Assembly (NCBI GenBank): GCA_030821775.1 | Contig: GCA_030821775.1_4700.1 | DNA from: a phage | DNA: 44,039 nucleotides | Reading direction: 5' to 3' (one strand) | Part shown: positions 1 to 44,039 of the stretch, in pieces | How positions within the stretch are numbered: the first letter of the stretch is position 1 | Layout of the letters: each line of letters starts with the position of its first letter | Program-made: the position numbers and the translations under genes | The notes under the pieces: generated by a model | The model's database searches: none | Seen by the model: only the letters and a program-made list of their open reading frames with translations | What the model was told of the DNA's origin: nothing

Positions 1-48
1 AAAAAAAAAAAAAATAGCCCTACCTCACGGGTAGCGAGATAGGGCATA
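1..48 (-). terminator. Rho-independent terminator after the major capsid gene
   Basis: On the minus strand a GC-rich imperfect hairpin (plus ~17-48, arms GCCCTA/TAGGGC) is followed by a 14-nt U tract (plus A14 at 1-14), ~50 nt past the capsid stop. Confidence 0.6.
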
Positions 49-96
49 GGTTATTACTCGTTCTTAGCTTCCGGCTTGATAGCAGTCGGCTTAACG

Positions 97-1260
97 TCAG
101 CCGCCAGTACCGGTAGCTACCAGATCTTCAGCAGGCATGAGGGCAGCAGCGGCAGCACCTGCCGGAGCGGCATTCTTGACATACACAGCTTTGCGCTGTG
201 CACGGCTAAGAACTTGAGTGTGCTGTTCTCCATCAGCACTCACGGCACCACCATTAGATGTGTCACGCTTAGTTGTTACAACAGACACTGCTTCCCAGCG
301 ATCAGGGATTGCGCCTTCAGACATGAAAGTATCAATATAGTAGGTCTTCTCTTTCTTCTCATAGAAAATGTCACCTGTTAAATCAATGGAACGACCCACA
401 AGCAGAGCGTCAGATGTGAACAGTACAGCAATAGCGCCATTCATTTCTGCAATCGGGTCATAACGATAACCGTTGTCTTCATTGGAAAGCAGGTGATGTT
501 TCTGACCCGGAGAGAATTTAGGGAAGCGGTTAGACGGGATAACAGGGCAGTTGTAAGAAGACAGAACAAAGCCCTGAATGGTTGCACCAGACAGACTAAT
601 GGTGTAGGACTTATCAACAATGCGGTCTGCATCCCGCAGGCAGTTGAAGTATTTCCACGGCATCAGGATAGCTACATCAGAGATGTCTACTTCCTGCTCA
701 AGCTGCTGCTCCAGAGCAAATTCTACAGCCGCCATTACATACTGCGGGTTAGCCAGTGCTTCTGCTTCGTTGACCTCTACGTTGATAGAGAAGCCATGAC
801 CTTTAACACGTGGCGTATGACGTTTCTTAACAGTGTTGCGGATACCGCCAAGCAGCATCTGCTGAATCAGCATCTCGTCTTCCATCTTCTTAAGCTGCTT
901 GGCTTGGTTAGTAGCCAGCTTCGGCTTCAGGCTGTCAATGTCACCCTGTACATCGTGCAGGTGTGCAACGGTGTTACGAGCGATAACAGTGGCATCAATC
1001 ACCAACTGGTTTTTATCCGCCTGAGTAGAGGTTGCAGCCGGAGACTGACCCGGTGCCAGAACCTGCAACTCAGTTTCACCCAAGTATTTGTTGCTGACAG
1101 TGTTGGTGCCAGTAACGGTCTGAACATCGAAGTAGCTCATGATGTTCTCGCCTTTCAGGTACTGCTCATTCACCTTACCGTTAAACTTCTCAATGAGAAG
1201 ACTATCTACCTCACCAGAAGCGGAAATAGCAACGTTGGTCAGATTGTTCGGCGTAGACAT
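97..1260 (-). CDS. Major capsid protein (T7 gp10-like)
   Basis: 387-aa ORF with ATG and AAGGAG SD, directly after the scaffold gene, preceded by a phage promoter and followed by a terminator, as in T7-like phages. Confidence 0.8.
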   Translation of the reverse strand: MSTPNNLTNVAISASGEVDSLLIEKFNGKVNEQYLKGENIMSYFDVQTVTGTNTVSNKYLGETELQVLAPGQSPAATSTQADKNQLVIDATVIARNTVAHLHDVQGDIDSLKPKLATNQAKQLKKMEDEMLIQQMLLGGIRNTVKKRHTPRVKGHGFSINVEVNEAEALANPQYVMAAVEFALEQQLEQEVDISDVAILMPWKYFNCLRDADRIVDKSYTISLSGATIQGFVLSSYNCPVIPSNRFPKFSPGQKHHLLSNEDNGYRYDPIAEMNGAIAVLFTSDALLVGRSIDLTGDIFYEKKEKTYYIDTFMSEGAIPDRWEAVSVVTTKRDTSNGGAVSADGEQHTQVLSRAQRKAVYVKNAAPAGAAAAALMPAEDLVATGTGG

Positions 1261-1314
1261 ATAATAAAATCTCCTTATAAATCAAGTGGATATTTAGGGA
1301 GGCAATACCTCCTT

Positions 1315-1332
1315 CTATAGTGTCCCCTAAAT
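1315..1332 (-). promoter_or_regulatory. SP6-type phage promoter driving the capsid gene
   Basis: Plus strand CTATAGTGTCCCCTAAAT is the reverse complement of ATTTAGGGGACACTATAG, one mismatch from the SP6 consensus, between scaffold and capsid genes. Confidence 0.75.
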
Positions 1333-1336
1333 AGGG

Positions 1337-2254
1337 TTACAGGCCTTTAGCCATGCCAGCGCGACGGCGAGCATCCAGACGAGCCTGTGCCTCAGCCATA
1401 CCTTTACGGTCACTACCGAAGCGCTCACCCAGCTTGGAAATCTCACGAATGTACTGGTCACGGCTTAACGGGGAGTTATCGCCACCAGACGGCGCTGCCT
1501 GAGACGGCTCGATGAGGTTAGGCTTATCGTCGCCCTGTGCTGCCTTACGGCGACCTTCCAGTTCACGCACTGCGTACTGCTGTAGGTACTGGTTGCCAGA
1601 TTCCATGACAGCATTGAAGGCAGTCAGTTCGTCATCAGACAAGGTTTCAAGCGCCCACTCCTCAAGACGTGCCCATCCATCTTCCCCGCCGACTTCCTTA
1701 GAAATGTCAGTGAAGCGCTGGGCATTAGCTGCTCCCGCCTCTTTAGCTGCATTGGCTTCTTTCAGGAAGAATGCCTCGTTCTGTGCCTTGAGGCCAGAAA
1801 GGTAAGCATCTACTGCAAACTTGCCAAAGGCATCATACAGTTTCTGCTTGGTTTCATCGGACAGTTCAAACTTGCCATCTTTGGCATAGAGTTCCTTGGC
1901 TACCTGATTGGCATCAATGCCTTTCTCTTTAAGGCTATCAGTTACATCCTGCGGGATTTCTATTGTTACTTCATGTTCTCCGAAGAAGTATTGCACTTCC
2001 TCAGTGTCTGTCTTGGTGTCATCTGGCTTAGATTCACCATTCTCTCCGCCATTGTTTCCTTCTTCTGAAGGCTGTCCAGAATCTCCTCCTCTGGTGTCTT
2101 CAGTACGCTGTGCACCAGCATTGTCATCTTGTACATCAGCACCAGTGTCAGTAGAAACATCAGTAGTAGCATCAGTTGTTACCTCCTCAGTTGCTGCTAC
2201 GCTTGGCTCAGCAGTAGGGTGCGTAGTAGTTGGTTCATTGAATGAAAAGCTCAT
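1337..2254 (-). CDS. Capsid assembly (scaffolding) protein
   Basis: 305-aa acidic ORF between portal and capsid, start overlapping the portal stop (TAATG); size and position match T7 gp9. Confidence 0.7.
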   Translation of the reverse strand: MSFSFNEPTTTHPTAEPSVAATEEVTTDATTDVSTDTGADVQDDNAGAQRTEDTRGGDSGQPSEEGNNGGENGESKPDDTKTDTEEVQYFFGEHEVTIEIPQDVTDSLKEKGIDANQVAKELYAKDGKFELSDETKQKLYDAFGKFAVDAYLSGLKAQNEAFFLKEANAAKEAGAANAQRFTDISKEVGGEDGWARLEEWALETLSDDELTAFNAVMESGNQYLQQYAVRELEGRRKAAQGDDKPNLIEPSQAAPSGGDNSPLSRDQYIREISKLGERFGSDRKGMAEAQARLDARRRAGMAKGL

Positions 2255-3804
2255 TAGCCCTCCTGTAATCCTTGTTGAATGACATTAGGTACAGCCTTAG
2301 CCACACCTTCGTTAAGCATAGCCGCCTGCTGGTCCTCCATCGCCTGCTCAGCTTCCTTGCGTAGCTGCTCCTCAGTCTTGAGGAATGGGAGTTCTGCGGA
2401 AATCTGACCGCGTACCCAGTCCATATAGTCAGGCCAACTTATAGCTCTCTGTGCAGATTCAGGCCATGTCTGAGGCAGTGACATGTACTGTGCAAAGGTA
2501 GCCAGCTTGTCTAACTCAGCCATGCGGCCTAGCGCCTCAATACCTGTCACAATCACAGGGTCTACCAGTTCGTTAGTGAAAGAATCACCAGTCTCCAGCA
2601 AGCCCCACATTGCGATAGGTGTCTGCATGGTTACAGCGAATAGGGAGTACACGCCACCCATGTTCTGCTCAATCTCCAGCGCATCACGCTGAATCTCAAC
2701 GGCGGTCACACGTTCTGCATCACGACGAGTTAATGCTTCCATCATGAACACAGTACCAACGCGGCGAGTGTATACCTCAAGCACAGCACTGATTGGTGTC
2801 AGGTCTGCATACTTCCCAAGCTGTACGATGTGGATATCCTCCTCTACACCAGTGATAACCTCACCAGTGCCTGAGTTAACAAAGTGGTCAACATCTGTCT
2901 GAGCGCCGGGACGAATAAGGTACTTGATGTCAGCCATAAGTGCAGCGCCACGCGCCACAGCTTCTGACAGGAACTGGATAACGAACAGGTCGCCAGAGTA
3001 ATCCTCGGCAAGTGGACGGCCCCAATCTTCACCGTAAGAGCGCTTCCATGTCAGTGGAATGAAGGGTAGTTTCTCCTTCTTGATGCGATTCTCTTCTCCT
3101 ACAGGGATATCGTCAGCAGATTGCTTGATCTCCCAGAACCCATCGCCTTTGTACTTAGCGTGAGTGTACAGCTTAACGTTGTCCTCACCTTTGCACTTCT
3201 TGCCTTTCATCGCAACTTCTATAGCCATGCGTGTTGCATGGTCGAAGGTCTTCAAGGCTTTCTCTTGCAGGAGAATAATGTCCAGCAAGTCACCGTTAGT
3301 GTCACGGTTAACGACATAGTGGTGCATCGGGACGGCGCTAATCGCACCTTCCTTCGGCTTGTAAAGCAGGCAGCTACCAGCAACGATAAGGTGCTTAAAT
3401 GCCTCAACGATTGCCGGACGGAACTGGCGCTGCTCCAGTGATTTCATAGCATTAGTTTCAACGCGAGCAAAGATAGTAGCTAGCTGAGTCTTCTTCATAC
3501 CTCGCTTGGCAAGGATTTGTTCACCATTAACCGTAAGGTCTACACGGAAGAAGGAACGTTGTGCAGGGAACAACACCTGCGCCAGCTTGTTGGCTAAGTG
3601 ATTAGTCGCTTGAGCGCCTACACCTTGCCAGCCATTCTGTGAAGTGTTGTTGTCACCTGTATCGTTCATCAGGTATGGAAGTGTCAACTTAGCGTAGTGT
3701 TTAGCCCTGTCAAGGAATGGACTACGCTTAGTAGAAAACTTCTCCCACAGCTTAGGAATCTTCGAACGCTTGCCACCATACGACATGTTGGTGTCATTGC
3801 GCAT
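2254..3804 (-). CDS. Portal (head-tail connector) protein
   Basis: 516-aa ORF with AGGAG SD, immediately upstream of scaffold and capsid; size and synteny match T7 gp8. Confidence 0.8.
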   Translation of the reverse strand: MRNDTNMSYGGKRSKIPKLWEKFSTKRSPFLDRAKHYAKLTLPYLMNDTGDNNTSQNGWQGVGAQATNHLANKLAQVLFPAQRSFFRVDLTVNGEQILAKRGMKKTQLATIFARVETNAMKSLEQRQFRPAIVEAFKHLIVAGSCLLYKPKEGAISAVPMHHYVVNRDTNGDLLDIILLQEKALKTFDHATRMAIEVAMKGKKCKGEDNVKLYTHAKYKGDGFWEIKQSADDIPVGEENRIKKEKLPFIPLTWKRSYGEDWGRPLAEDYSGDLFVIQFLSEAVARGAALMADIKYLIRPGAQTDVDHFVNSGTGEVITGVEEDIHIVQLGKYADLTPISAVLEVYTRRVGTVFMMEALTRRDAERVTAVEIQRDALEIEQNMGGVYSLFAVTMQTPIAMWGLLETGDSFTNELVDPVIVTGIEALGRMAELDKLATFAQYMSLPQTWPESAQRAISWPDYMDWVRGQISAELPFLKTEEQLRKEAEQAMEDQQAAMLNEGVAKAVPNVIQQGLQEG

Positions 3805-3805
3805 A

Positions 3806-4015
3806 TTACACTCCTAAGCTAGATGCTACCGGACGTACTAGGCCTCGCTTGCCTTTAGCTGAAGAGGTGGAAGTATCATCGCCGCCACCGACTTCGATAT
3901 CCTCAGCACCAACCTCTTGTTGACGCGCAAGCTGCTGTGCCGGAACCTTGGTTTCGATGCGAGGTGCATCTTGTGCTAGACCGACTGCCTTAAACGCTTT
4001 CTTAACTACGCCCAT
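3806..4015 (-). CDS. Small Gly/Ala-rich protein, possibly gp7.3-like virion protein
   Basis: 69-aa ORF with AAGGAG SD just upstream of the portal gene; the T7 gp7.3 analogy is positional only. Confidence 0.35.
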   Translation of the reverse strand: MGVVKKAFKAVGLAQDAPRIETKVPAQQLARQQEVGAEDIEVGGGDDTSTSSAKGKRGLVRPVASSLGV

Positions 4016-4024
4016 GTTATCTCC

Positions 4025-4537
4025 TTAGAACTTATGATTGTACACAGTGCCGAACGTTTCAAAACCTAAGCGGTTAAACATACGACCGACACGCTCTTCG
4101 TTGATACCGGAGGCGATAGACAGGCGAGCCTCAACACACGCCATAGACTCAGCCCACGCCTTGTACTCCTTGACTAAGCGCATACCCATTAATGAGCCTC
4201 GCTTCTCAGGAACCATATAGAATAGCATATCACTAGCCACAATAGCAGGGTTCCACGGAGCCATAGGGTGGGTCGCAGCCCACAGGAAGCCGACAACCTC
4301 TCCATCTTCCACTGCCACCCACAGAAACATATCGCTTCTTGTGAGTGACTGACAGAGGAAATGTGCGCTGGTTTCGGCATCCCATACGGCGCAATGATGA
4401 GCCACCTTCTTCACCTCTTCCTCAACATAACGATTCCCTAGGTTTATGATTGAGGGAATATCGAGAAAGGAGGCAGGACGAATCATGGATGCACCACGAA
4501 TTGTTGCCGAATGCAAGACAGGATATATCGCTTGCAT
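4025..4537 (-). CDS. GNAT-family N-acetyltransferase
   Basis: 170-aa ORF with an acetyl-CoA-binding-like motif (EKRGSLMGMRLV) and GNAT-like beta-strand pattern; start codon uncertain (no clear SD). Confidence 0.55.
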   Translation of the reverse strand: MQAIYPVLHSATIRGASMIRPASFLDIPSIINLGNRYVEEEVKKVAHHCAVWDAETSAHFLCQSLTRSDMFLWVAVEDGEVVGFLWAATHPMAPWNPAIVASDMLFYMVPEKRGSLMGMRLVKEYKAWAESMACVEARLSIASGINEERVGRMFNRLGFETFGTVYNHKF

Positions 4538-4627
4538 TCATCCCAAAGTAACTCTTCGTGAGTCTTATCAGGACGAGGACGGGATGGTTGAAGAATTAGG
4601 TTCTCCAGCATCTCCATCCCCTCAAAA

Positions 4628-4825
4628 TTAATCGTCGGTTTCTTCTTCGTCGTCACCGTAAAGCTCCTCGACTTTCTCTTTAATTGCCTCGATAGACAGG
4701 CCAAGCTCTTCGGCCTCTGCAAGAATAGTGTAAGGTGGAGTCATGCCGCATGAGTAACTTTCAAAGATAGCCTCTGCTACCTCAACGGCACGAGTTGCCT
4801 TCATGGAATCAAATACTTGTGTCAT
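4628..4825 (-). CDS. Small acidic hypothetical protein
   Basis: Track ORF 4628..4879 trimmed to the first ATG (MTQVFD...); C-terminus is acidic (GDDEEETDD); upstream of the GNAT gene. Confidence 0.35.
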   Translation of the reverse strand: MTQVFDSMKATRAVEVAEAIFESYSCGMTPPYTILAEAEELGLSIEAIKEKVEELYGDDEEETDD

Positions 4826-5243
4826 GTTTCCTCCATTTACCTGCGAGCACAAGGCCCACATATGAACGAGACATACCAAGTATATCGGAGATACGTTGTT
4901 GTGTGAGGCCTTCTTCTCTTAATTTAAATACTTTAGCTATAGTTTCATTATTAAATTTGCATACTCCAGATTTCTCTCCACTTGCAGTTCTTCCCTTACG
5001 CTGCCTGTCTTCCATGTTCTCTTTATGTGAACCTAATACAAGGTGTAAAGGGTTTATGCAGCGAGGATTGTCACAAGTGTGCATGATGACCTTGCCTTTT
5101 ATATCAGATAGACTGACATTATTATAAGAACAGTAAGCAGCACGGTGAGCAGGGGTTGTTTTACCTTCAAACTTCACAGAGCCATAACCTTTATGGTTTC
5201 CCTTTTGCCGATGATCAATACACATCAGGTACTTCCTTATCAT
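4809..5243 (-). CDS. HNH homing endonuclease with C-terminal HTH
   Basis: 144-aa ORF with HNH-type residues (GYG...H...CDNPRCINPLHL) and a C-terminal HTH (LTQQRISDILGMSRSYV); overlaps the 3' end of the ligase gene. Confidence 0.7.
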   Translation of the reverse strand: MIRKYLMCIDHRQKGNHKGYGSVKFEGKTTPAHRAAYCSYNNVSLSDIKGKVIMHTCDNPRCINPLHLVLGSHKENMEDRQRKGRTASGEKSGVCKFNNETIAKVFKLREEGLTQQRISDILGMSRSYVGLVLAGKWRKHDTSI

Positions 5244-6162
5244 GTCTTAGTTCTGAAACTTTAGGAAGGCGAAGAACCCCTTTACTAGACTCTTGTAATG
5301 CCTTAACAGCAAAGATTCTACCAATGACATTCATCTCACCACCATTTTTAATATCATGATACATCTGTGCTGCATCCTCATGGGACCATCCACGCCCCAG
5401 CATGGCCTTAACAGACTTACCACCTTTCCATTTAAAGATTAAATTAGCTACCTTACCTTTATACTTACCCTTTCCTTCCTCCCACCCAATGCAGGTGAGG
5501 TCGTAAGATACCATACGCACGATCTTCGTTTGACGATAGCCCTTGTGCCCACTTTCATACTCCACATCAAGTTTGAATACAGCACCCTCTCGGCCTGCAT
5601 CTATTTGCTCTTGAGCAAACGCTTCAACTTCTCGCTCATTATGGCAAGGGGTAATAGGAAGGATAGCGTTGTACCCGCTAAGATGAGAGCCGATGCGACG
5701 ATGTAAAGCATCGTAACGTTTGAGATAAGAAACATCAGTGAATCCATCATGGAATGCCTTAATGGTTAGCATATCGAAGAAGTCGATATACAGGTTGTCT
5801 TTAATCTGCTGGCCTATGAAATCAAGTGGCTCGGTGCGGTTAGGGTTCACAACCCCAGAGATTGCCTCAAGGTAGATATCAACGGCCATAGACTGAAGCT
5901 CACCAAGATAAACGCCAACCGGAAAGGTAGCAAAGGTTTGTTCGAGGCCTTCAGTGTTTGCCAGTTTCTTACCAGTGCGACCAAAAATGCCAACGACACC
6001 ATCAGCGCGAACAACAACAGCAGAAAAGATACCATCTCGTTTCACCTGTGCATAACATGGAAAAGTAAGTTTCTTCTCAGGTACTTCACCGCGATGCTTC
6101 ACCAGCATGAATGGGTGGTTGCGGTGATCTTCGGGAAGGCCTAGGAATTGGAAGATGTTCAT
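5215..6162 (-). CDS. ATP-dependent DNA ligase
   Basis: 315-aa ORF with the nucleotidyltransferase KxDG motif (VKRDG) and strong SD GAAGGAGG. Confidence 0.8.
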   Translation of the reverse strand: MNIFQFLGLPEDHRNHPFMLVKHRGEVPEKKLTFPCYAQVKRDGIFSAVVVRADGVVGIFGRTGKKLANTEGLEQTFATFPVGVYLGELQSMAVDIYLEAISGVVNPNRTEPLDFIGQQIKDNLYIDFFDMLTIKAFHDGFTDVSYLKRYDALHRRIGSHLSGYNAILPITPCHNEREVEAFAQEQIDAGREGAVFKLDVEYESGHKGYRQTKIVRMVSYDLTCIGWEEGKGKYKGKVANLIFKWKGGKSVKAMLGRGWSHEDAAQMYHDIKNGGEMNVIGRIFAVKALQESSKGVLRLPKVSELRHDKEVPDVY

Positions 6163-6350
6163 TTCACCTCCTTCATCACACCTTTGACTATTGCCTCTTT
6201 AAAGTGCGCTAAGTTAGAACCATAGGCACTTAAATACCACGTTGCACCTCCATCGTTAGAGGTCAATACAAAACCGCGAGGACTTACTTTATATAAGTTA
6301 CCGAAGTACCCTCTATACAGTTTACCTTCCATATCAAATATCCTCATCAA
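6159..6350 (-). CDS. Hypothetical protein
   Basis: 63-aa ORF whose end is translationally coupled to the ligase start. Confidence 0.35.
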   Translation of the reverse strand: MMRIFDMEGKLYRGYFGNLYKVSPRGFVLTSNDGGATWYLSAYGSNLAHFKEAIVKGVMKEVK

Positions 6351-6804
6351 TACATTCGTGACGATGCTTCTGGAATAACTCTTTGTAGTAGTCTGCTTTC
6401 TTCAGATCTTCTTCAGTGTTGAATTTCTTACCTGCACGCAGACGATACTTCAAAGCGTTACCCATGCAATACCCAGCGAATTGCTTCTCTGTCATGCTAC
6501 GGGCAATGATAGTGATTGCTTCTACACCTTCGAAGAACTCGTAGTGTTTAGGCTTAGTAACCATATTGTTGTCCAACATGTTGGACTCTTCACCTTGCAA
6601 TGGGTTAACAACTTTGAAATAAGGTGCATACCATTCTCGTTTCTCAACACCATCTAACATGATAGAGTTATAATTAAGTTCCGCATGAGTCACTTTGAAC
6701 ACTCCATCTGGTTTCTTGTTTAAACTTGCACAAAGGCTATTCCAGTTGGCGTCTCGGTAAGCTGCACGGCGTACTACGTATTCTCCAATATTGATCTTTG
6801 ACAT
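6334..6804 (-). CDS. Conserved phage hypothetical protein
   Basis: Track ORF 6334..6819; the start is more likely the ATG at 6804, which has a GGAGG SD. No recognisable catalytic motif. Confidence 0.5.
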   Translation of the reverse strand: MSKINIGEYVVRRAAYRDANWNSLCASLNKKPDGVFKVTHAELNYNSIMLDGVEKREWYAPYFKVVNPLQGEESNMLDNNMVTKPKHYEFFEGVEAITIIARSMTEKQFAGYCMGNALKYRLRAGKKFNTEEDLKKADYYKELFQKHRHECIDEDI

Positions 6805-6859
6805 AATTAAATCCTCCATTCACTATACAATCAAGGCAAGCTAATACCTGCCCTTTGTT

Positions 6860-6877
6860 CTATAGTGTCACCTAAAT
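6860..6877 (-). promoter_or_regulatory. SP6-type phage promoter
   Basis: Plus CTATAGTGTCACCTAAAT is an exact reverse complement of the SP6 consensus core; overlaps the stop codon of the phosphoesterase gene. Confidence 0.8.
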
Positions 6878-7882
6878 CTTGCCAATCCAGCGACCTTCAC
6901 TGTTTGTCTGCATCGGGATGATCTGCGGTACACCATCGATGATTACCAGACAACCCAGCGCTGGCTTGTACTTAGATTCCCGACCATAGGAGAATGCACG
7001 TGAGCCTTCGTCAATCAGGCAGCCACCTTGCGCAGCCCAGTATTGCTCGTGGCTGTTACTGGCATACTCGATAGACATCTTGCCATGCAAGTGACCACAC
7101 ACAAGATTCATACGCTCGTGTGCTGCATCGGTCAGAACTGCACCTGCTGGCTGGTGTTTGAATGCAACCTGCTCGCCGTTCGGCAGTTCCAGAATATGCG
7201 TGTGTTGCCACTCCCAACGCTCTCCTCCTCCCTGCGGGAAGAATACCTCACGGTATGTACGCAGGTACTGTACAGGGATGCCATGAGAGTGTGCCTTGCG
7301 GAAGTGCATAGAGCCGTGGTTAGAGTGACACAGGCGCATCACAGGGAACATACGGTGTAGCTTCTCCATGAAGACACGAGCCTTCTCAAGTTCCATGCCA
7401 GCAGAGTCAAGGTTGGGATCTGAATCGTGGAATGACATAGCATGTTTGTCTGCTTCATCACCAAGGTGGACAACTGTGTCCGGCTTGAACCGTGCAGCTA
7501 CAGCAGCCAAGAACTCCAGAGTATCTTGATGCTCATAAGGTGCGTGAGTATCTGGGATCACCAGAATGCTTCGATGAGGCGAGTCAGGCAGAGGTTTAAC
7601 AGCCAGATCTTCATAGCGATCAGGGTTGCGCAGCTTGCGTTGCTCCTTAATACGTTTGTTCTCTGGAAGAAGGGATTGGTAGTTGTCGCCATTCTTCTTC
7701 TTGGTCTTGAATTGACCATGCCAGTATCGAGCGAGTTGGCGAGTGATCTTCTTACCAACCGGATGCGCAGACAGGATGTGCGCCATTTCATTGTAGTTAA
7801 CATTACCTTTCTCGTCGGTAGCTTGCTCGATTGCGTCAAGCACCTCGGAGTCTTTAAACAGGCTACGAAGTTTAGCCACCAT
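6872..7882 (-). CDS. Calcineurin-like metallophosphoesterase
   Basis: 336-aa ORF with metallophosphoesterase signature blocks (VIPDTHAPY, HLGDEAD, GHLHG) and an AAGGAGG SD. Confidence 0.7.
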   Translation of the reverse strand: MVAKLRSLFKDSEVLDAIEQATDEKGNVNYNEMAHILSAHPVGKKITRQLARYWHGQFKTKKKNGDNYQSLLPENKRIKEQRKLRNPDRYEDLAVKPLPDSPHRSILVIPDTHAPYEHQDTLEFLAAVAARFKPDTVVHLGDEADKHAMSFHDSDPNLDSAGMELEKARVFMEKLHRMFPVMRLCHSNHGSMHFRKAHSHGIPVQYLRTYREVFFPQGGGERWEWQHTHILELPNGEQVAFKHQPAGAVLTDAAHERMNLVCGHLHGKMSIEYASNSHEQYWAAQGGCLIDEGSRAFSYGRESKYKPALGCLVIIDGVPQIIPMQTNSEGRWIGKI

Positions 7883-8285
7883 TTGCCTCCTTCTTCTTAC
7901 GTGAGTATGCTAAGCGAGCCTTGCGGTTGCGAGCCTCGCGCTTCTCTGCCTCAGTCTGGTGCTTGTGATACAGCCTGTCAGTCTGAGGTTTCTGGTGTAA
8001 CTTCCAGTAGTTCAGAAGATTCTCAAGCCATTTGATTTGGTAATACTTGCTGTTACCAGCCTTACCATAGCCAGAGATAATACCCTTAATCTTGCCCTCT
8101 GCACCATTGCATCCTCGGCATACCACAGCACGGCAGAAGCCTGTGTCATGGTCATGGTCGAGTACACGGTTTATGGCAGTGACAGCTTTAAGACTGCCAC
8201 CACACAAAGGGCATTTGTAACCTTGTACCTCCATTAGCTCCTGCTTGTATGCAGAAACCTCTGAGGCTTTCAGCTTGATTGCCAT
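7872..8285 (-). CDS. Endonuclease VII-like Holliday junction resolvase
   Basis: 137-aa ORF with an N-terminal CPLCGG zinc motif, DHDHD and CRGCN, the arrangement characteristic of T4 endonuclease VII-family resolvases. Confidence 0.65.
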   Translation of the reverse strand: MAIKLKASEVSAYKQELMEVQGYKCPLCGGSLKAVTAINRVLDHDHDTGFCRAVVCRGCNGAEGKIKGIISGYGKAGNSKYYQIKWLENLLNYWKLHQKPQTDRLYHKHQTEAEKREARNRKARLAYSRKKKEANGG

Positions 8286-9301
8286 AATTCCTTATCGCCT
8301 CCCCACAAGATAGGGTTCTTATCGGCTCGCCATATGTCACCTTTAAACCTTGCCATGTGAGCTAGGCGACCACATTCAAGCATCAGGTCAAAGGCTTTGC
8401 CAACCAGATAACCACCTCGGTAGTTCTTAATCTTAACTTGTCCATGTCCGAACTTAGCCTTGTAAGCACCAAGCACTGCCATGTACAACTCTTTCTCTGT
8501 CTTACAACCCTTGAGAAGATCATAGGCATACTTAGCACCACGTCCAGGTATGCCAGCGTAGTTATCAATATCATCACCGATAATCATCTGTGCATAGTGG
8601 AACATGAGGCCAGCACCTTTTAGGTCTTTGACTTGACCATTAGCCTTACGGCGTAACTCAAGCCAACCCATAGGCTCTACCCACTTCTTCTCTTGACCCG
8701 GCTGAAGGTGCCAACCGGGTACAATCATCAAATCCTTATCCAAGGAAACGATGCAAGTATCAGAGAATGCTTTATGCTCTGGACTACCGATAGGGAATTC
8801 GTTACCTGTATCTTGCTGGAAGCGGCGGTGGCTGTCCCATTGTGCAATACTCATGAGGTCATCTGCTTCTTCTCCATCTGCCAAGATTGCACCATGAACC
8901 TCTAAAAGATGCTCTCGCAATTCATAGAAGAATGGAGGTTTCTCGGTCTTACGTTGACCCTTATAAGGTTTGGTGAAGGCTAGGCGAACACGGAAGTTAG
9001 CTTCTGATTTCGTCATGAATAACTTAGCTGCATCACACTCTGCTGCATACACCCAAGAGTTGAGCAATGAGTTCACACGGTCACACGCTTGCTTACACTC
9101 AGGTGTATCTTTGATTGATGGGACTTGCCCTGACTTAACACGAGTTGTGGCTCGTACATAAGTCATGTCACTGATAGTATACCCGACGATGTAGGATAAC
9201 ATGTCAGCGTCTATTAAAGCAATTCGATTACCTTCAGTTGGCCACAGGATGAAATTATTGTCTTCCGACACTGTAGCTCCGAAGTAGAAGTTTGGTCGCA
9301 T
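8270..9301 (-). CDS. 5'-3' exonuclease (FEN / PIN-domain family)
   Basis: Contains IALIDADMLSY and GEEADDLMS acidic motifs typical of 5' nucleases. Track ORF extends to 9358, but the ATG at 9301 has an AAGGAG SD. Confidence 0.75.
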   Translation of the reverse strand: MRPNFYFGATVSEDNNFILWPTEGNRIALIDADMLSYIVGYTISDMTYVRATTRVKSGQVPSIKDTPECKQACDRVNSLLNSWVYAAECDAAKLFMTKSEANFRVRLAFTKPYKGQRKTEKPPFFYELREHLLEVHGAILADGEEADDLMSIAQWDSHRRFQQDTGNEFPIGSPEHKAFSDTCIVSLDKDLMIVPGWHLQPGQEKKWVEPMGWLELRRKANGQVKDLKGAGLMFHYAQMIIGDDIDNYAGIPGRGAKYAYDLLKGCKTEKELYMAVLGAYKAKFGHGQVKIKNYRGGYLVGKAFDLMLECGRLAHMARFKGDIWRADKNPILWGGDKELWQSS

Positions 9302-9486
9302 GTAGGCCACTCCTTTAAGAAGCAGGACACCGCATCGTGGAGGTTCTGTATTAACCAATAGTCATCCCACTGCCTCCCCTCCACCAGCTTTTCACCCGTT
9401 CGGTAATCATAGGCTATCCCCACGTACTGTCTGGTGATTTCATCGTAGCGAGTGCCCATTCTAATTCGTGATTCAATAGTCGGCAT
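9214..9486 (-). CDS. Hypothetical protein (uncertain)
   Basis: 90-aa ORF overlapping the exonuclease start by tens of nt in another frame; no recognisable motif. Confidence 0.25.
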   Translation of the reverse strand: MPTIESRIRMGTRYDEITRQYVGIAYDYRTGEKLVEGRQWDDYWLIQNLHDAVSCFLKEWPTCDQTSTSELQCRKTIISSCGQLKVIELL

Positions 9487-9551
9487 AATTCATTCTCCAA
9501 TAACTATTACGCAAAAGACCCTGCCTACACTAAGGCAGACAGGGGCATCAA

Positions 9552-9989
9552 TTATTCGACGTGACTCCACGCCTTGCGACTTCTAACCTTGTTAATCAAA
9601 TCTTTAGAGACACCTAGATTTTCTGCTAATGTCTTTGCAGATAGACTACAAGAACGTATGTACTTAACCTTATCAACATCTAACTTCTGGCTAGACCTTT
9701 TGGTTCTAATAGAAACATCAATCATGTTCTGGCTACGAGAACCCCAGCTTAAGTGATCAGGGTTACAGTACATCTTATTGTCGCAAGAATGAAGTACATC
9801 TTTTAAATCAGACTTGCCATGAAACACTTCACAGCTAACTCGGTGTACTGTTTCATTTCTACCTCCACCTGTAGCTATGTTTCCATAGCCATGAGAGCCA
9901 ACAGACTTCTGCCATATCCAGCACCCGTTACTGTCAACTCCCACGTTATCCTTGATCTTCTCTATGAGTGCATCGCGGCTTAGTCTCAT
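9552..9989 (-). CDS. HNH homing endonuclease
   Basis: 145-aa ORF with the canonical HNH_3-type pattern (GCWIW...GYG...HR...C.N..C.NPDHL). Confidence 0.8.
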   Translation of the reverse strand: MRLSRDALIEKIKDNVGVDSNGCWIWQKSVGSHGYGNIATGGGRNETVHRVSCEVFHGKSDLKDVLHSCDNKMYCNPDHLSWGSRSQNMIDVSIRTKRSSQKLDVDKVKYIRSCSLSAKTLAENLGVSKDLINKVRSRKAWSHVE

Positions 9990-9994
9990 TTAAC

Positions 9995-10369
9995 TCAAAA
10001 TTCCTCCTCTTCGCTTACCTGAACTTCCGGTGCAGCTACTTCTTCTACTGCCTGAGCTTCAGCTTCTTCAGCAGCCTTAACTTCTTTCACCGGCTTACCA
10101 GCAGCAATCCAATCCAGATACTCAGCTACGATATTAGCCTTACCGATCTGAGCTTTGTCAGCCTGCTCAGGGAAGCAAGCACGAGCGAACTCCAGACCAG
10201 CAGCGAAGTTACCCATGCTGTCAATCTTAGCCTGAGCTCCTTCACGAGTATCATAAGCCTTAGTGCCAGCTACCAGTTTGTTGGCTTCATCGACGATAAC
10301 GAAAGACTCAACGGATACCAGATCAGCACCTTTAACAACACGGTTTACGATAGTTTCGATAGTGAACAT
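9995..10369 (-). CDS. Hypothetical protein with acidic C-terminal tail ending in Phe
   Basis: Track ORF 9995..10399; probable start at the ATG at 10369 (AAGGAG SD). C-terminus ...VQVSEEEEF resembles the acidic aromatic tails of SSB-type proteins. Confidence 0.5.
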   Translation of the reverse strand: MFTIETIVNRVVKGADLVSVESFVIVDEANKLVAGTKAYDTREGAQAKIDSMGNFAAGLEFARACFPEQADKAQIGKANIVAEYLDWIAAGKPVKEVKAAEEAEAQAVEEVAAPEVQVSEEEEF

Positions 10370-10423
10370 ATTTAAATTCTCCTTTGTTAATTGTGGCATT
10401 ATCGCCGATTAAAATTCTCCCTT

Positions 10424-10441
10424 CTATAGTGTCCCCTAAAT
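10424..10441 (-). promoter_or_regulatory. SP6-type phage promoter
   Basis: Plus CTATAGTGTCCCCTAAAT (one mismatch to consensus) in the intergenic gap. Confidence 0.75.
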
Positions 10442-10456
10442 AGAGGACACCAATTT

Positions 10457-10472
10457 GTCCAACGCGTTGGAC
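10457..10472. repeat. Conserved palindrome, copy P1 (GTCCAACGCGTTGGAC)
   Basis: Perfect inverted repeat, member of the 8-copy TGTCCAAC-NN-GTTGGACA family; lies between the stop of gene 10473..10691 and the promoter at 10424. Confidence 0.8.
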
Positions 10473-10691
10473 TTACAGAACTGTGCTCACCTGCGCAATG
10501 TCGTGCGCCGGAAGTGACACGCCGTGGCGTTTACCGGTCGCGGGGTCACTGTAGTTCACCACATGCTGACCCTCGCGCCAGATATAGTGCAGGTTTGCGT
10601 ATGTATCCCCTTCAGAGAATGAGTGAAAAGTGTTACCGCCAAGCGTTGTGATGCCTTTCTTGCAGTGCAGGGTTACAATTTGTACTTTCAT
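10473..10691 (-). CDS. Hypothetical protein
   Basis: 72-aa ORF with ATG and AGGAGG SD. Confidence 0.5.
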   Translation of the reverse strand: MKVQIVTLHCKKGITTLGGNTFHSFSEGDTYANLHYIWREGQHVVNYSDPATGKRHGVSLPAHDIAQVSTVL

Positions 10692-10702
10692 TTAACCTCC
10701 TA

Positions 10703-11509
10703 TTAATATTCCGCGTCCTCGTCCATTTCTGGGGCTTCTACGTTCGTAGCTTCAGGTACTTCCTGCGGGACAGAAGCACCTGTGTCCAAAGGTTTGCGGT
10801 CTTCTGGAGTCGCGTCACTGTCTTTCTTCTTGGCCTTCTTCCACTCAGCATCGGCAGCGCGAGCCTCGGCGATAATGGCTTCAACATGAGAACCAGCAAC
10901 GGACAGGTTCTTACCGCGTGGTGTTTCGTTCAGCAGGTACTGACGGACAAGATGAGCAGGAATGCTGTCGATGATTCCGCGGGTCAGCTTGTCGAAGGTG
11001 ATGTGGCCTGTCATGGTTAGACCTTCTTCTTCCACCTGAGCCAGCACCAGCTTCTTGAGTTTATCAGGCATACCGCCGAAGCCTTTCCAGTTAACATACT
11101 TGAAAGTGCCATCTTCGTTCTTGCCACCCTTATCATCGCCAACCATGCTAACAGTCATGCACTCGCCGATGAAGTCATCGAAGCCACCAAGCAATTCTTT
11201 AGGGTCAACTGCATTCAGGAATTTGGTCAGCGTTGCCTTGTCACCAGACTTGAGCGGCACAGCCATCCACTGTTCCATGCGAGAACCATCCTCGTTCTTG
11301 TCACCGTCACCCATCAGGATAACCTTAACAAGAACAAAGTTAGCAGGCTTCTTCACCTCGGTAGTGTTACCTTTCTTGAAGATGTCTTGGAAGGAACCAA
11401 CGTGAATGATGCCAGAGATAACTGCCTCGTGATCACCAACTTCGGGATTCTTAAACACACCACCAGTAGCAGCAGCAACCTCAGCACCAAAATCAAAATT
11501 ACGAGCCAT
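10703..11509 (-). CDS. Putative ssDNA-binding protein (acidic C-terminal tail)
   Basis: Track ORF 10703..11557; ATG at 11509 has an AGGAGG SD. C-terminus ...EAPEMDEDAEY is acidic with a terminal aromatic residue, as in T7 gp2.5 and bacterial SSB; functional call is inference. Confidence 0.4.
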   Translation of the reverse strand: MARNFDFGAEVAAATGGVFKNPEVGDHEAVISGIIHVGSFQDIFKKGNTTEVKKPANFVLVKVILMGDGDKNEDGSRMEQWMAVPLKSGDKATLTKFLNAVDPKELLGGFDDFIGECMTVSMVGDDKGGKNEDGTFKYVNWKGFGGMPDKLKKLVLAQVEEEGLTMTGHITFDKLTRGIIDSIPAHLVRQYLLNETPRGKNLSVAGSHVEAIIAEARAADAEWKKAKKKDSDATPEDRKPLDTGASVPQEVPEATNVEAPEMDEDAEY

Positions 11510-11702
11510 TAATTTATTCCTCCTGTTGTTTGTTAGCTTTGTACTGAGCACAAGCATGTACTCACTAGAAAGCCCGATACTATATCGGGTTGTGCAAGAT
11601 GCACAAGAGGTTCAACACTTTACAATCATAGGACGTGCTTAGGATTTACGCTCACTGAGCACCTTGGATTTACTGTCTCTGACAAACCCACGTCCTATTG
11701 TT

Positions 11703-11720
11703 CTATAGTGTCACCTAATT
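11703..11720 (-). promoter_or_regulatory. SP6-type phage promoter (variant)
   Basis: Plus CTATAGTGTCACCTAATT; overlaps the stop of gene 11719..12096. Confidence 0.65.
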
Positions 11721-12096
11721 ATTTGGTCAGATTGTCTAACTCCATTTCCAGCATAACAATCTCTTTCTTCAGACTGTCAGATGCAGCTTGATGTACAATG
11801 GCAATGGATGCCTTGCGCTCTTCAAAGTCTGCCTTCAGGTTGTCACGCTCCTGCTGGTGACGTGCCATCATCTCTTCTACCTCTTTGACTTGACGCTCAT
11901 TCAGATCATCACGAGATGCATAGTAGCTATTGTGGCAGTCAATCATTTGAGAACTACGGTGTTCTTCAACTTCAACTTGTTCTGCCTGTACTGCTTCGAT
12001 GCGACCCTTGATTGCTTCAATAGCCTTGTACTTAAACTTATTAGCCAGACCACGAAAGTATTGAGCTACGAATACCAGAGTAGTTACCATTGACAT
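11719..12096 (-). CDS. Hypothetical coiled-coil protein
   Basis: 125-aa ORF with AGGAG SD; charged heptad-like sequence. Confidence 0.5.
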   Translation of the reverse strand: MSMVTTLVFVAQYFRGLANKFKYKAIEAIKGRIEAVQAEQVEVEEHRSSQMIDCHNSYYASRDDLNERQVKEVEEMMARHQQERDNLKADFEERKASIAIVHQAASDSLKKEIVMLEMELDNLTK

Positions 12097-12165
12097 ATTT
12101 ATATCTCCTATATTTACTTAATTACCTATACTACCTATAAGACCTTTATTACCTTGGTCTTCCTT

Positions 12166-12183
12166 CTATAGTGTCACCTAAAT
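12166..12183 (-). promoter_or_regulatory. SP6-type phage promoter
   Basis: Plus CTATAGTGTCACCTAAAT, exact consensus, between DNA polymerase stop and the next gene. Confidence 0.8.
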
Positions 12184-12223
12184 AAAAGGTAGAGAATTTA
12201 AGTGACACAAAGAAAGTTAACAA

Positions 12224-14797
12224 TTAGTGAGTCTCTTTCCAGCTTGCGCCAATCTTATATTCACCTGCCATCGGACAGCGCATCTTAAGATACTGACCAG
12301 CCCAAGTCATGGCGTCGGCAATGATATGCCCTGCACGGTGATAACGACGCTGGCAATGCAATACACCAGCATCAGCATCAACGCTAACGAGATTTGCAGC
12401 AGACCACATACGTCCCTCAGAATCCACATGAACACGTTTCTCCTCTGCATCGAACACTGCTTTCACAGCAGCCTTCTCTGTTTCAAATCCTTCTAAGGTG
12501 AAAGGTAGGTCATAGTTAAGATACAAGACCTCCTCTTCAGGGACTTCCATCTGTATTTCATCGTGCACGTTAGCTACACCACAAGGGTTTCCCATAGCAT
12601 CCAAGGCTACACCCTCCTTGCGCATCACTGCAAATGCCTTGACCAGTGCGTATTTCATACACAAAGAGCCAGTCATCTGGAGCAATACGTTAAGCATAGT
12701 GTGTTCTTTAAGTTCACCACCGGACATACGGATGCGACCCCAATGCCCATCAGGTGCTTGCAGGTAGCCAAACTTGTTACCTTGTGCGATAACATTCTCG
12801 CGAAGACGTGCAAGAGACGGTAGTTCAATCTCGAATCTTGCCACAACTTCCTTCATTTCATCCTCAGTGACACCGCATACTGCTGCAAGGTTAGCTATAC
12901 CAGAGCCATAGAGGAAGGCATATATAAACGTCTTCGCCATGTCACGCTTAGGAAGACCAGCCTTCATCTGGTTATGCGTATGGATGTCACCATGAAGTAC
13001 AATCTCTTGGTATTCGGGGTCATTCATGAAGTGAGACAGTACACGCAGTTCAAGACCTGCACCATCACAACCAAGGATTAGCTTGCCTTTCCCTGCTATG
13101 AATAAATCACGTAGAGGATACAAGCCACGGGCAGGAATATTAACCACGTTGCGATGACGCATACGGAACGTAGAAGTGCCAATACTAATAGCAACAGCTG
13201 GCACACGCCACTCTCCGTCATCTTTGTCAGACGTAGGCCAACATCCATACCTCGCATAGTATTGCTGCGCATTGATTCCTAGCTCCTTATTAAATGCTAC
13301 AGGTATAAGGCCGCGACACTTTCGTACACCAGCCTGCGAGGGCCACGCCCCCTTCTGATTGAAGGCTTCAACGTCACCACGGTTGAGGATCTGACCACGA
13401 CGGGATACGAGTATGTACCATGCAGCGATACCCAAGCACCAATCAGGGACTGTTTTACCTTCACGTGTGGCTCTTTCTTGCCATAAAGTGATGGACTTCT
13501 CATTTATCTTACCACTCCACGGCTTAGGTAATACACCATGTTCATCAATGTAGGCCTGTTCTGTATCATTAAACTCAACACCTCTCCATCCGAACCCATA
13601 AAGCACTTGTTTAACAGTCTCACGGTTTCCCAAGGGAATGTCTTCAAACGTGACGGGAGAGTAAGCGCCAATGTGCTTGATGCTAGGTGTGTCATTCTTG
13701 TTACCACGGAGGTGAGGGAAGTCTTTCTTGACAGTAGCAGACCAATCTCCAGACTTAGTGGTGACAGCCCAAACCGTCTGCCGATCTCCGCGCCGTTCGG
13801 CATGGATAAAAGCCTCGCTAGACAACGTGACTCCAATTCCGTGAAGTCTACTATACTCATTTGCTTTATCAACTTGCGCCTCCTTCTCTTGAGCTTTGAA
13901 TGGTTTAGACTTGATACGCATAGGCATGTGTGGACGAAAGGCTGCGACTGTCTCGTCAATCTTGGCGTCCAGTTCTTCGCATCGCGCTAACGCCTTGTCG
14001 ATGTCCAGACGGAACCCGCGTTCGGCCTGACGGCTCATCTCCAGCGCCACAATGGACTCCATGTGGAAGGCTGTCTCAATGCCCAAGCCAGTGCGTTTAT
14101 TCACGCCACGGCGTTTGTGTTCCATCCATTCCCCGTTAAAGAGCCAGAGGAACAGGTCACGACCGATTGCCACGTCCTCACGTACACGGTGAACCATGTG
14201 GTCAGTTAGTTTAGACCAGTCCTCGTTCTCCGGTTTATAGCGGCCTATACGGATGCCGTGCGCCTCAATTGAGTGAGGGGCAACGTTACCCATACCTTTG
14301 GCGTATGCTTGCGGAGGGAGGCGTCTATCGGGGTTTAACAGGCGGCTCATCACCAGCGTGTCCATGACTCGCACAGGACACAGGTCGGCACGAAGCCTGC
14401 CCTTGCCGCGCTTCTCGGTGTAGTTAAAGCCTTTCCATATAGTAGGGAATGCTTTCTCAAAGAGAAGCCCGTCATACCCTAGGAAGTTCTGTGACACGAT
14501 AGCTTCACAGTGCTTCAGGAAGTTAACACCGTCAACCAAGTCACCGTCTTGGTGGCCTTCCCATTCCTTCATACGTTCTCTTGCTTCATGGTCACGCATC
14601 TCATATGGGTCAAAGAAGAGAAACTCCTCGGTAGTAAGCAAGTCCATGCAGCAAATGATATGCACATCTTCACGGTGTCCATATCGGATAGCATCAAGGA
14701 GGCCTTTACTTTCGGCGTCCATGACGAGGATGCGGCCTTCTGCCTCCTTCTTCCAATCAATAATCTTCATACATTGCCTCTGTTTCGTAGTAGTCAT
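12224..14797 (-). CDS. DNA polymerase (family A, T7 gp5-like)
   Basis: 857-aa ORF in the expected position after primase/helicase; true start may be the ATG at 14770 (GAGG SD). Confidence 0.85.
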   Translation of the reverse strand: MTTTKQRQCMKIIDWKKEAEGRILVMDAESKGLLDAIRYGHREDVHIICCMDLLTTEEFLFFDPYEMRDHEARERMKEWEGHQDGDLVDGVNFLKHCEAIVSQNFLGYDGLLFEKAFPTIWKGFNYTEKRGKGRLRADLCPVRVMDTLVMSRLLNPDRRLPPQAYAKGMGNVAPHSIEAHGIRIGRYKPENEDWSKLTDHMVHRVREDVAIGRDLFLWLFNGEWMEHKRRGVNKRTGLGIETAFHMESIVALEMSRQAERGFRLDIDKALARCEELDAKIDETVAAFRPHMPMRIKSKPFKAQEKEAQVDKANEYSRLHGIGVTLSSEAFIHAERRGDRQTVWAVTTKSGDWSATVKKDFPHLRGNKNDTPSIKHIGAYSPVTFEDIPLGNRETVKQVLYGFGWRGVEFNDTEQAYIDEHGVLPKPWSGKINEKSITLWQERATREGKTVPDWCLGIAAWYILVSRRGQILNRGDVEAFNQKGAWPSQAGVRKCRGLIPVAFNKELGINAQQYYARYGCWPTSDKDDGEWRVPAVAISIGTSTFRMRHRNVVNIPARGLYPLRDLFIAGKGKLILGCDGAGLELRVLSHFMNDPEYQEIVLHGDIHTHNQMKAGLPKRDMAKTFIYAFLYGSGIANLAAVCGVTEDEMKEVVARFEIELPSLARLRENVIAQGNKFGYLQAPDGHWGRIRMSGGELKEHTMLNVLLQMTGSLCMKYALVKAFAVMRKEGVALDAMGNPCGVANVHDEIQMEVPEEEVLYLNYDLPFTLEGFETEKAAVKAVFDAEEKRVHVDSEGRMWSAANLVSVDADAGVLHCQRRYHRAGHIIADAMTWAGQYLKMRCPMAGEYKIGASWKETH

Positions 14798-14864
14798 CTG
14801 AACGTTCGGGTTTTGGATTCATTGAGTCATAGTAGTCCCAATCAGAATCATAATCACGTGGCAT
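14757..14864 (-). CDS. Small acidic Asp/Tyr-rich ORF (35 aa)
   Basis: Hand-translated MPRDYDSDWDYYDSMNPKPERSDDYYETEAMYEDY with GGAGG SD; stop overlaps the probable DNA polymerase start. Below the track size cutoff. Confidence 0.3.
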   Translation of the reverse strand: MPRDYDSDWDYYDSMNPKPERSDDYYETEAMYEDY

Positions 14865-14894
14865 AATGCACCTCCAATCAATATGATAAAAGGC

Positions 14895-14912
14895 TGTCCA
14901 ACACGTTGGACA
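14895..14912. repeat. Conserved palindrome, copy P2 (TGTCCAACACGTTGGACA)
   Basis: Perfect 18-bp palindrome with complementary AAGG/CCTT flanks, in the gap upstream of the DNA polymerase gene. Confidence 0.8.
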
Positions 14913-14921
14913 ACCCTTGAC

Positions 14922-15131
14922 TTACCGACTGCGTGTTACAGTTAATTTCTGGCCCATGTATTTACCTTGGTGCGGTTCCCAAGTGGCCTCCTTAATAACC
15001 TGTTCACGAGTGAGACTATTCTTTTTGGCTTCAGCCATAGTCAACTGTGCAAACAGGAAGGCTTGGTTAGTAATTTGTGCTTGCAGGTCTTCGTGACCAT
15101 CGAACATCTTAAGGCTGTGTTTATTTTGCAT
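14922..15131 (-). CDS. Hypothetical protein
   Basis: 69-aa ORF, overlaps the stop of the upstream gene. Confidence 0.4.
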   Translation of the reverse strand: MQNKHSLKMFDGHEDLQAQITNQAFLFAQLTMAEAKKNSLTREQVIKEATWEPHQGKYMGQKLTVTRSR

Positions 15132-15336
15132 GTTTCACCATAAAGCTGCCAATAACTTTCCAACGATTACGGAATTGCTTCTCAGTAAGACAACCATATA
15201 GGACCATTTGAAAACTAGCTGACATACCAGCACCTCGTATTGCATTGGGTTTATAACTCACAATTTTAACACCATTTGGTGATACAATACCATAAAACTT
15301 TTCACCGCAGTCTCTGATAATTAGAACTTTAGTCAT
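15121..15336 (-). CDS. Hypothetical protein
   Basis: 71-aa ORF with strong SD (TAAGGAGTTAATC before ATG). Confidence 0.5.
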   Translation of the reverse strand: MTKVLIIRDCGEKFYGIVSPNGVKIVSYKPNAIRGAGMSASFQMVLYGCLTEKQFRNRWKVIGSFMVKHAK

Positions 15337-15346
15337 GATTAACTCC

Positions 15347-16030
15347 TTAGATTTTCACGTAGGTTTCTTCAGTAACGATAGGGAGGTACAGTAATTCTTC
15401 ACCATTCAAGATGTGAAGACCTTTCAATCCTTGCTTAATGATAATATCTTCTATGGTTTTAGCAAAATTGGTATTAGCTACACGACGAGGTGTGCCATGC
15501 TCTGTGATTGCATGGTCAACATCATGATTCGCACAGGTACATTAGGGTGCATCATGGCTTCACCAATCTTCACCATAGCTTGTCCGGTGGATTTACCAAG
15601 AGCACGAGTGTTAAACTGTGTAACACCTAATGCAGTGCCACACAGCTTAATCATTTCACTTTGGGTCTTACCAGTGATTACATTGCGGCGCTCTTTCTTG
15701 AGTGTGGTCTTTGCTTTGCCACATGCCTCTGCTAAAGTTTGAATGCCACCACTATAGAGGTGTGCTGTAATATCACTTTCTGCATCTGGCGAGCGCACTT
15801 GTCGCAAATCTCATCATGTATGCACTTACATTGGTTGTTTACCTCTACAATCTTTTCAAGGTATTTATGTGCGTTCTTCTTGTTATAGAAAGCCTTAATA
15901 CCATTATCATATACTACATGATACAGGTTCTCACTTACATTATGCACTACACCATGACAACGATAGAGACGTGATGTTTATTGATGTTACGAACATAATC
16001 ACCTACATTCAATACTAATTTATACATAAT
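15347..16030 (-). pseudogene. Frameshift-disrupted gene, possibly a degenerate HTH-containing homing endonuclease
   Basis: Four consecutive minus-strand ORF segments in different frames (about 27 aa, 71 aa, 109 aa, 64 aa) tile this ~680-bp region; includes a Cys cluster (CKCIHDEICDKC) and an HTH-like stretch (TQSEMIKLCGTALGVTQFNTRAL). Confidence 0.4.
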
Positions 16031-16064
16031 CAATCTCCAGTTATTAATGTACTTAATAAGAGCC

Positions 16065-16082
16065 TGTCCAACATATTGGACA
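16065..16082. repeat. Conserved palindrome, copy P3 (TGTCCAACATATTGGACA)
   Basis: Perfect palindrome ~17 nt downstream of the primase/helicase stop. Confidence 0.8.
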
Positions 16083-16098
16083 AGCCCTGATAAGCACA

Positions 16099-18090
16099 CT
16101 AGAACTCCTGCTCTTCTTCGAAGTTACCTTGTTCTATAGTGTCCCCTAAATCAGCAGGCACCTCTTGCTGCTTAGGTACACCTGTATCAAAGCTCTTGGT
16201 TCGTGCTTGTGGTTCCCTCAATCTACCGGTAGCAAGGTCTCCTTTAAGCATAACCTTAGTTCCTGTGAAGATACCTTGGTCACGGTCTTTGACACATGAG
16301 ATGTACGTGGTAGTCCTTTCATCAAGCGTTTCAGCTCTTGTGTTACGCTCAATCCCCAATGCGTAAGATGCCCAGAATCCGATAGCTCCTGAGCCTCGGA
16401 AGTCAGAAAGGATAACCTCGCCACCTTCCTCGTGTTGGGTGCGGTTCCCCGCAGGACGTGTAAGGTGTGATACAAGGAATATAGTAACTGGGTGTCGGTC
16501 TTTGATAGTACCAATCCGCTTGACGCATTCATCAAGTGCACCAACCTTCCCACCATATGCTCTTTCATCTAATTTAATCCCAGTTAAGTTATCAATAAAG
16601 ATATTCTGAATCCCCATAGCTTCAAACTCTAAGCAGGTCTGCTCAATCTTCTCCATTGAGTAGTCACCTTCGAGGTCAGCTACAAAGAACTTACCCGTAT
16701 CAGCCACGTAGTCGATAGCTTCAGCCGCTTCCTCATCGGTATAGTCCAGCACCTCGCGGTAGCCATCCTCTTGCGGGTCGTTGGTTGGCGGCAACTCAAT
16801 GCGCTTATCAATCCACTTCCCGATGAATGCACGGGCAACCTTCTTGGTTGGGTCTTCTGTAGAGATAATGCCTACAGACTCGCCGTGCTCTTCGATGAGG
16901 TGCTTAACCACTTCACGAAGGAACTCAGTCTTACCTACACCGGAGCCAGCACCGACGATGATTAGCTGGTGCTTACGGATACCAAGCGTTACCTTGTTCA
17001 GCTTAGGCCAAGGCCACGACAGCCCTTCTTCTGGACGTGCCTGCTTGAGTTCGTCACGCATAGACGCAACGGACTTAATCTGGCTACCGAAGACTTCCTC
17101 AGAAGACTTGGCATTAAACCAAGCATCGACAAACTCTTTGGCCTTACCCGCCATCAAAGACTTGTTAGCATCCTTGCAACCACTTGGATACTCAAGGATG
17201 TAGGATTTGCCGGGAAACAGGCGAGCCGCTTGTTGGTTCTGCTTCTGCCCTACCTCGTCGCCATCGAATCCCCAGATAATCTTCTTGAATTGGGCGATGT
17301 GTTCACGGTTCTGCACAATCTCTTCAAGGCAAGATTCACCTTTGTTAACAGACCACACATGGTAAGGTTGCCCTTCCCACTTAGTACCCTTGGCAGAATC
17401 AAGGAGCATTTGCTGGGCTGCTAATGCATCCAGTTCACCACCCACGATAAGCAAGATATCTTTTCTTCTTCCCTTGTCCAACGTGTTGGACAGGGTATTC
17501 ATACCGAAAAGATCTTGTGTACCAAAGAGTTTACCTAGGTGTCCGAACTTAAAATCCTTCGGCAACGTCCGGCATTTTGCTCCAACAAGCACCCCCTTTT
17601 CATATCGTGGATAATAGTGACGGTTGACTCTTCCCTCTTCATCGTGTCCAACGCGCACATCGTACATTGCTGCGATGTCACCTCGAATGTGACGGGATAC
17701 AAGGTTCTTACGCTTAAGCGTGAGGAACCATTCAACATCAAGTTTCCACTCTGTTTCTTGGTCTGCCCTTTCTTGCTCATTCATAACCTCCCAACGGTCT
17801 TTCATACGCATACCACCAAGGGCGATGGCGCGTAGTTTAGGGTCGCTTATCTTCCCTTCTTTCTCCATCTCTTTGAATTGAGAAGGTGTGTATTTGATGT
17901 TGCCGGTAATAGGCAACTCGGTTATTTCGATGCCACCTTCCGGCTTATGGTAATAAGGTCTGCCATTATCATGGAAGTGACCACGGTTACAGTAGCCAGC
18001 ACCATCCTCGAATATCATAAGGTGGTTGCCTGATTTATCGTGTCCATTCTTCTGGCATTGAGGGCACGGAATGTTATTAATAATAGCCAT
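16099..18090 (-). CDS. DNA primase/helicase (T7 gp4-like)
   Basis: 663-aa ORF with an N-terminal Cys4 zinc ribbon (CPQC...C..GH) and a Walker A P-loop (GAGSGVGKTE) in the C-terminal helicase half. Confidence 0.9.
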   Translation of the reverse strand: MAIINNIPCPQCQKNGHDKSGNHLMIFEDGAGYCNRGHFHDNGRPYYHKPEGGIEITELPITGNIKYTPSQFKEMEKEGKISDPKLRAIALGGMRMKDRWEVMNEQERADQETEWKLDVEWFLTLKRKNLVSRHIRGDIAAMYDVRVGHDEEGRVNRHYYPRYEKGVLVGAKCRTLPKDFKFGHLGKLFGTQDLFGMNTLSNTLDKGRRKDILLIVGGELDALAAQQMLLDSAKGTKWEGQPYHVWSVNKGESCLEEIVQNREHIAQFKKIIWGFDGDEVGQKQNQQAARLFPGKSYILEYPSGCKDANKSLMAGKAKEFVDAWFNAKSSEEVFGSQIKSVASMRDELKQARPEEGLSWPWPKLNKVTLGIRKHQLIIVGAGSGVGKTEFLREVVKHLIEEHGESVGIISTEDPTKKVARAFIGKWIDKRIELPPTNDPQEDGYREVLDYTDEEAAEAIDYVADTGKFFVADLEGDYSMEKIEQTCLEFEAMGIQNIFIDNLTGIKLDERAYGGKVGALDECVKRIGTIKDRHPVTIFLVSHLTRPAGNRTQHEEGGEVILSDFRGSGAIGFWASYALGIERNTRAETLDERTTTYISCVKDRDQGIFTGTKVMLKGDLATGRLREPQARTKSFDTGVPKQQEVPADLGDTIEQGNFEEEQEF
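16134..16151 (-). promoter_or_regulatory. SP6-type phage promoter inside the 3' end of the primase/helicase gene
   Basis: Plus CTATAGTGTCCCCTAAAT located within the last ~17 codons of the gene. Confidence 0.7.
17475..17492. repeat. Conserved palindrome, copy P4, inside the primase/helicase coding sequence
   Basis: Perfect palindrome TGTCCAACGTGTTGGACA; encodes ...TLSNTLDKG... about 200 codons into the gene. Confidence 0.8.
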
Positions 18091-18100
18091 GGTCTGCCCT

Positions 18101-18238
18101 TTAGTTCCAACTACGTTTCATATTACGATTAACACCGCCGCGTTGTTGTACCCACTTTTTGGCACGATTCTTAAGGGTGCTAATATCTACATCGCACTCA
18201 TGACGGCTTCTACGGGTAATCTTTTCTACGTTACGCAT
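18101..18238 (-). CDS. Small basic protein (45 aa), T7 gp1.1-like by position
   Basis: Hand-translated MRNVEKITRRSRHECDVDISTLKNRAKKWVQQRGGVNRNMKRSWN with GGAG SD, between the tandem promoters and primase; resembles my recollection of T7 gp1.1. Confidence 0.4.
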   Translation of the reverse strand: MRNVEKITRRSRHECDVDISTLKNRAKKWVQQRGGVNRNMKRSWN

Positions 18239-18269
18239 GGTTAAATCTCCAAAGTAAGTTAGTCTTGTT

Positions 18270-18287
18270 CAATAGTGTCACCTAAAT
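18270..18287 (-). promoter_or_regulatory. SP6-type phage promoter (variant, downstream member of tandem pair)
   Basis: Plus CAATAGTGTCACCTAAAT, one substitution from consensus, with palindrome P5 directly upstream. Confidence 0.65.
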
Positions 18288-18289
18288 AG

Positions 18290-18305
18290 CCCAACACGTT
18301 GGACA
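18290..18305. repeat. Conserved palindrome, copy P5 (imperfect)
   Basis: CCCAACACGTTGGACA, one-sided degenerate copy abutting the promoter at 18270. Confidence 0.6.
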
Positions 18306-18432
18306 ACCTAGGTCTTCCCTTTATGTATAAGGAAAGGAAGTAATAGGAAGTAACCCAGTGTTACCTATGTAACCTATATTACCTACTACTTCCTATTACT
18401 ACCTATGACTTTCCGTCTCCGACGGGTTGGTC

Positions 18433-18450
18433 CTATAGTGTCTCCTAAAT
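18433..18450 (-). promoter_or_regulatory. SP6-type phage promoter (upstream member of tandem pair)
   Basis: Plus CTATAGTGTCTCCTAAAT; ~30 nt downstream of the RNAP terminator, with palindrome P6 directly upstream. Confidence 0.7.
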
Positions 18451-18458
18451 GCGCATCT

Positions 18459-18475
18459 TGTCCAACACGTTGGAC
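18459..18475. repeat. Conserved palindrome, copy P6
   Basis: TGTCCAACACGTTGGAC between the RNAP terminator and the promoter at 18433. Confidence 0.8.
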
Positions 18476-18502
18476 TTGTTAATAAAATGTTACAGGTAAT
18501 AG

Positions 18503-18532
18503 GCAAAAGAAAAGGGAGGCCGGAGCCTCCCA
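18503..18532 (-). terminator. Rho-independent terminator after the RNA polymerase gene
   Basis: Perfect 7-bp GC-rich stem GGGAGGC/GCCTCCC with a 4-nt loop (plus 18514-18531), followed on the minus strand by UUUUCUUUU, ~10 nt after the RNAP stop. Confidence 0.6.
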
Positions 18533-18542
18533 TGATTATTTC

Positions 18543-21161
18543 TTAAGCAAAACAGTAGTCGCTATCCATGATTTCGTTCAGGTCAAAGCTGCCTTGCTCT
18601 GGCACTTCGATGCCAGTATCAACCATCCAGCGGTCTTCGTGCTCATCAAGCAGTTTCTGCAAGGCGTTCCCTTCTGAGTACATGCCAACCATTTCTGATT
18701 TCAGTGCATGACGCAGCTTAGCGGTATTGTCTGCGTGAGTACCAAAGGAGTCGTGAATCACTGCAATACTCGTCACCCCTTCATCAACCAGATGACAGAC
18801 GGTCAGAATCAGGTGGCTTGCGTCATGACCATGAACGAAGTTAGGCGCTGCTGCTCCCATCATAGCGGTTTCATCCACTACATCAGTTTCAACTTGCAGA
18901 CTCATTTTGATGTCACCCATCAGGCAGGTGCGCACACGGAGCATCTCGGTCGCCATAATTTTCTGCTTCAGGATGAAGCCAGTTGGCAGTGGGTATTCCA
19001 ACCCTTCATTGCGCTTAGCTGCAAAGCGAGCCAACTTGCGAATCATCTGCATCGCCACTACCGGAGCCTTAACAACCTCAGAGATGGAAGGCCAGATGAG
19101 CGCCGTCATGTAGTTGTATGCTTTAGCCGGAGTAAGTTCACCGTTATCATCAAACGGGTGCACACGGTTCGCTGCGCGCCCTTCTGCCACCGCCATTTGT
19201 GCCTCTTTCTCTTCCAAATCGACGATATAGTCAATCACAGAATCACGGCAGGTGATGCGAGTAGAGCCGTAAGGCAGCGTCATTACTGGTTTCTTGGTCA
19301 GGCCACGGGTAATGCCTACGCTATCCCATGCGCTAGCCATAGCTCGAAGGTCAGAGCCGGAGAGGGTTAGGCTTCCGCTCGTGAAGGTCGTCCCTTCTTC
19401 GGCATCCATATAGAGCACATTTTTAGAAATGACCACCTGTGCAACCGCGCCGTAAATATCCTGCGGAGCGTCGGACGGCTTCAGGTTTACAGCTTTAGCG
19501 CCCACCTCATCGCGTAACATAGCGGAGTAATGCTGAATGCCGGAGCAAGAGCCATCTTGGTGGACTGGCAGGTGAGTTTCGAAATCGGCCTGCGTCCCTT
19601 TATCCAGTGCATCCAGATAGCGGGAGTATTCGAAGCACCAAGCAAGAAATTGGTACGGCTCATCCGCTTTAGCCCACTGTGTGAAAGTCAGCGGGTCGGC
19701 TGCAATGTCACGGCACATATCTTGGAAATCACCGTCTAACACGTTGGACTGACGTACGTCAAAGGTCTTCTTATCCCAACCCCACAGGTTAGCGCCCAGC
19801 ACGAGGAACCATTTAAGAGCTCCAGCGCTGTCAATCTTCCGCCCCTCTGTGAAGCGTAACAGAGATTTACCCAGGTCGTTAGACTGTGGGGACAGGGTGG
19901 AAGATTGAGCGTAAACACGGCTGCGGCTGTCCATCACGTAGACGAAGTAGATGGATTCAAAGGCGCTATATTTGCGAGCCTGTCCAATCATGCGAACCAC
20001 GGCGGCAGACTTGGAGCCGCGCTTTGTTTCGGCGGTGTATAGTCGCGCACACTCCCCTTTCCAGTTAATGAACGCCTGCCATTGCTCTTCTGATAGCATT
20101 TCTTTCAATTCACGACCCCGAAGATGTTGGAACTCAACCGGAACAGGGTTAGCAGGCTTGTTTTCCTTGTCAATTAGTGGCTTAAAGGACGGCACACCAT
20201 AGCCCAAATCAAGGCGGATGACGTCTTCAGCTACCGCTAAAACCTCTTTGTTAACCTGCCATTTGGTGTTTTGTAAGGCGTTAATAGCCTTGTACACCTT
20301 AGGCATTTGCTTAACAGTAAGTTTGCGAACATGCTCACGGTCGCCCTTAACCAGACGCACACGACTAGCCACCTTCTCAGTATGGAAGCCACCATTAAAC
20401 GGGGTTTTCCAAGGACGAGGAGGAACAACGCAAGGAGCATAGGCTGGGGCCAGTTGTGCTACGTGCTCTTTAAAGGCTGCAATCCATTGGCCTACAGTTT
20501 CGGAGGTTTGCAGGTAATAAATAGTTTTACCGCCAAATGAGCGCATAGCGCGAACGAACACAGGCTCACCGTTGTAGAATACGCTAGCTTCTAGTATTTC
20601 CAGCAGGGTAGTACCAATCTGCAATTGTGTATCTTTAGGCCATGCCTCCCAGCGGTCAAAGTCAGCGTCTTTAGCGGCTACAGACTTCTCAGCCACTACA
20701 GCTACATTGTGAGCGTGACGGTATGACTTGGTGCGGCTAGCCTTAAGCGATTTCTTCACTTTCTCGAAGTATTTCGCGGCGTGGCCTTCCAGCTTGCTGA
20801 AGCGCACTTGGTCTTCGATGCGCTCGGCAATGCTCATAGAAATGGCCTGCAATGTTACATCAGTGTTCAGCATATCCATAACTACCTTCATGGTAATATA
20901 GGCTGCCACCTCGTTTTCTACACACTGTAAGAAGGCTAGGGCACGAGGAGCGCGGCCTTTCTTGCCTTCGTATTCTTCTTTGTAAGCCTGAATGCCTTCA
21001 GCCATAGGCGCGATTAATTCAGACAGCAGGCGGCGATTCCATGCCGTATCTGATTCATTACCCGATGCTATTTGGCGCTGTTGGTCTGCCTCAAAGCGAC
21101 GGATCCCGCCATTAAACATTTCTTCTTCAAGCTGAAGCTGGATAGCGTGTAAGTCCTGCAT
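18543..21161 (-). CDS. Single-subunit DNA-dependent RNA polymerase, SP6-type
   Basis: 872-aa ORF with AGGAG SD; N-terminus [32 protein letters not shown]... and overall sequence match my recollection of SP6 RNAP almost residue for residue; consistent with the SP6-type promoters across the genome. Confidence 0.95.
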
Positions 21162-21224
21162 TTTGTGTACTCCTAGTTAAAGAAATTTTAATAGGTGACA
21201 CCTAAGAAGATGCCACCGATAAAA

Positions 21225-22097
21225 TCACTTAGTTAACTCTTCTACTGCCTCAGAGATTAAAGCCCATGCCTCGTGGCCTTCACCATAGCCCAGCTTAACC
21301 AGTTCGCGGCGCGCCTTGTTAACTGCGGTCTTCTTCGTTGCCTCCTCAGCGCTCAAACCTAGGCGAGCGTAGAAACAGGACGATTTGAACTGCGGCAGCA
21401 TAGGCGCGGCGCTTTTCTTGGTTTCCCGTGCGCTGGTCAGTTCTGCTATGCGGCCGTTTGCTGCGGTAAGTTGCTCGGTCAGCGTCTTTATTTGCGCCAA
21501 CAGGCTAGCCATAGCCGCGTTCTCGGTGTTCTCAGTGTTATCCAGCTTAGGCGCTGCTACCTCGGTAGTCGCTGGTGCATCTTCCCACGGTGCGGATTCG
21601 TCGCCCTCCGGTGCTATATCCTGCGGTACGCTTTGCAATGCCTCAGATTCTACAGGAGCGGCCTTCTCAGCTGGTTTTGTGGCTTCGGCTTGTGATTGGT
21701 TGGCTTCAGCCTTCACAGGCTTAGACGGCGCCACAAGCGCGTTAACGGCCTTGGTGTCTAATTCGCCGTTAGCGGCAAGTTCGGCGGCCTTATCCATGAT
21801 TGCTCTATCATCGGCAAAAGGGATAAGGGCAAGCATGGCACGCATGGCAACGCCTTTAAAACGCTCATCACCATCAAAGCAACGCGCTACGTTCATCAGG
21901 TTGTAGCATTGTGCTTTCTTGATACCGAACTCAGCTTCTACATAAGCCAGGAACTCACGCTGATTCTCAAAATCACCGCGTAACTCATTCAGGAGGGAAC
22001 CTACTTTGAGGTAAGAGGCTCCTATTGTTTCTAAGTGTGCTTTGATTTCAGCAGTTGCAGCTTCACGGACAGAAACGATGGTGTTTTCAGTAGTCAT
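21225..22097 (-). CDS. Early protein of unknown function (290 aa)
   Basis: N-terminal globular region, central Ala/Pro/Glu-rich low-complexity linker, C-terminal helical region; just upstream of RNAP and downstream of a phage promoter; no SD. Confidence 0.55.
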   Translation of the reverse strand: MTTENTIVSVREAATAEIKAHLETIGASYLKVGSLLNELRGDFENQREFLAYVEAEFGIKKAQCYNLMNVARCFDGDERFKGVAMRAMLALIPFADDRAIMDKAAELAANGELDTKAVNALVAPSKPVKAEANQSQAEATKPAEKAAPVESEALQSVPQDIAPEGDESAPWEDAPATTEVAAPKLDNTENTENAAMASLLAQIKTLTEQLTAANGRIAELTSARETKKSAAPMLPQFKSSCFYARLGLSAEEATKKTAVNKARRELVKLGYGEGHEAWALISEAVEELTK

Positions 22098-22167
22098 ATA
22101 GTCACTATTTGGTTTGTTGAGATAATTTAATCGGGCGCTAACAAGTAACGCCCTGTTAAGTCATCTC

Positions 22168-22185
22168 TTATAGTGTCACATAAAT
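22168..22185 (-). promoter_or_regulatory. SP6-type phage promoter (variant)
   Basis: Plus TTATAGTGTCACATAAAT, two deviations from consensus, upstream of the 290-aa early gene. Confidence 0.55.
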
Positions 22186-22290
22186 AACTTGTATGTAGTT
22201 CCTAGCACTTCCTCGCGAATCTGGGCGAATCGCAAGGAGCACTTCAGGGTTACGCCGTCGGAAAAGATAAAGTTATATTGCTTTTCCATA

Positions 22291-22620
22291 TTACTCTTCC
22301 TCTTCGTCTTCATACCAAACTACACTGCTATTATTTGGCACATCATTATAAAGCGCCTCATAAATGCGAGCCTGTAGAATCTTGGTTACGTCCTTAGTGT
22401 CAGAAATCAAGCCAGCATCCTCGAATTCGGTATCAATACCGTCGGCTGCCATCACAGTAAAGATTTCATGATAATAGTGAGGTACCTTGCCGTCTACAAC
22501 CTCATGCAGTGCATCAGAATAATCATCATCTTCACGGATACCATCGTATTGAATGCGTTCATTGAATGCTTCAACAGTTGCAGCCAGAAGTTCATAATAA
22601 GCGTTTGCATCACGTTTCAT
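22291..22620 (-). CDS. ocr: Ocr-like DNA-mimic anti-restriction protein (T7 gp0.3 homolog)
   Basis: 109-aa highly acidic ORF with GAGGA SD. The core ERIQYDGIREDDD...VPHYYHEIFTVMAADGIDTEFEDAGLISDTKDVTKILQARIYEAL aligns closely with T7 Ocr as I recall it; acidic C-terminal tail. Confidence 0.8.
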   Translation of the reverse strand: MKRDANAYYELLAATVEAFNERIQYDGIREDDDYSDALHEVVDGKVPHYYHEIFTVMAADGIDTEFEDAGLISDTKDVTKILQARIYEALYNDVPNNSSVVWYEDEEEE

Positions 22621-22769
22621 GATTTAATCCTCATTAGTTAGTTAGGTTACATTATAGGAGACTCAAGAGAATCTCCTAGATTTAACCTATCCCGACTAAG
22701 AAGCTACCTATCCAAATCGTTAAAGAGCTTGGTTTGCGCCTTGATAGGCCAGCTTATGCTGGCTGCTAT

Positions 22770-22949
22770 CTATTTGTAAACACGTAACAAGTGCAAGGAT
22801 TGCTTAAAGCCGTGCTCTTTGATATATGCAATAGTTCTTATATGACAAGTAAAAGCAGGCTCCCATTTATCAGACCCTCGCTTCTTACCATATATCACCT
22901 CCATATCTTCTAAGATATCGTACTTTAATCTATCAGTAAGTTTACGCAT
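22770..22949 (-). CDS. Small early protein (59 aa)
   Basis: Hand-translated ORF MRKLTDRLKYDILEDMEVIYGKKRGSDKWEPAFTCHIRTIAYIKEHGFKQSLHLLRVYK; weak SD. Confidence 0.35.
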   Translation of the reverse strand: MRKLTDRLKYDILEDMEVIYGKKRGSDKWEPAFTCHIRTIAYIKEHGFKQSLHLLRVYK

Positions 22950-23063
22950 GATAGTTTACCTTATCAGTAAGCCTATCAAGACACAAACCAAATTATTAAA
23001 GAGCGTTGCCTCTCGGCTATGTGCTTAATGTAACCTTGTATGCCGTGGCTGTCAATAGTTAAT

Positions 23064-23288
23064 TTAGAGACTTGTCGTGATTACTTCATCGTAATCATAA
23101 TCTTCACTACCTAGATACTCAGTAATGACTTGGTTGTCATACTCAGACACTAAGGTAACTCGGTGATACTCAGTGCTGTAGTCTATCAAGTAGTGATACA
23201 CATCAACACCTACACCGGCTTGCATCATATCATCATGGAAGCGAATAGCTTCGCTAGCTGATTCAAAGAATACCTCATGTTGATACAC
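23064..23288 (-). CDS. Small acidic early protein (74 aa)
   Basis: GTG start with strong SD (GGAGGG), coupled to the upstream gene (TAGTG); ~25 percent Asp/Glu plus many Tyr. Confidence 0.5.
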   Translation of the reverse strand: MYQHEVFFESASEAIRFHDDMMQAGVGVDVYHYLIDYSTEYHRVTLVSEYDNQVITEYLGSEDYDYDEVITTSL

Positions 23289-23467
23289 TATTTACCCTCC
23301 CTCAGCTCATCTATCATGTTACGGTATTGATTAACCGTATCGGTCCAACCTTCGTTAATGAAACGGTGATACAAAGCTAGCTCATCATCTGTAAGCAATT
23401 CGTTGTTACGAATCATATAGCATAACAAGGTGAAGAGAACGGATAGTTCACGGTTGTTTAATGTCAT
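23288..23467 (-). CDS. Small early protein (first gene after host promoter)
   Basis: Track ORF 23288..23509 begins at an alternative start; the ATG at 23467 has a GAGGAA SD and gives a 59-aa product. Confidence 0.45.
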   Translation of the reverse strand: MTLNNRELSVLFTLLCYMIRNNELLTDDELALYHRFINEGWTDTVNQYRNMIDELREGK

Positions 23468-23610
23468 AGCTAATTCCTCATTCAATAAGTAATTAACCAC
23501 GGCATACACAGGTTACACTAAGCAAATTGTTAAAGAGCAATGTAGGCGCTAGTCTCTTCGTAGGCCTTACTAGCTGGCTACTAGGTGCCTCAGCACCGCC
23601 TACGTGATGC

Positions 23611-23639
23611 ATTATGCATACACTAAGATAACTTGTCAA
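23611..23639 (-). promoter_or_regulatory. Sigma70-type host promoter for early transcription
   Basis: Minus strand reads TTGACA, 17-nt spacer, CATAAT (-35 at plus 23634-23639, -10 at plus 23611-23616), ~100-140 nt upstream of the first early gene. Confidence 0.5.
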
Positions 23640-23650
23640 CACTCTTTATC

Positions 23651-23668
23651 GTCCAACATGTTAGACAA
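23651..23668. repeat. Conserved palindrome, copy P7 (imperfect)
   Basis: GTCCAACATGTTAGACAA, one mismatch in the right arm, just upstream of the -35 of the putative host promoter. Confidence 0.6.
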
Positions 23669-23789
23669 GGCAAACTAAGGCAGTTCGAGGCAGATTTCAG
23701 GTGTTCCCTACTGCATCTTATTATTCTTCTCTTTCTTTAGCGGTCTACCGACCGCGACCTATTCGCATCTTATAGCGTAGCTATGCAAT

Positions 23790-24170
23790 CACTAAGGTAA
23801 CACTAAGACAGCAATAGATAGCCACTAAGCTAGTCACTAAGGTAGCTACTAAGGAAGTGACTAAGGTATTACTCAAGGTACACGTCAGGTAGTGCAGCGA
23901 GCGATAGCGAGCAATGGCGGGCAAATGGACAGATAGCCCACGCCCACACACGCTGTCAAGCGTCCCATAAGCGCCCTAAATGGCCCTGTGCCTGCACTAA
24001 GAGGCTTCACTAAGGCAATCACCTTGTCCAACACTAAGCCCACCCATAGGCTGTCCTAGGCCGTCTACCGCGTTCCACCTTACTAGTACACGGCAAAACG
24101 AGGACGGCCCTTGTGTACCACTAAGCTAGTACATGTGCCTGCACTAGTAAACTAGTACAACCAAGCCACC
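23790..24170. repeat. Short direct-repeat arrays in the non-coding genome-terminus region
   Basis: About 12 copies of CACTAAG(G) and relatives, four copies of ACTAGTACA, GCGAGC and GGCGAG triplets, and a 13-bp direct repeat TGTGCCTGCACTA at ~23987 and ~24134; no ORF with SD on the coding strand. Confidence 0.55.
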
Positions 24171-24440
24171 CTATGGGGACATCCCGGCGAGGGCGAGGGC
24201 GAGAGAGCTGACACACGCCTATATCAAAATTTTGACTTTGGTTACTTTGTGTACATCCATAATGAATACATCAGGGCAGCCAATAGGCTACCTGCACAAG
24301 CTATAGCGATAACCTGTAGCCAATTCTTAGGGTCTGTAGGTTCATATGAAACCCAACCATCTTTCAGCATGTTACCTCCCTTGGAATACACTAAGGACAA
24401 ACCTAAGTCTGCCCTTGTTTATACTAAGATATTAACCTGC

Positions 24441-24590
24441 TTACGCAGAAGATGCAGAAGGTTTCTTCATGGCACGACGTTGAACATCCTTGGCAATGGT
24501 ATAAGCCTGCTTAGGGTCACGTCCTGATTGAATAAGCTCTTCTGTGTTCTGGAGTACAGCAGCTTGCTTAACTGATTTTATTAAGGGCAT
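24441..24590 (-). CDS. Small ORF (49 aa) after the distal tailspike gene
   Basis: Hand-translated MPLIKSVKQAAVLQNTEELIQSGRDPKQAYTIAKDVQRRAMKKPSASSA; AGGAGG SD overlaps the tailspike stop. Last ORF before the terminal region. Confidence 0.35.
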   Translation of the reverse strand: MPLIKSVKQAAVLQNTEELIQSGRDPKQAYTIAKDVQRRAMKKPSASSA

Positions 24591-24601
24591 TCAACCTCCT
24601 A

Positions 24602-26314
24602 CTACTTTGCAACCCAACCTTGAGCAGATGTACCAGATTCTTTAATGTACAATGTACTACCACCAGACCCATTAATACCAGTTGCCAAAGAACCGACAGG
24701 TGCACCTACACCTAAAGTTGTAGGATTGCCATTTAGTCCATAAACAATCACCGTACTAGAACCGACTCCTTGGTTATTCTGAGGTGCTTGCGTACCATAG
24801 CAATCATTGCCAATTAGTTTAATATTGGAGCAAGAAGAAGTAACACAAATACCAAGGCTTGGCTTGTTAGGGCTTTCTCCATCTACTCCAATATTACCTT
24901 CTACTAGGATGTTGTTAGCTCCTGTGTCTATACTAATGAAGTGTCTACCTGCTTCAGCGGTAGATACTTCCTTCATATTATTAGCTTTAATCACTAGACC
25001 GCTAGCCTTGCAGTTTACATGAATACCATATTGCCCTAATTTAGAGAAGATATTACGACTAAGTATACCTTCTCCTGATAAACCAGTACCAATGAATGTA
25101 GTAGCATCAGACTCACCTAACCAAATCCCACTACCTCTTCCGTTTTCCCAAGTATTACCTTCGATGTGGTATTTTGTCCCAAAGCGTAAACCGATTAACC
25201 CTAAGCCACCAGAGCCTGTATTACCTTTTACAATTAAATTCTTACACCACCTTGCATCTACACCATAGGATACATCCCCTGTGAGGATCATAGTATTATT
25301 AGAAATTTCAATATGGTCATGCCAAATGTCACTAATATCGGTAAAAGGCCAAGATGGTGCATCAATTAGCACTGGTGCTCTTACGCCATCAAAAGTACAA
25401 CCTACAACACTACCTTGTCGAGTCCCTTGCGGTTTAGTTTGAGAGGAGACAGGTGTAACATGAACGCCTCTTGCATTAGAGTTTCTAAAGGTGCAACCAC
25501 GTACTGTCCAGTTTTTCCAGTTAAATACACGTACACCTGCAAAGAGAGCACCATCTGTAGTGCAATTCAAGATACGGATATTGTTGCCCTGTACACCATA
25601 AGCTGAGGCGTGATTTCCGATTAGTGCACCATAACCTCCAAACCCGGATTCTGGGTTTGGACCAGCATAGCAATTCTCCACCAGCATACCACTAGACTGC
25701 ACATAGTGACCAACTGTAATAAGTCCTGGGTCTAACTGTATAGCCTCTGAGAAGCTACGACTGCCTGTATTCTTAAACCCTAGGAATTTACAATCACGAA
25801 TAACTACGTTGTTCCAATCTGCTAAATCTATGGCGTGGTAGTCCACTACATTGTTAACTGTTATGCCTTCAAACTTCAAATCATTATTACTAGTAGATGC
25901 AAATACTACAAAAGGTGTATCCCCTTTAGTGTGACCATTGCCTTCATAGACACCTCCACTGACTGTTACATTACTAGCTTGCCTTTGTGATAATCTGAAT
26001 AGCGTATCTCCTGTTTCGTAGTCACGTACAAATGTTACACCTTTAGCAACCTTGAAGTGTGTATTAGCAAATATCTCAACAGTACCACTGAGTTTATATT
26101 CGCCAGCTTTAGTGACTGATACAGTACCACCGCCTAGCAATCTGACCGCATTGAATGCAGCTTGAAGGGCTTGCCTGTTGTCATTAGAAGAGGGATTAAC
26201 TCCAAAATCCGCAACATCTATTGTATCCGATAGTTTATCAGATAGCAGGCGCTCAATAGTACCTGTTAGTTTACTCTTGTACTTCACCAAGTAAGCACTT
26301 AATCTTTGAAGCAT
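24602..26314 (-). CDS. Tailspike 2: beta-helix polysaccharide depolymerase
   Basis: 570-aa ORF with AAGGAGG SD; N-terminal pectate-lyase-3-like motif (DVADFGVNP...), many Gly/Asn-rich repeat turns typical of right-handed parallel beta-helix tailspikes; terminal position as in SP6/K1-5. Confidence 0.7.
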   Translation of the reverse strand: MLQRLSAYLVKYKSKLTGTIERLLSDKLSDTIDVADFGVNPSSNDNRQALQAAFNAVRLLGGGTVSVTKAGEYKLSGTVEIFANTHFKVAKGVTFVRDYETGDTLFRLSQRQASNVTVSGGVYEGNGHTKGDTPFVVFASTSNNDLKFEGITVNNVVDYHAIDLADWNNVVIRDCKFLGFKNTGSRSFSEAIQLDPGLITVGHYVQSSGMLVENCYAGPNPESGFGGYGALIGNHASAYGVQGNNIRILNCTTDGALFAGVRVFNWKNWTVRGCTFRNSNARGVHVTPVSSQTKPQGTRQGSVVGCTFDGVRAPVLIDAPSWPFTDISDIWHDHIEISNNTMILTGDVSYGVDARWCKNLIVKGNTGSGGLGLIGLRFGTKYHIEGNTWENGRGSGIWLGESDATTFIGTGLSGEGILSRNIFSKLGQYGIHVNCKASGLVIKANNMKEVSTAEAGRHFISIDTGANNILVEGNIGVDGESPNKPSLGICVTSSCSNIKLIGNDCYGTQAPQNNQGVGSSTVIVYGLNGNPTTLGVGAPVGSLATGINGSGGSTLYIKESGTSAQGWVAK

Positions 26315-26399
26315 GTAACCTCCTTTTCTGAAAGGCTACCACCATGATAACCTTTAAGAAAAGTTGCGTGAAAAGCAGTGCTTACGCACTGCCTGTTGC

Positions 26400-28298
26400 T
26401 TACTTAGGCAGGGAAGCTAGTGCTTCCTGCATACGCTTAATAGTCCGCCGCATCAACGCAGCCTCTAATATCAGTACTTCCTCGTAACGAATACCGTAGC
26501 GGGAACCTGCTGGTGTAATCAGTTTACGAGAGCCATTGGCATCTTCCTCGTATACATCATCCCAACTGTCGAAGCACAAGAAGCCATAGCGATGTGCATC
26601 TATACCGTGACGTTCGAAAGCCTCCTTAGCTCGCTGAGCGATGATGCCAAAGTGCCATCTAGCTGAGTCTACACCCTTCTCCTCAATTCGGTCCAAGTAC
26701 TGAAACTGCACAAAGTCAACTTCAGACCAAGCATCCAGTAAAGCATCTGAGATAATAAGAGGCTCTGTTTTATCCCTAGCATCTGAGACAACAGTGAATG
26801 CTGATTGAGTAAAACCGCCAGACCACACTCGATCGGCGGAACCTAATGCGTATGTACCAGTACTATTTGGGGTCATTGCATTAGCACCTAACTGCAAATA
26901 GCCTTCTCTACTGGTAGAAAGACGCACGTTACCGTTGGTGAGGGACACTGTCCGATAAGTACCATCAGAAGTAAATAGGCGAACTTGAGAAGAAGTACCC
27001 CCACCTACAGCTAATGACACAGCACCGTCCCCAAGCATTCTGTACTTATCAGCAGAAGTAAGAGCGCCAGAAGGGGGTGACATGGACTTAATCCGCCATT
27101 CGAACCTACCTGACATACTACCTATGTACTGCCCTAAGGCAGGTGCGTGCACTACGTTACTATTATTAGTGCCGTCAATAGTAGCTGCACCGGCAATAGT
27201 ACTAGCAGAACTGAGAAGGTCGTTTCTCCTGCCAGGGTGCTTTACCTCTACGAAGTTACGTGTAGAGCCGGATTCGAAAGTAATAACACCTGTAGCACTG
27301 TAGCTAGGAAATACAGACGCATAGTTGTTATTAGCTGTACCTATAAAGCGTGCAATTGTAGCAGTCTGCTTTTGTCCTAAAGAGTTAGTACCATCACATC
27401 CTGACATAAGCACATTATTTATGACGTTATCAGAACCCTCTACTGTAACACCATGAGCCTGCCCAGCATCAGAAGTTGAGTAATCTACGAGCACGTCTGA
27501 GATTAAGTTCGTACTTCCTTTGCCTGCAACAACCGCTGCATACTTAGGGTTATTAGCCATCACCCCCTTGATAAGGTTATTAGAAGGAGCTATTGGCCCT
27601 TCAGTGCCGTTGTAAGTTACATGCTGACAATCTGTCCCTATAACATTACTGACTATGTTGTAACTGGCTTTACCTTTCAACTCTACTGCTCCGAACTGAG
27701 GGTAGTTCTTAGCAATGACGTTATCTATGAGGGAGTTAACTGAGGAATCAGCAAGTACGCATCCGGCTGCCTTATTAGTAGCATAGCCGGAATAGCTACC
27801 TCGAATGCCTTTAATCATAAGTCCATCCGGTGGCGCACCATTAGGGTATGCGATTAAACTGAAACCAATACCTTTAACGTCTGAGAAGTTAACGTCACTT
27901 ACAGTAACATCACTTCCACCAGCAAGGGATACCTGCTGTCCCTGAGTTGTATCAGTCGCCTTATTACTTTCTACCGTAATATTACTTAAGCGACCTGCAC
28001 GTAGATTGTTAAATACTAGGTAGTTACCTGTACTTGAACGGTGACTTAGCACGCCACTACCCCTGCCGTCTAAGTTACAGTAATTACTATTAATACCAGA
28101 GCTAGAGAATACACCATCTGAGACTGTGACAGCTTTCTGAGAGTTTAATGAAGCAGCTATAACCTCCGTATCATCAGTAGTGGCGTCACCTGCAGCACCA
28201 AACGGCTTTGATGTTAAAACTCTCGCATCAAGGTACTCATACAAAGATTGTCCTTTATGCAAGATTCCTTCAGTATTAGGTTTGGTTAATTTAGCCAT
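26400..28298 (-). CDS. Tailspike 1: depolymerase with C-terminal intramolecular chaperone domain
   Basis: Track ORF 26400..28358 begins at TTG; the ATG at 28298 (MAKLTKP...) has an AGGAGA SD. N-terminal FGAAGDATTDDT motif, beta-helix repeats, and a C-terminal ~128-aa domain (SDARDK...GIIAQRAKEAF...) resembling the self-cleaving chaperone (peptidase S74) of endosialidase and K5 lyase tailspikes. Confidence 0.75.
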   Translation of the reverse strand: MAKLTKPNTEGILHKGQSLYEYLDARVLTSKPFGAAGDATTDDTEVIAASLNSQKAVTVSDGVFSSSGINSNYCNLDGRGSGVLSHRSSTGNYLVFNNLRAGRLSNITVESNKATDTTQGQQVSLAGGSDVTVSDVNFSDVKGIGFSLIAYPNGAPPDGLMIKGIRGSYSGYATNKAAGCVLADSSVNSLIDNVIAKNYPQFGAVELKGKASYNIVSNVIGTDCQHVTYNGTEGPIAPSNNLIKGVMANNPKYAAVVAGKGSTNLISDVLVDYSTSDAGQAHGVTVEGSDNVINNVLMSGCDGTNSLGQKQTATIARFIGTANNNYASVFPSYSATGVITFESGSTRNFVEVKHPGRRNDLLSSASTIAGAATIDGTNNSNVVHAPALGQYIGSMSGRFEWRIKSMSPPSGALTSADKYRMLGDGAVSLAVGGGTSSQVRLFTSDGTYRTVSLTNGNVRLSTSREGYLQLGANAMTPNSTGTYALGSADRVWSGGFTQSAFTVVSDARDKTEPLIISDALLDAWSEVDFVQFQYLDRIEEKGVDSARWHFGIIAQRAKEAFERHGIDAHRYGFLCFDSWDDVYEEDANGSRKLITPAGSRYGIRYEEVLILEAALMRRTIKRMQEALASLPK

Positions 28299-28382
28299 GC
28301 TATCTCCTATTACTTCCCAACCCTCCCCATGAAGATTGGCTAGTAATAGGCCGCTCAAAAGAACGGCACTATCTTATCTCTT

Positions 28383-28400
28383 CTATAGTGTCTCCTAAAT
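28383..28400 (-). promoter_or_regulatory. SP6-type phage promoter upstream of the tailspike genes
   Basis: Plus CTATAGTGTCTCCTAAAT ~85 nt upstream of the tailspike 1 start. Confidence 0.7.
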
Positions 28401-28429
28401 CTGAAACCATTGATACATAAAGGTATGTA

Positions 28430-28615
28430 TTATTTATAACCGCGTTCTAGTGATAAAATGTACAGTCCAAGTTGTGTAGCATCAGGCTTGCTAAAGCAGA
28501 CCTTATCGTCTACTTCGTACACTGCCGTCAGCGTCGGCTTGGTTGGGCGTTCTGGTAACGCCGTCCCGCACCCGGAAGTGGTCAGCGAACCAATCAGCAG
28601 GATTGTCGCTAGCAT
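28430..28615 (-). CDS. o-spanin (Rz1-like outer-membrane lipoprotein)
   Basis: Track ORF 28430..28678; from the internal ATG the product MLATILLIGSLTTSGC... has a signal peptide with lipobox (LTTSGC) and a short Pro-rich mature part; overlaps the i-spanin-like ORF out of frame. Confidence 0.55.
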   Translation of the reverse strand: MLATILLIGSLTTSGCGTALPERPTKPTLTAVYEVDDKVCFSKPDATQLGLYILSLERGYK

Positions 28616-28712
28616 GATTCGCTTCACGTTGAGCCTCCTTCTGCTCTTGTTCTCGCTTGTAGGCAACCAGCAGGCCAAGTAGACCTGCCAGCACCTTAAG
28701 CAGCTTATTCAC
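28503..28712 (-). CDS. i-spanin-like protein (N-terminal transmembrane helix)
   Basis: 69-aa ORF with one N-terminal hydrophobic helix (LLKVLAGLLGLLVAY) then a charged region; alternative start and no SD; shorter than typical i-spanins. Confidence 0.4.
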   Translation of the reverse strand: MNKLLKVLAGLLGLLVAYKREQEQKEAQREANHASDNPADWFADHFRVRDGVTRTPNQADADGSVRSRR

Positions 28713-28968
28713 AGCCTACGGCTTGGCAGATAACACTGGTAACTGCATCGGCAGTCTGAGCACCAAACTCAACACCCATGCCAACAGAAACCAACGCCAC
28801 TACCAAACCTACCAGTGCTGCGACTACCTTCTTACTCTTTAACAGCCTCACAACCAGCCCTCGCTTTCCATTCGTTCAGAAGGTGAGTATAGTTCTGGAA
28901 GTCAGTGTAGTTTCCAGCTTCACAGGCCTCCTTTACCTTACGCTCACAGTATGCAATGCAACCCTTCA

Positions 28969-29313
28969 TTACCACCTCGCTTTGTTAGAGCGCACATCGA
29001 TGTGTGTGAAGTTCGGGTAAGCACCAATGCCGTACTTGTCTGGGTACTTGTTGCATAGGTACTCTAGCACCTTGGTAGGTGATACACCTTTCACATTAAT
29101 GTCAGCAGCAATGCCAAGCAGATGCTTGGAGTCACGAGCGCCACCAACATTTGAGTTGTGTTTAGCACAGCGATGACCAGAGGTGATAACTACAGGCGCA
29201 TCAAAATGCTCACGCACATCTGTGACTACCTGTAATAACTCAGCATCAACAGTGGATGTACCGCACCCACAACGGCAAGCAAATTCTTTACGCTTGAAGT
29301 ATTTGTTAAGCAT
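28969..29313 (-). CDS. Endolysin, peptidase M15-type (L-alanyl-D-glutamate peptidase-like)
   Basis: Track ORF to 29367 starts at TTG; the ATG at 29313 has a GAGGG SD. Zn-binding pattern SGHRCAKHN...D...H typical of M15 endolysins; no signal peptide. Confidence 0.65.
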   Translation of the reverse strand: MLNKYFKRKEFACRCGCGTSTVDAELLQVVTDVREHFDAPVVITSGHRCAKHNSNVGGARDSKHLLGIAADINVKGVSPTKVLEYLCNKYPDKYGIGAYPNFTHIDVRSNKARW

Positions 29314-29315
29314 TA

Positions 29316-29600
29316 TTAGCCCTCTGCTGGAGTGACAGGTGACTCCACCATAGTAGTTGCATACCAAGGGTCAGTTGGTTCACTACCATGTGCAATAGCG
29401 ATGTACAAGGTGTTTGCTTTCTCTACAGCAACCATGGCACCTTTCTGCTTACCAGATAGGTGTTTAATGTTGATAGGATGATTTTTCTTCTGAAGGTCTT
29501 CTTCAGCAACAACAGGCATGGGGATTGCCGTTGCAATAGTTTGTACTGCCTTTACTCGAAAAGCCTGACCAGTAACAGAACCTGTACCATATGTAGCCAT
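29316..29600 (-). CDS. Small protein, paralog B of a tandem pair
   Basis: 94-aa ORF with GGAGG SD; shares the block SGKQKGAMV...IAIA with the adjacent ORF 29616..29891. Confidence 0.55.
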   Translation of the reverse strand: MATYGTGSVTGQAFRVKAVQTIATAIPMPVVAEEDLQKKNHPINIKHLSGKQKGAMVAVEKANTLYIAIAHGSEPTDPWYATTMVESPVTPAEG

Positions 29601-29615
29601 GTAATCCTCCTCTTC

Positions 29616-29891
29616 TTAAGCTAGGGTAATAGAAGTGCCCGCTGTAACGGACAGCCAATTAGAATCTTCTTTGCCATCAACTGCAATAGCAATACTTAAT
29701 ACACCAGATGAGTCAAGACACACCATAGCTCCTTTCTGTTTGCCTGATTTGGTGGCATCATTAATAACATTGCTTTTCTTACTAGCTTCCTCTTTTGAGA
29801 TTACCGGAAGCATTAGTGCTTCACTTACAGGTTGTAACTGCTTACGACCAGACTTACCTGTAATGGGTTTACTACTATAACTATCAGCCAT
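29616..29891 (-). CDS. Small protein, paralog A of a tandem pair
   Basis: Track ORF 29616..29951 trimmed to the ATG at 29891 (AGGAGAG SD), giving 91 aa MADSYSS...; homologous to the adjacent 94-aa ORF. Confidence 0.55.
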   Translation of the reverse strand: MADSYSSKPITGKSGRKQLQPVSEALMLPVISKEEASKKSNVINDATKSGKQKGAMVCLDSSGVLSIAIAVDGKEDSNWLSVTAGTSITLA

Positions 29892-30031
29892 TATCTCTCC
29901 TATTATGTAAATATAGTAAGGAATGAAGGAATAGGGTGTACAGGAGTACACCCATACTAAGGCATACCTAGATATAACCTAGGTTAACCTATATTATCCT
30001 TGTTATTTCTCTTATTCTCTGTGCCCTCCTC

Positions 30032-30049
30032 CTATAGTGTCCCCTAATT
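30032..30049 (-). promoter_or_regulatory. SP6-type phage promoter (variant) at the 3' end of the large terminase gene
   Basis: Plus CTATAGTGTCCCCTAATT overlapping the terminase stop codon. Confidence 0.6.
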
Positions 30050-31946
30050 ACCAAGTCCTTGATATTCTTGAAGAAAGAGTATTTCGAGACTTGACCTGCA
30101 TCGTGGGTGCATTTCCGTAGACACGGCGCTGCATTGCCACTGACGTATTCACCTGTTTTCGATAACCGTGGTCTTGTCCTGTGAAGAACTCACGGCGACG
30201 GCGAGGGTCATGCATCATCTCAAGATAATCGCGCATCTCCTGCGCTCTGAGGCGATTTATCCGGTTAACCTCGTCATAGTCTATCTGAGAAGTTAATTGC
30301 CGTATAGCGCCGTACAGTGCGTCTAAGCGGTCATCATGTCGCAGGCACCCTTTCTCCAGAGTGATGTTCGAGATTTGAGCAAACAGGCTGTAGCTCATCC
30401 GAACCTCCAGAGGGTAGTGCTGGATGCTGTCAATGTCCTGCTTGATCATCTCAGCGTTGAAGATGATGCGGTGCGCGGAGAACAGCGGTTCAAGCGTCTC
30501 GATGATACGAACCTCTTTCTGACCGTGTGCGTAGTCTTCTTTCAACTCGGCAGGCCACTCACGTTCGAAGTATGGCTTAATTACCGCCTCAAACGCACCG
30601 TGACCGAAGTTCTTCTCTATGAAGACCTCTTTTACCCCTGCGGCCTTAGCCTCGCGCACAATGCGACTGAGCGCGTTCTCGGAGTATCCGCCAGGCACAC
30701 CGAAGCATTTATAGACGTAGATGAACGTCCCCAACAGGAATACGATAGCCACGCCAGTTTCGTCGCCGTTCTTACCGCCACCAGCGGGGTCAATGTACAT
30801 GACGCGGCGCTGGATTGGTCGCCACTCATACGGGCGTGCAACCGGACGGTACAGGTAGTCTGTAGGCTTGTTACCGAAGCGCGGAGCGTCACCAATCAAG
30901 TTGAGAGTGTCGTTGCTCCAAGTCGGCATCTCTGGGACAACATCTGTACCAAAGCTCATGCAGATAAGCTGGTTCAGGCGCAGGGGGTAACGGTCTGCGT
31001 CCATCAGGCGCGTGTTCAGCATGAACTGTAGCTGGAACTTAGCAGTACCTTGTGAGATTTCCTTCTCAATCAGCTTCTCGTCATCGTACATTTCAGGGCA
31101 AGTTGGAGCGCCCTGAGTCCCGTCGATGCCATAACCTGAGCGCAGTGACGGGTCTTCCATCATATCTTGGCGAATCATCGGTGCGAGGAAGTCGCCGTAG
31201 CAAGCCTCCTGCTCTAACGTTGGATACCGTCCGGGCCAGATTCGAATCTGATAGCCACGCGCTGGTAAGTTGTTGTAGATGGAGTTCACGCTCTGAGGCG
31301 TACCAAGGTAGATGATGTCACCGAACTGGTTGATTGATTCAAACTCTTTGGTCAGGTCTTCCAGCAAGGCACGGCCTGCTGCGGTACGGCTGTTCTGCAA
31401 CGATTCAACGTCATCAGCCAAGATGATGTCTGCACGAGCACCCTGCATACCCGCCTCGATAGAGTAGCAGGCCACGGACGGAGACTTGTCACTACCACGT
31501 AATGTGTAGTGAATCTCAAAGCCTTTGATTGAAGCCTTGTCACCTGCGTAGATGTCAGGCAACATGAACTCCAAGAAGTCCAGACCACGGAAGATTTTGA
31601 TAACCCAGCCTGCGATTTCCTCTGCACGCTTGGCTGTCTGCGACACAATCATGATACGCTTGTGTGGTTCATGGATGATACGAAATACAGAGTAGATTGC
31701 AGCGATTGTGGTCTTAGCCTGTCCACGCTGTGCCTCTACCATTCGATATTTGTTCCCACTGAATAGGAACTTTAAGATATCCGCTTGTACCCGATTCAAA
31801 TCAGGGTTGCCAGTGATTAATGTATTGATTACAACCTGAGCGAATGACAGAAGTCCCTGCACGGTATACGGGAATGTTTGTTGTAACTCGTGCAGCAACT
31901 CCCAACGGGCAAGGGCTTCTGCCTGAGATTCCCTTGCTTTTGCCAT
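30048..31946 (-). CDS. Terminase large subunit
   Basis: 632-aa ORF with AAGGAGG SD; start overlaps the small-subunit stop (TAATG); ATPase and nuclease-sized domains; position as T7 gp19. Confidence 0.85.
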   Translation of the reverse strand: MAKARESQAEALARWELLHELQQTFPYTVQGLLSFAQVVINTLITGNPDLNRVQADILKFLFSGNKYRMVEAQRGQAKTTIAAIYSVFRIIHEPHKRIMIVSQTAKRAEEIAGWVIKIFRGLDFLEFMLPDIYAGDKASIKGFEIHYTLRGSDKSPSVACYSIEAGMQGARADIILADDVESLQNSRTAAGRALLEDLTKEFESINQFGDIIYLGTPQSVNSIYNNLPARGYQIRIWPGRYPTLEQEACYGDFLAPMIRQDMMEDPSLRSGYGIDGTQGAPTCPEMYDDEKLIEKEISQGTAKFQLQFMLNTRLMDADRYPLRLNQLICMSFGTDVVPEMPTWSNDTLNLIGDAPRFGNKPTDYLYRPVARPYEWRPIQRRVMYIDPAGGGKNGDETGVAIVFLLGTFIYVYKCFGVPGGYSENALSRIVREAKAAGVKEVFIEKNFGHGAFEAVIKPYFEREWPAELKEDYAHGQKEVRIIETLEPLFSAHRIIFNAEMIKQDIDSIQHYPLEVRMSYSLFAQISNITLEKGCLRHDDRLDALYGAIRQLTSQIDYDEVNRINRLRAQEMRDYLEMMHDPRRRREFFTGQDHGYRKQVNTSVAMQRRVYGNAPTMQVKSRNTLSSRISRTW

Positions 31947-32245
31947 TAAGCCTCCTTAGCGAAAGCGATAACCTTACCTTGTGAAGCCTGTTTCAACTGA
32001 GCCAGACGCTTAGACAGCTTGGATTCCTCCTGTTGTGCTGCTGGCGTAGCGGTGATGCCGTTATCCAGCACCCACTTACACATCGCACCAACATCCTTAC
32101 CGGACACTAGGCCGATTGTCGCATCAGGGTTATCTTCGATTGCATCTAAGATAGCCTGTGCTTTCTTGTTGAACATCTTCGTAATTGCATTGTGTAGAAT
32201 ACCTACATCATCTTCCGATGCAGCATGTCTGTTATGATTGCTCAC
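31946..32245 (-). CDS. Terminase small subunit (T7 gp18-like)
   Basis: 99-aa ORF, GTG start with GGAGG SD, immediately upstream of and coupled to the large subunit. Confidence 0.6.
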   Translation of the reverse strand: MSNHNRHAASEDDVGILHNAITKMFNKKAQAILDAIEDNPDATIGLVSGKDVGAMCKWVLDNGITATPAAQQEESKLSKRLAQLKQASQGKVIAFAKEA

Positions 32246-32423
32246 GTCTCTTCCTCCGTGCCTTAATCTTTCCCCACACCCAGTCGCAAATCTGTAACAT
32301 AGTCCAGATAGCAGTTAGAATGTAAACCCAGTTCTCCCAACTGACTCCAAGAAAGGTTGAGCTTGTCACTAAGACACTCGGAACCCACTTAAGGCCATCG
32401 GTGATTGCATCTGAGTTTACCAT
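32232..32423 (-). CDS. Holin (T7 gp17.5-like)
   Basis: Track ORF to 32483; the ATG at 32423 has an AAGGAGG SD and gives a 63-aa protein with hydrophobic segments and a highly basic C-terminus (KIKARRKRREQS); sits between tail fiber and small terminase as in T7. Confidence 0.55.
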   Translation of the reverse strand: MVNSDAITDGLKWVPSVLVTSSTFLGVSWENWVYILTAIWTMLQICDWVWGKIKARRKRREQS

Positions 32424-32433
32424 AGCAACCTCC

Positions 32434-33393
32434 TTATACCAGTTGAAGTTTAAACATGACAGTACATTCAGGTAACGGCTCATTGAATGTCACAGTAGAA
32501 CCATGAATCTCATACGCAGAGTCAGGCTGATACAGCCCATCAAGGTAAACATCAATGCGCTTGAATGCCGTAACAACATCAATTGACTGTGTACCTTCTC
32601 TGACCTGCTGGTGCATCAAGGTTGTATCACCAGCCGTAGGTGGAGTGAGGCGACTACCGATGAGTACATACAACTCATCTCCTGCTTGCAGAGGTTCTGA
32701 CAAGGAGATAACACCATGCCCAACGGATACAGCGCCAGCCAACTCGTGCTGAAAGACACCGTTGATGAAGACCATTGCATCTTTGAACTCATATGGAGGT
32801 TGGATGATTTGCTCTCCACCAGAGGCGACCATGTACCAAGGGACAGTTCGATGTGACACACCGGAGATCATGCCCTTCTTAAGACCTGCAATCTCTAGGT
32901 CTTGTGCCTTATTCCAATCTGTATGCTTTTTGTCTACAGAATCAAGCTGGCCTTTGTTCACAGCATCGGTTTCATTGATGCCAGCACCAAGGTTAGTGAT
33001 GCGATTCCCACCCATGTTAAGGTGGCTCTTTATGAAGTAACCATCTGGCAAGAAGCCATCAAGCAGTTCCTGAATAATCTCAAGTTGTTGTATGAAGTTG
33101 TTGTTCAAAGACTTCATATCCAGAACAACGTTACGGTCGAAGACAGCATACGGGTTGTCCTTCTCAACAATCCTGCGAATACGCATCTTACGACCACTTG
33201 CTGGGGCTACGTTAAAGGTAATCTGGTTGGTGCCAGACAACACCCAACCAGTTGCTTCAACCCAATCACTTCCATCCAACCACTCTACGTGAATGTCGGA
33301 AGCACGGATATAACCTTTATCATAGCCAGCGAAGCGGAAAGAGAACGTAGTCGTGCTACCATCACCAGTCACTTCGGTATAGGTATAACTCAT
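32434..33393 (-). CDS. Tail fiber / tailspike adaptor protein (T7 gp17 N-terminal domain-like)
   Basis: ~319-aa ORF; ATG at 33393 overlaps the upstream stop (ATGA); N-terminus resembles the tail-attachment domain of T7-like tail fibers; too short to carry its own receptor-binding domain. Confidence 0.7.
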   Translation of the reverse strand: MSYTYTEVTGDGSTTTFSFRFAGYDKGYIRASDIHVEWLDGSDWVEATGWVLSGTNQITFNVAPASGRKMRIRRIVEKDNPYAVFDRNVVLDMKSLNNNFIQQLEIIQELLDGFLPDGYFIKSHLNMGGNRITNLGAGINETDAVNKGQLDSVDKKHTDWNKAQDLEIAGLKKGMISGVSHRTVPWYMVASGGEQIIQPPYEFKDAMVFINGVFQHELAGAVSVGHGVISLSEPLQAGDELYVLIGSRLTPPTAGDTTLMHQQVREGTQSIDVVTAFKRIDVYLDGLYQPDSAYEIHGSTVTFNEPLPECTVMFKLQLV

Positions 33394-36300
33394 CAATCCT
33401 CCAATAGATCAACACTGGCTTTGGTCATCTGACCAATACCAATTGTGTTTGCCAGCGGAACCAGACGGCGCACCTTGTCTACCAGTTGGCGTGTAGATAC
33501 GTCATCGTCACCGTTAGCATACTTAACCAATGCCTTGGAAAAGTCCACGGCATCACCAATAACACCAGCGCCTGCTACGAGTTCACCAAAGCCTTGTTGC
33601 TGGAAGCCCATACGTCCCGGTGCTTGCATTAGCGCATCCGGCATTAAACCGAACGTAGCCAAGGTATCACCAGCTAGGCCGAAACCTGCAACTTGTGGTA
33701 GCTTGTTGAACACACCCATAGCAATATTGTTGGTGTCAAACTTCTCTTTCAGGAACTTGTCACGGTCCTCTCGACCAATCGCCTGCATCTGCATCTGTGT
33801 TGCATAGGAAGCGTAGCCAAGCAGCGAAGACCAAGCAAGGATTTGTGCCGCTTGAATCTTGTCACCACGTAAGTCATGAATGAGTTGCTTCTCGATAGAG
33901 ACAATGGAGAATGATTTGAACTGAGTAAGTGCTTTGCCCCACCATTTGTTCATCCAGATACCTTCGTCACCAATGAAGTTACGCTGGATTAACCTACCAG
34001 ACATACGGCGTACTGCGATGCCTACGGTTTCCCGAAGGTCTGGTTCCATCACATCGAAGTTCATCATACGAACCTTCTCGCCATTATATTCAGCATAAGC
34101 TGGGTTTTCGTCGAAGTGGCGCTGTAGGCGCTTCATGGTTGCTTCATTCAGGCCAATCTCATCCAAGTCAGCCTGCGGCAACTTACGTCCACCAGACAGG
34201 TGTTCTTTAAGACGCTTGTTGATTGAACGTGCCACAATCTTCTCGGAACCACCCTGAATTGCCTTGAAGCCAGATAGCCAAGTGTTCACGCGACTACCCA
34301 TCGCAAGCCCGTTGTCTACGATTTGTGACAGCTTATTGAGGTTGTCAGCAGTCTCACCGAACTCGTCATGGCGTGTGTTCCAACCTGTCAGCCAGTTGTC
34401 TTCGCCAATGTATCCTACTAACTCCTCCATCTCACGCAGTTCTGGCTCAAGCAGTTCGCCTTGTGCTGTACCTCCTTTACGACCAGCGCGTGACCTGAGG
34501 AACTTAGTGGCAGGGACAGACTTCAGCACCGTACCTACACCCATCTTGGTTATGGCTCGTGCAAGCTCTGGGATCTGAGCAAAGCCCATCTGTCCAAGCC
34601 GCAAGAGGCCAGTCACCTCACGGAGTCGGCGTGTGCCTCTGACAATGCCAGCGTTAGGGTCTGCGTCAATAGTGTTCCCGTACATTAGGCGAACAGAATC
34701 ACGTAGCATATCTGCCTCTGCACGTAGCTGTTTGATAGCCTTGGCATCTGAGCCAGCCATGTTGCGCCCAGCGCGTTCTGCTGCGTCGATTGCGTTGAAC
34801 ACGGACTGACGGGTAGGGAAGCCCATAGCCGCCAGTGCAGCGCCCCCTGCGGCCTCTTTGCCGTAGTTCTCAACCAGTGTCGCCACGTTGGTGTTCAGCA
34901 AGTCCTGTACTTTCATACCGCCGTACTCTGCCTGCGTATTGATGCCCATGCTGGCTTTAGCACGGTTCGATACAGACTCAGCCATCTCTGCCAACTCCGT
35001 ACCTTCAATAAAGTTGTCAATGATGGAGTCAGGGACACCAGCGGATTTCAGGTCAGCAATGAGTTGCGCCTGCTGCTGCTGTGAGATAACGCGGTCGAAG
35101 GCTACACGGCTAGACAAGGTAGAGTCGGAGGCACGGATATACTGGACTTTAGCGAGTGCATCTGCTGACTTCTTACCTAGCTTGTACTTGCCTGTCTGAT
35201 AACCTTTGGACAGCAAAGCAATCACTGCCTCGCTTGAGCCAAGACGGTTAACAGCCTCGGTGATTTTGATGCCGTCGTAGATAACTGGCATGTAGTCACG
35301 AGCCGACTGCACGTTCTCGAAGCCTGCTTCACCAGCCTGCTTGCGTATCTCAAGTGCTTTCTTCAACTTGTCAGCCATACCCTCGGCAGCCAACTTAACA
35401 CCCTTGGGAGTATCTTCTGGAATACCTTTGACAATTGCTGTGTAGACTTGGTTGTTGAAGTCACGAGTTACGGCAGGGTTAAGGTAATCAATGGCCCGTA
35501 AGTTATTGTCCTTGAGGAACTGAGAGAAGCCATCGTTGTAGCGGTTACGATCTGCTGTACGAATCAGGTTGTTATACACATCAGACAAGATTGAAGCTGT
35601 CTTCCCTTGATACGCACCACCTTGTGCATTCTCAAGCAGGCGTAAGCCAAGACCACGGAACACAGGGTTCTTCGAGTTAAGAATAACGGAAGACACAGAA
35701 CCAAGCCCAAAGGTAGATACAGGCTTAACGTCAGACTGATATGCCTCACGAGCCAAGTCATCCATCAGGTCTTCCATCTTATCAGAGAGGTAGAATTGCT
35801 CACCTTGAATCTCTGAGCCTTTAACACGGGCTGCTGACAGGGAATCATCAGGCGCTGCCTTGGCTTCCACCTCTGCCTGTGCAGCCTCGTCAAACTTCTG
35901 AGTCGGCGTCTTCTTAGCAGCCTGCTCTGCCTTGATAGCAGCAACTGCCTCCTTCACTGCACTGTGCATATCAACCTTACGTGACGGCACTTCCAGTCCA
36001 AGCTCTTTGATTTGCTGCTCACGCGTTAGGCTTGAGAATCTCTTAAGCTCTGCCTTGGCTGCTGGTACGTTCTCTACAGCTCTCAGCTTAGCCTGTAGTT
36101 CTTCCAAGCGACGAGTGGCATCAGCGATTGGCGCATCGAAACGACGAGCCAGTGCCTGCAATTCAACCTTAGTGTCTAATGCCTCTACCTTGTTACGCGC
36201 TGCACCTTTCTTGGCTGCATGTTCTGCCCGTGCTGCTGTACGAGTTTCCTGTAATGCAGCCAGTTCACTCTCGGCTTGTCTAATGTCAGCCTTGAGTCTT

Positions 36301-37193
36301 CCCTTCTCCTTGGCGCTCATACGGATATTGGCGTCACCTTTCAGCTTCTCTGTATGCTGGAAGATACCCATATCCAAGTCAACTTCACGAGCCATAAGCG
36401 GTTCATAGTTACGAGCAGCCATATACGCGTCATACTCCATCGCCTCACGGACGGCTTTAGATGCAGACACGTCGAACTCATCAGCACCACGAATGACAGT
36501 ATCAAGGTCATCTACGGTTGCACGAGGTGTGTCTGTGTCAACACCACGGACACGCTGGCGAGTAGCCATCCCAATAGTGCCACCCATCACCATGCCGAAC
36601 CCAGCGGCAGCTAGTACGTCATCAGCTCCACGCTGGTAGTCACCCTGAGCCAGAACTGCTTCAAGTGAAGCGTTCTCAGCACCAGCCAATGCAGCCGTCT
36701 TGATAACTCGTCCTAACCGACCAACCTTGAATGCACCAGCAACCGGAGCGGCAGCGAGTGAAGCCGCCCAGCCAACAGGGTCGAAGATACCAGCGGCAAG
36801 CTGTGCAGCGAATCCAGTAAAACCATTACGGGCAAGAATCTCGTTACGGTCCTTGTCTGCCTGAGCGTTAGACATACGGAACTGTAACTCTTCTGGAGAT
36901 TGTGCGCCTTTAACAATCTCTTGCGCTATCTCATAACCGTGGAGTTTTGACAAATCTTCTACGGTTGACTCTGGAACAGCGTAACCATCTTGTGGTGTGA
37001 ACTCAGCAGTGCTACGTTCATACGCACGTTGACCACCATAGAGCATCCATTCGTTCTCTAAGGCAGTTTGCATTACCTTATCCTTCGCTCGTTGTTCCTC
37101 CAACTTACGCTCGGCCTCGGCAATCTGAGAGAAGGTAGGAGGTAACTGCCTTTGAGTTACACCTACCCAGCTTTGGCTAGTCAAATCAGCCAT
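33393..37193 (-). CDS. Internal virion protein, large (T7 gp16-like ejection protein)
   Basis: 1266-aa ORF with AAGGAGG SD, last and largest of the internal virion protein trio. Confidence 0.8.
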   Translation of the reverse strand: MADLTSQSWVGVTQRQLPPTFSQIAEAERKLEEQRAKDKVMQTALENEWMLYGGQRAYERSTAEFTPQDGYAVPESTVEDLSKLHGYEIAQEIVKGAQSPEELQFRMSNAQADKDRNEILARNGFTGFAAQLAAGIFDPVGWAASLAAAPVAGAFKVGRLGRVIKTAALAGAENASLEAVLAQGDYQRGADDVLAAAGFGMVMGGTIGMATRQRVRGVDTDTPRATVDDLDTVIRGADEFDVSASKAVREAMEYDAYMAARNYEPLMAREVDLDMGIFQHTEKLKGDANIRMSAKEKGRLKADIRQAESELAALQETRTAARAEHAAKKGAARNKVEALDTKVELQALARRFDAPIADATRRLEELQAKLRAVENVPAAKAELKRFSSLTREQQIKELGLEVPSRKVDMHSAVKEAVAAIKAEQAAKKTPTQKFDEAAQAEVEAKAAPDDSLSAARVKGSEIQGEQFYLSDKMEDLMDDLAREAYQSDVKPVSTFGLGSVSSVILNSKNPVFRGLGLRLLENAQGGAYQGKTASILSDVYNNLIRTADRNRYNDGFSQFLKDNNLRAIDYLNPAVTRDFNNQVYTAIVKGIPEDTPKGVKLAAEGMADKLKKALEIRKQAGEAGFENVQSARDYMPVIYDGIKITEAVNRLGSSEAVIALLSKGYQTGKYKLGKKSADALAKVQYIRASDSTLSSRVAFDRVISQQQQAQLIADLKSAGVPDSIIDNFIEGTELAEMAESVSNRAKASMGINTQAEYGGMKVQDLLNTNVATLVENYGKEAAGGAALAAMGFPTRQSVFNAIDAAERAGRNMAGSDAKAIKQLRAEADMLRDSVRLMYGNTIDADPNAGIVRGTRRLREVTGLLRLGQMGFAQIPELARAITKMGVGTVLKSVPATKFLRSRAGRKGGTAQGELLEPELREMEELVGYIGEDNWLTGWNTRHDEFGETADNLNKLSQIVDNGLAMGSRVNTWLSGFKAIQGGSEKIVARSINKRLKEHLSGGRKLPQADLDEIGLNEATMKRLQRHFDENPAYAEYNGEKVRMMNFDVMEPDLRETVGIAVRRMSGRLIQRNFIGDEGIWMNKWWGKALTQFKSFSIVSIEKQLIHDLRGDKIQAAQILAWSSLLGYASYATQMQMQAIGREDRDKFLKEKFDTNNIAMGVFNKLPQVAGFGLAGDTLATFGLMPDALMQAPGRMGFQQQGFGELVAGAGVIGDAVDFSKALVKYANGDDDVSTRQLVDKVRRLVPLANTIGIGQMTKASVDLLED

Positions 37194-37226
37194 ATTACCT
37201 CCTTAGTTAATGCCATTCATAAAGGC

Positions 37227-37244
37227 TGTCCAACATGTTAGACA
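37227..37244. repeat. Conserved palindrome, copy P8, between two internal virion protein genes
   Basis: TGTCCAACATGTTAGACA (one mismatch) with complementary AAGG/CCTT flanks, in the 66-bp gap between the two large internal virion genes. Confidence 0.7.
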
Positions 37245-37259
37245 ACCTTGAGTATGACA

Positions 37260-40205
37260 CTAATTGATCTTCACTCGCCCAATCTTAGTGTTTGCAGCGA
37301 GTTTGCCAGCGGCAGGCGGGTATACCTGCATCCAGCCGTTCTTGTCGATCTTGTTGAAATGAGACTTACTGACGAATGCCTCGGACATTTCACCAGCGAA
37401 CTTAACGTACATAGAGCCATCTGCACGAGTTTCTACTTCGCTAATCTTAGGAACAGCTCCACCACTCTGTGCTAGGTTGTAGGCTTCTGCACGACGAACC
37501 AATAGGCCAGTTTGACGCTTACCTTCGGAAGATGCAGTGGCTAGCATTTCAATAAACCCATCAGTAAACCGACCAGCCTTGAACGCTTCATATGCACGAG
37601 GTGACTTCTGGATGCCACCTCTACCAAGGTTGTAGCTTAAATCCATGATACCACGCTGTACACCGGGATGCATTTTGTCAAAAGGCACAGCCCAATCACG
37701 AGTAGAAGGTACATGGCTCTTCATGTCCTGCTTGAGAAGTTTCATAGCTCGCTCTGGTGTCAGTTGAGACTGACCAGCTTTGAACGGAACTTTCTCTGAA
37801 CCAATCATGATGTAGCCATTACGCTTCTCTTCGGCAGTCAGGAAGTGACCATATCCAACCGAATGACCATGTGCATCTTTGTACGGTGTGTACACGCCAG
37901 CAACTCGATCAAAGCCAACGTTCATCTGGTTCTCTGTCTTGGCTACATAGTCGAAGAATGTCTGGTTCTTCTTCTCGTAGCCGAACTCAAAGTTAGCAGG
38001 TAGGTTCTCACCAGCAGCAAAGGCAGGAGACATAAGGAAGTCAGCAATACCACGCTTGCCTACTGTCTTAGCAGTAACGTCACCTTTCTGCATAGGCTGC
38101 GCTTGGTAGCCACCAGCACCCCACATGCGCATCTGCTGTGCTTCAAAGTTCTTCTTAGCATCATCACGCTCTTTCACTTTAGCGTCGTAATGTTCCTTGA
38201 GCAACGCTTGTCCTTTAATTTCAGACAGTGGCATTGCTGGAGTGAGAGGCGTTCTGGCAGAACCCCCACGGATTGTGAACATACCACGCTTAGAATCAAC
38301 ATCAATGTAGATGTCAGATTCATCTAAACCTCCTGAATTATCAAGCAATTCCTGCTTGTGGTTATCGATGTACTGACGTAATGCTGTAGGTACATCATTC
38401 TGGTTTACACCTATAGTGTCACCTAAACCACGAGCATCACCTTTGACCAACACACCTTGAGTGAAGAAACCTTCGGAAAGCTGCGTATACTGAGATGTCA
38501 GATAGGATTGCAAGTGACGCTTGATGGTGTCATTGTTGTGACCTGCAATCTTCATCGCACGGGCGATAGTCATTGCATCATCCATCACAAGTGCTTTACC
38601 AGTGTCGCTCATGTTATCTCCAAGAGTTAACCAGCTACCACCAGCAATATCATCAACCACACCCTCAACATCACTGGACAATTCTTTGAGAACTGAGCCT
38701 TGCAACTTCTCACCTTTTGCAACGTTCTGAGCAAACTCAATCGCCTGACCCACGTTGTATCCCATCTGTAACGCCTTGTCGTAGTTCTCCACAAAGGCGT
38801 ACTCCTTGTCGCCCATCACTGCACGGCGGGAGTCTTCTGGAATAGAGTCACGCGCCATCATGATTGTCTTGAGCGCCTCCGGCTCTGCTGTCATATCCTT
38901 AAGGTTAGCAGAAGACATTTGCATCAGTGAGTCGTAACGAGCCTTGATGTTCGGGTCTTTGATGAGTTGCTGCCCCAGCTTGGCATATCGCATGATTTCG
39001 TACTTACCACGGATAGCCTCTGCCGCCTCTCCGGTTGCTCCGGTTCGTGCAATCTCATCGTTTGCCAGCTTGGTGAACACACCAGCGATACCTTCTGCAT
39101 AGTCGTTACGGTCTTTCTCACTAATGTCTTGCAAGCCAAGAGGTGAACCAGATTGACCGCGTGCAAGCAGGTCTTGCATCTTGGCTTCCTCTGCGTTCTT
39201 CTTAGCTACCTTGTCGAACAGTGATTTGATTTCACCGTCAGACCAAGCAGTGCCTCCAGAGATTTGGTTGTGATTCTGCATGATTTGCAGCATCTCTTCT
39301 CGGTCAAGCTCTCCAGCTTCGAATGCCTGAATCGCTGCATCCTTCTTCTCGAAGAGTGCAACCTGATTCTGAGCAGCCCAGTTACGGTTAGCTTGAATCT
39401 CGGCAGTCTGTAGCTTGCCATTCCGCTGGTACAGGGACACACCGTTCTTGTCTTTCAGAGACTTCGTTGCTTCAACAAAGGTGTCATCACCAACAGCAGC
39501 ACGCTCCATAGCAATCTGAGCAATCATCTCTTCATACTCAGGCTTGGTAAGCTGCATGGTGATAGCTTCCTGCTGTAGCTGGTGTAATGCGTCATCAAGA
39601 GCACCACCAGACAGACCTTCTGTAACCATCAGGACACGAGACTGCATAGCCTGTGTGCGCTCTTGTGCTTCACGTTCCAGCTTGGCGCTCATACGGGCAG
39701 CGAAGATTTTAGGTTGCTGCTCCATGAATGCGTTAGACACAGTACGCATGGTTTCTTTGTCCCCGATAAGTCCGGGGTACTGCTGGTATACTTTCTCCTG
39801 AATCTGGTTGCGGGAGTTAACAACCATTTGCTCCCACTCTTGGTCTGTGCCAGTGAAGCGCTTTGCTGCATCCTGTAATGCGATAGATTGTCCTATCACG
39901 TCGTTCTGCAACTGCACCAGCATATGTGCACGAGCGCCACCAACAGTGGCATCATCGGACGGCATCAGACCCTGCAAGGCTCGGTCATATTGACGAACCT
40001 TGTCATCCTCTACCGCCTGATTCATGATTTCCGTGCCTACCTTGGCGAATGCACCAGCGGCGCTAAACAGGTCATCAAGGAATGCGGAGCCTGTACGCTC
40101 CAGCACTGGCTCGCTTACCTGAATAGCGGAGGTGGAAGCACCACGCGGTGCTCCCTTAGATTGTACTTGCTGCAAGCCTTGCACTGCTTGCCGTTCAATT
40201 GCCAT
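37260..40205 (-). CDS. Internal virion protein with C-terminal T4-lysozyme-like domain (gp15-like position)
   Basis: 981-aa ORF with AAGGAG SD; C-terminal region contains YKDAHGHSVGYGHFLT, closely resembling the T4 lysozyme block YKDTEGYYTIGIGHLLT. Confidence 0.75.
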   Translation of the reverse strand: MAIERQAVQGLQQVQSKGAPRGASTSAIQVSEPVLERTGSAFLDDLFSAAGAFAKVGTEIMNQAVEDDKVRQYDRALQGLMPSDDATVGGARAHMLVQLQNDVIGQSIALQDAAKRFTGTDQEWEQMVVNSRNQIQEKVYQQYPGLIGDKETMRTVSNAFMEQQPKIFAARMSAKLEREAQERTQAMQSRVLMVTEGLSGGALDDALHQLQQEAITMQLTKPEYEEMIAQIAMERAAVGDDTFVEATKSLKDKNGVSLYQRNGKLQTAEIQANRNWAAQNQVALFEKKDAAIQAFEAGELDREEMLQIMQNHNQISGGTAWSDGEIKSLFDKVAKKNAEEAKMQDLLARGQSGSPLGLQDISEKDRNDYAEGIAGVFTKLANDEIARTGATGEAAEAIRGKYEIMRYAKLGQQLIKDPNIKARYDSLMQMSSANLKDMTAEPEALKTIMMARDSIPEDSRRAVMGDKEYAFVENYDKALQMGYNVGQAIEFAQNVAKGEKLQGSVLKELSSDVEGVVDDIAGGSWLTLGDNMSDTGKALVMDDAMTIARAMKIAGHNNDTIKRHLQSYLTSQYTQLSEGFFTQGVLVKGDARGLGDTIGVNQNDVPTALRQYIDNHKQELLDNSGGLDESDIYIDVDSKRGMFTIRGGSARTPLTPAMPLSEIKGQALLKEHYDAKVKERDDAKKNFEAQQMRMWGAGGYQAQPMQKGDVTAKTVGKRGIADFLMSPAFAAGENLPANFEFGYEKKNQTFFDYVAKTENQMNVGFDRVAGVYTPYKDAHGHSVGYGHFLTAEEKRNGYIMIGSEKVPFKAGQSQLTPERAMKLLKQDMKSHVPSTRDWAVPFDKMHPGVQRGIMDLSYNLGRGGIQKSPRAYEAFKAGRFTDGFIEMLATASSEGKRQTGLLVRRAEAYNLAQSGGAVPKISEVETRADGSMYVKFAGEMSEAFVSKSHFNKIDKNGWMQVYPPAAGKLAANTKIGRVKIN
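38412..38429 (-). promoter_or_regulatory. SP6-type promoter-like sequence inside the gp15-like gene
   Basis: Plus CTATAGTGTCACCTAAAC, one mismatch at the upstream end, within the coding sequence. Confidence 0.5.
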
Positions 40206-40214
40206 TTAAACTCC

Positions 40215-40883
40215 TTATCTTCCGATGCCAGAAGAGTAGGTTCGAGATTCCTTCCATGCAGTGCTAAGGTCTTTACCCAAATTAGAACCTGTCACGTAGG
40301 AGGTTGCAGCACTACCAAGGCCGGACACAAGTGAACCGAATGCAGACGGCTTACTGAATGACCGTTGTTGCATCTGTCCACCTGTCTGAATAGCCTTGGC
40401 TTGGTTGATGAAACCTTGCTGCTGATTCTCGAAGTTATCTACGATCTGTGCTTGGTTACGCCCAGCTTGACCAGACAGGTCATTAAGCATAGACGAAATT
40501 GATGCGCCTCCAGTACCGGATGCGCCAGCCATGAGTTCAACCTGTGCCTGCTGCTGTAGCAGGGATACTTGGTTTTGAATCAAGTCTTGGTGGAACTCTT
40601 TATTAGCCACACGCTCAGCATCGCCAAGTTGACGGTACTGCTCACGCGTGTTTATCATTTGCTGCTTCCACTGCTCCTTCTGAGCCTTCTTAAGCGCCTT
40701 GGCTTGGTCGCCGCCAGTTAAGAAACCAGTTAGGCTACTCAACAAAGAGCCACCCATAGCCAAGAGGCCAGAGTTGGAGAAGCCAGCGGTACTCCCGCCC
40801 AGCCAGCCCATAACAGAACTGGCTACGCCACTACTGCCAACCATGCTGCCAAGAGAAGCAGCGGCAGTTCCAACGATTGCCAT
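40215..40883 (-). CDS. Internal virion protein, small (gp14-like)
   Basis: 222-aa Gly/Ser/Gln-rich ORF with GGAGGG SD, start overlapping the tail tubular B stop; first of the internal protein trio. Confidence 0.6.
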   Translation of the reverse strand: MAIVGTAAASLGSMVGSSGVASSVMGWLGGSTAGFSNSGLLAMGGSLLSSLTGFLTGGDQAKALKKAQKEQWKQQMINTREQYRQLGDAERVANKEFHQDLIQNQVSLLQQQAQVELMAGASGTGGASISSMLNDLSGQAGRNQAQIVDNFENQQQGFINQAKAIQTGGQMQQRSFSKPSAFGSLVSGLGSAATSYVTGSNLGKDLSTAWKESRTYSSGIGR

Positions 40884-43294
40884 TATACCCTCCGCTTACT
40901 TGGATTGTATGTACCTTCCCACTCAATGTCACGTAGCTGCAACGTGTGCGGCGCTGTAGACTTAAGTCGGTATGTCACATCCGTACTTTTCGCACGTAAC
41001 GGAAACCGAACCACACCTTCGAATGGCTTCACGTAACCTACTCGGTTGGAGAGAGCACCGCCTCTACGGTTCGATGCCTTAACTGTGCGTGTTTTGCCAC
41101 TCTGAGTATTAGTAACTTCGATAGTGAAGTCAGGGTACTTATCCATGTTTAGGTGAACAAGACCGATGGTAGGTACGTCAATGTGTGAGGTACGCTCTTG
41201 CGAATCCTTGATGATGACAGGTGTAGGCTCAAACTCCTGAGAGTAAAGTTCACCCACCACACAATGAACGACAGAGTTCTCCTCACCTAAGTCGAAGGTT
41301 GTATACAATCGGTTTCCGTCATCTTCATGCTGGAAGAGGAACGAGCCACCAGTGTACGCAGGCCAACCTTTAGTGATGACACATTCCAGAAGTTCTGGAT
41401 GGTTCACCTCCCAAGGTAGGCGGCTGGAATACCAACCATCAGAGGCTTGGTCGTATGCAAACGATATAAGCGCTCGACGGTCAAGACGGATGCGATCATC
41501 TAGGTGATACTCCAAGGCATCACCCATGTCCATCTTCTCAAGGAACACACCAGATGTGCCACGCTCAATGATGACATATAAGGTTTCACTAGAGTAGAAC
41601 ATACCGCAAAGCCTTGCATCGCTAGGCCAAACCCACTTATGCCATGCTGCCTGTACACGCTCAGTCCCTTGCCACAACCAGTCATATACATATGCTACAT
41701 TTCGTCTCTTGTCGGTAAGGACAATGAGGCGGTTGATGTTAGAGCTAGCAATCATTGAGATGATATTACCTTCCAACAGTCGGTTCACATGACTTGTGAT
41801 GGGTTGTGCCTTCTTAGTGTCAGTGTAGGAATCTGTGTAGAACTCACGAACACCAGAGTATGCACCTTCACTAGTTGCGAACATTACAGACTCACCTGTA
41901 GCAACTGGCCTTACATGATTATTCACCTCGAAAGCTGTAGTTGGCCTCAGAAGTGCATTATCCTTGGTAAGTGCTTTATCTCCGGGAAGGATGAACTGAG
42001 AGTTATCTGAGAACAACACAGTGTCTCCATCCAAGGTTATTGCATGTTTTAACTGGTATACCTCACTTGCATCTGAGAAGATGTCGATTGGGTCGGTATC
42101 CAACGCTGATAAGACGGTGTACCTGAAGAAGTCGAAGAAATGTGAAGTACGAGTCATGATAACCGCTTCACCTGCGGTTACGCAGAGTCGGTTCTGCACC
42201 ATGAACATGCCACCAATCGTCTGAGGGACATCGTCATCAATGAAGGAAGGCATTGGGTTAGTCAAGTCATCGCCCACCTTCCTGTCTTCCCAGTCTCCTT
42301 GGCGAATAGTGAACTGTGCAATACCGTTAACAATACGGGTACGCTCGATGATATAAGGCATTGTTGCCTTGTCAAAACCTAGCTGCGCACCTGCTGCCAC
42401 CGTCTCTTTCCAAGTTACAAGGTTTCCCTCTTTCGGCTCTGCCTGTAACCAATATCGAGATTCAGGCTTACTTCCGGTAGGCCACACTTGTACCTTATAT
42501 CCCGCAGGAGCATGAGAAGGTAGCAGGTCAGTGGACGCCACTTTGTACTTGATTGCAACTAAGTCTTTACCCTTAGCTCCATCTGTGGTTGATACAGTAA
42601 AGTCTCTGCTTCCATCAGTTCGTGTGATGTAAATGCAGGTGTCTTCAAGCTGTACGCTGTAAGTTCCTCCCGTGACGAGTGCGTGCTTCTGTATCGACTC
42701 GTAAAGTTTGCTTGCGATGACCCCTGTCCTGATTTGCTCAACCTGCTCAGCGCTACCACCATCCGGTGTTTTGAATGAAGCTACAGTTGTTCCGTCTAAA
42801 CTTATACTGTAATTCGTACCATACTGACCGTAGGCGCAGAATACGATTGCAGTAGAGCCGACCTCTGGCGCTTTCTCTTGTCTTGCTTTGACTACCTTTC
42901 GTCGGTTAAGCATAAAGGTAACGTCAGCGATTGTCATAAACTGCACATCTTCTCTGGGGTTCTGGACTTCATTAAGGTACGTCATAGGTGCGTCCTGCGA
43001 AGACAGAGGACAACGATTCCCTGCTTTGTCGTAAATCTCAGGTACAACTCCTTTCTTCAAGAAGAAGAAATACTCTTCGTTATCATCTCCTCGGCGATAA
43101 TGGTGTAGCGCCATGTCATCTGTTGCCGAATCCATTAATCTGGCAGTATGGACTGTCCCCATTCGTGACTTGGTTCCGTCAACAACATCTGGAACCATGT
43201 TCACCATATCAGTACACTGACCGGGCAGGCGAACTGCTGGCGGTTGTTGGCTGATTCCTTGAATCTGCCTACCTAGTGAACCTTGTACCTCCAT
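40883..43294 (-). CDS. Tail tubular protein B (T7 gp12-like)
   Basis: ~803-aa ORF (track start at 43306 is TTG; ATG at 43294 has GGAGG SD and overlaps the upstream stop as ATGA); size and position match T7 gp12. Confidence 0.8.
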   Translation of the reverse strand: MEVQGSLGRQIQGISQQPPAVRLPGQCTDMVNMVPDVVDGTKSRMGTVHTARLMDSATDDMALHHYRRGDDNEEYFFFLKKGVVPEIYDKAGNRCPLSSQDAPMTYLNEVQNPREDVQFMTIADVTFMLNRRKVVKARQEKAPEVGSTAIVFCAYGQYGTNYSISLDGTTVASFKTPDGGSAEQVEQIRTGVIASKLYESIQKHALVTGGTYSVQLEDTCIYITRTDGSRDFTVSTTDGAKGKDLVAIKYKVASTDLLPSHAPAGYKVQVWPTGSKPESRYWLQAEPKEGNLVTWKETVAAGAQLGFDKATMPYIIERTRIVNGIAQFTIRQGDWEDRKVGDDLTNPMPSFIDDDVPQTIGGMFMVQNRLCVTAGEAVIMTRTSHFFDFFRYTVLSALDTDPIDIFSDASEVYQLKHAITLDGDTVLFSDNSQFILPGDKALTKDNALLRPTTAFEVNNHVRPVATGESVMFATSEGAYSGVREFYTDSYTDTKKAQPITSHVNRLLEGNIISMIASSNINRLIVLTDKRRNVAYVYDWLWQGTERVQAAWHKWVWPSDARLCGMFYSSETLYVIIERGTSGVFLEKMDMGDALEYHLDDRIRLDRRALISFAYDQASDGWYSSRLPWEVNHPELLECVITKGWPAYTGGSFLFQHEDDGNRLYTTFDLGEENSVVHCVVGELYSQEFEPTPVIIKDSQERTSHIDVPTIGLVHLNMDKYPDFTIEVTNTQSGKTRTVKASNRRGGALSNRVGYVKPFEGVVRFPLRAKSTDVTYRLKSTAPHTLQLRDIEWEGTYNPSKRRV

Positions 43295-44025
43295 CAGAAC
43301 CTCCAAGGACGTGGCGGGTAAGAGTCATAAGGCGAGTGAGAGAAACCCGCAACGTTCTGGTAGCCACCAGCCATGACACCAAACTGCGCCTGAGTTGGAT
43401 TATGTACAAGCATATTGAGTCGCTTCTGAGCAGACTGCTCCGCCTGTACGCTTGTGAGAAGTTGAGATGCGATAACTTGGTGAGTTTGCAGTTTAGTCTT
43501 GTCTGCAGCCTTAGACACAATGAACTCACACGCTGCATGATAGGTGATTGCCTGCATCACACTTGTAGGTAGATGCTCGAATGGTAACATCATAACCAGT
43601 GTCAGCCGGATATTGCCGTCACGGTTCACATGGCTACGCAGGTCGAACGTATGATTCCAAGTAGAGTACAGCTTACCTGCTCGCATGGTCATTGGGACTT
43701 TCTTGTCATTAAGACCATAACATTGCAGAACAGCCAAGGTATTGTTAGGTAGGTTCACTTCACCGTTTGAGTCTGGAGTTAGGTTCCAGTTAGGCTCACG
43801 GTTGAACCACCAGCCGTTCCCTTGGTTGTACTGGAAACGCTGTGACACAATATCGACAATCTTGTTCGCATCCTCTGCGTCCAAGTCACCAGACTCTAAG
43901 GAGTCCACACCTTCACGCCCAATGGCTCGCATACACACGTTGACAGCCTCTAACTTGCTATCAATGATGTTGAATGCTGCATCAGACATTAAGGATGTTA
44001 CATCACTTTCCTGAATAAGTGGCAT
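43294..44025 (-). CDS. Tail tubular protein A (T7 gp11-like)
   Basis: 243-aa ORF with AGGAGG SD; if the window is circular, its start follows the capsid terminator at position 1 directly. Confidence 0.75.
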   Translation of the reverse strand: MPLIQESDVTSLMSDAAFNIIDSKLEAVNVCMRAIGREGVDSLESGDLDAEDANKIVDIVSQRFQYNQGNGWWFNREPNWNLTPDSNGEVNLPNNTLAVLQCYGLNDKKVPMTMRAGKLYSTWNHTFDLRSHVNRDGNIRLTLVMMLPFEHLPTSVMQAITYHAACEFIVSKAADKTKLQTHQVIASQLLTSVQAEQSAQKRLNMLVHNPTQAQFGVMAGGYQNVAGFSHSPYDSYPPRPWRF

Positions 44026-44039
44026 GAATCCTCCTAAAC

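Follow-up and report, generated by a model that had tools for sequence, protein, structure and literature searches.

A conserved acidic micro-gene overlapping the start of the DNA polymerase gene in a Vectrevirus, and its possible role as a decoy

A gene of 35 codons precedes and overlaps the DNA polymerase gene in the window, by which we mean the whole 44,039-nucleotide stretch of Vectrevirus DNA (K1E/K1-5/SP6 group) that was analysed, and comparison with related sequences indicates that it is very probably a genuine, translated protein-coding gene. The substitution pattern shows that purifying selection acts on the amino acids of its N-terminal core, (aromatic)-D-S-D-W-D-Y-x-D, and the codons of its C-terminal third serve at the same time to initiate translation of the next gene. 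As an explanation of the whole, we tentatively favor a real micro-gene whose acidic, disordered product would serve as a decoy in trans, with coupling to polymerase translation as a secondary effect. The ORF is not new, having been annotated since the K1E genome (gene 11.5) and catalogued in PHROGs. The features concerned are the following.

14757 to 14864, minus strand: micro-ORF of 35 codons plus TGA with an ATG start, taken from the ORF listing; member of the K1E gene 11.5 / phrog_15473 family
14826 to 14852, minus strand: conserved core Y-D-S-D-W-D-Y-Y-D, codons 5-13; invariant columns, outside any gene overlap
14869 to 14875, minus strand: Shine-Dalgarno sequence (SD) GGAGGTG of the micro-ORF, 4 nt before its ATG (14864-14862)
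12224 to 14770, minus strand: DNA polymerase, family A, 848 aa, matching phrog_17; ATG at 14770
14777 to 14781, minus strand: polymerase SD AGAGG, 6 nt before the ATG and inside micro-ORF codons 28-30 (T-E-A)
14757 to 14770, minus strand: 14-nt overlap ATGAAGATTATTGA, from the polymerase start codon through the micro-ORF stop codon (TGA, 14759-14757)
14890 to 14917, minus strand: RNA hairpin with a 12-bp stem and a 4-nt loop, downstream of the gp11 stop (14922) and upstream of the micro-ORF SD
16134 to 16151, minus strand: closest SP6-type phage promoter on the upstream side, ATTTAGGGGACACTATAG; none other is present before 12183

Like all genes in that part of the window, the micro-ORF lies on the minus strand. 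An earlier note on this DNA had described a 35-codon ORF with a strong SD that ends overlapping the likely polymerase start, and each of these elements was recovered: the ORF matches the program-made ORF list exactly, the SD stands 4 nt upstream of its ATG, and its stop codon falls 14 nt inside the polymerase gene. The product is MPRDYDSDWDYYDSMNPKPERSDDYYETEAMYEDY (35 aa). Its tyrosine content of 20% (7/35) agrees with that description, whereas Asp and Glu, put there at about 40%, amount to 34% (12/35); there is one Trp, and the net charge is about -9. Two of its tryptic peptides, DYDSDWDYYDSMNPKPER and SDDYYETEAMYEDY, are suited as PRM targets. The length of the ORF alone is not unusual by chance, since the ORF list holds 72 ORFs of 25 aa or more in 6 kb; what takes it beyond chance is its conservation among related sequences.

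The micro-protein matched the phrog_15473 profile over its entire length (E 8.3e-22, 78 bits, residues 1-35 on positions 1-35 of 35). It shares 31 of 35 residues with K1E gp11.5 (PK1Ep18, YP_424984.1) and is 100% identical to the annotated fTuEco01 peptide QVW53741.1. Identical copies lie unannotated in many Vectrevirus genomes, several GenBank records carrying no annotation of the ORF, and elsewhere some are annotated as hypothetical proteins. For this family the PHROG entry and the literature covered give no function, and no functional data on K1E gp11.5, SP6 gp13 or K1-5 gp12 were found there. By tblastn the micro-protein was found in 78 phage records. The ORF was intact and preceded by an SD in all 27 fetched sequences carrying the motif. 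The sequences compared comprise 16 different peptides and 23 different DNA sequences, every one of them intact and with an SD. These homologues measure 29-36 aa, share the invariant D-S-D-W near the N-terminus, come from Escherichia, Salmonella, Klebsiella-like, Pectobacterium and Lelliottia phages, and all have an SD of the form GGAGG or, in the Klebsiella-like and PP1 forms, GAGGA. The gene order helicase-gp10-gp10.5-gp11-peptide-polymerase is kept in divergent metagenomic members too, the peptide being throughout the first cistron past the gp11 hairpin and upstream of the polymerase, with or without an inserted cassette. Searches of Pfam, NCBIfam and PDB sequences returned nothing except a chance match to kexin (PDB, E 0.22). 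A profile HMM search of 1.84 billion proteins detected homologues only as free-standing proteins of 31-36 aa; the one other hit was an unrelated repeat protein of 473 aa. The motif was borne by no replication protein in this exhaustive search, and the idea that the micro-protein is the detached tail of a larger protein was thereby rejected.

The pattern of substitutions shows that selection acts on the peptide. Across 14 diverse members of the family, residues D6, S7, D8, W9 and D13 never vary, and in the core Asp alternates with aromatic or small residues. Over codons 5-14, pS was 0.81 and pN 0.15, and comparison of these codons with the homologue in Pectobacterium phage PP1 revealed four synonymous and no non-synonymous changes. 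The non-overlapping region as a whole gave a dN/dS of about 0.1-0.2, so that the amino-acid-level conservation on which the earlier note had let its proposal stand or fall is indeed present. Furthermore, amino-acid identity was 58% in the true frame as opposed to 38% in the other two, both of which contain stops, and the composition is conserved across genera. The C-terminal end has to be read differently: its residues ETEAMYEDY encode the polymerase's own SD and start codon, and their conservation is therefore confounded.

With regard to transcription, the micro-ORF was shown to be the first cistron after a conserved hairpin and a strong SD in the transcript that carries the polymerase gene. 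As there is no other promoter before 12183, micro-ORF and polymerase share one transcript, which must be read through the hairpin. This hairpin is one of 10 copies in the window of the element TGTCCAAC-NN-GTTGGACA; 99.7% of its alignment cells are paired, 5 of the 12 pairs show compensatory changes, and a U.G wobble is invariant. A covarying hairpin thus lies 30 nt upstream of the micro-ORF and recurs 10 times across the genome; an Rfam search of the hairpin region gave no match.

The polymerase itself starts at ATG 14770 (MKIIDWKK), as annotated in fTuEco01, ACG-C91 and K1E KY435490, and the 857-aa ORF from 14797 that is used in some GenBank records was discarded as an annotation artefact. 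Every junction in this slot has a 14-nt or 4-nt overlap, with the SD of the downstream gene embedded in the ORF. Conceivably, ribosomes finishing the micro-ORF, which would stop 11 nt past the polymerase AUG, can re-initiate there and, as a secondary effect, link polymerase synthesis to translation of the micro-ORF. An RNA structure sequestering the polymerase start was not detected at a significant level, the local fold being no better than that of shuffled sequences (z = 0.35), and coupling through structural unmasking of that start is accordingly unsupported.

The slot between gp11 and the polymerase varies among relatives. It is also used by accessory cassettes (HNH, Cys-rich gp12 and long-form gp12/gp13), and the micro-protein is kept where it is followed by the Cys-rich K1E gene 12 or by an HNH endonuclease and not directly by the polymerase. 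In L022-24 the micro-ORF is absent with no apparent replacement, and the hairpin and SD drive the polymerase directly. In K1-5 and SP6 the micro-protein is replaced by a form with a different N-terminal module. As judged from these genomes, absence in the former and exchange in the latter two, the micro-gene is dispensable in nature. The replacing proteins, K1-5 gp12 (50 aa) and SP6 gp13 (53 aa) of phrog_31436, occupy the same slot with the same hairpin and SD. The C-terminal ...PDY..ETE.MYE[DN]Y, which overlaps the start of the polymerase, is common to them and the micro-protein, and their last 18 residues give secondary matches to phrog_15473, whereas their N-terminal module is a helix-prone MTKFTMQDLIKLRDEIE... 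that lacks the DSDWD of the micro-protein. Since the C-terminus they have in common consists mostly of the polymerase initiation region, this homology may be positional rather than functional. A natural chimera between the two forms was also found (P0010).

What the peptide does can be proposed by analogy. We consider it possible, if doubtful, that the micro-protein is a trans-acting acidic decoy. It would be an intrinsically disordered peptide, and its core of Asp alternating with Tyr or Trp would, in an extended conformation, show one carboxylate and one aromatic face. Such a peptide could be a trans-acting decoy aimed at a basic surface that is lined with aromatic residues and binds nucleic acids or acidic tails. 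The model for this comes from T7, where the acidic tails of gp2.5 and gp4 bind polymerase and the ssDNA cleft of the SSB, competing there with ssDNA (PMC10359462). The likeliest target would be the phage's own replication machinery, produced from the same operon, although a target in the replisome is in itself unlikely. Quite unlikely, too, is the narrower reading of a free-standing mimic of ssDNA or acidic tails, in which the alternation of Asp with Tyr or Trp imitates the phosphate-base alternation of ssDNA. If it were true, the peptide could fill the cleft for ssDNA, or the receptor for acidic tails, on a replication protein or on a host factor that senses ssDNA in defence or repair, and could be a trans regulator of protein traffic at the replisome, made in step with the polymerase.

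Two AlphaFold2 linker fusions bear on these proposals. With the peptide joined through (GGGGS)8 to the polymerase (paired alignment of 24 sequences), the polymerase reached a pTM of 0.76, and the peptide had a pLDDT of 30-38 and no secondary structure. Joined in the same way to the 268-aa phrog_862 protein, which is SSB-like with an OB-fold (52 sequences), the peptide had a pLDDT of 36-44 and the core of the fusion partner one of about 90. The micro-protein was thus predicted to be disordered in both models, with no secondary structure. It docked on neither protein in these fusions, which lend no support to a specific complex; both negatives, read from confidence values and not from coordinates, are weak, as fuzzy electrostatic binding would be missed.

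The missing contacts with phage proteins would suit a host-directed accessory peptide, active in anti-defence or host takeover, that inhibits a host nuclease, defence sensor, protease or ssDNA-binding factor and whose place beside the polymerase reflects only middle-gene timing. T7 offers a precedent for this, in that small proteins flanking gene 5 hit host targets: gp4.5 acts on Lon, gp5.5 on H-NS and gp5.9 on RecBCD. The patchy distribution of the micro-gene, its residence in a slot where HNH, Cys-rich gp12 and long-form cassettes are swapped, and its loss from L022-24 point in the same direction. However, the position immediately before the polymerase operon is strictly kept across genera, the phage already encodes an Ocr-like DNA mimic, and among the matches obtained there is no PADLOC or anti-defence family. 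A host target is rather unlikely.

Amino-acid-level conservation of a very short ORF that is translationally linked to a downstream gene is also the hallmark of cis-acting arrest peptides of the TnaC/SecM type, in which case W9, D13 and a Pro some 8-12 residues further on would act within the exit tunnel to pause the ribosome and tune the downstream gene. The critical TnaC residues are W12 and D16, and the spacing of 4 between them is that of the invariant W9 and D13; a P-x-P or Pro is semi-conserved downstream of these. But the conserved block sits at the extreme N-terminus, and W stands at no fixed distance from the stop (20-27 residues). Moreover, no significant mRNA structure is available for a stalled ribosome to remodel, the micro-protein is kept before three different downstream genes, and relatives express polymerase without a leader. 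We therefore regard an arrest leader as very unlikely.

That the ORF is a pure spacer, whose strong SD does no more than deliver ribosomes to the polymerase start and whose peptide is irrelevant, is highly improbable. It would account for the 14-nt overlap with the polymerase SD inside the ORF and for the C-terminal conservation, which the polymerase initiation signals explain, and the micro-ORF did take over the hairpin and strong SD that in L022-24 serve the polymerase directly. Yet the excess of synonymous change in the core, the composition kept across genera and the retention of the ORF upstream of non-polymerase genes all speak against it, and the selection data have largely refuted it already. 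The earlier note had left two options, a functional acidic peptide, perhaps a DNA mimic or regulator, or only a coupling element; that the peptide is functional is supported, and the role of mere coupling element is rejected because of the amino-acid conservation and the retention before K1E gene 12 or an HNH endonuclease. The chance that the ORF is untranslated annotation noise is negligible, for although short ORFs abound and several GenBank records omit this one, its amino-acid conservation, the consensus SD of every homologue and the stops in both alternative frames argue otherwise.

With selection quantified on the peptide and not just on the reading frame, it is justified to annotate the micro-ORF in the many Vectrevirus records where it is missing. 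The analysis also tells the peptide-constrained DSDWDY core apart from the part that is the polymerase ribosome-binding site in another frame, and adds a concrete, testable hypothesis tying the micro-protein to the network of acidic-tail interactions by which T7-type replisomes are organised. Were the decoy proposal to hold, the micro-protein would be among the smallest known trans-acting regulators of replisomes or DNA-mimic regulators, and an easy reagent as a synthetic peptide. As therapy and engineering make use of K1E/K1-5/SP6-like phages, it is of practical value to know whether the micro-gene can be deleted.

Among known systems, T7 Ocr, T7 gp5.9 and SPO1 Gp44 are small, highly acidic phage proteins for which occupancy of DNA-binding sites has been proposed or shown (PMC8208478). 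Ocr and gp5.9 fold into dimers of 52-117 aa whose carboxylates are patterned, whereas the 35-aa micro-protein is predicted to be disordered and would not form a stable fold or dimer with the DNA-like carboxylate pattern of the Ocr, ArdA or gp5.9 type. No sequence match to phage DNA-mimic proteins was obtained in the PHROG profile, Pfam, NCBIfam and PDB searches.

The T7 tails of gp2.5 (SSB) and gp4 (primase-helicase) are, like the micro-protein, disordered, strongly acidic, interspersed with Trp, Phe or Tyr, and encoded within the replication gene block, and the local strings PRDEESWDEDD and STDWSND can be set beside PRDYDSDWDYYD. The likeness could be one of low-complexity composition, beyond which no homology was detectable, and the micro-protein is a free-standing ORF whereas the tails are covalently part of SSB or helicase. 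In the tails of gp2.5 and gp4 the terminal Phe is essential. A C-terminal aromatic mimicking the SSB/gp2.5 tip was considered for the micro-protein and rejected: the last residue varies within the family (Y, F, C, N, E or Q) and is set in Vectrevirus by codons 3-4 of the polymerase.

The closest counterpart is K1E gene 11.5 itself. In K1E (NC_007637) the 72-aa gene 12 separates it from the polymerase, whereas the micro-ORF of the window abuts the polymerase directly; apart from this insertion nothing substantive differs. With the translationally coupled overlapping cistrons of T7-like phages, finally, the junction shares the stop/start overlap, the location of the second gene's SD within the first ORF, and the single transcript. 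It differs from them in that the upstream ORF is itself under selection at the protein level, and coupling is therefore not the whole story.

The micro-ORF is a real, conserved micro-protein gene that had been annotated and catalogued before the present analysis. The window holds the genome of a K1E/K1-5-like podovirus (Vectrevirus, SP6 supergroup) in reverse-complement orientation, and a 901-bp query around the micro-ORF matched 91 phage records at 80-95 % identity, mostly Escherichia phages and Vectrevirus. The K1E RefSeq record names the homologue gene 11.5 (PK1Ep18, YP_424984.1), and the UAB_Phi78 genome paper entered its ORF18 as 'Gp11.5 [K1E]', function unknown (PMC4837284). The fTuEco01 and 101117UKE2 records carry it as a hypothetical protein; ACG-C91 and another K1E record left it out. 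The peptide matched phrog_15473, a 35-position family without assigned function, from end to end (E 8.3e-22), while searches against Pfam, NCBIfam and the PDB gave no match and the literature searched reported no function.

The following features define the junction with the family A DNA polymerase gene:

14864→14757, minus strand: micro-ORF, ATG start, 35 aa in the ORF listing, MPRDYDSDWDYYDSMNPKPERSDDYYETEAMYEDY
14770, minus strand: polymerase start ATG (MKIIDWKK), as annotated in fTuEco01, ACG-C91 and K1E KY435490
14771-14797, minus strand: alternative upstream polymerase start region, without an SD and not conserved

An earlier note had described this ORF as having a strong SD, about 40 percent Asp/Glu and 20 percent Tyr, and an end overlapping the polymerase start. 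Its SD is indeed strong (GGAGGTG, 4 nt 5′ of the ATG) and Tyr accounts for 20 % (7 residues, besides one Trp), but Asp and Glu make up 34 % (12 residues). The overlap with the polymerase gene, given its start at ATG 14770, is 14 nt long, and the polymerase's own SD, AGAGG, lies within the micro-ORF, 6 nt 5′ of the polymerase ATG. GenBank records disagree on this start, some taking an in-frame ATG 27 nt upstream (857 aa, MTTTKQRQCMKII...), with the result that the micro-ORF seems to lie 'under' the polymerase annotation.

By tblastn, the peptide was detected in 78 phage records, 14 of which were at least 99 % identical in the peptide while the flanking DNA was typically only about 85-92 % identical. 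Among 40 fetched loci plus the window, 27 held an intact homologue (23 distinct DNA sequences, 16 distinct peptides), each preceded by GGAGG or GAGGA. The range extends to Klebsiella-like contigs (MRIEWDSDWDYYDRFQGKKRPFNEEFDDYDN), Pectobacterium phage PP1 (MPHHYDSDWDYYDSLKPKHPQEDECDDEN) and Lelliottia phage phD2B (MPHNFDSDWNYQDRNQPKRRPLNEEDYYEE), and 14 diverse family members all share D6, S7, D8, W9 and D13. Nei-Gojobori counts over the 10-codon core, which has no gene overlap, gave a pS of 0.81 versus a pN of 0.15 across clade representatives, and four synonymous and no non-synonymous changes against PP1; for the non-overlapping codons 2-26, dN/dS was about 0.1-0.2 where dS was unsaturated. 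The true frame retained 63 % nucleotide and 58 % amino-acid identity, against 38 %, with stops, in the other two frames. These substitution patterns indicate that purifying selection acts on the micro-ORF protein. Given the true-frame conservation and the low pN, the refuting condition named in the earlier note, a lack of amino-acid conservation, does not hold.

The slot that precedes the polymerase has a modular make-up, with these layouts:

window, fTuEco01 and others: peptide adjoins polymerase
K1E (NC_007637), UAB_Phi78, CrRp3 and others: 72-aa Cys-rich gene 12 between peptide and polymerase
Sem3, LL11 and fetched locus L021: HNH homing endonuclease between peptide and polymerase
K1-5 and SP6: 50-53 aa protein (phrog_31436) with another N-terminus and the same C-terminus
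fetched loci L022-24: slot empty, the same hairpin and GGAGGT driving the polymerase directly

Where gene 12 or the HNH gene is the downstream neighbour, the peptide is thus kept without the polymerase as next gene. Divergent metagenomic members preserve the order helicase-gp10-gp10.5-gp11-peptide-polymerase, with 4-nt or 14-nt overlaps. Every slot gene contains an in-frame SD (GAGG, GGAG or GAGGAGG) 6-10 nt 5′ of the next ATG. The conserved C-terminal E-T-E-A-M-Y-E-D-Y therefore reflects, for the most part, a different-frame reading of the next gene's SD, spacer, ATG and initial codons. The similar C-termini of K1-5 gp12 and SP6 gp13 may likewise be positional rather than functional, and unconfounded support for a peptide function comes from the N-terminal core only. 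Translational coupling of the micro-ORF and the polymerase is plausible; since the local RNA fold was no better than that of shuffled sequence (z 0.35), any coupling would proceed via termination and re-initiation, not structure unmasking.

The polymerase start is also a cassette insertion hot-spot, with insertions exactly between micro-ORF and polymerase:

L005 995-1213, L018 1296-1514 and L030 1286-1504; L006 1571-2056 and L007 1529-2008 (coordinates of fetched loci): cassette insertions

The inserts encode either the Cys-rich protein (CxC...CxxC; phrog_12821) or an HNH homing endonuclease, and each re-forms the embedded SD and overlapping start. The gene 12 N-terminus, MK[AT]IK, resembles the polymerase's MK[ST]ID. 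Elsewhere in the window, the 227-aa gp10 homologue (K1E gene 10 / SP6 gp11 family; about 16027-15350, minus strand) is spread across three frames as a result of three frameshifts (tblastn frames 1, 3, 2, 1), while relatives have one intact ORF; either it is a pseudogene or the sequence contains homopolymer or assembly errors. Also downstream of the polymerase, within the replication gene block, lies:

9552-9989, minus strand: 145-aa HNH endonuclease (PF13392, E 3.5e-7)

Twelve SP6-type promoters (ATTTAGGNGACACTATAG) lie on the minus strand of the window. Those flanking the micro-ORF, and the hairpin upstream of it, are:

16151-16134, minus strand: nearest upstream SP6-type promoter
12183, minus strand: next SP6-type promoter, just beyond the polymerase stop
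14917-14890, minus strand: 12-bp hairpin between the gp11 stop and the peptide SD
6570, 10456, 14895, 16065, 17475, 18288, 18459, 19733, 23650 and 37227, transcribed strand minus: hairpin cores

As no SP6-type promoter lies between 16134 and 12183, peptide and polymerase share one transcript, which must cross the hairpin. Its palindromic 18-nt core (TGTCCAAC-NN-GTTGGACA) occurs 10 times in the window versus 0.24 expected by chance. Copies precede SP6-type promoters by 0-14 nt (18288, 18459, 10456) or stand ahead of a sigma70-like promoter (23650) or of SD+ATG sites (14895, 16065, 37227), and two fall within ORFs, one encoding the primase-helicase (17475) and the other 872 aa long (19733). Across 24 distinct relatives, hairpin 14917-14890 was 99.7 % paired, with double-sided compensatory changes in 5 of 12 pairs and one invariant U·G pair workable on the sense strand only. 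This covariation and the sense-only pair mark the hairpin as an RNA element; a search of the region in Rfam gave no match. The polymerase gene, which follows it and has no separate promoter, rules out a strong terminator; the element could affect RNA stability or processing, or act in attenuation. It is perhaps a more rewarding subject than the micro-ORF.

Disorder is predicted for the peptide (pLDDT 30-44, no secondary structure in two AlphaFold2 models). Family composition, about 30-36 % Asp/Glu and about 14-26 % aromatic, is kept despite sequence divergence, and in the core Asp alternates with Tyr, Ser or Trp, a pattern suggesting an extended strand whose two faces are acidic and aromatic, respectively. 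When the peptide was fused through a poly-Gly-Ser linker to the polymerase (24 sequences, paired rows) or to the 268-aa SSB-like OB-fold protein (52 sequences), AlphaFold2 gave a well-folded partner and an unstructured peptide. These models lend no support to a specific complex, though fuzzy electrostatic binding could escape them. As the most defensible mechanism, we hypothesize, with in-silico docking negative so far, that the peptide would act in trans as a disordered acidic/aromatic decoy while its translation would also supply ribosomes to the polymerase.

Our second choice, a host-directed accessory or anti-defence peptide, agrees with the hot-swap nature of the slot and with a distribution that is patchy; we regard it as a possible but less favoured reading. 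A cis-acting arrest peptide is improbable: W9 and D13 do not vary and further Pro residues follow repeatedly, but the distance to the stop varies, no controllable RNA structure is present, and the ORF is kept before three different genes. That the ORF might serve only for coupling, as the earlier note had allowed, is very unlikely, being rejected by the peptide's retention before gene 12 or HNH and essentially excluded by the Nei-Gojobori counts; the note's observation was correct and its interpretation half right, its peptide standing and its coupling-only option falling. The same counts essentially exclude a chance ORF, which we consider hardly credible.

Several replication-block proteins of this phage have acidic tails that end in an aromatic residue, among them the 134-aa phrog_4429 protein (9995-10399, minus strand; ...VSEEEEF) and the primase-helicase (16099-18090, minus strand; ...NFEEEQEF). 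Evidence is against strict membership of the peptide in the 'acidic tail' class: its terminal aromatic residue is not conserved in the family (Y, F, C, N, E, Q), and in an exhaustive profile search covering 1.84 billion proteins the motif turned up solely in free-standing micro-proteins (31-36 aa) and in one unrelated 473-aa repeat protein. The latter (P0073, from a representative-protein library) is K/R-rich and has a repeat of about 60 aa that occurs three times, every copy with EDYDSDWNY[VI]GQATK; it is the sole non-micro-protein match to the family profile (E 2.5e-4), a match that is probably convergent. The phage also encodes:

22291-22620, minus strand: Ocr-like anti-restriction protein (phrog_2568, E 1.5e-50; C-terminus ...WYEDEEEE)

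This Ocr-like gene at 22620-22291 already covers the classic DNA-mimic role.

Follow-up and report, generated by a model that had tools for sequence, protein, structure and literature searches.

A probably fresh gene 10 pseudogene, carrying three single-base deletions, in the genome of an SP6/K1E-like podophage

Gene 10 of the phages K1E (YP_424981.1) and K1-5 (YP_654108.1) is annotated as a single 684-bp gene encoding a protein of 227 aa, and the same single gene is annotated at the same place in Salmonella phage SE29. It follows the primase/helicase gene and precedes gp10.5, gp11 and the DNA polymerase gene, and in some relatives a small ORF 9.5 lies between the primase/helicase gene and gp10. 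This gp10 gene order was found in all gene orders examined (K1E, K1-5, SE29 and the related genomes L005 and L019 to L030). Full-length gp10 is detected by tblastn in 139 phage records from Escherichia, Klebsiella, Salmonella, Proteus and other hosts, and large protein databases hold several hundred homologues. K1E gp10 matches phrog_6703 (E = 2.6e-123), which PHROGs lists as function unknown; no function of the K1E/K1-5 gp10 family is described in the sources that we searched, and a literature search on Vectrevirus gp10, its escape or its frameshifts returned nothing specific. Two other kinds of described system resemble the locus reported here. The HNH homing endonucleases of T7/SP6-like phages, such as K1E gp40.5, are small accessory ORFs like gp10, may carry Cys residues together with an HTH-type DNA-binding domain, and are often found as pseudogenes. 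Programmed -1 frameshifting is known from T7 gene 10A/10B, lambda G/GT and slippery sites of the dnaX type, where overlapping frames on the same strand are joined by a -1 shift, as the gp10 fragments described below would need.

The DNA analysed here (44,039 nt, in the following called the window) is the complete, circularly permuted genome of an SP6/K1E-like podophage (Autographiviridae, Molineuxvirinae), with a nucleotide identity of about 83-85% to Vectrevirus phages, e.g. K1E and K1-5. The genes are oriented along the minus strand, and tblastn with the K1E proteins recovers the K1E-type order of RNA polymerase, primase/helicase, small genes, DNA polymerase and so on. Exact-protein matches identify the window as Logan contig DRR388001_120, which was assembled from k-mers of an E. 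coli sample, and the contig's proteins are also present in an NCBI TPA annotation of an E. coli sample with locus tags QHT08_0041xx; no second, independent isolate emerged from these matches. The Logan contig is 44,069 nt long, and the difference of 30 nt looks like the k-1 overlap to be expected when a k=31 contig is circular. Of the two ends of the window, 1-50 and 43990-44039, the former begins with A14, i.e. T14 on the coding strand, which is the U-tract of a hairpin terminator directly after the major capsid gene; K1E has only TTCTTTTT at this position. Joining the end of the window to its start reproduces the capsid-gp32 intergenic layout of K1E, and the contig is therefore a circular permutation broken within the T-run. 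The window was absent from collections of phages, plasmids and complete E. coli genomes and, using a clade-specific 40-mer, from the IMG/VR, JGI metagenome and GTDB collections. For comparison of the locus nothing nearer than L005, with ~91% nucleotide identity, was found. The features of the locus are the following.

12224..14797, minus strand: DNA polymerase gene, intact, 93% identical to K1E gp13 in a single frame
14922..15131, minus strand: gp11 homologue (69 aa), amino acids 100% identical to K1E gp11
15121..15336, minus strand: gp10.5 homologue (71 aa), intact, downstream of gp10; the exact protein is NCBI HDT1684162.1
15347..16027, minus strand: gp10 pseudogene, orthologue of K1E/K1-5 gene 10 (227 aa, phrog_6703) by alignments and tblastn
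16045..16101, minus strand: RNA hairpin between the promoter and the gp10 ribosome-binding site
16099..18090, minus strand: primase/helicase gene (663 aa), intact, upstream of gp10, 93% identical to K1E gp9 in a single frame
16131..16148, minus strand: SP6-type phage RNA polymerase promoter, TAGGGGACACTATAGAAC, found by pattern scan

The promoter precedes gp10 by ~100 nt and is situated inside the primase/helicase gene, at its 3' end. Matches to the SP6-type promoter (TAGGNGACACTATAGNAG, at most 2 mismatches) occur 14 times in the window compared to 0.33 expected, and 12 of them are on the coding strand, at 1312, 6857, 10421, 11700, 12163, 16131, 18267, 18430, 22165, 28380, 30029 and 38408. 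The hairpin has a minimum free energy of -31.6 kcal/mol (z = -5.6), with equally good folds in 0 of 200 shuffled sequences, and is probably a processing or stabilising stem-loop. It is followed by GGAG and then by the gp10 ATG at 16027; since promoter and hairpin are placed directly upstream of these signals, the locus still appears set up for high expression. On the other side of the gene the ribosome-binding site of gp10.5 overlaps the gp10 stop codon. By tblastn all genes around gp10 (primase/helicase, gp10.5, gp11, gp11.5 and DNA polymerase) are intact.

Some further observations on this region are given here for completeness. While gp11 is identical in amino acids to its K1E counterpart, its flanking genes are only 57-93% identical to those of K1E, so that gp11 resembles a recent recombination patch adjoining the broken gp10. 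One phage record matches part of 14700-16400 at 99% or more. In L005 (13184-13824) the DNA polymerase gene is split into parts of 624 aa and 210 aa by an inserted 106-aa ORF, which is probably a mobile intron or endonuclease cassette, and the window is without this insert. The G+C content of gp10 (15347-16027) is 39.6% compared to 47.5% for the whole window, which resembles the composition of an acquired accessory gene more than that of a core gene.

The first-pass annotation of this DNA, made from the letters alone, had described four ORF fragments of about 27, 71, 109 and 64 aa, lying in different frames of the coding strand and tiling 15347-16030, and had proposed that they were pieces of one frameshifted gene. 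Translation of the minus strand reproduces the four fragments, and comparison with the orthologous loci in relatives demonstrates that they do belong to a single gene, gp10, the start of which is at 16027 rather than 16030, giving a length of 681 bp compared to 684 bp in the orthologues. When K1E gp10 is aligned to the window by tblastn, four HSPs in three frames are obtained. The deletions responsible were placed by alignment with K1E gp10, K1-5 gp10, SE29, L005 and L030, the ancestral states being fixed by the two closer relatives L005 (Logan SRR27716065; about 91% identical over the gp10 region) and L030 (ENA ERZ17990865). Segments and deletions, all on the minus strand, are listed below with the lost base in brackets.

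16027..15947: segment A, from ATG to TAG, 26 aa
15979..15980: deletion 1, codon 17, AAT[G]AAACA, a lone G lost, changing AATGAAACATCACG to AAT-AAACATCACG
~15977 to the stop at 15734..15732: segment B, 71 aa from a GTG
15761..15762: deletion 2, codon ~90, CAGCAC[C]ACCTC, one C of CC lost, changing CAGCACCACCTC to CAGCACACCTC
15810..15478: segment C, 109 aa from a TTG
15523..15524: deletion 3, codon 169, ATCAT[G]GATG, one G of GG lost, changing ATCATGGATG to ATCATGATG
15541..15347: segment D, ~64 open codons, ending at the native TAA

The ancestral context of deletion 1, between 15980 and 15979, is AATGAAACA with a lone G; this G is kept in L030, whose gp10 has 97% identity to the window copy in its first 114 nt, and loss of the G leads frame A to the stop at 15949..15947 after 26 aa. 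Deletion 2 leads frame B to the stop at 15734..15732, and an intact QHHLYSGG allele is found at this site in the homologue P0230. Deletion 3, where L030 and K1-5 both have ATCATGGAT, leads frame C to the stop at 15480..15478, beyond which frame D continues as far as the native stop (15349..15347). The deletion sites are spaced 217 and 238 nt from one another. Their three shifts of -1 add up to -3, so that the last segment is again in the frame of the start codon and closes with the native stop codon. A functional member of phrog_6703 has an uninterrupted ORF of ~227 codons; because the window copy has no such single ORF it is a pseudogene member of the family and not a functional one, and its frame is disrupted relative to intact orthologues as in a recent pseudogene. 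In other words, the feature is a frameshift pseudogene of a known but uncharacterised phage gene family, and it differs from K1E/K1-5 gene 10 in that three single bases are missing and the native start yields a peptide of at most 26 aa. Adding the three lost bases to the window copy gives the length of K1E/K1-5 gene 10, to which the repaired protein has 78-82% amino-acid identity.

It is clear that the damage is confined to this gene. When all 59 K1E proteins were compared with the window (~50 genes) by tblastn, gp10 was the only gene found to be split across frames, in agreement with the earlier impression that genes of 2-4 kb elsewhere in the window are intact, and in the alignment of the window with L005 no other uncompensated non-triplet indel was found within coding regions. 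Given one indel in gp10, the probability that two further random indels fall within the same 681 of 44,039 nt is (681/44039)^2, or ~2.4e-4. The early suspicion that random sequencing error could hardly be the sole cause is supported by both results.

To judge the age of the damage we looked at the constraint on the repaired gene. After restoration of the three bases no in-frame stop codon is present in gp10. The repaired protein contains 2 residues unseen in the 120 homologues listed for it, compared to a median of 1 for intact members and 3 for the homologue P0001. Compared with its closest relative L005, gp10 has a dN/dS of 0.165, while pairs of intact genes range from 0.19 to 0.47, and 5 of the 6 substitutions unique to the window lineage are synonymous and 1 is nonsynonymous. 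The first-pass annotation had called the gene decaying, a description that does not hold: the signs of long-standing decay (raised dN/dS, changes at conserved sites, stops after repair) are not seen, and the gene shows normal purifying selection. It follows from this selection that inactivation would be very recent rather than the outcome of long-term erosion, and gp10 is, as read from its substitution pattern, a fresh pseudogene that was under constraint until very recently. A single frameshift already kills the gene, so three of them call for a special argument. With an ordinary ratio of substitutions to indels, neutral accumulation would add at least 10 substitutions, mostly nonsynonymous. 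These extra substitutions are not seen, and neutral accumulation therefore explains deletions 2 and 3 poorly.

The best of the matches listed for the repaired protein is P0001 (E = 6.8e-132, 90% identity, 100% coverage), and all 120 listed homologues are single full-length proteins. In the alignment the N-terminal part is variable and in Vectrevirus includes a CxC...CxxC cluster, while the C-terminal module is strongly conserved (RRNVITGKTQ...FNTRALGxSTGQA...DVDHA...FNPIVTEETYVE) with D172, H173, G204 and P217 invariant. The AlphaFold model of gp10 (whole-protein pLDDT 83) has an N-terminal SH3/KOW-like barrel, for which Foldseek returns NdhS, the Spt5 KOW domain and the Pif1 SH3 domain with E values of about 1e-3, and the conserved C-terminal module is modelled as winged-helix-like. 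N-terminal barrel, Cys cluster and C-terminal module are common to K1E/K1-5 gene 10 and the window copy. Neither the intact orthologues nor the repaired window protein gave a significant match in Pfam, NCBIfam or PADLOC, a sequence search of PDB with gp10 gave no significant match, and an Rfam search of the whole window gave no match. From the predicted fold, gp10 is probably an accessory factor binding nucleic acid or protein.

Broken copies of gp10 occur in other phages as well. An independent gp10 frameshift is located near aa 133 in L023 (SRR33053353), with no other split gene over ~20 kb, and another near aa 101-106 in L024 (ERR11477224), where the one other split concerns a doubtful 32-aa ORF. 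Three samples (L027 to L029) have a frameshift at aa 162, and the first of these is otherwise unsplit over ~20 kb. L025 (ERR4562404) has a frameshift at aa 178 with no other K1E homologue split; it is a less clean case, as a further 1-nt deletion apparently shortens gp16 near its start. In the two IMG/VR contigs L014 and L015 only gp10 is frameshifted within +/-1.5 kb. Further truncated alleles of 98-131 aa occur on contigs of up to 44.5 kb, and the family phrog_29871 in PHROGs corresponds to a C-terminal fragment of gp10. With independent frameshifts in at least four further assemblies that are otherwise intact, gp10 gives the impression of a dispensable gene that has been lost repeatedly, and an enrichment of frameshifts in gp10 over other genes is suggestive. 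As a control we searched in the same way for truncated fragments of the N-terminus of the essential gp32 and obtained 0 candidates, a zero that carries no weight given the way in which candidates are retrieved.

Not all split records could be counted as recurrence. KY435490 and vB_Eco_Sem2 were discarded because many essential genes are split genome-wide, i.e. by sequencing errors, and the extra frameshifts of L026 were discarded as homopolymer indels near a contig end. L025 and L026 (ERR4562404 and ERR4562402) differ by 0 substitutions and 5 single-base indels, 4 of which are in A/T runs of 4-5 bases; 3 of the 5 cluster in gp10-gp10.5 near the end of the L026 contig, an odd clustering, and these indels are probably platform or low-coverage errors. 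The truncated allele P0227, of 121 aa and from a Logan contig of 44,514 nt, reads ...TTLKKKKKKKSVAM*, with an expanded poly-A replacing AAGAAAGAG; either slippage or an error of assembly could have produced it.

Collectively, these data lead us to consider it fairly likely that the window carries a freshly inactivated gp10 of an SP6/K1E-like podophage, disrupted by three genuine 1-nt deletions. The explanation that competes most seriously is a local sequencing or assembly artefact over an intact gp10, caused by the platform, low local coverage or bubble-popping in a mixed population. It is true that each of the three changes removes a single nucleotide and that two of them affect dinucleotide runs, that after repair the gene seems fully functional, just as an artefact predicts, and that error-driven gp10 splits occur in other records. 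Against this, gp10 alone is affected in 44 kb despite 189 homopolymer runs of at least 4 bases, among which 171 four-base and 17 five-base runs have caused no frameshift, and the deletions themselves removed a lone G and one base each of a CC and a GG pair, with no homopolymer runs at the sites, a pattern that is the opposite of platform homopolymer error. The random clustering chance given above (about 2e-4) also speaks against it. Moreover, the NCBI records of the same sample hold gp10.5, gp11 and RNA polymerase but no intact gp10, and among the listed matches even the best one to the repaired protein, which is from a different sample, reaches no more than 90% identity. The assembly method likewise counts against an artefact, as every k-mer of a k=31 de Bruijn contig must occur in the reads. 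We therefore regard an artefact as rather unlikely, and judge from the assembly and database records that the three deletions are likely to be genuine.

A second explanation, put forward in the first-pass annotation on the basis of a Cys cluster and an HTH motif like that of the HNH endonuclease ORF at 4809-5243, is a selfish HNH/HTH homing endonuclease decaying after its fixation and loss of function. The Cys cluster is real (CKCIHDEICDKC), a helix-rich winged-helix-like module is present, and true HNH endonucleases populate this genome and its relatives; the likeness of the HTH to the HNH ORF, on the other hand, disappears on comparison (BLASTP E = 53). ORF 4809-5243 matches HNH_3 and zf-His_Me_endon, while no HNH, GIY-YIG, LAGLIDADG or other nuclease domain is found in gp10 with Pfam and NCBIfam, and the fold searches return SH3/KOW and winged-helix domains only. 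Unlike the HNH endonucleases, gp10 is neither sporadic nor a mobile cassette in or beside a host gene, being present at the same locus in all relatives examined and full-length in the 139 phage records, and it shows purifying selection in place of decay. Taken together this makes an endonuclease origin very improbable. The true endonuclease at 4809-5243 (minus strand) has a C-terminal HTH and is an insertion in the region close to the ligase gene; none of the K1E proteins that match the window corresponds to it.

Even less probable is programmed recoding, where three -1 ribosomal frameshifts or transcriptional slippage would restore the full-length protein. It is correct that all junctions need the same -1 shift and that the net -3 restores the frame of the start codon. 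Unlike T7 10A/10B, lambda G/GT and dnaX, however, gp10 would require three shifts and not one, and it has neither a slippery heptamer nor a conserved shift: no canonical X_XXY_YYZ or relaxed heptamer is found in the overlap zones (31, 79 and 64 nt), there are no homopolymer runs at the sites and the three have no motif in common. Furthermore, the 120 listed homologues and the examined orthologues have a single ORF apart from the frameshifted alleles, and the frameshifts in other genomes lie at different positions, so that a two-frame arrangement is not conserved. Gene callers do call ORFs of 50 aa and 106 aa in the region, but it is hardly credible that the four segments are independently translated small proteins, as they are collinear with a single 227-aa protein, their breaks cut the SH3-like barrel and the conserved C-terminal module, GTG and TTG are the only starts available to segments B to D, with no ribosome-binding site seen by eye, and the split architecture is found in no relative. 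Recoding and short overlapping genes had also been ranked as the weaker alternatives at the outset, and that ranking stands. CRISPR escape by PAM loss in CC/GG pairs was rejected, since deletion 1 removes a lone G and not part of such a pair, and no spacer-length match was found in 5,426 complete E. coli genomes (E <= 10).

Returning to the reading that we prefer, a recent inactivation of gp10 by three real deletions, the -1 shifts would end translation from the native ATG after 26 codons, and a credible start would be lacking in all segments further downstream. Because independent frameshift alleles recur in other phages, loss of gp10 may be tolerated or even favoured in some hosts. Two routes to a triple deletion may be envisaged. 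Either gp10 was selected against in the host carrying the phage, and stepwise hits in the 3'-to-5' direction would have removed N-terminal fragments that were still harmful, or several knockout alleles rose together in one population and would have been joined by recombination. The locus is a mosaic, its 5' part being 97% identical to L030 and the next segment 97-98% identical to L005, which points to frequent recombination there.

Phages can escape defence systems by inactivating the gene that is sensed, as described in a preprint (Stokar-Avihail et al., bioRxiv 10.1101/2022.08.27.505566). The escaper mutations in the preprint are like those in gp10 in so far as a non-essential gene is repeatedly inactivated while the rest of the genome is intact, and unlike them in that the escaper genes are tied there to a defence system, whereas gp10 is not known to be connected with a defence system, a host phenotype or a trigger role; the parallel is one that we infer by analogy. 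By extension, gp10 could be a "sensitivity determinant", an expressed accessory protein sensed by or costly in some E. coli hosts, so that loss-of-function alleles would be selected again and again, the triple deletion recording either a stepwise elimination or a recombined soft sweep during persistent carriage in the sequenced culture, an idea that we put forward as speculative and on balance doubtful.

The first consequence of the analysis is a corrected annotation: the locus holds one broken gene, and neither four small ORFs nor an endonuclease. What stands out is the triple hit with no sign of decay together with the apparent recurrence of gp10 knockouts. The SP6/K1E-like phages serve in capsule-targeted therapy and in engineering, and gp10 is to be flagged in them as a class-II gene that is conserved but apparently dispensable and has a phage promoter of its own for its expression. 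If the recurrent, gene-specific knockouts are true, gp10 would be a candidate host-defence trigger or fitness-cost gene, and it would at the same time be a candidate safe site for insertions or deletions in phage engineering.

Follow-up and report, generated by a model that had tools for sequence, protein, structure and literature searches.

Introduction

In phage T7, a nucleic-acid signal lies within the primase/helicase gene: the 4B protein starts at codon 64, after the zinc finger, where there is a Shine-Dalgarno sequence and an ATG. T7 also has RNase III sites (R0.3, R0.5, R1.1, R1.3, R4.7, and R18.5 among them), which have a two-stem architecture and also abut promoters, R4.7 being directly upstream of φ4.7. 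The parS sites recognised by ParB/Spo0J are commonly situated inside coding sequences, and the first one found was inside spo0J; they thus offer a precedent for a conserved palindrome threaded through a gene. The parS consensus is TGTTNCACGTGAAACA, with the half-site TGTTTCAC, and the enterobacterial hosts are without a chromosomal par system (PMC7022226). KorBs are global transcriptional regulators (PMC7022226).

The stretch of DNA analysed here (the window; 44,039 nucleotides) resembles the IncP-1 plasmid RK2, with its sites for KorB, a ParB homologue, in having about 10 short palindromic sites over about 44–60 kb, some by promoters and some distant or inside genes. The window is from an SP6-like phage (Molineuxvirinae), and its minus strand carries every gene. 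One of the sites is inside the primase/helicase gene. We propose, as an explanation that we judge probable though by no means certain, that this site is a coding-embedded operator of a KorB/ParB-like phage protein, the homologue of SP6 gp7.

The palindrome in the primase/helicase gene

The initial annotation of this DNA had noted a palindrome copy about 200 codons into the primase/helicase coding sequence, and this is correct. The site (17475–17492, minus strand; TGTCCAAC-GT-GTTGGACA; TGTCCAACGTGTTGGACA in the letters of the window) covers nucleotides 599–616 of the primase/helicase gene (16099–18090, minus strand; 663 aa), where the coding strand reads cTG TCC AAC ACG TTG GAC Aag, codons 200–206 (LSNTLDK). 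It is followed by AAGGGAAGAAGAAAAG, and its flanks are ACC and AGGGA. The 18 bp had been described as a perfect palindrome, but they are made up of two arms of 8 bp separated by 2 bp, GT/AC, that are not self-complementary. The Pfam domains of the protein are Toprim_2 at residues 218–311 and DnaB_C at 357–604, and the alignment of T7 gp4 to it begins only at residue 217 (= T7 E157). The site is therefore inside the primase part, just before the TOPRIM fold, about 14 residues ahead of the TOPRIM glutamate and more than 100 codons (about 110–150) upstream of the helicase domain, rather than near the primase/helicase domain junction, where it had been thought to lie.

It had also been suggested, by way of example, that internal processing at the site gives a separate helicase-only product (cf. 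T7 gene 4A/4B), and a restart of translation there might yield a polypeptide like T7 gp4B too. The site does precede a domain boundary (TOPRIM from about residue 218), the purine-rich AAGGGA that follows resembles the palindrome, AAGGAG, and ATG layout at some intergenic copies in relatives, and a copy in a kinase gene, described below, has an in-frame ATG 5 nt later, at the start of the DUF3310 domain. However, a product made from here would start at TOPRIM, not at the helicase, and the 60 nt downstream contain no conserved ATG, GTG, or TTG. Among 13 lineages, codons 207–216 contain no conserved start codon of these three types, L213 being encoded by TTG, CTG, CTC, CTT, or TTA and V216 by GTG, GTA, GTT, or GTC, and a Shine-Dalgarno sequence after the site is not conserved either. 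Unlike the signal of T7 gene 4, the site is at codon 200, in the primase polymerase domain, and it has neither conserved RNA structure beyond its core nor the flanks and lower stem of an RNase III site (see below). The in-gene copy is thus probably not an RNA-processing signal for a shorter helicase, and a separate helicase-only product, by processing or by restart, seems extremely improbable.

Other signals were considered at this position. No intrinsic terminator (a G+C-rich hairpin with a U run) was reported at the site by a terminator scan of the coding strand, and no SP6-type promoter follows it as at the promoter-adjacent copies. A sigma-70-like promoter over the site (TGGACA-16-TATCTT, 9/12) was rejected, as relatives do not conserve its −10 element. 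Also rejected were a mobile palindromic element inserted here, because protein alignments are gapless at the site, and a homing-endonuclease or intron insertion point, because the HNH intron of ULINTec7 splits the gene at about codon 392, not 200.

Copies of the palindrome across the window

That the palindrome is a member of a repeated set, as the initial annotation had it, is evident from a family scan of the window, in which nine matches with at most two mismatches were found against 0.02 expected, a number reached in 0 of 100 shuffles; a tenth copy has three mismatches. The window therefore has several short palindromic sites on one replicon (9–10 copies), and syntenic families are present in 40+ related loci. 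The family consensus is TGTCY-NNN-(R-Y or R-N-Y)-NNN-RGACA, and its 18-bp duplex forms are TGTCCAACACGTTGGACA and the K1E-type TGTCTCACGTGTGAGACA. All 165 distinct N2 copies have R-Y at the centre, and all 16 N3 copies have R-N-Y. Enrichment of isolated half-sites was looked for and none was seen. In T7, neither palindromic TGTCY..RGACA sites nor stand-alone copies of its own RNase III apex were found.

The copy in the primase/helicase gene had been taken for the only one inside a gene, but there are others (all copies given below are on the minus strand). One, at 6570–6587, lies in a nucleotide-kinase/DUF3310 gene (6334–6819), whose protein aligns over residues 6–161 to phrog_1689; it is read in the frame of the primase copy, as E-S-N-M-L-D-N, and the DUF3310 domain begins shortly after it. 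A degenerate copy at 19733–19750, AGTCCAACGTGTTAGACG on the coding strand, covers codons 471–477 (Q-S-N-V-L-D-G) of the RNA polymerase gene. Further copies are close to promoters: 18459–18476 is 8 nt upstream of the first SP6-type promoter (18430–18450) after the RNA polymerase gene, 18288–18305 abuts the second (18267–18287), and 10456–10473 is 14 nt upstream of another (10421–10441). At 23650–23667, about 540 nt from the left end of the genome, a copy precedes the strongest of the sigma-70-type early promoters (TTGACA-17-CATAAT, 23639–23611), with 10 nt between it and the −35 element. The same proximity is found in every lineage, with copies 0–15 nt upstream of phage promoters and also upstream of the sigma-70 early promoter. 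Five copies fall within about 3.3 kb around the primase gene (the RNA polymerase–primase–DNA polymerase region), beside the first phage promoters.

Given this arrangement, the palindromes might be single-stranded DNA hairpins or cruciforms near promoter-type origins (cf. T7 φOL and φ1.1A/B), used for replisome loading or endonuclease VII processing. Copies accompany the left-end promoter and both promoters that follow the RNA polymerase gene, positions at which T7 has its secondary and primary origins; the cluster around the primase gene would fit such a role, and hairpins would tolerate N2 and N3 loops. Palindromes of T7-like phages act as single-stranded DNA hairpins sensed by Lamassu DdmABC (PMC11707656). 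Against this, 8-bp arms are short for cruciform extrusion, the in-gene copies accept mid-stem mismatches, and the covariation with residue 66 of gp7, described below, would be unexplained unless gp7 were an origin-binding factor, in which case the idea would merge with that of an operator. We regard it as very unlikely.

The other copies form the apices of T7-type RNase III-like hairpins. That at 16065–16082, just after the primase stop codon, caps a 13-bp upper stem, an internal loop, and an 11-bp lower stem (−34 to −39 kcal/mol). The copy at 14895–14912 (CAAGGGT...GCCTTTTATCAT) is upstream of a small ORF (14797–14892) that precedes and overlaps the DNA polymerase gene, and the copy at 37227–37244 (ACTCAAGGT...GCCTTTATGAAT) is between two large internal virion protein genes. 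These three are clearly homologous to the T7 sites, with which they share the flanks ACTCAAGG and CCTTTATGA, the two-stem architecture, and comparable intergenic positions, and they are predicted to be cleaved by host RNase III. T7 differs in that its apex does not consist of a repeated 18-bp palindrome and is found neither as a stand-alone copy nor inside genes. Since three copies cap RNase III hairpins, RNA-level use is real for some copies, and it is not explained by the operator model.

Could the in-gene copy be used in the same way, folding in the mRNA as an RNase III-site cap so that host RNase III or another RNA-binding factor tunes stability, cleavage, or ribosome transit? Beyond the three hairpins with an upper stem, internal loop, and lower stem, one RNase III-type site is conserved out to a Vibrio phage, and the post-primase site keeps its architecture in Proteus and Vibrio phages. 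The arms show compensatory changes between lineages, 95% of arm positions are Watson–Crick paired in all classes, a loop easily tolerates both N2 and N3 centres, and RNase III-type copies favour G·U over A·C mismatches by 11:4. However, the in-gene copy does not have the features of a T7-type RNase III site (a 10–13 bp upper stem, loop, and lower stem, with AAGG/CCUUUAU flanks); 5–7 of its pairs are conserved (consensus −5.9 kcal/mol), and a helix of this length is too short for RNase III. The window alone would pair AAGATCTTTTC with GAAAAGAT..CTT, but this extended structure is not conserved, and RNAalifold keeps the core only. An Rfam scan of the whole window matched no family. In addition, the flanking synonymous sites vary freely, the in-gene copies of Vectrevirus and Erwinia phages tolerate a mid-stem C·U mismatch despite a paired in-frame option, and a loop offers no obvious reason for so strict an R-Y centre. 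Away from the RNase III-type sites there is no strand bias, G·U-type and A·C-type mismatches being equally common (16 vs. 12), and the left-end copy is upstream of the first strong early promoter. An RNA hairpin role for the in-gene copy is accordingly rather unlikely.

Codon usage and lineage switching of the in-gene copy

Codon usage was compared in 31 distinct primase genes from relatives, among which fourfold sites differ by 0.55–0.68 between genera, that is, near saturation. A crude 5-codon window of synonymous diversity is not extreme at the site (rank 70 of 573), because the motif itself leaves position 5 free to be any Y and position 14 any R; usage codon by codon is the informative measure in its place. 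Codon 203 is GTG wherever Val is present, and it is the sole one of 28 conserved Val columns with a single codon. D205 is always GAC, Ser201 is only TCC or TCT, and Leu204 is only TTG or TTA; flanking Thr, Gly, and Arg codons use 4–6 synonyms. Random back-translation yields the motif codons with p ≈ 0.009 per lineage. Synonymous changes breaking the palindrome in relatives had been named as what would speak against a function, and the opposite was found: relatives encoding the same peptide keep the palindrome.

The in-gene copy also switches with the palindrome type of the lineage. In Vectrevirus, every syntenic intergenic site is TGTCTCAC-N2-GTGAGACA, and the in-gene copy is TTG TCT CAC GTG TTA GAC, in which the left arm is fully switched, with Asn changed to His, and position 14 is switched as well. 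The final change needed for a full switch would create TGA. The noncoding left-end copy of Vectrevirus likewise retains GTTAGACA, so that avoidance of a stop codon is not the sole possible reason for the incomplete switch. Erwinia phages have the same TCT CAC GTG TTA GAC solution in their RNA polymerase gene. A fully pairing in-frame alternative (TCT AAC ... TTA) is available yet unused, which indicates selection on the half-site sequence and not on hairpin pairing. The in-gene primase copy is absent from the N3-spacer lineages (Proteus and Vibrio phages) and from Erwinia phages, and it is therefore not indispensable. Nevertheless, the single codon for Val203, the retention of motif codons across the 0.55–0.68 fourfold divergence, and the switching with the lineage's palindrome type strongly support, at the level of sequence comparison, the suggestion that the palindrome is kept through coding sequence since it works as DNA or RNA.

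It might be argued that the in-gene copy has no function of its own, and that the functional intergenic copies repeatedly overwrite it in a permissive linker, through template switching or short-patch gene conversion. The peptide is free to vary (MTAFLDK in Proteus, VKDVMAS in Erwinia, and FKDIADS in Vibrio phages), lineage-specific arms are common to all copies in a genome, and the copy has been lost in some lineages. The AC centre unique to the window is the reverse complement of the usual GT, as a flipped conversion would give, and the window differs from its closest relative, PST_H2, at 7 bases over palindrome codons 200–204. On the other hand, the shared homology is merely 18 bp, very short for repeated conversion, and the copy has kept its codon position in genera between which synonymous changes are close to saturated. 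Genes for RNA polymerase, primase, kinase, and HNH proteins have in-gene copies independently of one another, and in Vibrio phage VP505 the RNA polymerase peptide has been rewritten (VSRCET) to hold a perfect N3 palindrome. A by-product of concerted evolution is, in our judgement, quite improbable.

The gp7 homologue as a candidate binding protein

The candidate palindrome-binding protein is the homologue of SP6 gp7 (21225–22097, minus strand; 290 aa), which is unannotated. Its predicted layout is a ParB/KorB-type HTH at residues 10–122, a disordered linker at 125–187, a coiled coil at 188–230, and a J-domain-like C-terminus. In the AlphaFold2 model, residues 10–122 have a pLDDT of 85–92, and they are predicted to form a DNA-binding domain of the ParB/KorB fold. 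Pfam and NCBIfam gave no ParB-type match, and since the DNA-binding domain begins at about residue 10, there is no room for an N-terminal ParB domain (CTP-binding, with an arginine patch). The likeness to ParB/KorB is thus confined to the DNA-binding domain, and the protein is not a canonical member of the family. The linker of about 60 aa that joins this domain to the coiled coil would tolerate the difference between N2 and N3 centres.

A gp7 homologue was found in every palindrome-bearing lineage tested, and tblastn at E ≤ 1e-4 gave no match in T7, which is also without the palindrome family. Column 66, in the helix spanning residues 61–74, is the sole alignment column fixed differently between two arm types, and N66 of the window's protein is a candidate for specificity. 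The residue co-varies with the inner arm triplet: at 40+ loci, those of distant lineages among them, N accompanies TCCAAC, K accompanies TCTCAC, and R is found with TCTACA or TCTAGT. The Vectrevirus protein is 75% identical to the N-type protein of the window but has K66, and this is one clear independent co-transition. The covariation as a whole comprises few independent events and is partly confounded by phylogeny, and the mosaic genomes PST_H2 and Kenya-K31 mix arm types, having both alongside one gp7 type.

Other trans factors were considered. Among conserved proteins that T7 does not have, gp18 (284 aa) and gp20 (134 aa) are without a DNA-binding signature; both end in an acidic tail whose last residue is aromatic, as replisome partners do. 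A host transcription factor is argued against by the lineage switching and, to our knowledge, none of the sites of CRP, TyrR, CytR, the LacI family, matS, or SlmA fits. From the fold prediction, the co-occurrence, and the one-residue covariation, all partly confounded by phylogeny, we infer that gp7 physically binds the sites; a putative phage protein with a ParB/KorB-type domain is the most likely ligand of the scattered family.

The comparison with the known systems is informative on both sides. Unlike KorB, gp7 has no ParB N-terminal (CTP-binding) domain, and its predicted dimerisation is by a coiled coil, not by an SH3-like C-terminal domain, with a J-domain-like C-terminus in addition. 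The phage is a virulent, T7-like one, its sites are 8+2(3)+8 bp as against 13 bp, and binding and repression by gp7 are putative. The K1E-type arm TGTCTCAC differs from the parS half-site at one of eight bases (7/8 identical). However, the phage has no ParA partner and no CTPase domain, its sites have an extra 2–3 bp centre, and a segregation role is implausible for a lytic phage.

Discussion

We propose that the in-gene site would be a double-stranded DNA operator for a dimer of the early protein gp7. It is situated in a variable linker before TOPRIM, where the protein would accept the residues dictated by the DNA motif, S-N/H-V/T-L-D, and the primase itself would gain no role from the site. 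The copy would matter through the position of gp7 on the genome, as for the KorB operators of RK2 or an in-gene parS. Binding would be likely to control the transcription of early and middle genes or to act as a roadblock to it, or else to organise the origin region.

It is tempting to extend this to the whole genome, and we do so tentatively, holding it possible rather than probable that gp7 exerts KorB-like global control at about 10 operators in SP6-like phages and related ones (Molineuxvirinae, Colwellvirinae, and others), T7 being without it. In the network protein, a coiled coil and a degenerate J-domain would accompany the ParB-type DNA-binding domain. Some of its operators would adjoin the early host-type promoter or the first phage promoters (the origin region); others would cap RNase III hairpins or be embedded in the genes for RNA polymerase and primase/helicase. 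Those within genes may serve as programmable roadblocks or as nucleation points, setting the timing of early and middle expression or organising the replication origin, and a one-residue recognition code (N, K, or R) may retarget the whole network during phage speciation. A warning is in order here: the same 18 bp are doubly used, being also the apex of RNase III-type hairpins.

The RNA polymerase that SP6-type phages supply is a standard laboratory enzyme, and phages of this type (K1E, K1-5, and Klebsiella and Salmonella phages) have a use in phage therapy. Gene 7 of these phages is still annotated as hypothetical, and in the literature searched, on SP6/K1-5 palindromes, RNase III sites, and ParB-like early proteins, no description of the site family was found, although the repeat may have been described earlier. 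If the link between the protein and the sites is true, it identifies a layer of regulation or organisation that the T7 paradigm does not have. It would explain why some codons of an essential gene are unable to drift, which matters for recoding and engineering, and it would provide a compact natural case of protein–DNA specificity co-evolving over a whole set of sites, some of which the genetic code constrains.

The palindrome in the primase/helicase gene

The sequence at 17475-17492 reads TGTCCAAC-GT-GTTGGACA, a pair of perfect 8-bp arms flanking a 2-bp centre, and its coding strand (cTG TCC AAC ACG TTG GAC Aag) supplies codons 200-206, LSNTLDK, of the primase/helicase gene. The initial annotation called it a perfect 18-bp palindrome, which is too strong because the 2-bp centre is not self-complementary. 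Nor is it the only copy inside a gene, as had been supposed, since others lie at 6570-6587 in the nucleotide-kinase/DUF3310 gene and at 19733-19750 in the RNA polymerase gene. Allowing up to two mismatches, the pattern occurs nine times in the window, against 0.02 expected, and a tenth, weaker copy of the family lies in the RNA polymerase gene. The site was also mislocated with respect to the primase/helicase junction: residues 218-311 belong to Toprim_2 and 357-604 to DnaB_C, and alignment to T7 gp4 starts only at residue 217, the TOPRIM glutamate. That the palindrome marks a processing site yielding a helicase-only isoform, as first suggested, is hardly credible.

By megablast, the primase region matched 108 phage records, the nearest being Salmonella phage PST_H2 (91%), with SP6, K1E and other Molineuxvirinae next. 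Every gene is on the minus strand, including those for RNA polymerase (18543-21161), primase/helicase (16099-18090) and DNA polymerase (12224-14797), and there are 12-13 SP6-type promoters (ATTTAGGTGACACTATAG). One of these (ATTTAGGGGACACTATAGAAC, 16131-16151) sits in the 3′-terminal part of the primase/helicase coding sequence, and the post-primase hairpin follows about 48 nt downstream. At ~24190-24215 there is an apparent physical genome end (TCTCTCGCCCTCGCCCTCGCCGGG on the coding strand), and the window is therefore a circularly permuted version of a linear genome with terminal repeats. The heptamer CTTAGTG is present 21 times against 7.8 expected, a count reached in 0 of 100 shuffles; 12 copies are grouped on the coding strand of the left-end/early region (23148-24395, minus strand), close to the early promoters and to the palindrome at the left end.

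The overlapping ORFs 15478-15807 and 15732-15947 (minus strand; 109 and 71 aa) match successive parts of phrog_6703 (profile positions 30-90 and 89-170), which in SP6 is the single 203-aa gene 11; the counterpart at 15478-15947 seems here to be split or to carry a frameshift, unless the sequence contains an error. For two HNH endonuclease ORFs (9552-9989 and 4809-5243, minus strand), T7 gives the best matches (38%) and K1E has no counterpart; they are probably free-standing homing endonucleases. In some Vectrevirus phages, among them Escherichia phage ULINTec7, an insertion splits the primase/helicase gene at about codon 392; it is annotated as a phage intron with an HNH homing endonuclease and bears no relation to the palindrome.

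Conservation at the nucleotide level

Primase genes were compared from 13 GenBank genomes and 28 IMG/VR loci, and codon statistics were taken from 31 distinct genes. The proposal that the palindrome is maintained through coding sequence is borne out at the nucleotide level, the motif codons being restricted while their neighbours vary freely. Where residue 203 is Val its codon is always GTG, the sole such case among 28 conserved Val columns; Asp205 is GAC without exception, Ser201 is restricted to TCC/TCT and Leu204 to TTG/TTA, whereas the adjacent Thr199, Gly207, Arg208 and Arg209 each use four to six synonyms. Fourfold sites differ between genera by 0.55-0.68, near saturation, and under gene-specific codon usage the chance of the five codons is p ~0.009 per independent lineage.

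The site is held at the same codon in every lineage with a 2-bp centre (N2) and SP6-type (CCAAC) or K1E-type (CTCAC) arms, the Erwinia phages apart; in these and in lineages with a 3-bp centre (N3) the primase copy is dispensable. Since relatives replace the peptide without an alignment gap (MTAFLDK in Proteus, VKDVMAS in Erwinia and FKDIADS in Vibrio phages), the peptide itself is, to judge from these alignments, dispensable.

Lineage types of the palindrome family

Across lineages the family keeps its positions and changes its sequence. Zindervirus, PP1 and Klebsiella phages carry GTCCAAC-N2-GTTGGAC, Vectrevirus and Erwinia phages GTCTCAC-N2-GTGAGAC, Proteus phages GTCCAAC-N3, Vibrio and Pseudomonas phages GTCTCAC-N3, and further lineages GTCTACA or GTCTAGT. 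The Vectrevirus primase copy reads TTG TCT CAC GTG TTA GAC: its left arm is wholly converted (Asn to His), position 14 is converted, and the one change left would give a TGA stop. An in-frame alternative with full pairing (TCT AAC ... TTA) existed and was not used; selection therefore appears, from this comparison, to act more on arm sequence than on intramolecular pairing, with the caveat that the noncoding left-end copy in Vectrevirus also retains GTTAGACA. A single-stranded DNA or cruciform role in replication is very unlikely.

The RNA polymerase gene offers a second conserved in-gene palindrome (19733-19750; peptide R-V-S-N-V-L-D), also lineage-typed. Erwinia phages carry there the TCT CAC GTG TTA GAC of the Vectrevirus primase, and Vibrio phage VP505 has rewritten the peptide to VSRCET, with a perfect N3 palindrome; in K1E, Klebsiella phages and SP6 itself this copy has decayed. 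The copy at 6570-6587, within the nucleotide-kinase (T7 gp1.7-like) ORF 6334-6819, is in the same frame (S-N-M-L-D). The DUF3310 domain follows it immediately and an in-frame ATG lies 5 nt downstream, which makes a shorter, DUF3310-only product conceivable from the sequence. Two genomes are mosaic: PST_H2 has three K1E-type and five SP6-type palindromes alongside a gp7 of the Lys type, and in Kenya-K31 one K1E-type palindrome abuts the primase ribosome-binding site, the other copies being SP6-type.

RNA or DNA

The intergenic copies at 14895-14912, 16065-16082 and 37227-37244 form, with ~35-nt flanks, the apices of three hairpins whose flanks (ACTCAAGG.. / ..CCTTTATGA) match the T7 RNase III sites R0.3, R0.5, R1.1 and R18.5. 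We take the coordinates of the T7 sites to be those of Dunn and Studier (1983) and read the sequences there from NC_001604. The T7 sites have the form ACTCAAGGTC...GGCCTTTAT|GATT and the hairpins ACTCAAGGT[palindrome]GCCTTTATGAAT, with the same two-stem design of upper stem, internal loop and lower stem. The element has an energy of about -31 kcal/mol (window folds -28 to -34), and the post-primase design is retained as far as Vibrio phages. With the palindrome at the tip of RNase III-type hairpins, the same sequence thus seems, on this likeness, to be both a DNA palindrome and an RNA processing hairpin in these three copies.

It would be tempting to extend an RNA hairpin role to the in-gene copy. 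That copy, however, has no RNase III-type flanks, its conservation is limited to the core pairs (consensus energy -5.9 kcal/mol), the third positions beside it drift freely, and in-gene copies tolerate mid-stem mismatches; we consider such a role unlikely. All 165 distinct N2 copies have an R-Y centre and all 16 N3 copies an R-N-Y centre, a constraint symmetric on both strands, and among mismatches in stand-alone copies G.U is not favoured over A.C (16 versus 12). In every lineage there are copies 0-15 nt upstream of phage promoters, despite lineage-specific promoter sequences. The strongest sigma-70-type early promoter also has a copy 10 nt upstream of it, ~540 nt from the genome end and in a stretch of doubtful sense transcription. 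These centres, the lack of G.U bias and the promoter-side positions are evidence for recognition as double-stranded DNA, as far as sequence comparison can tell.

A candidate binding protein

T7 has no such palindromes, and candidates were screened as ORFs conserved in palindrome-bearing lineages with no tblastn match in T7. Three proteins annotated without function resulted: gp18, gp20 and the SP6 gp7 homologue. The gp18 (10703-11557, ..DEDAEY) and gp20 (9995-10399, ..SEEEEF) homologues have acidic C-terminal tails whose last residue is aromatic, resembling those of replisome partners, and the primase/helicase (16099-18090, ..EEEQEF) has such a tail too. T7 docks gp2.5 and gp4 onto its DNA polymerase by this arrangement. 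Gp18 is probably a single-stranded DNA-binding protein.

The gp7 homologue (290 aa, 21225-22097; phrog_4571, unknown function) is an early gene product encoded just upstream of the RNA polymerase gene. In its AlphaFold2 model, built from a 16-sequence alignment, residues 10-122 form a confidently predicted helical domain, 125-187 an acidic linker without ordered structure, and 188-230 a long coiled-coil helix; a small domain makes up the C-terminus. Structure comparison placed SopB-DNA, P1 ParB and VirB among the later-ranked matches, and Foldseek returned the same families with weak E-values. The gp7 homologue differs from a canonical ParB in lacking the N-terminal CTP-binding domain, and the analysis turned up no ParA partner. 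A long flexible linker between DNA-binding domain and coiled coil, as modelled, would make both 2-bp and 3-bp centres viable.

No column of gp7 other than position 66 (helix 61-74, KKAQCY-x-LM) is fixed for different residues in the two main arm types. At this position Asn accompanies CCAAC, Lys CTCAC, and Arg CTACA or CTAGT, across more than 40 loci, including distant ones retrieved by gp7 alignment. The window's Asn-type protein shares 75% identity with gp7 of Vectrevirus, more than with the Asn-type proteins of PP1 or Klebsiella phages. Even so, Vectrevirus combines Lys66 with CTCAC arms, and residue and arms have therefore changed jointly and independently. That the in-gene copy is a neutral by-product of concerted evolution is quite improbable. 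The K1E-type arm TGTCTCAC is one base off the parS half-site TGTTTCAC (parS consensus TGTTNCACGTGAAACA; PMC7022226).

The reading we consider most likely, with moderate confidence, is that the palindromes are operators of a KorB/ParB-like phage protein, 17475-17492 being one of them, written into a permissive primase linker. Coding sequences are a common location for parS sites, and on RK2 the dozen operators of KorB include some that adjoin promoters and others that are remote from them. KorBs are global regulators (PMC7022226). We infer two possible consequences of gp7 binding. It might control or roadblock early and middle transcription, because the early promoter and the first phage promoters have sites, as do the coding sequences of RNA polymerase and primase; or it might organise the origin region, given five sites within ~3.3 kb and a J-like domain in gp7. 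The searchable literature gave no account of the palindrome family or of gp7 function, although an earlier mention is possible, the original SP6 genome paper being outside the search. We read the finding as a putative network of a KorB/ParB-type protein and its operators in a virulent T7-like phage, in which the genetic code constrains the operators.

Follow-up and report, generated by a model that had tools for sequence, protein, structure and literature searches.

A Predicted RNA Hairpin Element at the Position of the T7 Primary-Origin Region in an SP6-Group Phage

Introduction

What function resides in the intergenic interval that follows the RNA polymerase gene of SP6-group phages? This group includes the K1-5-/K1E-type therapy phages and the source of SP6 RNA polymerase. 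We addressed the question in a phage contig of 44,039 nucleotides (GCA_030821775.1_4700.1, assembly GCA_030821775.1), the whole of which is referred to here as the window. A preliminary description had proposed that this interval is the primary replication origin, consisting of tandem phage promoters and an AT-rich iterated region, by analogy with T7. In T7, replication starts at phi1.1A/phi1.1B, and the phage promoter is an essential element of the origin (PMC8373140).

Organization of the Locus

The ORF list of the 44-kb window places all genes on the minus strand, and the elements are therefore read 5′ to 3′ on that strand. In this direction, the locus is composed of the following features.

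18543–21161, minus strand: upstream neighbour, ORF of the phage single-subunit RNA polymerase, 872 aa (records of related phages annotate DNA-directed RNA polymerase here)
18505–18531, minus strand: rho-independent terminator ending the RNA polymerase gene, hairpin GGGAGGCTCCGGCCTCCC and T-run TTTTCTTTTG (terminator scan)
18477–18498, minus strand: nearly invariant 22-nt block TACCTGTAACATTTTATTAACA, kept in 21 of 21 SP6-/K1-5-like genomes
18460–18475, minus strand: palindrome copy A, GTCCAACGTGTTGGAC, 9 nt upstream of promoter A (motif search; orthologous copies in SP6 and K1-5)
18431–18450, minus strand: promoter A, ATTTAGGAGACACTATA followed by G (ATTTAGGAGACACTATAGGA), +1 at 18433, with 2 mismatches to the SP6 consensus
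18413–18425, minus strand: 5′ stem-loop of the promoter-A transcript, CCGTCggaGACGG, +9 to +21 (RNAalifold prediction)
18359–18406, minus strand: five direct (A/G)TAGG(T/A) repeats with 9–10 nt spacing, read from the sequence, part of them being the 5′ arm of the long hairpin
18339–18400, minus strand: long hairpin with a 15-bp stem (18400–18386 with 18353–18339) and a smaller hairpin as its cap (predicted fold)
18314–18336, minus strand: second hairpin, CTTTCCTT-atacata-AAGGGAAG (predicted fold)
18289–18304, minus strand: palindrome copy B, GTCCAACGTGTTGGGC, 1 nt upstream of promoter B (motif search)
18268–18287, minus strand: promoter B, ATTTAGGTGACACTATT followed by G (ATTTAGGTGACACTATTGAA), +1 at 18270, off consensus at −1 (promoter search)
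18101–18238, minus strand: 45-aa ORF in the gene 1.1 slot, MRNVEKITRRS...KRSWN (ORF list and position)
16099–18090, minus strand: downstream neighbour, DNA primase/helicase gene (ORF; relatives annotate primase/helicase)

The terminator reported directly after the RNA polymerase gene was recovered by our scan (18531–18505), and a hairpin with a T-run occupies its position in 21/21 relatives, with differing stem sequences. The 22-nt block gave no match in a sigma-70 promoter scan and is missing from Erwinia phage S2. The segment between the promoters is non-coding, as had been stated; it holds no credible ORF, and a 44-aa ORF was rejected as a coding sequence because its start falls inside the terminator hairpin.

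Both SP6-type promoters of the preliminary description, at 18433 and 18270, were confirmed on the minus strand, with a distance of 163 bp from +1 to +1. The window contains 12 SP6-type matches, these two included; every one is on the minus strand, and chance predicts 0. The pair is kept in 21 relatives. The specificity bases of promoter A are clade-specific, and promoter B departs from consensus in all clades, with CTATTG in the SP6-like genomes and CAGTATAG in the K1-5-like ones.

Each promoter is indeed preceded by a palindrome copy (18475–18460 and 18304–18289). This 16-bp sequence, GTCCAAC-NN-GTTGGAC, occurs at 10 sites in the window against 0.34 expected, and in the window, SP6, and K1-5 alike, orthologously placed palindromes lie 1–15 bp upstream of three promoters. 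The orthologues of copy A are found at 6093 in SP6 and at 6002 in K1-5, the latter with the variant arms GTCTCAC/GTGAGAC. About 10 copies occupy orthologous positions, one of them in the primase/helicase ORF.

Comparison with T7

The corresponding order in T7 is gene 1, phi1.1A (5848), phi1.1B (5923), and gene 1.1. SP6 gp9 is 52% identical to T7 gp1.1 (E = 2e-8, BLAST), and its RefSeq note reads "other names: gp1.1". The 45-aa ORF of the window shares only the MRN.EK.T start and the KRSW end with gp1.1 by eye, and its placement is based on the slot. Measured along the genome, the promoter pair is at 13.9%, compared with 14.7% in T7 (5848 of 39937). From the common gene order, the gp9/gp1.1 identity, and the slot of the 45-aa ORF, we infer that the locus corresponds in position to the primary-origin region of T7. 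Judged by its sequence, it is the SP6-group version of the T7 gene 1/gene 1.1 intergenic control region and adds a further member to an already known type of region.

In both phages, the RNA polymerase gene lies upstream and the gene 1.1 slot downstream, a tandem pair of phage promoters is located about 14% from the genetic left end, and a transcribed, hairpin-forming segment separates the two promoters; the T7 inter-promoter sequence is itself hairpin-forming. The T7 R1.1 RNase III hairpin reportedly lies specifically between phi1.1A and phi1.1B (Dunn & Studier 1983). R1.1 is located between T7 genes 1.0 and 1.1 and forms an irregular helix with an internal loop (PMC6121014), whereas the hairpin of the window is near-perfect and contains phased TAGG repeats. 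The AT-rich zone of T7 lies downstream of both promoters, as a 61-bp cluster with a single GGGTC primase site (PMC12839067, PMC2910064); on the T7 sequence, we counted about 84 nt at roughly 27% GC after phi1.1B. In contrast, only 33 nt separate the +1 of promoter B from the start codon in the window. The +1 spacing is also larger (163 bp vs 75 bp in T7), the host-type terminator directly follows the RNA polymerase gene, while T7 TE appears only after gene 1.3, and nothing comparable to the 16-bp palindrome ahead of each promoter is visible in the T7 sequence.

The proposal that the locus mirrors the T7 primary origin is therefore supported for the tandem promoters between the RNA polymerase gene and the gene 1.1 slot, and not for the iterated segment as the equivalent of the AT-rich zone: the segment sits at the position of R1.1, is only mildly AT-rich, and keeps among relatives the capacity to form a hairpin. 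An inverted-repeat scan misses the T7 RNase III sites at their reported positions, which indicates that the resemblance to R1.1 is positional, not structural; we rejected the scan as a detector of RNase III sites on the same ground.

Repeats and Base Composition

The TACCTAT/AACCTAT iterations appear on the sense strand as ATAGGTAGTA, ATAGGAAGTA, GTAGGTAATA, TAGGTTACA, and TAGGTAACA (18406–18359, period 9–10 nt). The segment contains 5–6 TAGG-type repeats phased every 9–10 nt, and a density of five RTAGGW per 50 nt is reached only at 18406–18359 in the whole window. The hexamer ACCTAT is not over-represented genome-wide (20 found vs 18.7 expected). Similar clusters had been noted at ~12120–12160 and ~29940–30000; they are present downstream of the promoters at 12183 and 30049, but weaker, with 2–3 copies.

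The description of the segment as AT-rich holds only mildly (59% AT vs 52.5% for the genome). Between the promoters, GC over 125 bp is 40.8%; the genome averages 47.5% (sd 5.5%), which is higher by about 1.2 sd. GC falls to 34.6% (65% AT) in the 78-bp core, and ~4.6% of equal-sized stretches have ≤36% GC. Positions +1 to +100 of promoter A are 58% AT, inside the 56–69% range of the other 11 promoters, and several of these have more AT-rich downstream regions, with 69% AT at promoter 12183. The highest AT content in the window is found outside this locus, near 15.98 kb and 12.08 kb; the single AT-richest segment, with 24% GC over 78 bp, comes after promoter 16151.

Other roles were also considered. 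A CsrA sponge was dropped, the units in the clade of the window being mostly GGU, not GGA. DnaA box and IHF site assignments were likewise dropped, with 1–2 or more mismatches by eye. A decoy for ribosome binding is speculation: ATAGGAG occurs in only 3/41 inferred sites, most of which are GGAG or AAGGAG.

Predicted RNA Structure

The 13-nt inverted repeat of the preliminary description is exact, with arms GTAATAGGAAGTA (18340–18352) and TACTTCCTATTAC (18387–18399); at 94% complementarity, the arms lengthen to 18 nt and are 34 nt apart. It ranked second among the local inverted repeats of the whole window (18340–18399). The predicted fold of the inter-promoter RNA has an energy of −49.1 kcal/mol (z = −3.1), and the core hairpin has z = −5.0 when compared with full shuffles and −4.7 when the shuffles preserve the purine and pyrimidine halves. 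When sense-strand folding across the 44-kb window is corrected for GC, the region ranks in the top five outliers. In 19/21 genomes, the sense strand folds more stably than the antisense strand, the mean difference being 2.2 kcal/mol. The predicted helix consists of the 15-bp stem and a 3+5-bp capping helix, and totals ~19–23 bp in each clade, which agrees with the ~20–22 bp, with or without interruption, of an R1.1-type helix; for E. coli RNase III, the ideal substrate is 22 bp, or two turns (PMC3867540).

RNAalifold recovered two elements among the 21 genomes. At the third pair of the 5′ stem-loop, 17 genomes have G-C, 3 have A-U, and Klebsiella phage HY has C-G by eye; palindrome B covaries at two base pairs (UA/CG and CG/AU). 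The program gave no consensus for the long stem, either from the 21 sequences or from the extracted hairpins, because its arms are not alignable in register between clades; covariation is consequently demonstrated solely for the flanking 5′ stem-loop and the palindrome. Within clades, single substitutions in the stem are few and mostly uncompensated (alignment, by eye). An Rfam search of the region returned no known RNA family, the weak miRNA-precursor-like matches (E = 0.02–0.6) being attributable to the long hairpin.

Conservation across Relatives

The module is present in 21 distinct SP6-/K1-5-like genomes, the flanks of which have diverged down to about 77% DNA identity. SP6 (6017–6340) and K1-5 (5929–6251) share the order of the window, namely terminator, 22-nt block, palindrome, promoter A, 5′ stem-loop, AGG repeats with the long hairpin, second hairpin, palindrome, off-consensus promoter B, and small ORF. 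The K1-5 locus differs from the window in its palindrome arms and in the promoter specificity bases ACCGG. The small ORF of the window is a variant shared with ULINTec7, not the SP6 type. The second hairpin has equivalents of different sequence in the SP6 and K1-5 clades and is absent from the L042/L103/L104 clade.

The long hairpin was found in 21/21 relatives (z −1.6 to −5), and the folding z is significant in all clades but one. A main stem of 10–17 bp is present in every clade, with arms drawn from different repeat registers, so that the hairpin register differs among the window, SP6, and K1-5 clades. All relatives contain 5–7 phased AGG units (5 in the window vs 7 in K1-5-like genomes), and the (A/T)AGG(T/A) motif with its 9–10 nt phasing extends to Erwinia phage S2; TAGG repeats persist in a phage whose RNA polymerase is only 60% identical. 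Since motif and phasing are kept this far, a need for just any hairpin is insufficient as the sole explanation. The inverted repeat would be equally conserved under a DNA-level model, as a cruciform or as protein sites in both orientations.

Two relatives carry recent or drastic changes. ULINTec7 has a recent 10-bp tandem duplication within the hairpin loop. In Salmonella phage PST_H2, a homing-endonuclease gene replaces the 3′ arm and hairpin 2, which indicates that the full hairpin is not essential. PST_H2 is a natural variant with half of the element replaced, and the comparison shows for phage genome engineering which parts of the RNA polymerase–primase interval are conserved and which tolerate insertion.

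A Candidate RNA Processing or Stability Element

We propose, with moderate confidence, that the segment, lying between two middle promoters, is an element for RNA processing or stability. The T7 synteny, the strong folding z, the conservation of the hairpin, the covariation, the sense-strand bias, and the helix length close to 22 bp point to this reading. As for an R1.1-type element, the segment is placed in transcribed intergenic DNA: promoter A and the RNA polymerase gene precede it, and the gene 1.1 slot follows.

On sequence and comparative grounds, early transcription of the RNA polymerase gene meets the rho-independent terminator, and promoters A and B then start transcription into the ORF at the gp1.1 position, the primase/helicase gene, and the DNA polymerase gene. 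The 146-nt leader of the promoter-A transcript, together with any read-through RNA, would act as an RNA element, not as a DNA origin element. This leader is predicted to fold into the 5′ stem-loop, the near-perfect hairpin (15-bp stem and cap), the second small hairpin, and the palindrome hairpin. At the position of R1.1, such a set most likely serves as an RNase III-type processing and/or stabilizing signal, which would separate the RNA polymerase mRNA from that of the replication genes and fix the 5′ end of the replication-gene mRNA. The TAGG repeats may be the building blocks of the purine-rich arm and evolve by slippage, as the ULINTec7 duplication suggests. Our literature searches found no cleavage or transcript-end data for this phage or any related one; the conserved and, by prediction, strongly folded leader RNA is directly testable as an RNase III substrate.

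Alternative Explanations

T7-like origin activity from the promoter pair is plausible, and replication start here, if any, would be a property of that pair through transcript priming and not of an AT-rich iteron block. The fuller version of the origin proposal, in which transcripts from A and/or B prime the phage DNA polymerase and the iterated segment serves as the zone of RNA-to-DNA transition or unwinding, as in T7, seems to us possible but tentative. It fits the position of the pair, the use of phi1.1A/B in T7, and the direction of the phage promoters toward the zone, after the RNA polymerase gene and before the gene 1.1 slot. The left half of the repeat element, downstream of promoter A, is 67% purine in the window and 67–79% purine on the RNA-like strand across all clades. 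A purine-rich RNA-like strand would favour a stable RNA:DNA hybrid; a strong RNA hairpin, however, would compete with R-loop formation.

The composition of the segment, which is not unusually AT-rich, counts against a DNA origin. With 59% AT (core 65%), it is no outlier beside the 69% AT downstream of promoter 12183, and the strongly AT-rich stretch immediately downstream of the promoters that marks a T7-type origin is absent: the T7 zone follows both promoters, and here the 33 nt after promoter B leave little between +1 and the start codon. A candidate primase site here would be 5′-GCA-3′, which the SP6 primase reportedly recognizes (Tseng et al. 2000). The T7 zone has a primase site, whereas the 146-bp inter-promoter segment of the window has no 5′-GCA-3′ on either strand by eye; SP6 and K1-5, unlike the window, carry GGGCAGAC in this segment. 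An iteron-type origin of the lambda or plasmid kind, in which a dedicated initiator binds several 17–22 bp direct repeats beside a strongly AT-rich unwinding element, is a poor match as well, the units here being degenerate and 9–10 nt long with a flank that is not strongly AT-rich. The secondary origins of T7 (phiOR, phi6.5, and others) resemble the window in that a phage promoter is followed by DNA of below-average GC (PMC8373140), and by that standard promoters 12183 (69% AT) and 16151 (24% GC over 78 bp) fit better.

In the window, SP6, and K1-5, the detrended cumulative GC skew reaches its minimum ~0.4–0.6 kb to the right of the promoter pair, and the skew is lower on the left than on the right. 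In the T7 control, however, the minimum falls at 9.5 kb and the origin at 5.9 kb, and the left/right difference coincides with the switch from host to phage RNA polymerase transcription. With a control off by 3.6 kb, GC skew was rejected as evidence for an origin. In the literature searched, we found no experimental origin mapping for any SP6-group phage, and neither RNase III sites nor the palindrome sequence for the group; a prior description in Dobbins 2004 or Scholl 2004 is possible. The search for an origin is narrowed to a candidate about 14% into the genome, the promoter pair, and the argument for it is T7 synteny, not AT-richness or iterons.

A second alternative, which we consider improbable, places the function in the DNA. 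The TAGG units, first direct and then inverted, and the palindromes would form an array of operator-like sites for a phage or host factor, which might control promoters A and B (early-to-middle switch or middle-gene shut-off) or assemble a replication complex. The phasing of 9–10 bp over 5–7 repeats would put the units on roughly one face of the helix, and both the conservation of the motif to Erwinia phage S2 and the orthologous palindromes close to three promoters agree with such an array. The palindrome arms vary between clades at symmetric positions, and one copy is retained within the primase/helicase ORF although codons are altered. However, the binding factor is hypothetical, the TAGG units are degenerate and variable in number, and the locus has tolerated both the slippage duplication of ULINTec7 and the homing-endonuclease insertion of PST_H2. 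A single genome can carry both palindrome variants, which is easier to reconcile with covariation of a hairpin than with one protein specificity. Several palindrome copies lie in extended stems followed by U-rich tails and resemble RNA 3′ hairpins. The imperfect copies lean to G.U on the sense strand (10 vs 4 with A.C), a weak lean, as 6/10 come from SP6 alone. The broader idea that the TAGG array and the GTCNNAC-NN-GTNNGAC palindromes are recognition sites of a putative DNA- or RNA-acting factor gating the early-to-middle switch or origin firing appears doubtful; no T7 counterpart of such a factor is known.

Finally, the segment would be largely neutral if it were a slippage-prone repeat in a long untranslated leader, its hairpin a by-product of direct and inverted unit copies; we regard this as very unlikely, for although repeat number and hairpin register vary between clades, ULINTec7 has duplicated 10 bp, and PST_H2 has lost half of the element to a homing-endonuclease gene, the module, its order, and its hairpin potential are kept in 21 genomes with diverged flanks, the folding z-scores are significant in all clades but one, and the TAGG repeats outlast the divergence of the RNA polymerase to 60% identity.

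Organisation of the region separating the RNAP and primase/helicase genes

The region matches SP6-like phages (Molineuxvirinae: Zindervirus, Vectrevirus). DNA identity to any phage-collection record does not exceed ~87–89%, which identifies the window, by sequence comparison, as a new SP6-group genome, reverse-complemented relative to the conventional map. Every long ORF lies on the minus strand. The window is circularly permuted, with the RNAP gene near its middle (3.4 kb in SP6), and gene-order alignment with SP6 puts the expected physical ends of the genome near 24.2–24.6 kb in window coordinates.

Elements of the interval, read along the coding strand
18543, minus: end of the RNAP gene
18531-18505, minus: rho-independent terminator following the RNAP gene
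18498-18477, minus: 22-nt block TACCTGTAACATTTTATTAACA, lying between the terminator and palindrome A
18475-18460, minus: palindrome A, GTCCAACGTGTTGGAC
+1 at 18433, minus: promoter A, SP6-type match
between promoter A and the repeat units, minus: small 5' stem-loop, CCGTCggaGACGG
18406-18359, minus: five repeat units, ATAGGTAGTA ATAGGAAGTA GTAGGTAATA TAGGTTACA TAGGTAACA
after the five units, minus: inverted copy, TTACTTCCTATTACT
between the inverted copy and palindrome B, minus: second small hairpin
18304-18289, minus: palindrome B, GTCCAACGTGTTGGGC
18268-18287, +1 at 18270, minus: promoter B, SP6-type match
18238-18101, minus: 45-aa ORF in the gene 1.1 slot
downstream of the 45-aa ORF, minus: primase/helicase gene

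The two SP6-type promoters named in the preliminary description, at 18433 and 18270, are present and belong to a set of 12 matches in the window, all on the minus strand, where none is expected by chance. The palindrome copy reported before each was also found (10 sites occur in the window, 0.34 being expected). The iterations are real: five RTAGGW motifs inside 50 nt form the only such cluster in the window, and the similar clusters proposed elsewhere exist in weaker form downstream of the promoters at 12183 and 30049. The inverted repeat is exact over 13 nt, reaches 18 nt at 94% complementarity and ranks second among the local inverted repeats of the window. Only 33 nt separate the promoter B +1 from the start codon.

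The description of the segment as AT-rich does not hold up, however. GC content is 40.8% in the 125 bp between the promoters and averages 47.5% (sd 5.5%) across the genome, and the first 100 nt downstream of promoter A are 58% AT, compared with 56–69% at the other promoters. The AT-richest segments of the window, 15978-16055 (24% GC over 78 bp) and 12081-12220 (28% GC over 125 bp), follow closely after the phage promoters at 16151 and 12183, and both overlap the start of a small gene.

Conservation among relatives

Two pattern scans of viral contigs, together with phage-collection records, yielded 21 distinct versions of the region. Element order is identical in all of them across the full intergenic alignment, and SP6 has the identical arrangement at 6017-6340. 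The terminator hairpin varies in sequence, and the promoter specificity bases depend on the clade. The block TACCTGTAACATTT(N)ATTAACA is nearly invariant in 21/21 SP6-/K1-5-like genomes; conservation of the 22-nt block (18477-18498) exceeds that of the promoter specificity bases, and a sigma-70 promoter scan gave no match within it. In every clade promoter B deviates from consensus close to the start site, reading CTATTG in the SP6-like group, CAGTATAG in the K1-5-like group and CCCTATAG in L010; this suggests a conserved weak or regulated promoter.

Erwinia phage vB_EamP-S2 is a more distant relative (RNAP C-terminus 60% identical). It carries a GTCTCAC-AC-GTGAGAC palindrome 3' of the RNAP terminator, followed, by eye, by a promoter-like sequence and TAGGT repeats; its leader folds strongly (z = -3.7), and the 22-nt block is absent. 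A natural variant, Salmonella phage PST_H2, constrains all models: it keeps promoter A, the 5' stem-loop and the first repeats, but has a frameshifted HNH homing-endonuclease gene in place of the 3' arm and second hairpin.

Predicted folding of the promoter-A leader

The 145-nt segment from the promoter A +1 to the end of palindrome B has a predicted folding energy of -49.1 kcal/mol (z = -3.1). For the core without the 5' stem-loop and palindrome, z reaches -5.0, or -4.7 with separate shuffling of its purine-rich and pyrimidine-rich halves, and the region is among the top five sense-strand folding outliers of the window after GC correction. A main stem of 10–17 bp with a smaller capping helix, ~19–23 bp in total, is predicted in every clade, built from different repeat-unit registers in different clades. 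Because the register differs, RNAalifold on the joint alignment misses the long stem, and its consensus is limited to the 5' stem-loop and palindrome. One 5' stem-loop pair is G-C in 17 genomes, A-U in 3 and, by eye, C-G in Klebsiella phage HY; the palindrome has two covarying pairs (UA/CG and CG/AU). Single changes in the main stem within clades are few and mostly uncompensated. The sense fold is better than the antisense fold in 19/21 genomes, a modest indication that structure may matter in the transcript.

Comparison with T7 and the question of a replication origin

Most likely, the locus is the phage's control region at the early/middle boundary. Host RNAP would transcribe the RNAP gene as far as the terminator, and phage RNAP would then initiate at promoters A and B to transcribe the replication genes. 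The promoter-A leader would be a structured RNA whose long hairpin, R1.1-like in position, may serve as a processing and/or stabilising signal.

In T7, promoters, RNase III site and origin all lie within the same 200 bp. In the T7 record, phi1.1A (5848) and phi1.1B (5923) fall between the end of gene 1 (5822) and the start of gene 1.1 (6007). The SP6 small protein at this position is 52% identical to T7 gp1.1 (E=2e-8), and the 45-aa ORF occupies the same slot, sharing by eye the MRN.EK.T start and KRSW end. On this basis T7 and the window have a conserved gene order. In the window the promoter pair sits 13.9% of the way along the genome, in T7 14.7% (5848 of 39937).

T7 replication starts at phi1.1A/B (PMC8373140), and the A/T-rich cluster of this origin, 61 bp long, carries a single GGGTC primase site (PMC12839067, PMC2910064). 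By our own count the AT-rich stretch follows phi1.1B over ~84 nt at ~27% GC, and GGGTC is found on its complementary strand. The 57-nt T7 inter-promoter stretch is hairpin-forming; we take this hairpin to be R1.1, which Dunn & Studier 1983 reportedly place between the two promoters. The iterated segment of the window thus occupies the R1.1 position and not that of the AT-rich zone, so the proposed likeness to the T7 origin stands for gene order and promoter-pair position but is not supported for the repeats.

R1.1 is an RNase III signal between T7 genes 1.0 and 1.1 (PMC6121014), and Escherichia coli RNase III prefers two helical turns (PMC3867540), to which the predicted helix length of the window hairpin is close. 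An internal loop interrupts the R1.1 helix, whereas the window hairpin is near-perfect. The inverted-repeat scan used for the window misses the T7 RNase III sites, and the analogy is therefore positional and functional, not structural.

By analogy with T7, origin activity of the promoter pair is a reasonable inference. That the site is the primary origin, as first proposed, is possible but doubtful: by the criterion of a promoter plus AT-rich DNA, better candidates are the promoters at 12183 and 16151, and the AT-richest segments that follow them are a closer match to the T7 secondary-origin pattern than the flagged site is. In the window, SP6 and K1-5, cumulative GC skew reaches its minimum ~0.4–0.6 kb right of the promoter pair. 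We rejected skew as origin evidence; applied to T7, the method is off by 3.6 kb from the known origin, and skew changes where one polymerase hands over to the other.

Palindromes, repeats and insertions

The palindromes belong to a dispersed 16-bp family, GTCCAAC-NN-GTTGGAC, with 10 copies in the window, 9 in SP6 and 7 in K1-5, mostly at orthologous positions.

Palindrome copies in the window
6571-6586
10457-10472
14896-14911
16066-16081
17476-17491
18289-18304
18460-18475
19734-19749
23651-23666
37228-37243

Sites lie upstream of three promoters, between two large internal-virion-protein genes, and just past the primase/helicase stop, where the copy is part of an extended stem of 13 bp that leads into a U-rich tail. 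Another lies ~600 nt into the primase/helicase ORF, where codons change along with the palindrome. The K1-5-like arms, GTCTCAC/GTGAGAC, represent a compensatory change at two pairs, and one genome can carry both arm variants. Palindromes A and B are predicted to pair together in read-through RNA.

The AGG units, 5 to 7 per version, are spaced 9–11 nt apart; we consider it unlikely that they form, with the palindromes, a DNA-level protein-binding array. Less probable still are largely neutral slippage repeats, although a 10-bp tandem duplication in the hairpin loop of Escherichia phage ULINTec7 (CTAGGAATAC x2, L003 950-969), compared with other K1-5-like genomes, is direct evidence that the array evolves by slippage. 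The RNA-element, origin, binding-array and neutral models are not mutually exclusive.

Published genomes of SP6 and K1-5 already show the promoter pair and gene order, and the window is a further member of this kind. No match in the searchable literature was found for the phased TAGG array, invariant 22-nt block or dispersed covarying palindromes; the module may already be described in the original SP6 and K1-5 genome papers.

Of the four highest-ranking inverted repeats in the window, three are promoter-proximal. Two further long local inverted repeats, at 11615-11711 and 28306-28350 (minus), lie within ~100 nt downstream of promoters with +1 at 11703 and 28383. Their cores are related, AATAGGA/TCCTAT in the 11.7-kb repeat and TAATAGG/CCTATTA in the 28.3-kb one, whose 3' arm takes in the downstream gene's ribosome-binding site (GTAATAGGAGatagcATG). 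The RNAP-primase/helicase interval is also a recurrent insertion site for HNH homing endonucleases, found in PST_H2 (L002 915-1365), BP12B (L004 1184-1630) and Erwinia phage S2 (L116 1892-2344).

Follow-up and report, generated by a model that had tools for sequence, protein, structure and literature searches.

The stretch from 22291 to 23288 of the window (the whole 44,039-nucleotide phage sequence analysed here) is very probably the canonical early block, transcribed by the host RNA polymerase, of an SP6/K1-5-type podophage (Molineuxvirinae). Judged by sequence comparison, the ocr gene and four flanking small ORFs (gp1, gp2, orf59 and gp4) are real genes. Overall the block is ordinary; that an SP6-type phage encodes an Ocr is textbook knowledge, and relatives already have the gene annotated.

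The ocr gene within a conserved early block

The ORFs named in the preliminary description were all found, on the minus strand. Together with gp1, the genes of the block are as follows, in the order of transcription.

23288..23467, minus strand: gp1-like gene, 59 aa, mildly acidic (pI 4.7), phrog_9275, immediately 5' of gp2
23064..23288, minus strand: gp2-like gene, 74 aa, acidic and Tyr-rich, phrog_6403, invariant C-terminal EYLGSEDYDYDEVITT
22770..22949, minus strand: orf59, basic accessory gene of 59 aa, phrog_20168, lying between gp2 and ocr in a variable slot
22291..22620, minus strand: ocr, 109 aa, T7 gp0.3 homologue, 'K-type' allele common to K1-5, K1E and Kayfunavirus phages
22176..22289, minus strand: gp4-like gene, 37-aa microprotein, phrog_11746, coupled to the ocr stop

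The order gp1-gp2-[slot]-ocr-gp4-[slot]-gp6-RNAP was kept in all 19 of the SP6-group early loci compared. Across the small ORFs, dN/dS values of 0.00-0.26 (against K1-5, K1E, PSK8, P433.1, NIC06P3 and one metagenomic relative) point to purifying selection. Pfam, NCBIfam and PADLOC scans of the five small ORFs, and of the gp6-like ORF of 290 aa next to them, returned Ocr only, and an Rfam scan of the early region returned no family. In the profile and structure searches that the preliminary description had proposed, Ocr was identified and the other small ORFs matched PHROG families only, to which no function is attached. The same description had announced additional small acidic proteins in this module; gp2 is indeed strongly acidic, but orf59 is basic and the 37-aa ORF nearly neutral. 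The plural was overstated, since within 22291-23288 gp2 alone is strongly acidic besides Ocr.

The ORF at 22291..22620, described from the outset as a clear Ocr homologue, matched Pfam PF08684 at 106 bits (gathering score 25; E 1.5e-30; profile positions 6-92 of 101), phrog_2568 ('ocr-like anti-restriction') at E 1.5e-50 and the PDB structures of T7 Ocr, 1s7z and 2y7c, at E about 3e-26 (1s7z_A, E 4.5e-26, residues 11-98 in both); solved complexes of the T7 protein were among the structures retrieved. The similarity was upheld on global alignment with T7 Ocr, in which 53 of 109 residues were identical and no gap occurred through residue 104. Among the acidic positions in residues 1-99 of the T7 protein, 18 of 23 were retained and four were added, and F54 was conserved. 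The window protein carries 28 Asp/Glu in its 109 residues (net charge -20, pI 4.1). By these comparisons it is an unambiguous Ocr homologue, and the orthologue of K1-5 gp3 and K1E gp3. It is eight residues shorter than T7 gp0.3 (PDB 1S7Z), from which its N-terminal 10 residues diverge and to which its C-terminal 15 residues are unrelated except for a short acidic tail. In both phages ocr is an early gene of the host RNA polymerase placed behind a structured leader, but in the window it sits in an SP6-type genome after other small genes, rather than as the first gene.

T7 Ocr is a DNA mimic, an all-helical elongated dimer that resembles about 24 bp of bent DNA, and it binds and inhibits type I restriction-modification (R-M) enzymes and the BREX methyltransferase. 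Because the window protein is a homologue of T7 gp0.3, it too would be expected to form an acidic dimer mimicking bent B-form DNA, which would sit where type I R-M enzymes and the BREX methyltransferase bind DNA and thereby shield the incoming unmodified genome during the first minutes of infection. The anti-restriction activity of the K-type allele is predicted from its roughly 50% identity to the T7 protein; a literature search found no paper testing anti-restriction by this allele.

Promoters, boxA-like elements and RNA structure

The early location of these genes, part of the preliminary description, agrees with the distribution of promoters, since sigma-70-type promoters lie 5' of the block and phage promoters begin only at 22179..22164. 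The signals detected are listed below.

23611..23639, minus strand: sigma-70-type early promoter 1, strong, TTGACA-17-CATAAT, 11/12 matches
23523..23538, minus strand: boxA-like element 1, GCTCTTTAACAATTTG
23027..23055, minus strand: sigma-70-type early promoter 2, TTGACA-17-TACATT, 10/12 matches
22989..23004, minus strand: boxA-like element 2, GCTCTTTAATAATTTG
22713..22728, minus strand: boxA-like element 3, before ocr, GCTCTTTAACGATTTG
22629..22703, minus strand: structured leader of ocr; its inner hairpin of 10 bp is perfect
22164..22179, minus strand: first phage-RNA-polymerase promoter core, GTGACACTATAAGAGA, overlapping the last gp4 codons
22133..22153, minus strand: stable GC-rich hairpin just 3' of the phage promoter, z-score -5.55

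Each sigma-70-type promoter is followed by a boxA-like element, and a third such element lies 5' of ocr, before which no third sigma-70 promoter was found at the scan threshold. The three boxA-like matches in the window, all of them in the early region, compare with 0.01 expected by chance, and we take the first, GCTCTTTAACAATTTG, to be close to the rrn boxA sequence. The 146-nt segment that holds the leader stem (22770..22625) has a folding z-score of -4.35, none of 200 shuffles folding as well, and on this folding energy the leader hairpin is possibly an RNase III-type processing site. All of the roles considered here for the boxA-like elements and hairpins are putative, being assigned from consensus matches and folding energy.

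Phage promoter cores number 12 in the window (0.14 expected), and none of them lies upstream of 22179 on the coding strand of the early region. By its position, the core at 22164..22179 closes the block dependent solely on the host RNA polymerase. From the two strong sigma-70 promoters, the host enzyme would transcribe the five small genes and continue onward to the gene for the phage RNA polymerase. A literature search for functional work on K1-5 gp2, SP6 gp4, the relatives of orf59 and boxA in SP6-type phages yielded nothing relevant.

Small early proteins: host takeover or defence inhibition

By their distribution and predicted transcription, gp1, gp2 and gp4 are lineage-conserved early proteins. 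The gp4-like ORF, which had been put forward as a possible 37-aa ORF coupled to the Ocr stop, is a real gene: its ATG lies one base past that stop (TAAtATG), and its product shares 36 residues with K1-5 gp4 at 100% identity and matched phrog_11746 at E 4.3e-30 (positions 1-37 of 37). The protein is near neutral (pI 7.9). It was encoded directly 3' of ocr in 19 of 19 SP6-group loci, and codon comparison with relatives gave no non-synonymous and 11-13 synonymous changes (dN/dS 0.00-0.05). In total, gp4 was detected in 135 phage records of 43-46 kb, including SP6, K1-5 and Vectrevirus, with hosts from six genera (Escherichia, Klebsiella, Salmonella, Proteus, Citrobacter and Raoultella). The gp1-like protein is 98% identical to K1-5 gp1 and 69% identical to SP6 gp3.

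The gp4 gene is often left unannotated, in SP6 among others, and merits annotation.

Proteins 0.4, 0.6, 0.7 and 2 of T7 bind conserved host machinery, and SP6-group phages are not known to encode recognisable counterparts of the host shut-off proteins of T7. It is possible, though short of probable, that gp2 and gp4 (together with gp1) are host-takeover factors that bind RNA polymerase, nucleoid proteins or the division apparatus, rather than inhibitors of defence. All three are predicted to be early genes of the host polymerase and belong to a lineage-wide core under very strong purifying selection, which in gp4 gives the dN/dS of 0.00-0.05 reported above; gp4 also occurs in phages of six host genera, and gp1 and gp2 are conserved from SP6 to K1-5. 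The argument is, however, drawn purely from this pattern of conservation, and the Pfam, PHROG, PDB, Foldseek and BFVD comparisons gave no homology or structural match to known takeover proteins.

That at least one of gp2, gp4 and orf59 is a new kind of defence inhibitor, made together with Ocr from shared early transcripts, is a tentative proposal which we consider somewhat unlikely. The best candidate for such a role is orf59, since its spread across unrelated coliphages is that of a mobile accessory gene. The small ORF at 22770..22949, listed without further comment in the preliminary description, is a real gene as judged by its match to phrog_20168 (E 6.6e-14, in a family alignment with 13 invariant columns) and by a dN/dS of 0.18. 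Its product is basic (pI 9.56, net charge +5), with a predicted fold of three strands followed by two helices; PADLOC, Pfam, NCBIfam and PDB gave no match, and the fold search gave generic matches only. The gene was present in only three of the 19 SP6-group loci and has no counterpart in K1-5, K1E or SP6. Among close relatives the slot between gp2 and ocr is empty or holds orf59, K1E 2.5, K1E 2.8 or both of the K1E genes. Distant homologues occur in phages of the Drexlerviridae, Vequintavirinae and Stephanstirmvirinae; orf59 is 37-47% identical to proteins of the T1-like pSf-2 and BEK6, the rV5-like FV3 and Bas59, and phi92. In particular, phi92 gp243, pSf-2 gp74 and a BEK6 hypothetical protein share the invariant pattern KLT...AFxCHxxTI...G...LL with orf59, but these belong to unrelated phage families and, unlike orf59, lie in arrays of small early genes with no adjoining ocr. 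On this distribution, orf59 is a rare cassette, mobile by horizontal transfer, whose variable slot lies just 5' of ocr.

A slot next to ocr would be the kind of position favoured by counter-defence genes, and Silas et al. reportedly argued that an accessory gene beside a known counter-defence gene often has a counter-defence role as well. The landing of a mobile gene of this type in the accessory slot of an anti-defence locus would fit the variable content of the slot, the promoter and boxA-like element of its own upstream of orf59, its place directly 5' of ocr, its sharing with unrelated virulent coliphages and the purifying selection on its sequence. We nevertheless hold this reading to be rather unlikely, for its sole argument is guilt by association and the database searches offered nothing in its favour. 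A basic protein is, moreover, not a nucleic-acid mimic, and one of the three SP6-group copies (in locus L018) is split by a frame change, so that orf59 is dispensable.

The acidic protein gp2 was suggested in the preliminary description to be an additional DNA mimic or defence inhibitor, and its acidity, its richness in Tyr and its lack of relationship to Ocr (blastp E 0.35) were all borne out, although the Asp/Glu content is 21.6%, not about 25%. The protein has nine Tyr, a net charge of -14 and a pI of 4.05; its GTG start shares one base with the gp1 stop. It matched phrog_6403 over its full length (E 5.2e-28; residues 1-74 aligned with profile positions 1-69, the whole profile), as did, at the level of family membership, the distant members P0052, P0055 and P0058. 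K1-5 gp2 and K1E gp2 are 95-96% identical to it and are alike in position and in the one-base overlap with gp1, and SP6 gp4 is a remote relative (34% over the C-terminal 41 residues). The family was found in 62 phage records plus SP6 gp4, with only four genuine distant relatives among 1.84 billion representative proteins and six loci in an IMG/VR scan (too few for statistics). By this distribution, gp2 is a lineage-restricted core protein.

Profile scores of gp2 and gp1 against designer pentatricopeptide-repeat (PPR) proteins in the PDB (E to 6e-20) were rejected as a repeat artefact, since a weak 22-residue helix-turn match was summed over 8-10 identical repeats and no single stretch passed. 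P0051 and other long repeat proteins retrieved in the 1.84-billion-protein search represent the same type of artefact and are not homologues.

An AlphaFold model of gp2 (pLDDT 90.9) is a compact, ferredoxin-like beta-alpha-beta-beta-alpha-beta domain. In the PDB, Foldseek matched it to generic ferredoxin-like domains only (PII, ACT, CutA, IsdG and S6; E 1.5e-3 or weaker), and the 50 PDB matches listed included none of the known mimics of DNA, such as Ocr, ArdA, Arn, gp5.9 and Ugi. Its structural neighbours in BFVD are uncharacterised proteins of phages CrRp3, PP1 and PM 116. The N-terminal half evolves fast and the C-terminal acidic loop is invariant; dN/dS exceeds that of the neighbouring genes, at 0.14-0.26 in the more divergent comparisons. 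The invariant acidic, tyrosine-rich loop, EDYDYDE, would be the likeliest surface for binding a host protein.

We doubt that gp2 acts beside Ocr as a second mimic of DNA or as an inhibitor of defence. Its charge density is about equal to that of the window Ocr, its negative charge is conserved throughout the family (net -6 to -15), its predicted expression is from the first early promoter, and the contrast between a fast N-terminal half and an invariant acidic loop, with raised dN/dS, is compatible with an arms race. Acidity is, however, common among phage early proteins, and neither the sequence, which is dissimilar to that of Ocr, nor the small globular fold predicted for it resembles a known mimic among the matches listed. 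As part of the lineage core, rather than an accessory gene, gp2 would fit a conserved host target at least equally well.

Exchange of ocr alleles between phage groups

In all 19 SP6-group early loci examined, ocr was present in the same position, and SP6 gp5, K1-5 gp3 and K1E gp3 carry ocr-like annotations. The gene belongs to the fixed repertoire of the SP6 group; the preliminary description had not counted it as standard there, which was mistaken. In a passage of PMC4837284, citing Scholl et al. (2004), SP6 gp5 is given as a putative anti-restriction protein.

Two Ocr alleles occur in SP6-group phages, each of them 77-83% identical to some T7-group Ocr, whereas identity between the two types is only about 50-56%. 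The phage hits to Ocr number 574. The closest database match of the window protein is that of phage PSK8 (89.9% identical). K1-5 gp3 and K1E gp3 (Vectrevirus) show 84-87% amino-acid identity to it, an allelic divergence only, and their neighbours are the same, with gp2 upstream and gp4 coupled downstream. SP6 gp5 and the Ocr proteins of VEc3, 6948 and NIC06P3 occupy the same slot and belong to the same family, but represent the other, 'T7-type' allele, which in SP6-group phages is 50-58% identical to the window Ocr and 77-79% identical to T7 Ocr (77% for SP6 gp5). In tblastn, the window protein reached 80-83% identity with Kayfunavirus phages and about 60% with T7, but no more than 56-58% with certain phages of its own genus. 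Citrobacter phage SH3 (Kayfunavirus, Studiervirinae) encodes as gp2 an Ocr with 83% amino-acid and 76% nucleotide identity to the window over the ocr ORF; it differs in a 60-residue C-terminal extension, and its genome shows no flanking similarity and no gp4-like gene 3' of ocr.

The ocr alleles evidently move between the SP6 and T7 groups, because Ocr is 77-83% identical across them while RNA polymerase identity between the two subfamilies is only about 29%, and because the DNA similarity of the window to SH3 is confined to ocr (22632..22300). Exchange with T7-group phages, as suggested in the preliminary description, was thus substantiated at the level of alleles shared across the groups, but the slot always holds an ocr already. 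As judged from these identities, at least two swaps of the allele with T7-group phages have taken place, and the allele in the window is the one shared with K1F-like (Kayfunavirus) phages. Blastn against genomes that carry the T7-type allele did not resolve recombination breakpoints around ocr; the alignments continue through ocr because the two alleles are still about 70% identical in DNA. A recent and unusual gain of Ocr by a phage of a group that normally lacks it, a reading to which the high identity to Kayfunavirus Ocr could mislead when seen alone, is refuted, and is almost certainly wrong, given an ocr in the same position in every one of the 19 loci and an Ocr annotation carried by SP6, K1-5 and K1E since their first descriptions.

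An Ocr in an SP6-type phage is thus nothing new, and the modest value of the analysis lies in the map around it: a fixed slot in which ocr alleles are traded between the SP6 and T7 groups, variable slots on both sides, and three conserved microproteins (gp1, gp2 and gp4) predicted to be expressed with ocr during the first minutes after infection. Therapeutic use is made of Vectrevirus phages against K1 E. coli. Matching their early genes to the defences they defeat would help the prediction of host range in Vectrevirus phages.

Gene order and transcription of the early region

A complete podophage genome, circularly permuted and ~44 kb long, makes up the window; it is of the SP6/K1-5 type (Autographiviridae, Molineuxvirinae), and its genes run on the minus strand. 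Among deposited genomes, those of Vectrevirus phages are nearest (~84% nucleotide identity at 91% coverage, for the 20-kb stretch compared). The early region extends on the minus strand from ~23640 down to the RNA polymerase gene, and its genes are transcribed in the order gp1-like, gp2-like, orf59, ocr, gp4-like, a 290-aa gp6-like gene and RNA polymerase.

Small genes of the early region and its terminal gene
23467..23288, minus: gp1-like, 59 aa; PHROG match E 5e-40
23288..23064, minus: gp2-like, 74 aa; PHROG match E 5e-28
22949..22770, minus: orf59, 59 aa; PHROG match E 7e-14
22620..22291, minus: ocr, 109 aa; PHROG match E 1.5e-50
22289..22176, minus: gp4-like, 37 aa; PHROG match E 4e-30
21161..18543, minus: single-subunit RNA polymerase gene, end of the early region

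All of the ORFs named in the preliminary description were found at the locus, and the five small ones are genuine genes rather than chance ORFs, all under purifying selection (dN/dS 0.00-0.26 against up to six relatives). The acidic composition ascribed to the proteins accompanying Ocr applies to gp2 (21.6% Asp/Glu, rather than ~25%; 9 Tyr, net charge -14, pI 4.05), but orf59 is basic (pI 9.6) and gp4 near neutral (pI 7.9).

The region was compared in 19 SP6-group loci: the window, K1E, K1-5, SP6, PSK8, VEc3, 6948, NIC06P3, LF31P3, P433.1, mutPK1A2, ULINTec7, six IMG/VR contigs and one SRA assembly. The shared order is gp1, gp2, a variable slot, ocr, gp4, a second variable slot, gp6 and RNA polymerase. 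The preliminary description doubted that Ocr is standard in SP6-group genomes, but it occupies the same place in 19/19 of these regions and is already annotated as ocr-like in RefSeq (K1E gp3, K1-5 gp3 and SP6 gp5). SP6 gp5 is described as a putative anti-restriction protein in PMC4837284, citing Scholl et al. 2004.

The interval between gp4 and gp6 is the second variable slot beside ocr and gp4. In the window (22176..22097) it holds no gene, only a phage promoter and hairpin, while K1-5 (gp5), K1E (gp5) and SP6 (gp6) each carry a different small gene there; several of these appear hydrophobic, as judged by eye. Over its N-terminal 250 aa (window 21161..20412), the RNA polymerase is 94% identical to SP6 and 88% to K1E and PSK8, unlike gp1, gp2 and Ocr, which are nearest to K1-5 and K1E. 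These sequence affinities hint at a mosaic of SP6-like and K1-5-like lineages.

Transcription signals of the early region
23639..23611, minus: strong sigma-70-type promoter 1, 11/12 matches
23538..23523, minus: GCTCTTTAAYRATTTG copy 1, after early promoter 1
23055..23027, minus: strong sigma-70-type promoter 2, 10/12 matches
23004..22989, minus: GCTCTTTAAYRATTTG copy 2, after early promoter 2
22728..22713, minus: GCTCTTTAAYRATTTG copy 3, ahead of ocr
22179..22164, minus: first phage-polymerase promoter core GTGACACTATAAGAGA, then a stable hairpin (z -5.55)

No phage promoter precedes the genes from gp1 to gp4, so they must depend on the host RNA polymerase for transcription, and this anatomy supports their designation as early. 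The genome has three copies of GCTCTTTAAYRATTTG, against a chance expectation of 0.01, and all of them lie in the early region; related copies occur in K1-5, K1E, VEc3 and others. The element is presumably close to the E. coli rrn boxA antitermination element, and likeness among the copies is confined to the boxA core. These boxA-like copies suggest that the host RNA polymerase may read through the early region in a Nus-factor-dependent manner. The leader of ocr shows strong structure (z -4.35).

Ocr and the exchange of its alleles

The ORF at 22620..22291 is unambiguously Ocr, as first proposed: it matches Pfam PF08684 (106 bits; cut-off 25) and the solved T7 protein 1S7Z (E 4.5e-26, residues 11-98), and aligns with T7 Ocr ungapped through residue 104. 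Among the acidic positions of T7 residues 1-99, 18 of the 23 are kept, and four new ones are present. F54 is also kept, the residue at which, according to Silas et al. (10.1101/2023.04.06.535777), an F54V substitution allows Ocr to evade PARIS and EcoR22I. By homology, the window protein would act like T7 Ocr, as an acidic dimer imitating bent B-DNA, and would block the DNA-binding sites of type I restriction-modification enzymes and of the BREX methyltransferase, a mechanism established for the family (PDB entries of the T7 protein; PMC11317158; 10.1101/2024.04.12.589305).

Two Ocr alleles were distinguished among the 19 loci, one per phage. The K-type allele occurs in the window, K1-5, K1E, PSK8, P433.1, mutPK1A2, ULINTec7 and two metagenomic contigs, and the T7-type allele in SP6, VEc3, 6948, NIC06P3, LF31P3 and others; the genus Vectrevirus contains both. 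Each allele is far nearer to a T7-group Ocr (77-83%) than to the other allele (only ~50-56% identity): K-type Ocr and its counterpart in Citrobacter phage SH3 (Kayfunavirus, T7 group) share 83% identity, and SP6 gp5 matches T7 Ocr at 77%. In tblastn searches, the window Ocr matched Kayfunavirus at 80-83%, Klebsiella T7-like phages at ~76% and some members of its own genus at 56-58%. Nucleotide similarity between the window and SH3 (76%) is confined to 22632..22300, comprising the ocr ORF and its ribosome-binding site, whereas RNA polymerase identity between the subfamilies is ~29%. By this sequence contrast, ocr cassettes have passed between T7-group and SP6-group phages on at least two occasions, always as allele replacement. 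The proposed module exchange thus holds in that ocr alleles cross between groups, but as replacement in a slot that always holds ocr. Throughout the 19 loci, gp4 stays in place beside either allele.

Some K-type proteins bear C-terminal extensions, of 60 residues in SH3 gp2 (L004, 950..1459) and 15 in PSK8 Ocr (L005, 2501..2875), which replace the short acidic tail of the window Ocr.

Small proteins accompanying Ocr

The 37-aa ORF, originally considered only possible, is confirmed as a gene. Starting one base past the ocr stop, gp4 shows 0 non-synonymous and 11-13 synonymous codon differences from K1-5 and PSK8 (dN/dS ~0), and is the most conserved protein in the early block. The gene and the first phage-polymerase promoter overlap at its final four codons. 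The synonymous changes are distributed along the whole gene, so the constraint acts on the protein. The protein was found in 135 phage records of 43-46 kb, whose hosts belong to six enterobacterial genera (Escherichia, Klebsiella, Salmonella, Proteus, Citrobacter and Raoultella), often without annotation, as in the SP6 reference (L003, 2006..2110). Pfam, PHROG and further homology searches yielded no homologue of known function.

The gp2 protein is 95-96% identical to gp2 of K1-5 and K1E, and SP6 gp4 is a remote relative. Homologues occur in 62 phage records, and the family comprises 46 clusters (64-95% identity), all of 74 aa except one 54-aa fragment. Searching 1.84 billion representative proteins with a profile brought in only three more true relatives: P0052, P0058 and, through its C-terminal domain, P0055. 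All remaining matches were rejected as repeat-protein artefacts. The N-terminal half is variable and the C-terminal EYLGSEDYDYDEVITT almost invariant. The AlphaFold model is confident (pLDDT 90.9), with a beta-alpha-beta-beta-alpha-beta fold. Foldseek matched only generic ferredoxin-like domains in the PDB (E 1.5e-3 or weaker), with no known DNA mimic among the 50 matches listed, and in BFVD uncharacterised proteins from phages CrRp3, PP1 and PM 116.

With its compact domain and single invariant acidic/aromatic loop, gp2 resembles a module for protein-protein interaction more than the second DNA mimic suggested by the preliminary description. Net charge is always negative in the family (-6 to -15), in keeping with a mimic; because the fold matches are generic and no mimic is listed, this conserved charge is the sole basis of the suggestion, which is otherwise unsupported. 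Since gp2 is a core gene of the lineage, a defence system would suit it as target no better than some conserved component of the host, and a role as DNA mimic or defence inhibitor is improbable.

In LF31P3, a 31-residue partial gp2 duplicate (L023, 3016..3108) lies directly upstream of the full gene. Oddly for two neighbouring genes, gp2 (residues 12-33) and gp1 (27-55) each contain a PPR-motif-like segment of ~22 residues (consensus SEAxRLLEEMEQAGVxAD..TF), and this artificially raised their summed match scores to designer PPR proteins; a pentatricopeptide-repeat relationship was judged an artefact of repeat targets.

The sole item separating the window from K1-5, K1E and SP6 is orf59, and the gap in the K1-5 alignment falls exactly there (22947..22749 lacks a counterpart). 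Across the 19 loci, the gp2-ocr slot is empty or holds orf59, K1E 2.5, K1E 2.8 or both K1E genes. SP6-group copies of orf59 are restricted to the window, one SRA contig (85% identity) and one IMG/VR contig (L018, 974..1152), where it lies in two pieces in different frames, either through a frameshift or a sequencing error. The other relatives (37-47% identity) belong to unrelated virulent coliphages.

Relatives of orf59 outside the SP6 group
Tunavirus pSf-2 gp74, BEK6: Drexlerviridae
FV3, Bas59: Vequintavirinae
phi92 gp243: Stephanstirmvirinae

When orf59 is aligned with its relatives, 13 columns are invariant, those of KLT and AFxCHxxTI among them. The gene is a mobile accessory gene; a counter-defence role, proposed by association only, is a reasonable guess because its position adjoins ocr, if a doubtful one. 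Directly past the stop is a GC-rich hairpin (22764..22747) with no coding-strand U-tract; it may travel with the orf59 cassette and serve to stabilise or process the transcript.

The early block is standard for SP6-group phages and its annotation already exists; what remains of interest is the trio of uncharacterised early proteins, together with the evidence for exchange of ocr alleles between phage subfamilies.

Follow-up and report, generated by a model that had tools for sequence, protein, structure and literature searches.

A probable concatemer junction with a single collapsed terminal repeat in the circularised assembly of a K1-5/SP6-like phage

The interval 23468-24440 of a 44,039-nucleotide phage assembly (hereafter the window, meaning the whole stretch of DNA analysed) is very probably the concatemer-junction region of a K1-5/SP6-like phage, held in a circularised assembly that retains one collapsed direct terminal repeat (DTR). 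The comparisons given below support reading it as the usual genome-end region of an already known group of phages, an interpretation that is correct but ordinary. Read along the minus strand, the anatomy comprises gp48-like and gp49-like genes, an element built around the palindrome TCAAAATTTTGA, and one DTR of ~271 bp (24206 to 23934), after which come a period-12 CCTTAGTG array, a conserved block, a predicted promoter P1, an rrn-type boxA, and gene 1.

Every substantial open reading frame (ORF) of the window lies on the minus strand, where late genes run from 44039 down to ~24242 and early genes from 23467 downwards. The order of genes is unbroken across the window ends, those ends do not overlap, and the segment homologous to the DTR is present in a single copy; we therefore regard the window as a complete, circularly permuted assembly. 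PHROG searches supplied the following landmarks.

18543-21161, minus strand: single-subunit RNA polymerase (T7-type), PHROG match
22291-22620, minus strand: Ocr-like gene, PHROG search
24602-26314, minus strand: tail spike, PHROG search
30048-31946, minus strand: terminase large subunit, PHROG match
31946-32245, minus strand: terminase small subunit, PHROG match

The large terminase shares 79% identity with that of Mt1B1_P10, a phage that carries an annotated 267-bp DTR, and this identity to the enzyme of a DTR-bearing relative, together with the PHROG matches, assigns the terminase to the T7/SP6 type. The genome is thus T7-like in having both a single-subunit RNA polymerase and a terminase of that type. 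For the terminal region and the surrounding 20 kb, the nearest records are Vectrevirus genomes, at ~85% nucleotide identity over 70-82% of the query. Judged by sequence, the window phage is a Vectrevirus (K1-5/K1E-like, Autographiviridae, Molineuxvirinae) and a new species-level relative.

The junction is bordered by genes with close counterparts in K1-5.

24441-24590, minus strand: ORF of 49 aa, homologue of K1-5 gp48 and penultimate late gene; phrog_2423, E = 1e-22; 98% identical to K1-5 gp48
24393-24416, minus strand: hairpin AAGGGCAGAC-TTAG-GUUUGUCCUU between gp48 and gp49, conserved in the alignment
24242-24370, minus strand: ORF of 42 aa, homologue of K1-5 gp49 and last gene before the right end of the genome; 97.6% identity
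23288-23467, minus strand: gene 1, the first early gene, 59 aa; phrog_9275, E = 5e-40; 98% identical to K1-5 gene 1

A preliminary description of this DNA had taken some 0.9 kb at the junction to be free of genes. That holds for the 774 bp of 23468-24241, which separate the gp49-like gene from the gene 1 ATG at 23467, but not for 24242-24370, where the gp49 homologue encodes a single-pass membrane-like protein and is preceded by a GGGAGG ribosome-binding site 6 nt upstream of its ATG. Small ORFs within 23468-24241 were rejected as genes because they coincide with repeats and with variable stretches rich in indels, and because the curated K1-5 record has no annotated gene in this place. The stem of the gp48/gp49 hairpin, as judged by eye from the alignment, is retained with different bases in R4596 and SP6. 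This hairpin sits inside a trio of CTTAG(T/G) motifs at 24428, 24407, and 24395, which is the counterpart of the T7 array to the right of the junction.

The DTR was delimited by alignment to seven relatives whose deposited linear genomes carry the same sequence at either end: SP6 (repeat of 174 bp), K1-5 (234 bp), KAW1A4500 (267 bp), Mt1B1_P10 (267 bp), R4596 (285 bp), mutPK1A2 (286 bp), and VEc3 (304 bp). The record of Mt1B1_P10 annotates a direct terminal repeat and that of mutPK1A2 a 'redundant repeat', while some of the deposited DTRs are software-inferred. The resulting features are as follows.

24207-24262, minus strand: sequence immediately beyond the left DTR boundary (right unique end), strongly conserved in the alignment and a conservation profile
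24224-24235: perfect 12-bp palindrome TCAAAATTTTGA, within the 24207-24262 element
23934-24206, minus strand: collapsed DTR, one copy, 269-273 bp, from alignment to the seven relatives
24186-24203, plus strand: (GGCGAG)x3, from Tandem Repeats Finder and the start sequences of relatives
24065-24165, minus strand: variable DTR core, of low conservation and with many indels, from the alignment and a 19-genome profile
23928-23934, minus strand: ATCTGTC at the right DTR boundary, in the position of the class II signal ATCTGTT

The segment is homologous to the terminal repeats of the relatives and conserves both of their boundary sequences. The left genome end reads 5'-TCTCTCGCCCTCGCC at 24206-24202 on the minus strand, matching the seven relatives, and the last bases of the repeat are ...GGGCTA at 23934, again as in all seven. 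Each of these genomes starts within TC/TC/TCGCCCTCGCC, in the context ...GTGTGTCAGC/TC/TC/TCGCCCTCGCCCTCGCCGG, although the first base reported varies over 4 nt (TCTCTCG, TCTCG, CTCG, or TCG); for this reason the left boundary is fixed only to 24202-24206. At the other side, the seven DTRs, which come from two genera, terminate exactly at GGGCTA/TCTGTT whatever their length (...GGGCTA/TCTGTTCG). Fifteen further relatives, drawn from IMG/VR contigs and permuted GenBank assemblies, retain the palindrome, a TCTCGCC start, and GGGCTATCTGTT, with implied repeat lengths of 176-307 bp. Variation in length falls in the central core, 24165-24065, and both flanks are strongly conserved. The GGCGAG triplet reads 5'-TC(TC)TCGCCCTCGCCCTCGCC on the minus strand and, by the starts of the relatives, is the left terminus of virion DNA.

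The earlier suggestion that the assembly had been circularised and its terminal repeat collapsed in the vicinity of 23.9-24.3 kb is therefore supported, since the homologous segment is single-copy and both boundary sequences of the relatives are found, at 24206-24202 and at 23934. Homology to the relatives supports placing the physical ends of the window phage at these two sites. The virion would carry the repeat at both ends, giving DNA of ~44.3 kb. Ends at ~24206 and 23934 would allow the record to be re-oriented to start at TCTCTCGCC with a second repeat copy added (~44.3 kb), and correct ends avoid spurious ORF calls in the DTR of the kind present in some GenBank relatives. In the SP6-like phage UAB_Phi78, a short exact DTR has been demonstrated by Bal31 digestion and run-off sequencing (PMC4837284).

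The ~55 bp of 24207-24262 are near-invariant across SP6 and six Vectrevirus genomes and in the 19-genome profile. With its palindrome, which is probably the 'palindrome site' mentioned in the preliminary description, this element is the leading candidate for a site recognised by terminase or in packaging; in T7, packaging requires a pac site as well as the terminal repeat (PMC13236587). Folding of the DTR as single-stranded DNA gave z = -1.78, too weak for a hairpin intermediate. An invariant TTGACAG within the DTR (23959-23953) was considered as a -35 element and rejected, the sole -10 candidates, CTATCT and TATCTG, lacking the key bases; it may instead be part of the boundary signal.

Short repeats are concentrated around these boundaries. 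CACTAAG(G)/CTTAGTG occurs 21 times in the window, against 7.8 +/- 2.7 expected, with 11 of the 21 copies inside 23516-24395 and all of those on the minus strand. Similarly, 16 of the 30 minus-strand copies of CTTAG[TG] lie within the 1.06 kb of 23400-24460. An array of such copies and its neighbour in the left unique region are:

23789-23868, minus strand: CCTTAGT(G) array of period 12, six copies (6.8 over 23790-23868 by Tandem Repeats Finder)
23700-23785, minus strand: highly conserved non-coding block, from the alignment and conservation profile

The array starts ~65 bp inward of the DTR, is kept in all seven relatives, and corresponds to the array that comes after the left repeat in T7. 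Counted over the whole junction, CCTTAGT(G) is found in three copies before the DTR, four inside it, and six after it, so that short-repeat arrays on one strand both flank the DTR and occur within it. This three-part layout is common to the window and the seven relatives, with three copies upstream, 1-4 inside, and 6-10 in the following 200 bp, nearly all on the sense strand. The only three window copies of CTAGTACA (24083, 24126, and 24152) fall in the variable DTR core, as does the second copy (24134-24146) of a 13-bp repeat, TGTGCCTGCACTA, whose first copy is at 23987-23999 and for which no copies are expected by chance. The arrays of CACTAAG(G), CTAGTACA, and GGCGAG reported in the preliminary description are all present and non-random, by counts against expectation and by Tandem Repeats Finder, and its 13-bp direct repeat was recovered at 23987 and 24134. 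Its appeal to T7-like arrays beside a terminal repeat likewise agrees with the T7 sequence, which we checked: copies of CCTAAAG lie inside, just after, and just before the 160-bp repeat.

Such arrays are not known to have a function in any phage, and the short repeats might have none of their own, having arisen through slippage and recombination in non-coding sequence where change is tolerated. Some features fit that explanation. The period-12 array has six copies in the window against 8-10 in the relatives, the CTAGTACA copies are not conserved, and the 13-bp duplication is absent from the relatives in the alignment and is therefore a lineage-specific duplication. We nevertheless consider the explanation unlikely, since motif, strand, three-part placement, and many of the individual positions persist between SP6 and the K1-5-like phages, and since a different heptamer is laid out in the same way in T7. 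This conservation, taken with the T7 layout, argues for selection and for a phage-specific reader.

The block at 23700-23785 contains a small palindrome, ATAGC-TAC-GCTAT, that has other bases in K1-5 and R4596 but retains its symmetry there, an invariant hairpin, GCGGTC-GGTA-GACCGC, at 23740-23755, and two flanking TAAGATGC..TAGG repeats. No phage promoter and no Rfam family was found in this block, and an Rfam scan of 22500-24700 at E <= 1 returned no match. An SP6-type phage promoter in the terminal region, comparable to phiOL or phiOR of T7, was sought with a weight matrix derived from 11 promoters of the window and rejected, the best score being -1.5 against at least 29 at real sites. Upstream, the last phage promoter before the junction lies at 28397-28383.

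The right boundary of the repeat departs from its relatives at one base. ATCTGTT is a class II pause/termination signal of phage RNA polymerases, with the consensus HATCTGTT, and all 22 SP6/K1-5-like relatives examined have GGGCTATCTGTT here, so that the repeat ends at GGGCT-A/TCTGTT and ATCTGTT straddles the boundary. The boundary sequence of the window is TATCTGTC (23935-23928), in which the last base of the signal differs from ATCTGTT; exact ATCTGTT occurs nowhere on the minus strand of the window. In a database search, no record was found to share the ATCTGTC variant, none exceeding 94% identity over that stretch. The window thus has no HATCTGTT match at the concatemer junction, and because of the ATCTGTC deviation we do not count its site as a class II signal, though the position is homologous.

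For the T7 polymerase, class II termination is reported to be lost when a single base is changed, so with ATCTGTC the pause step may not work in this phage as it does in T7. In T7, the paused polymerase-lysozyme complex recruits gp18 and gp19 (PMC3276506), and it is for T7 only that a polymerase pause is known to be required for concatemer processing. The deviant signal is a lead that could repay experiments.

It also bears on the possibility that the ends lie in this region but that the DTR is longer, extending for example rightwards through the CCTTAGTG array, with 23934 not the true right boundary. The off-consensus signal would be compatible with that, as would the range of repeat lengths among relatives (174-304 bp) and the 428 bp given for the R4596 DTR by Korf et al., against an exact repeat of 285 bp in the deposited record. 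However, the seven deposited DTRs, from two genera, all finish at GGGCTA/TCTGTT, the T7 repeat too ends at that signal, and the variation in length is confined to the central core and spares the boundaries. A longer repeat is, on this evidence, highly improbable. There is scarcely any chance that the interval is mainly a regulatory or replication-origin region, with the repeats as iterons or transcription-factor sites and with headful, permuted packaging that leaves no fixed ends: the phased, single-strand short arrays are iteron-like and a very conserved block adjoins them, but close relatives have fixed DTR ends at this locus, the terminase is of the T7/SP6 type, and the linear records of independent depositors start or stop at the same bases.

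If the interval is a concatemer junction, the course of events may be sketched by analogy with T7. The left end would be injected, and host RNA polymerase would start at P1 and P2 and transcribe the early genes up to the gene for the phage RNA polymerase. Replication would produce concatemers in which a single repeat copy separates successive genomes. Phage RNA polymerase would, late in infection, run from the 28397-28383 promoter through the junction and pause at the right repeat boundary; terminase would be recruited and would cut at the two conserved boundaries, and packaging would duplicate the repeat. Lying on one strand at a spacing of about one helical turn, the CCTTAGTG arrays would most likely be phased sites for a phage-specific protein, and we conjecture that this could be the small terminase.

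The early side of the junction holds two predicted promoters, each followed by a boxA element, and the two arms of a predicted RNA duplex.

23639-23611, minus strand: predicted early promoter P1, TTGACA-17-CATAAT, 11/12 consensus matches
23539-23527, minus strand: rrn-type boxA, TGCTCTTTAACAA, exact consensus match
23523-23495, minus strand: 5' arm of the predicted duplex, 29 nt, from 3 nt after the first boxA, by complementarity
23055-23027, minus strand: predicted early promoter P2, TTGACA-17-TACATT, 10/12 consensus matches
23050-23023, minus strand: 3' arm of the predicted duplex, coinciding with the P2 spacer and -10 element, downstream of gene 2, by complementarity
23005-22993, minus strand: second boxA-like element, CGCTCTTTAATAA, two differences from consensus

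P1 lies ~567 nt from the left genome end and is homologous to TTGACA-17-TACTAT of K1-5 and R4596, and P2 is conserved in relatives as TTGACA-17-TACATT. Both have near-consensus -35 and -10 elements at 17-bp spacing, on the coding strand and upstream of early genes. These are the two sigma70-like promoters, at ~23611-23639 and ~23027-23055, that had been proposed from the sequence beforehand, and at those positions they match the consensus in 11 and 10 of 12 bases, respectively, and are conserved in relatives. A scan of 3 kb found eight promoter-like sites against 7.2 expected, a total not above chance, and the case for P1 and P2 therefore comes from match quality, position, conservation, and the boxA downstream of each. 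Taken together, these support P1 and P2 as predicted early promoters for host RNA polymerase.

The first boxA, 72 nt downstream of the P1 -10 element, is kept in all relatives and belongs to a 16-nt run, TGCTCTTTAACAATTT, identical to the E. coli rrnB leader. The second, 22 nt downstream of the P2 -10 element, has C for the first T and T replacing C in AACAA. The pattern GCTCTTTAA[CT]AA has only two matches on either strand of the 44-kb window, and they are these two sites, so that boxA consensus matches stand in promoter-proximal leaders. Promoter-boxA units are also found in K1-5, R4596, SP6, and VEc3. Beyond the first descriptions of SP6 and K1-5, a literature search yielded nothing usable on boxA in SP6-like or T7 phages. 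Within the P1 leader, a local hairpin (23612-23520), considered as an RNase III-type site, scored no better than shuffled sequence (z = 0.07).

Just beyond the first boxA begins the 5' arm of a predicted long-range duplex of 28 bp with one bulge, which brackets genes 1 and 2. Its predicted energy is -53.6 kcal/mol, compared with -19.3 +/- 3.7 kcal/mol for shuffled partners, and 23050-23023 is the best partner of 23523-23495 among the 6 kb downstream. In a set of 14 distinct sequences, 99% of cells pair, a share that falls to 25-38% if the partner is slid. Compensatory changes are seen at three pairs, among them U-A to A-U in five sequences, one of which is SP6. The G.U pairs, invariant or variable, indicate pairing in the sense RNA. 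The arms are 458-788 nt apart in different phages.

The arrangement resembles that of the E. coli rrnB leader, an rrn leader with boxB, boxA, and boxC, in which the stem flanking 16S is an RNase III processing stem. The two have the same boxA sequence, TGCTCTTTAACAATTT; in both, the closing stem ends 2 nt before boxA, and the 5' half of a long-range duplex follows boxA directly, with its partner downstream of the enclosed sequence. In rrnB, the partner of the segment after boxA is the spacer downstream of 16S, with a predicted energy of -60 kcal/mol, compared with -53.6 kcal/mol for the phage. They differ in that rrnB encloses 16S rRNA, whereas the phage duplex encloses two small protein-coding genes (~0.47 kb), and in that the phage 3' arm doubles as P2. 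By analogy, the left-end control region of SP6/K1-5-like phages, the window phage included, might functionally imitate the leader of a ribosomal RNA operon, a possibility that we put forward tentatively and are inclined to doubt. Were it true, host Nus factors would make early transcription termination-resistant and help the distant arms to pair, and RNase III would cut out the gene 1-2 message. An rrn-like early leader, with a boxA and a covarying long-range duplex, is a lead that could repay experiments.

The closest known systems are SP6 and K1-5 (Zindervirus and Vectrevirus), reportedly described by Scholl et al. 2004 and Dobbins et al. 2004 and deposited as GenBank AY370673 and AY370674. 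The window has homologues of their boundary sequences, of the palindrome element before the repeat, of the CCTTAGT array and the conserved block, and of the boxA leader and genes 1-2, and gene 1, gp48, and gp49 of K1-5 are 98% identical to the window homologues. The window DTR differs in length (269-273 bp, against 234 bp in K1-5 and 174 bp in SP6) and in its core, which is unlike that of SP6 or K1-5 and resembles those of R4596 and VEc3. The window phage also differs from SP6 and K1-5 in having its own 13-bp duplication, six array copies where they have 8-10, ATCTGTC for ATCTGTT, and a P1 -10 element of CATAAT for TACTAT.

T7 offers a more distant comparison. Its terminal repeat is 160 bp long, with ATCTGTT at 161-167, directly after the repeat. 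CCTAAAG occurs inside the repeat at 17, 41, and 60, follows it closely at 175-332, and closely precedes the right copy at 39671 and 39700. T7 and the window have the same order of parts: a left end that starts TCTC, a repeat that ends at the position of the pause signal, short single-strand arrays within the repeat and on either side of it, and, ~0.5 kb from the left end, host-type promoters with a boxA-like CGCTCTTTAACAA downstream, T7 having CGCTCTTTAACAATCTGG between A3 and gene 0.3. There is, however, no sequence homology between them. The array unit is CCTAAAG in T7 and CCTTAGTG in the window, T7 has three host promoters (A1-A3) against two, T7 has phiOL at 405 whereas the window has no phage promoter near either end, and the repeat boundary differs by 1 nt relative to the signal. 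The T7 junction design, with its conserved cut sites, a pause-signal position at the repeat end, and single-strand arrays to either side, is thus common to two subfamilies without sequence homology, which points to a common mechanism with phage-specific readers.

The class II pause signal of the phage RNA polymerase, ATCTGTT, stands at the boundary of the direct terminal repeat in 22 of 22 relatives and in T7, whereas the window has TATCTGTC at that position (23935-23928, - strand). ATCTGTT is absent from the coding strand throughout the window genome. Within the repeat, 19 bp ahead of its end, lies a TTGACAG (23959-23953, - strand) that is invariant in all relatives. It has no usable -10 partner and may contribute to the boundary signal. 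In T7, a TTGAGT precedes ATCTGTT by a comparable distance.

For R4596 (MK373771.1), the describing paper gives a terminal repeat of 428 bp, but the deposited record contains an exact repeat of 285 bp. For KAW1A4500, paper and record agree to within 1 bp (266 versus 267). In several GenBank relatives (MZ234019.1, MT496971.1), small "hypothetical proteins" are annotated within the terminal repeat and the repeat arrays; the calls are probably spurious, as the curated record of K1-5 shows no proteins in this region.

The elements found outside the repeat are as follows.

Conserved elements and signals outside the repeat (window coordinates)
24416-24393, - strand: conserved 10-bp hairpin (loop TTAG) in the gap between the gp48-like gene and the gp49-like gene
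24262-24207: near-invariant element, about 55 bp long, immediately outward of the left boundary of the repeat
23740-23755: invariant hairpin GCGGTC-GGTA-GACCGC, inside the conserved block 23785-23700
23539-23527, - strand: first rrn-type boxA, TGCTCTTTAACAA, 72 nt downstream of the sigma70-like early promoter P1
23523-23495 pairing with 23050-23023, - strand: long-range duplex of 28 bp with one bulge, enclosing genes 1-2
23005-22993, - strand: second rrn-type boxA, CGCTCTTTAATAA, 22 nt downstream of the sigma70-like early promoter P2
22186-22162, - strand: phage-type promoter nearest the left end, TATGTGACACTATAA, after the Ocr-like gene

The near-invariant element, a candidate packaging recognition site, includes the palindrome TCAAAATTTTGA (24224-24235), in which R4596 has one substitution. 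The hairpin between the two last late genes is flanked by CTTAG motifs, and its stem shows apparent covariation, judged by eye only, in R4596 and SP6. On the other side of the repeat, block 23785-23700 is one of the best-conserved non-coding parts of the left end. Besides the invariant hairpin, it contains a pair of TAAGATGC..TAGG repeats, spaced about 50 bp from each other, and a small palindrome whose symmetry is kept in K1-5 and R4596 despite changed sequence; no promoter or Rfam match was found in it.

No phage promoter occurs near either genome end, a difference from T7, which has one near its left end. With a matrix score of 23.4, versus 29-38 for the others, the phage-type promoter that comes closest to the left end matches the SP6-type consensus less strongly and in an atypical way.

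Early promoter and boxA units are also present in K1-5, SP6, R4596, and VEc3, and T7 likewise has one boxA, placed between A3 and gene 0.3. The long-range duplex, whose 3' arm overlaps P2, pairs in 99% of the cells compared across 14 distinct relatives, with compensatory changes at three pairs in the same set. Its G.U pairs indicate that the predicted pairing takes place in the sense RNA. The first boxA and the E. coli rrnB leader have an identical run of 16 nt in common, and the phage layout of boxA and duplex mirrors the arrangement of boxA and processing stem in that leader.
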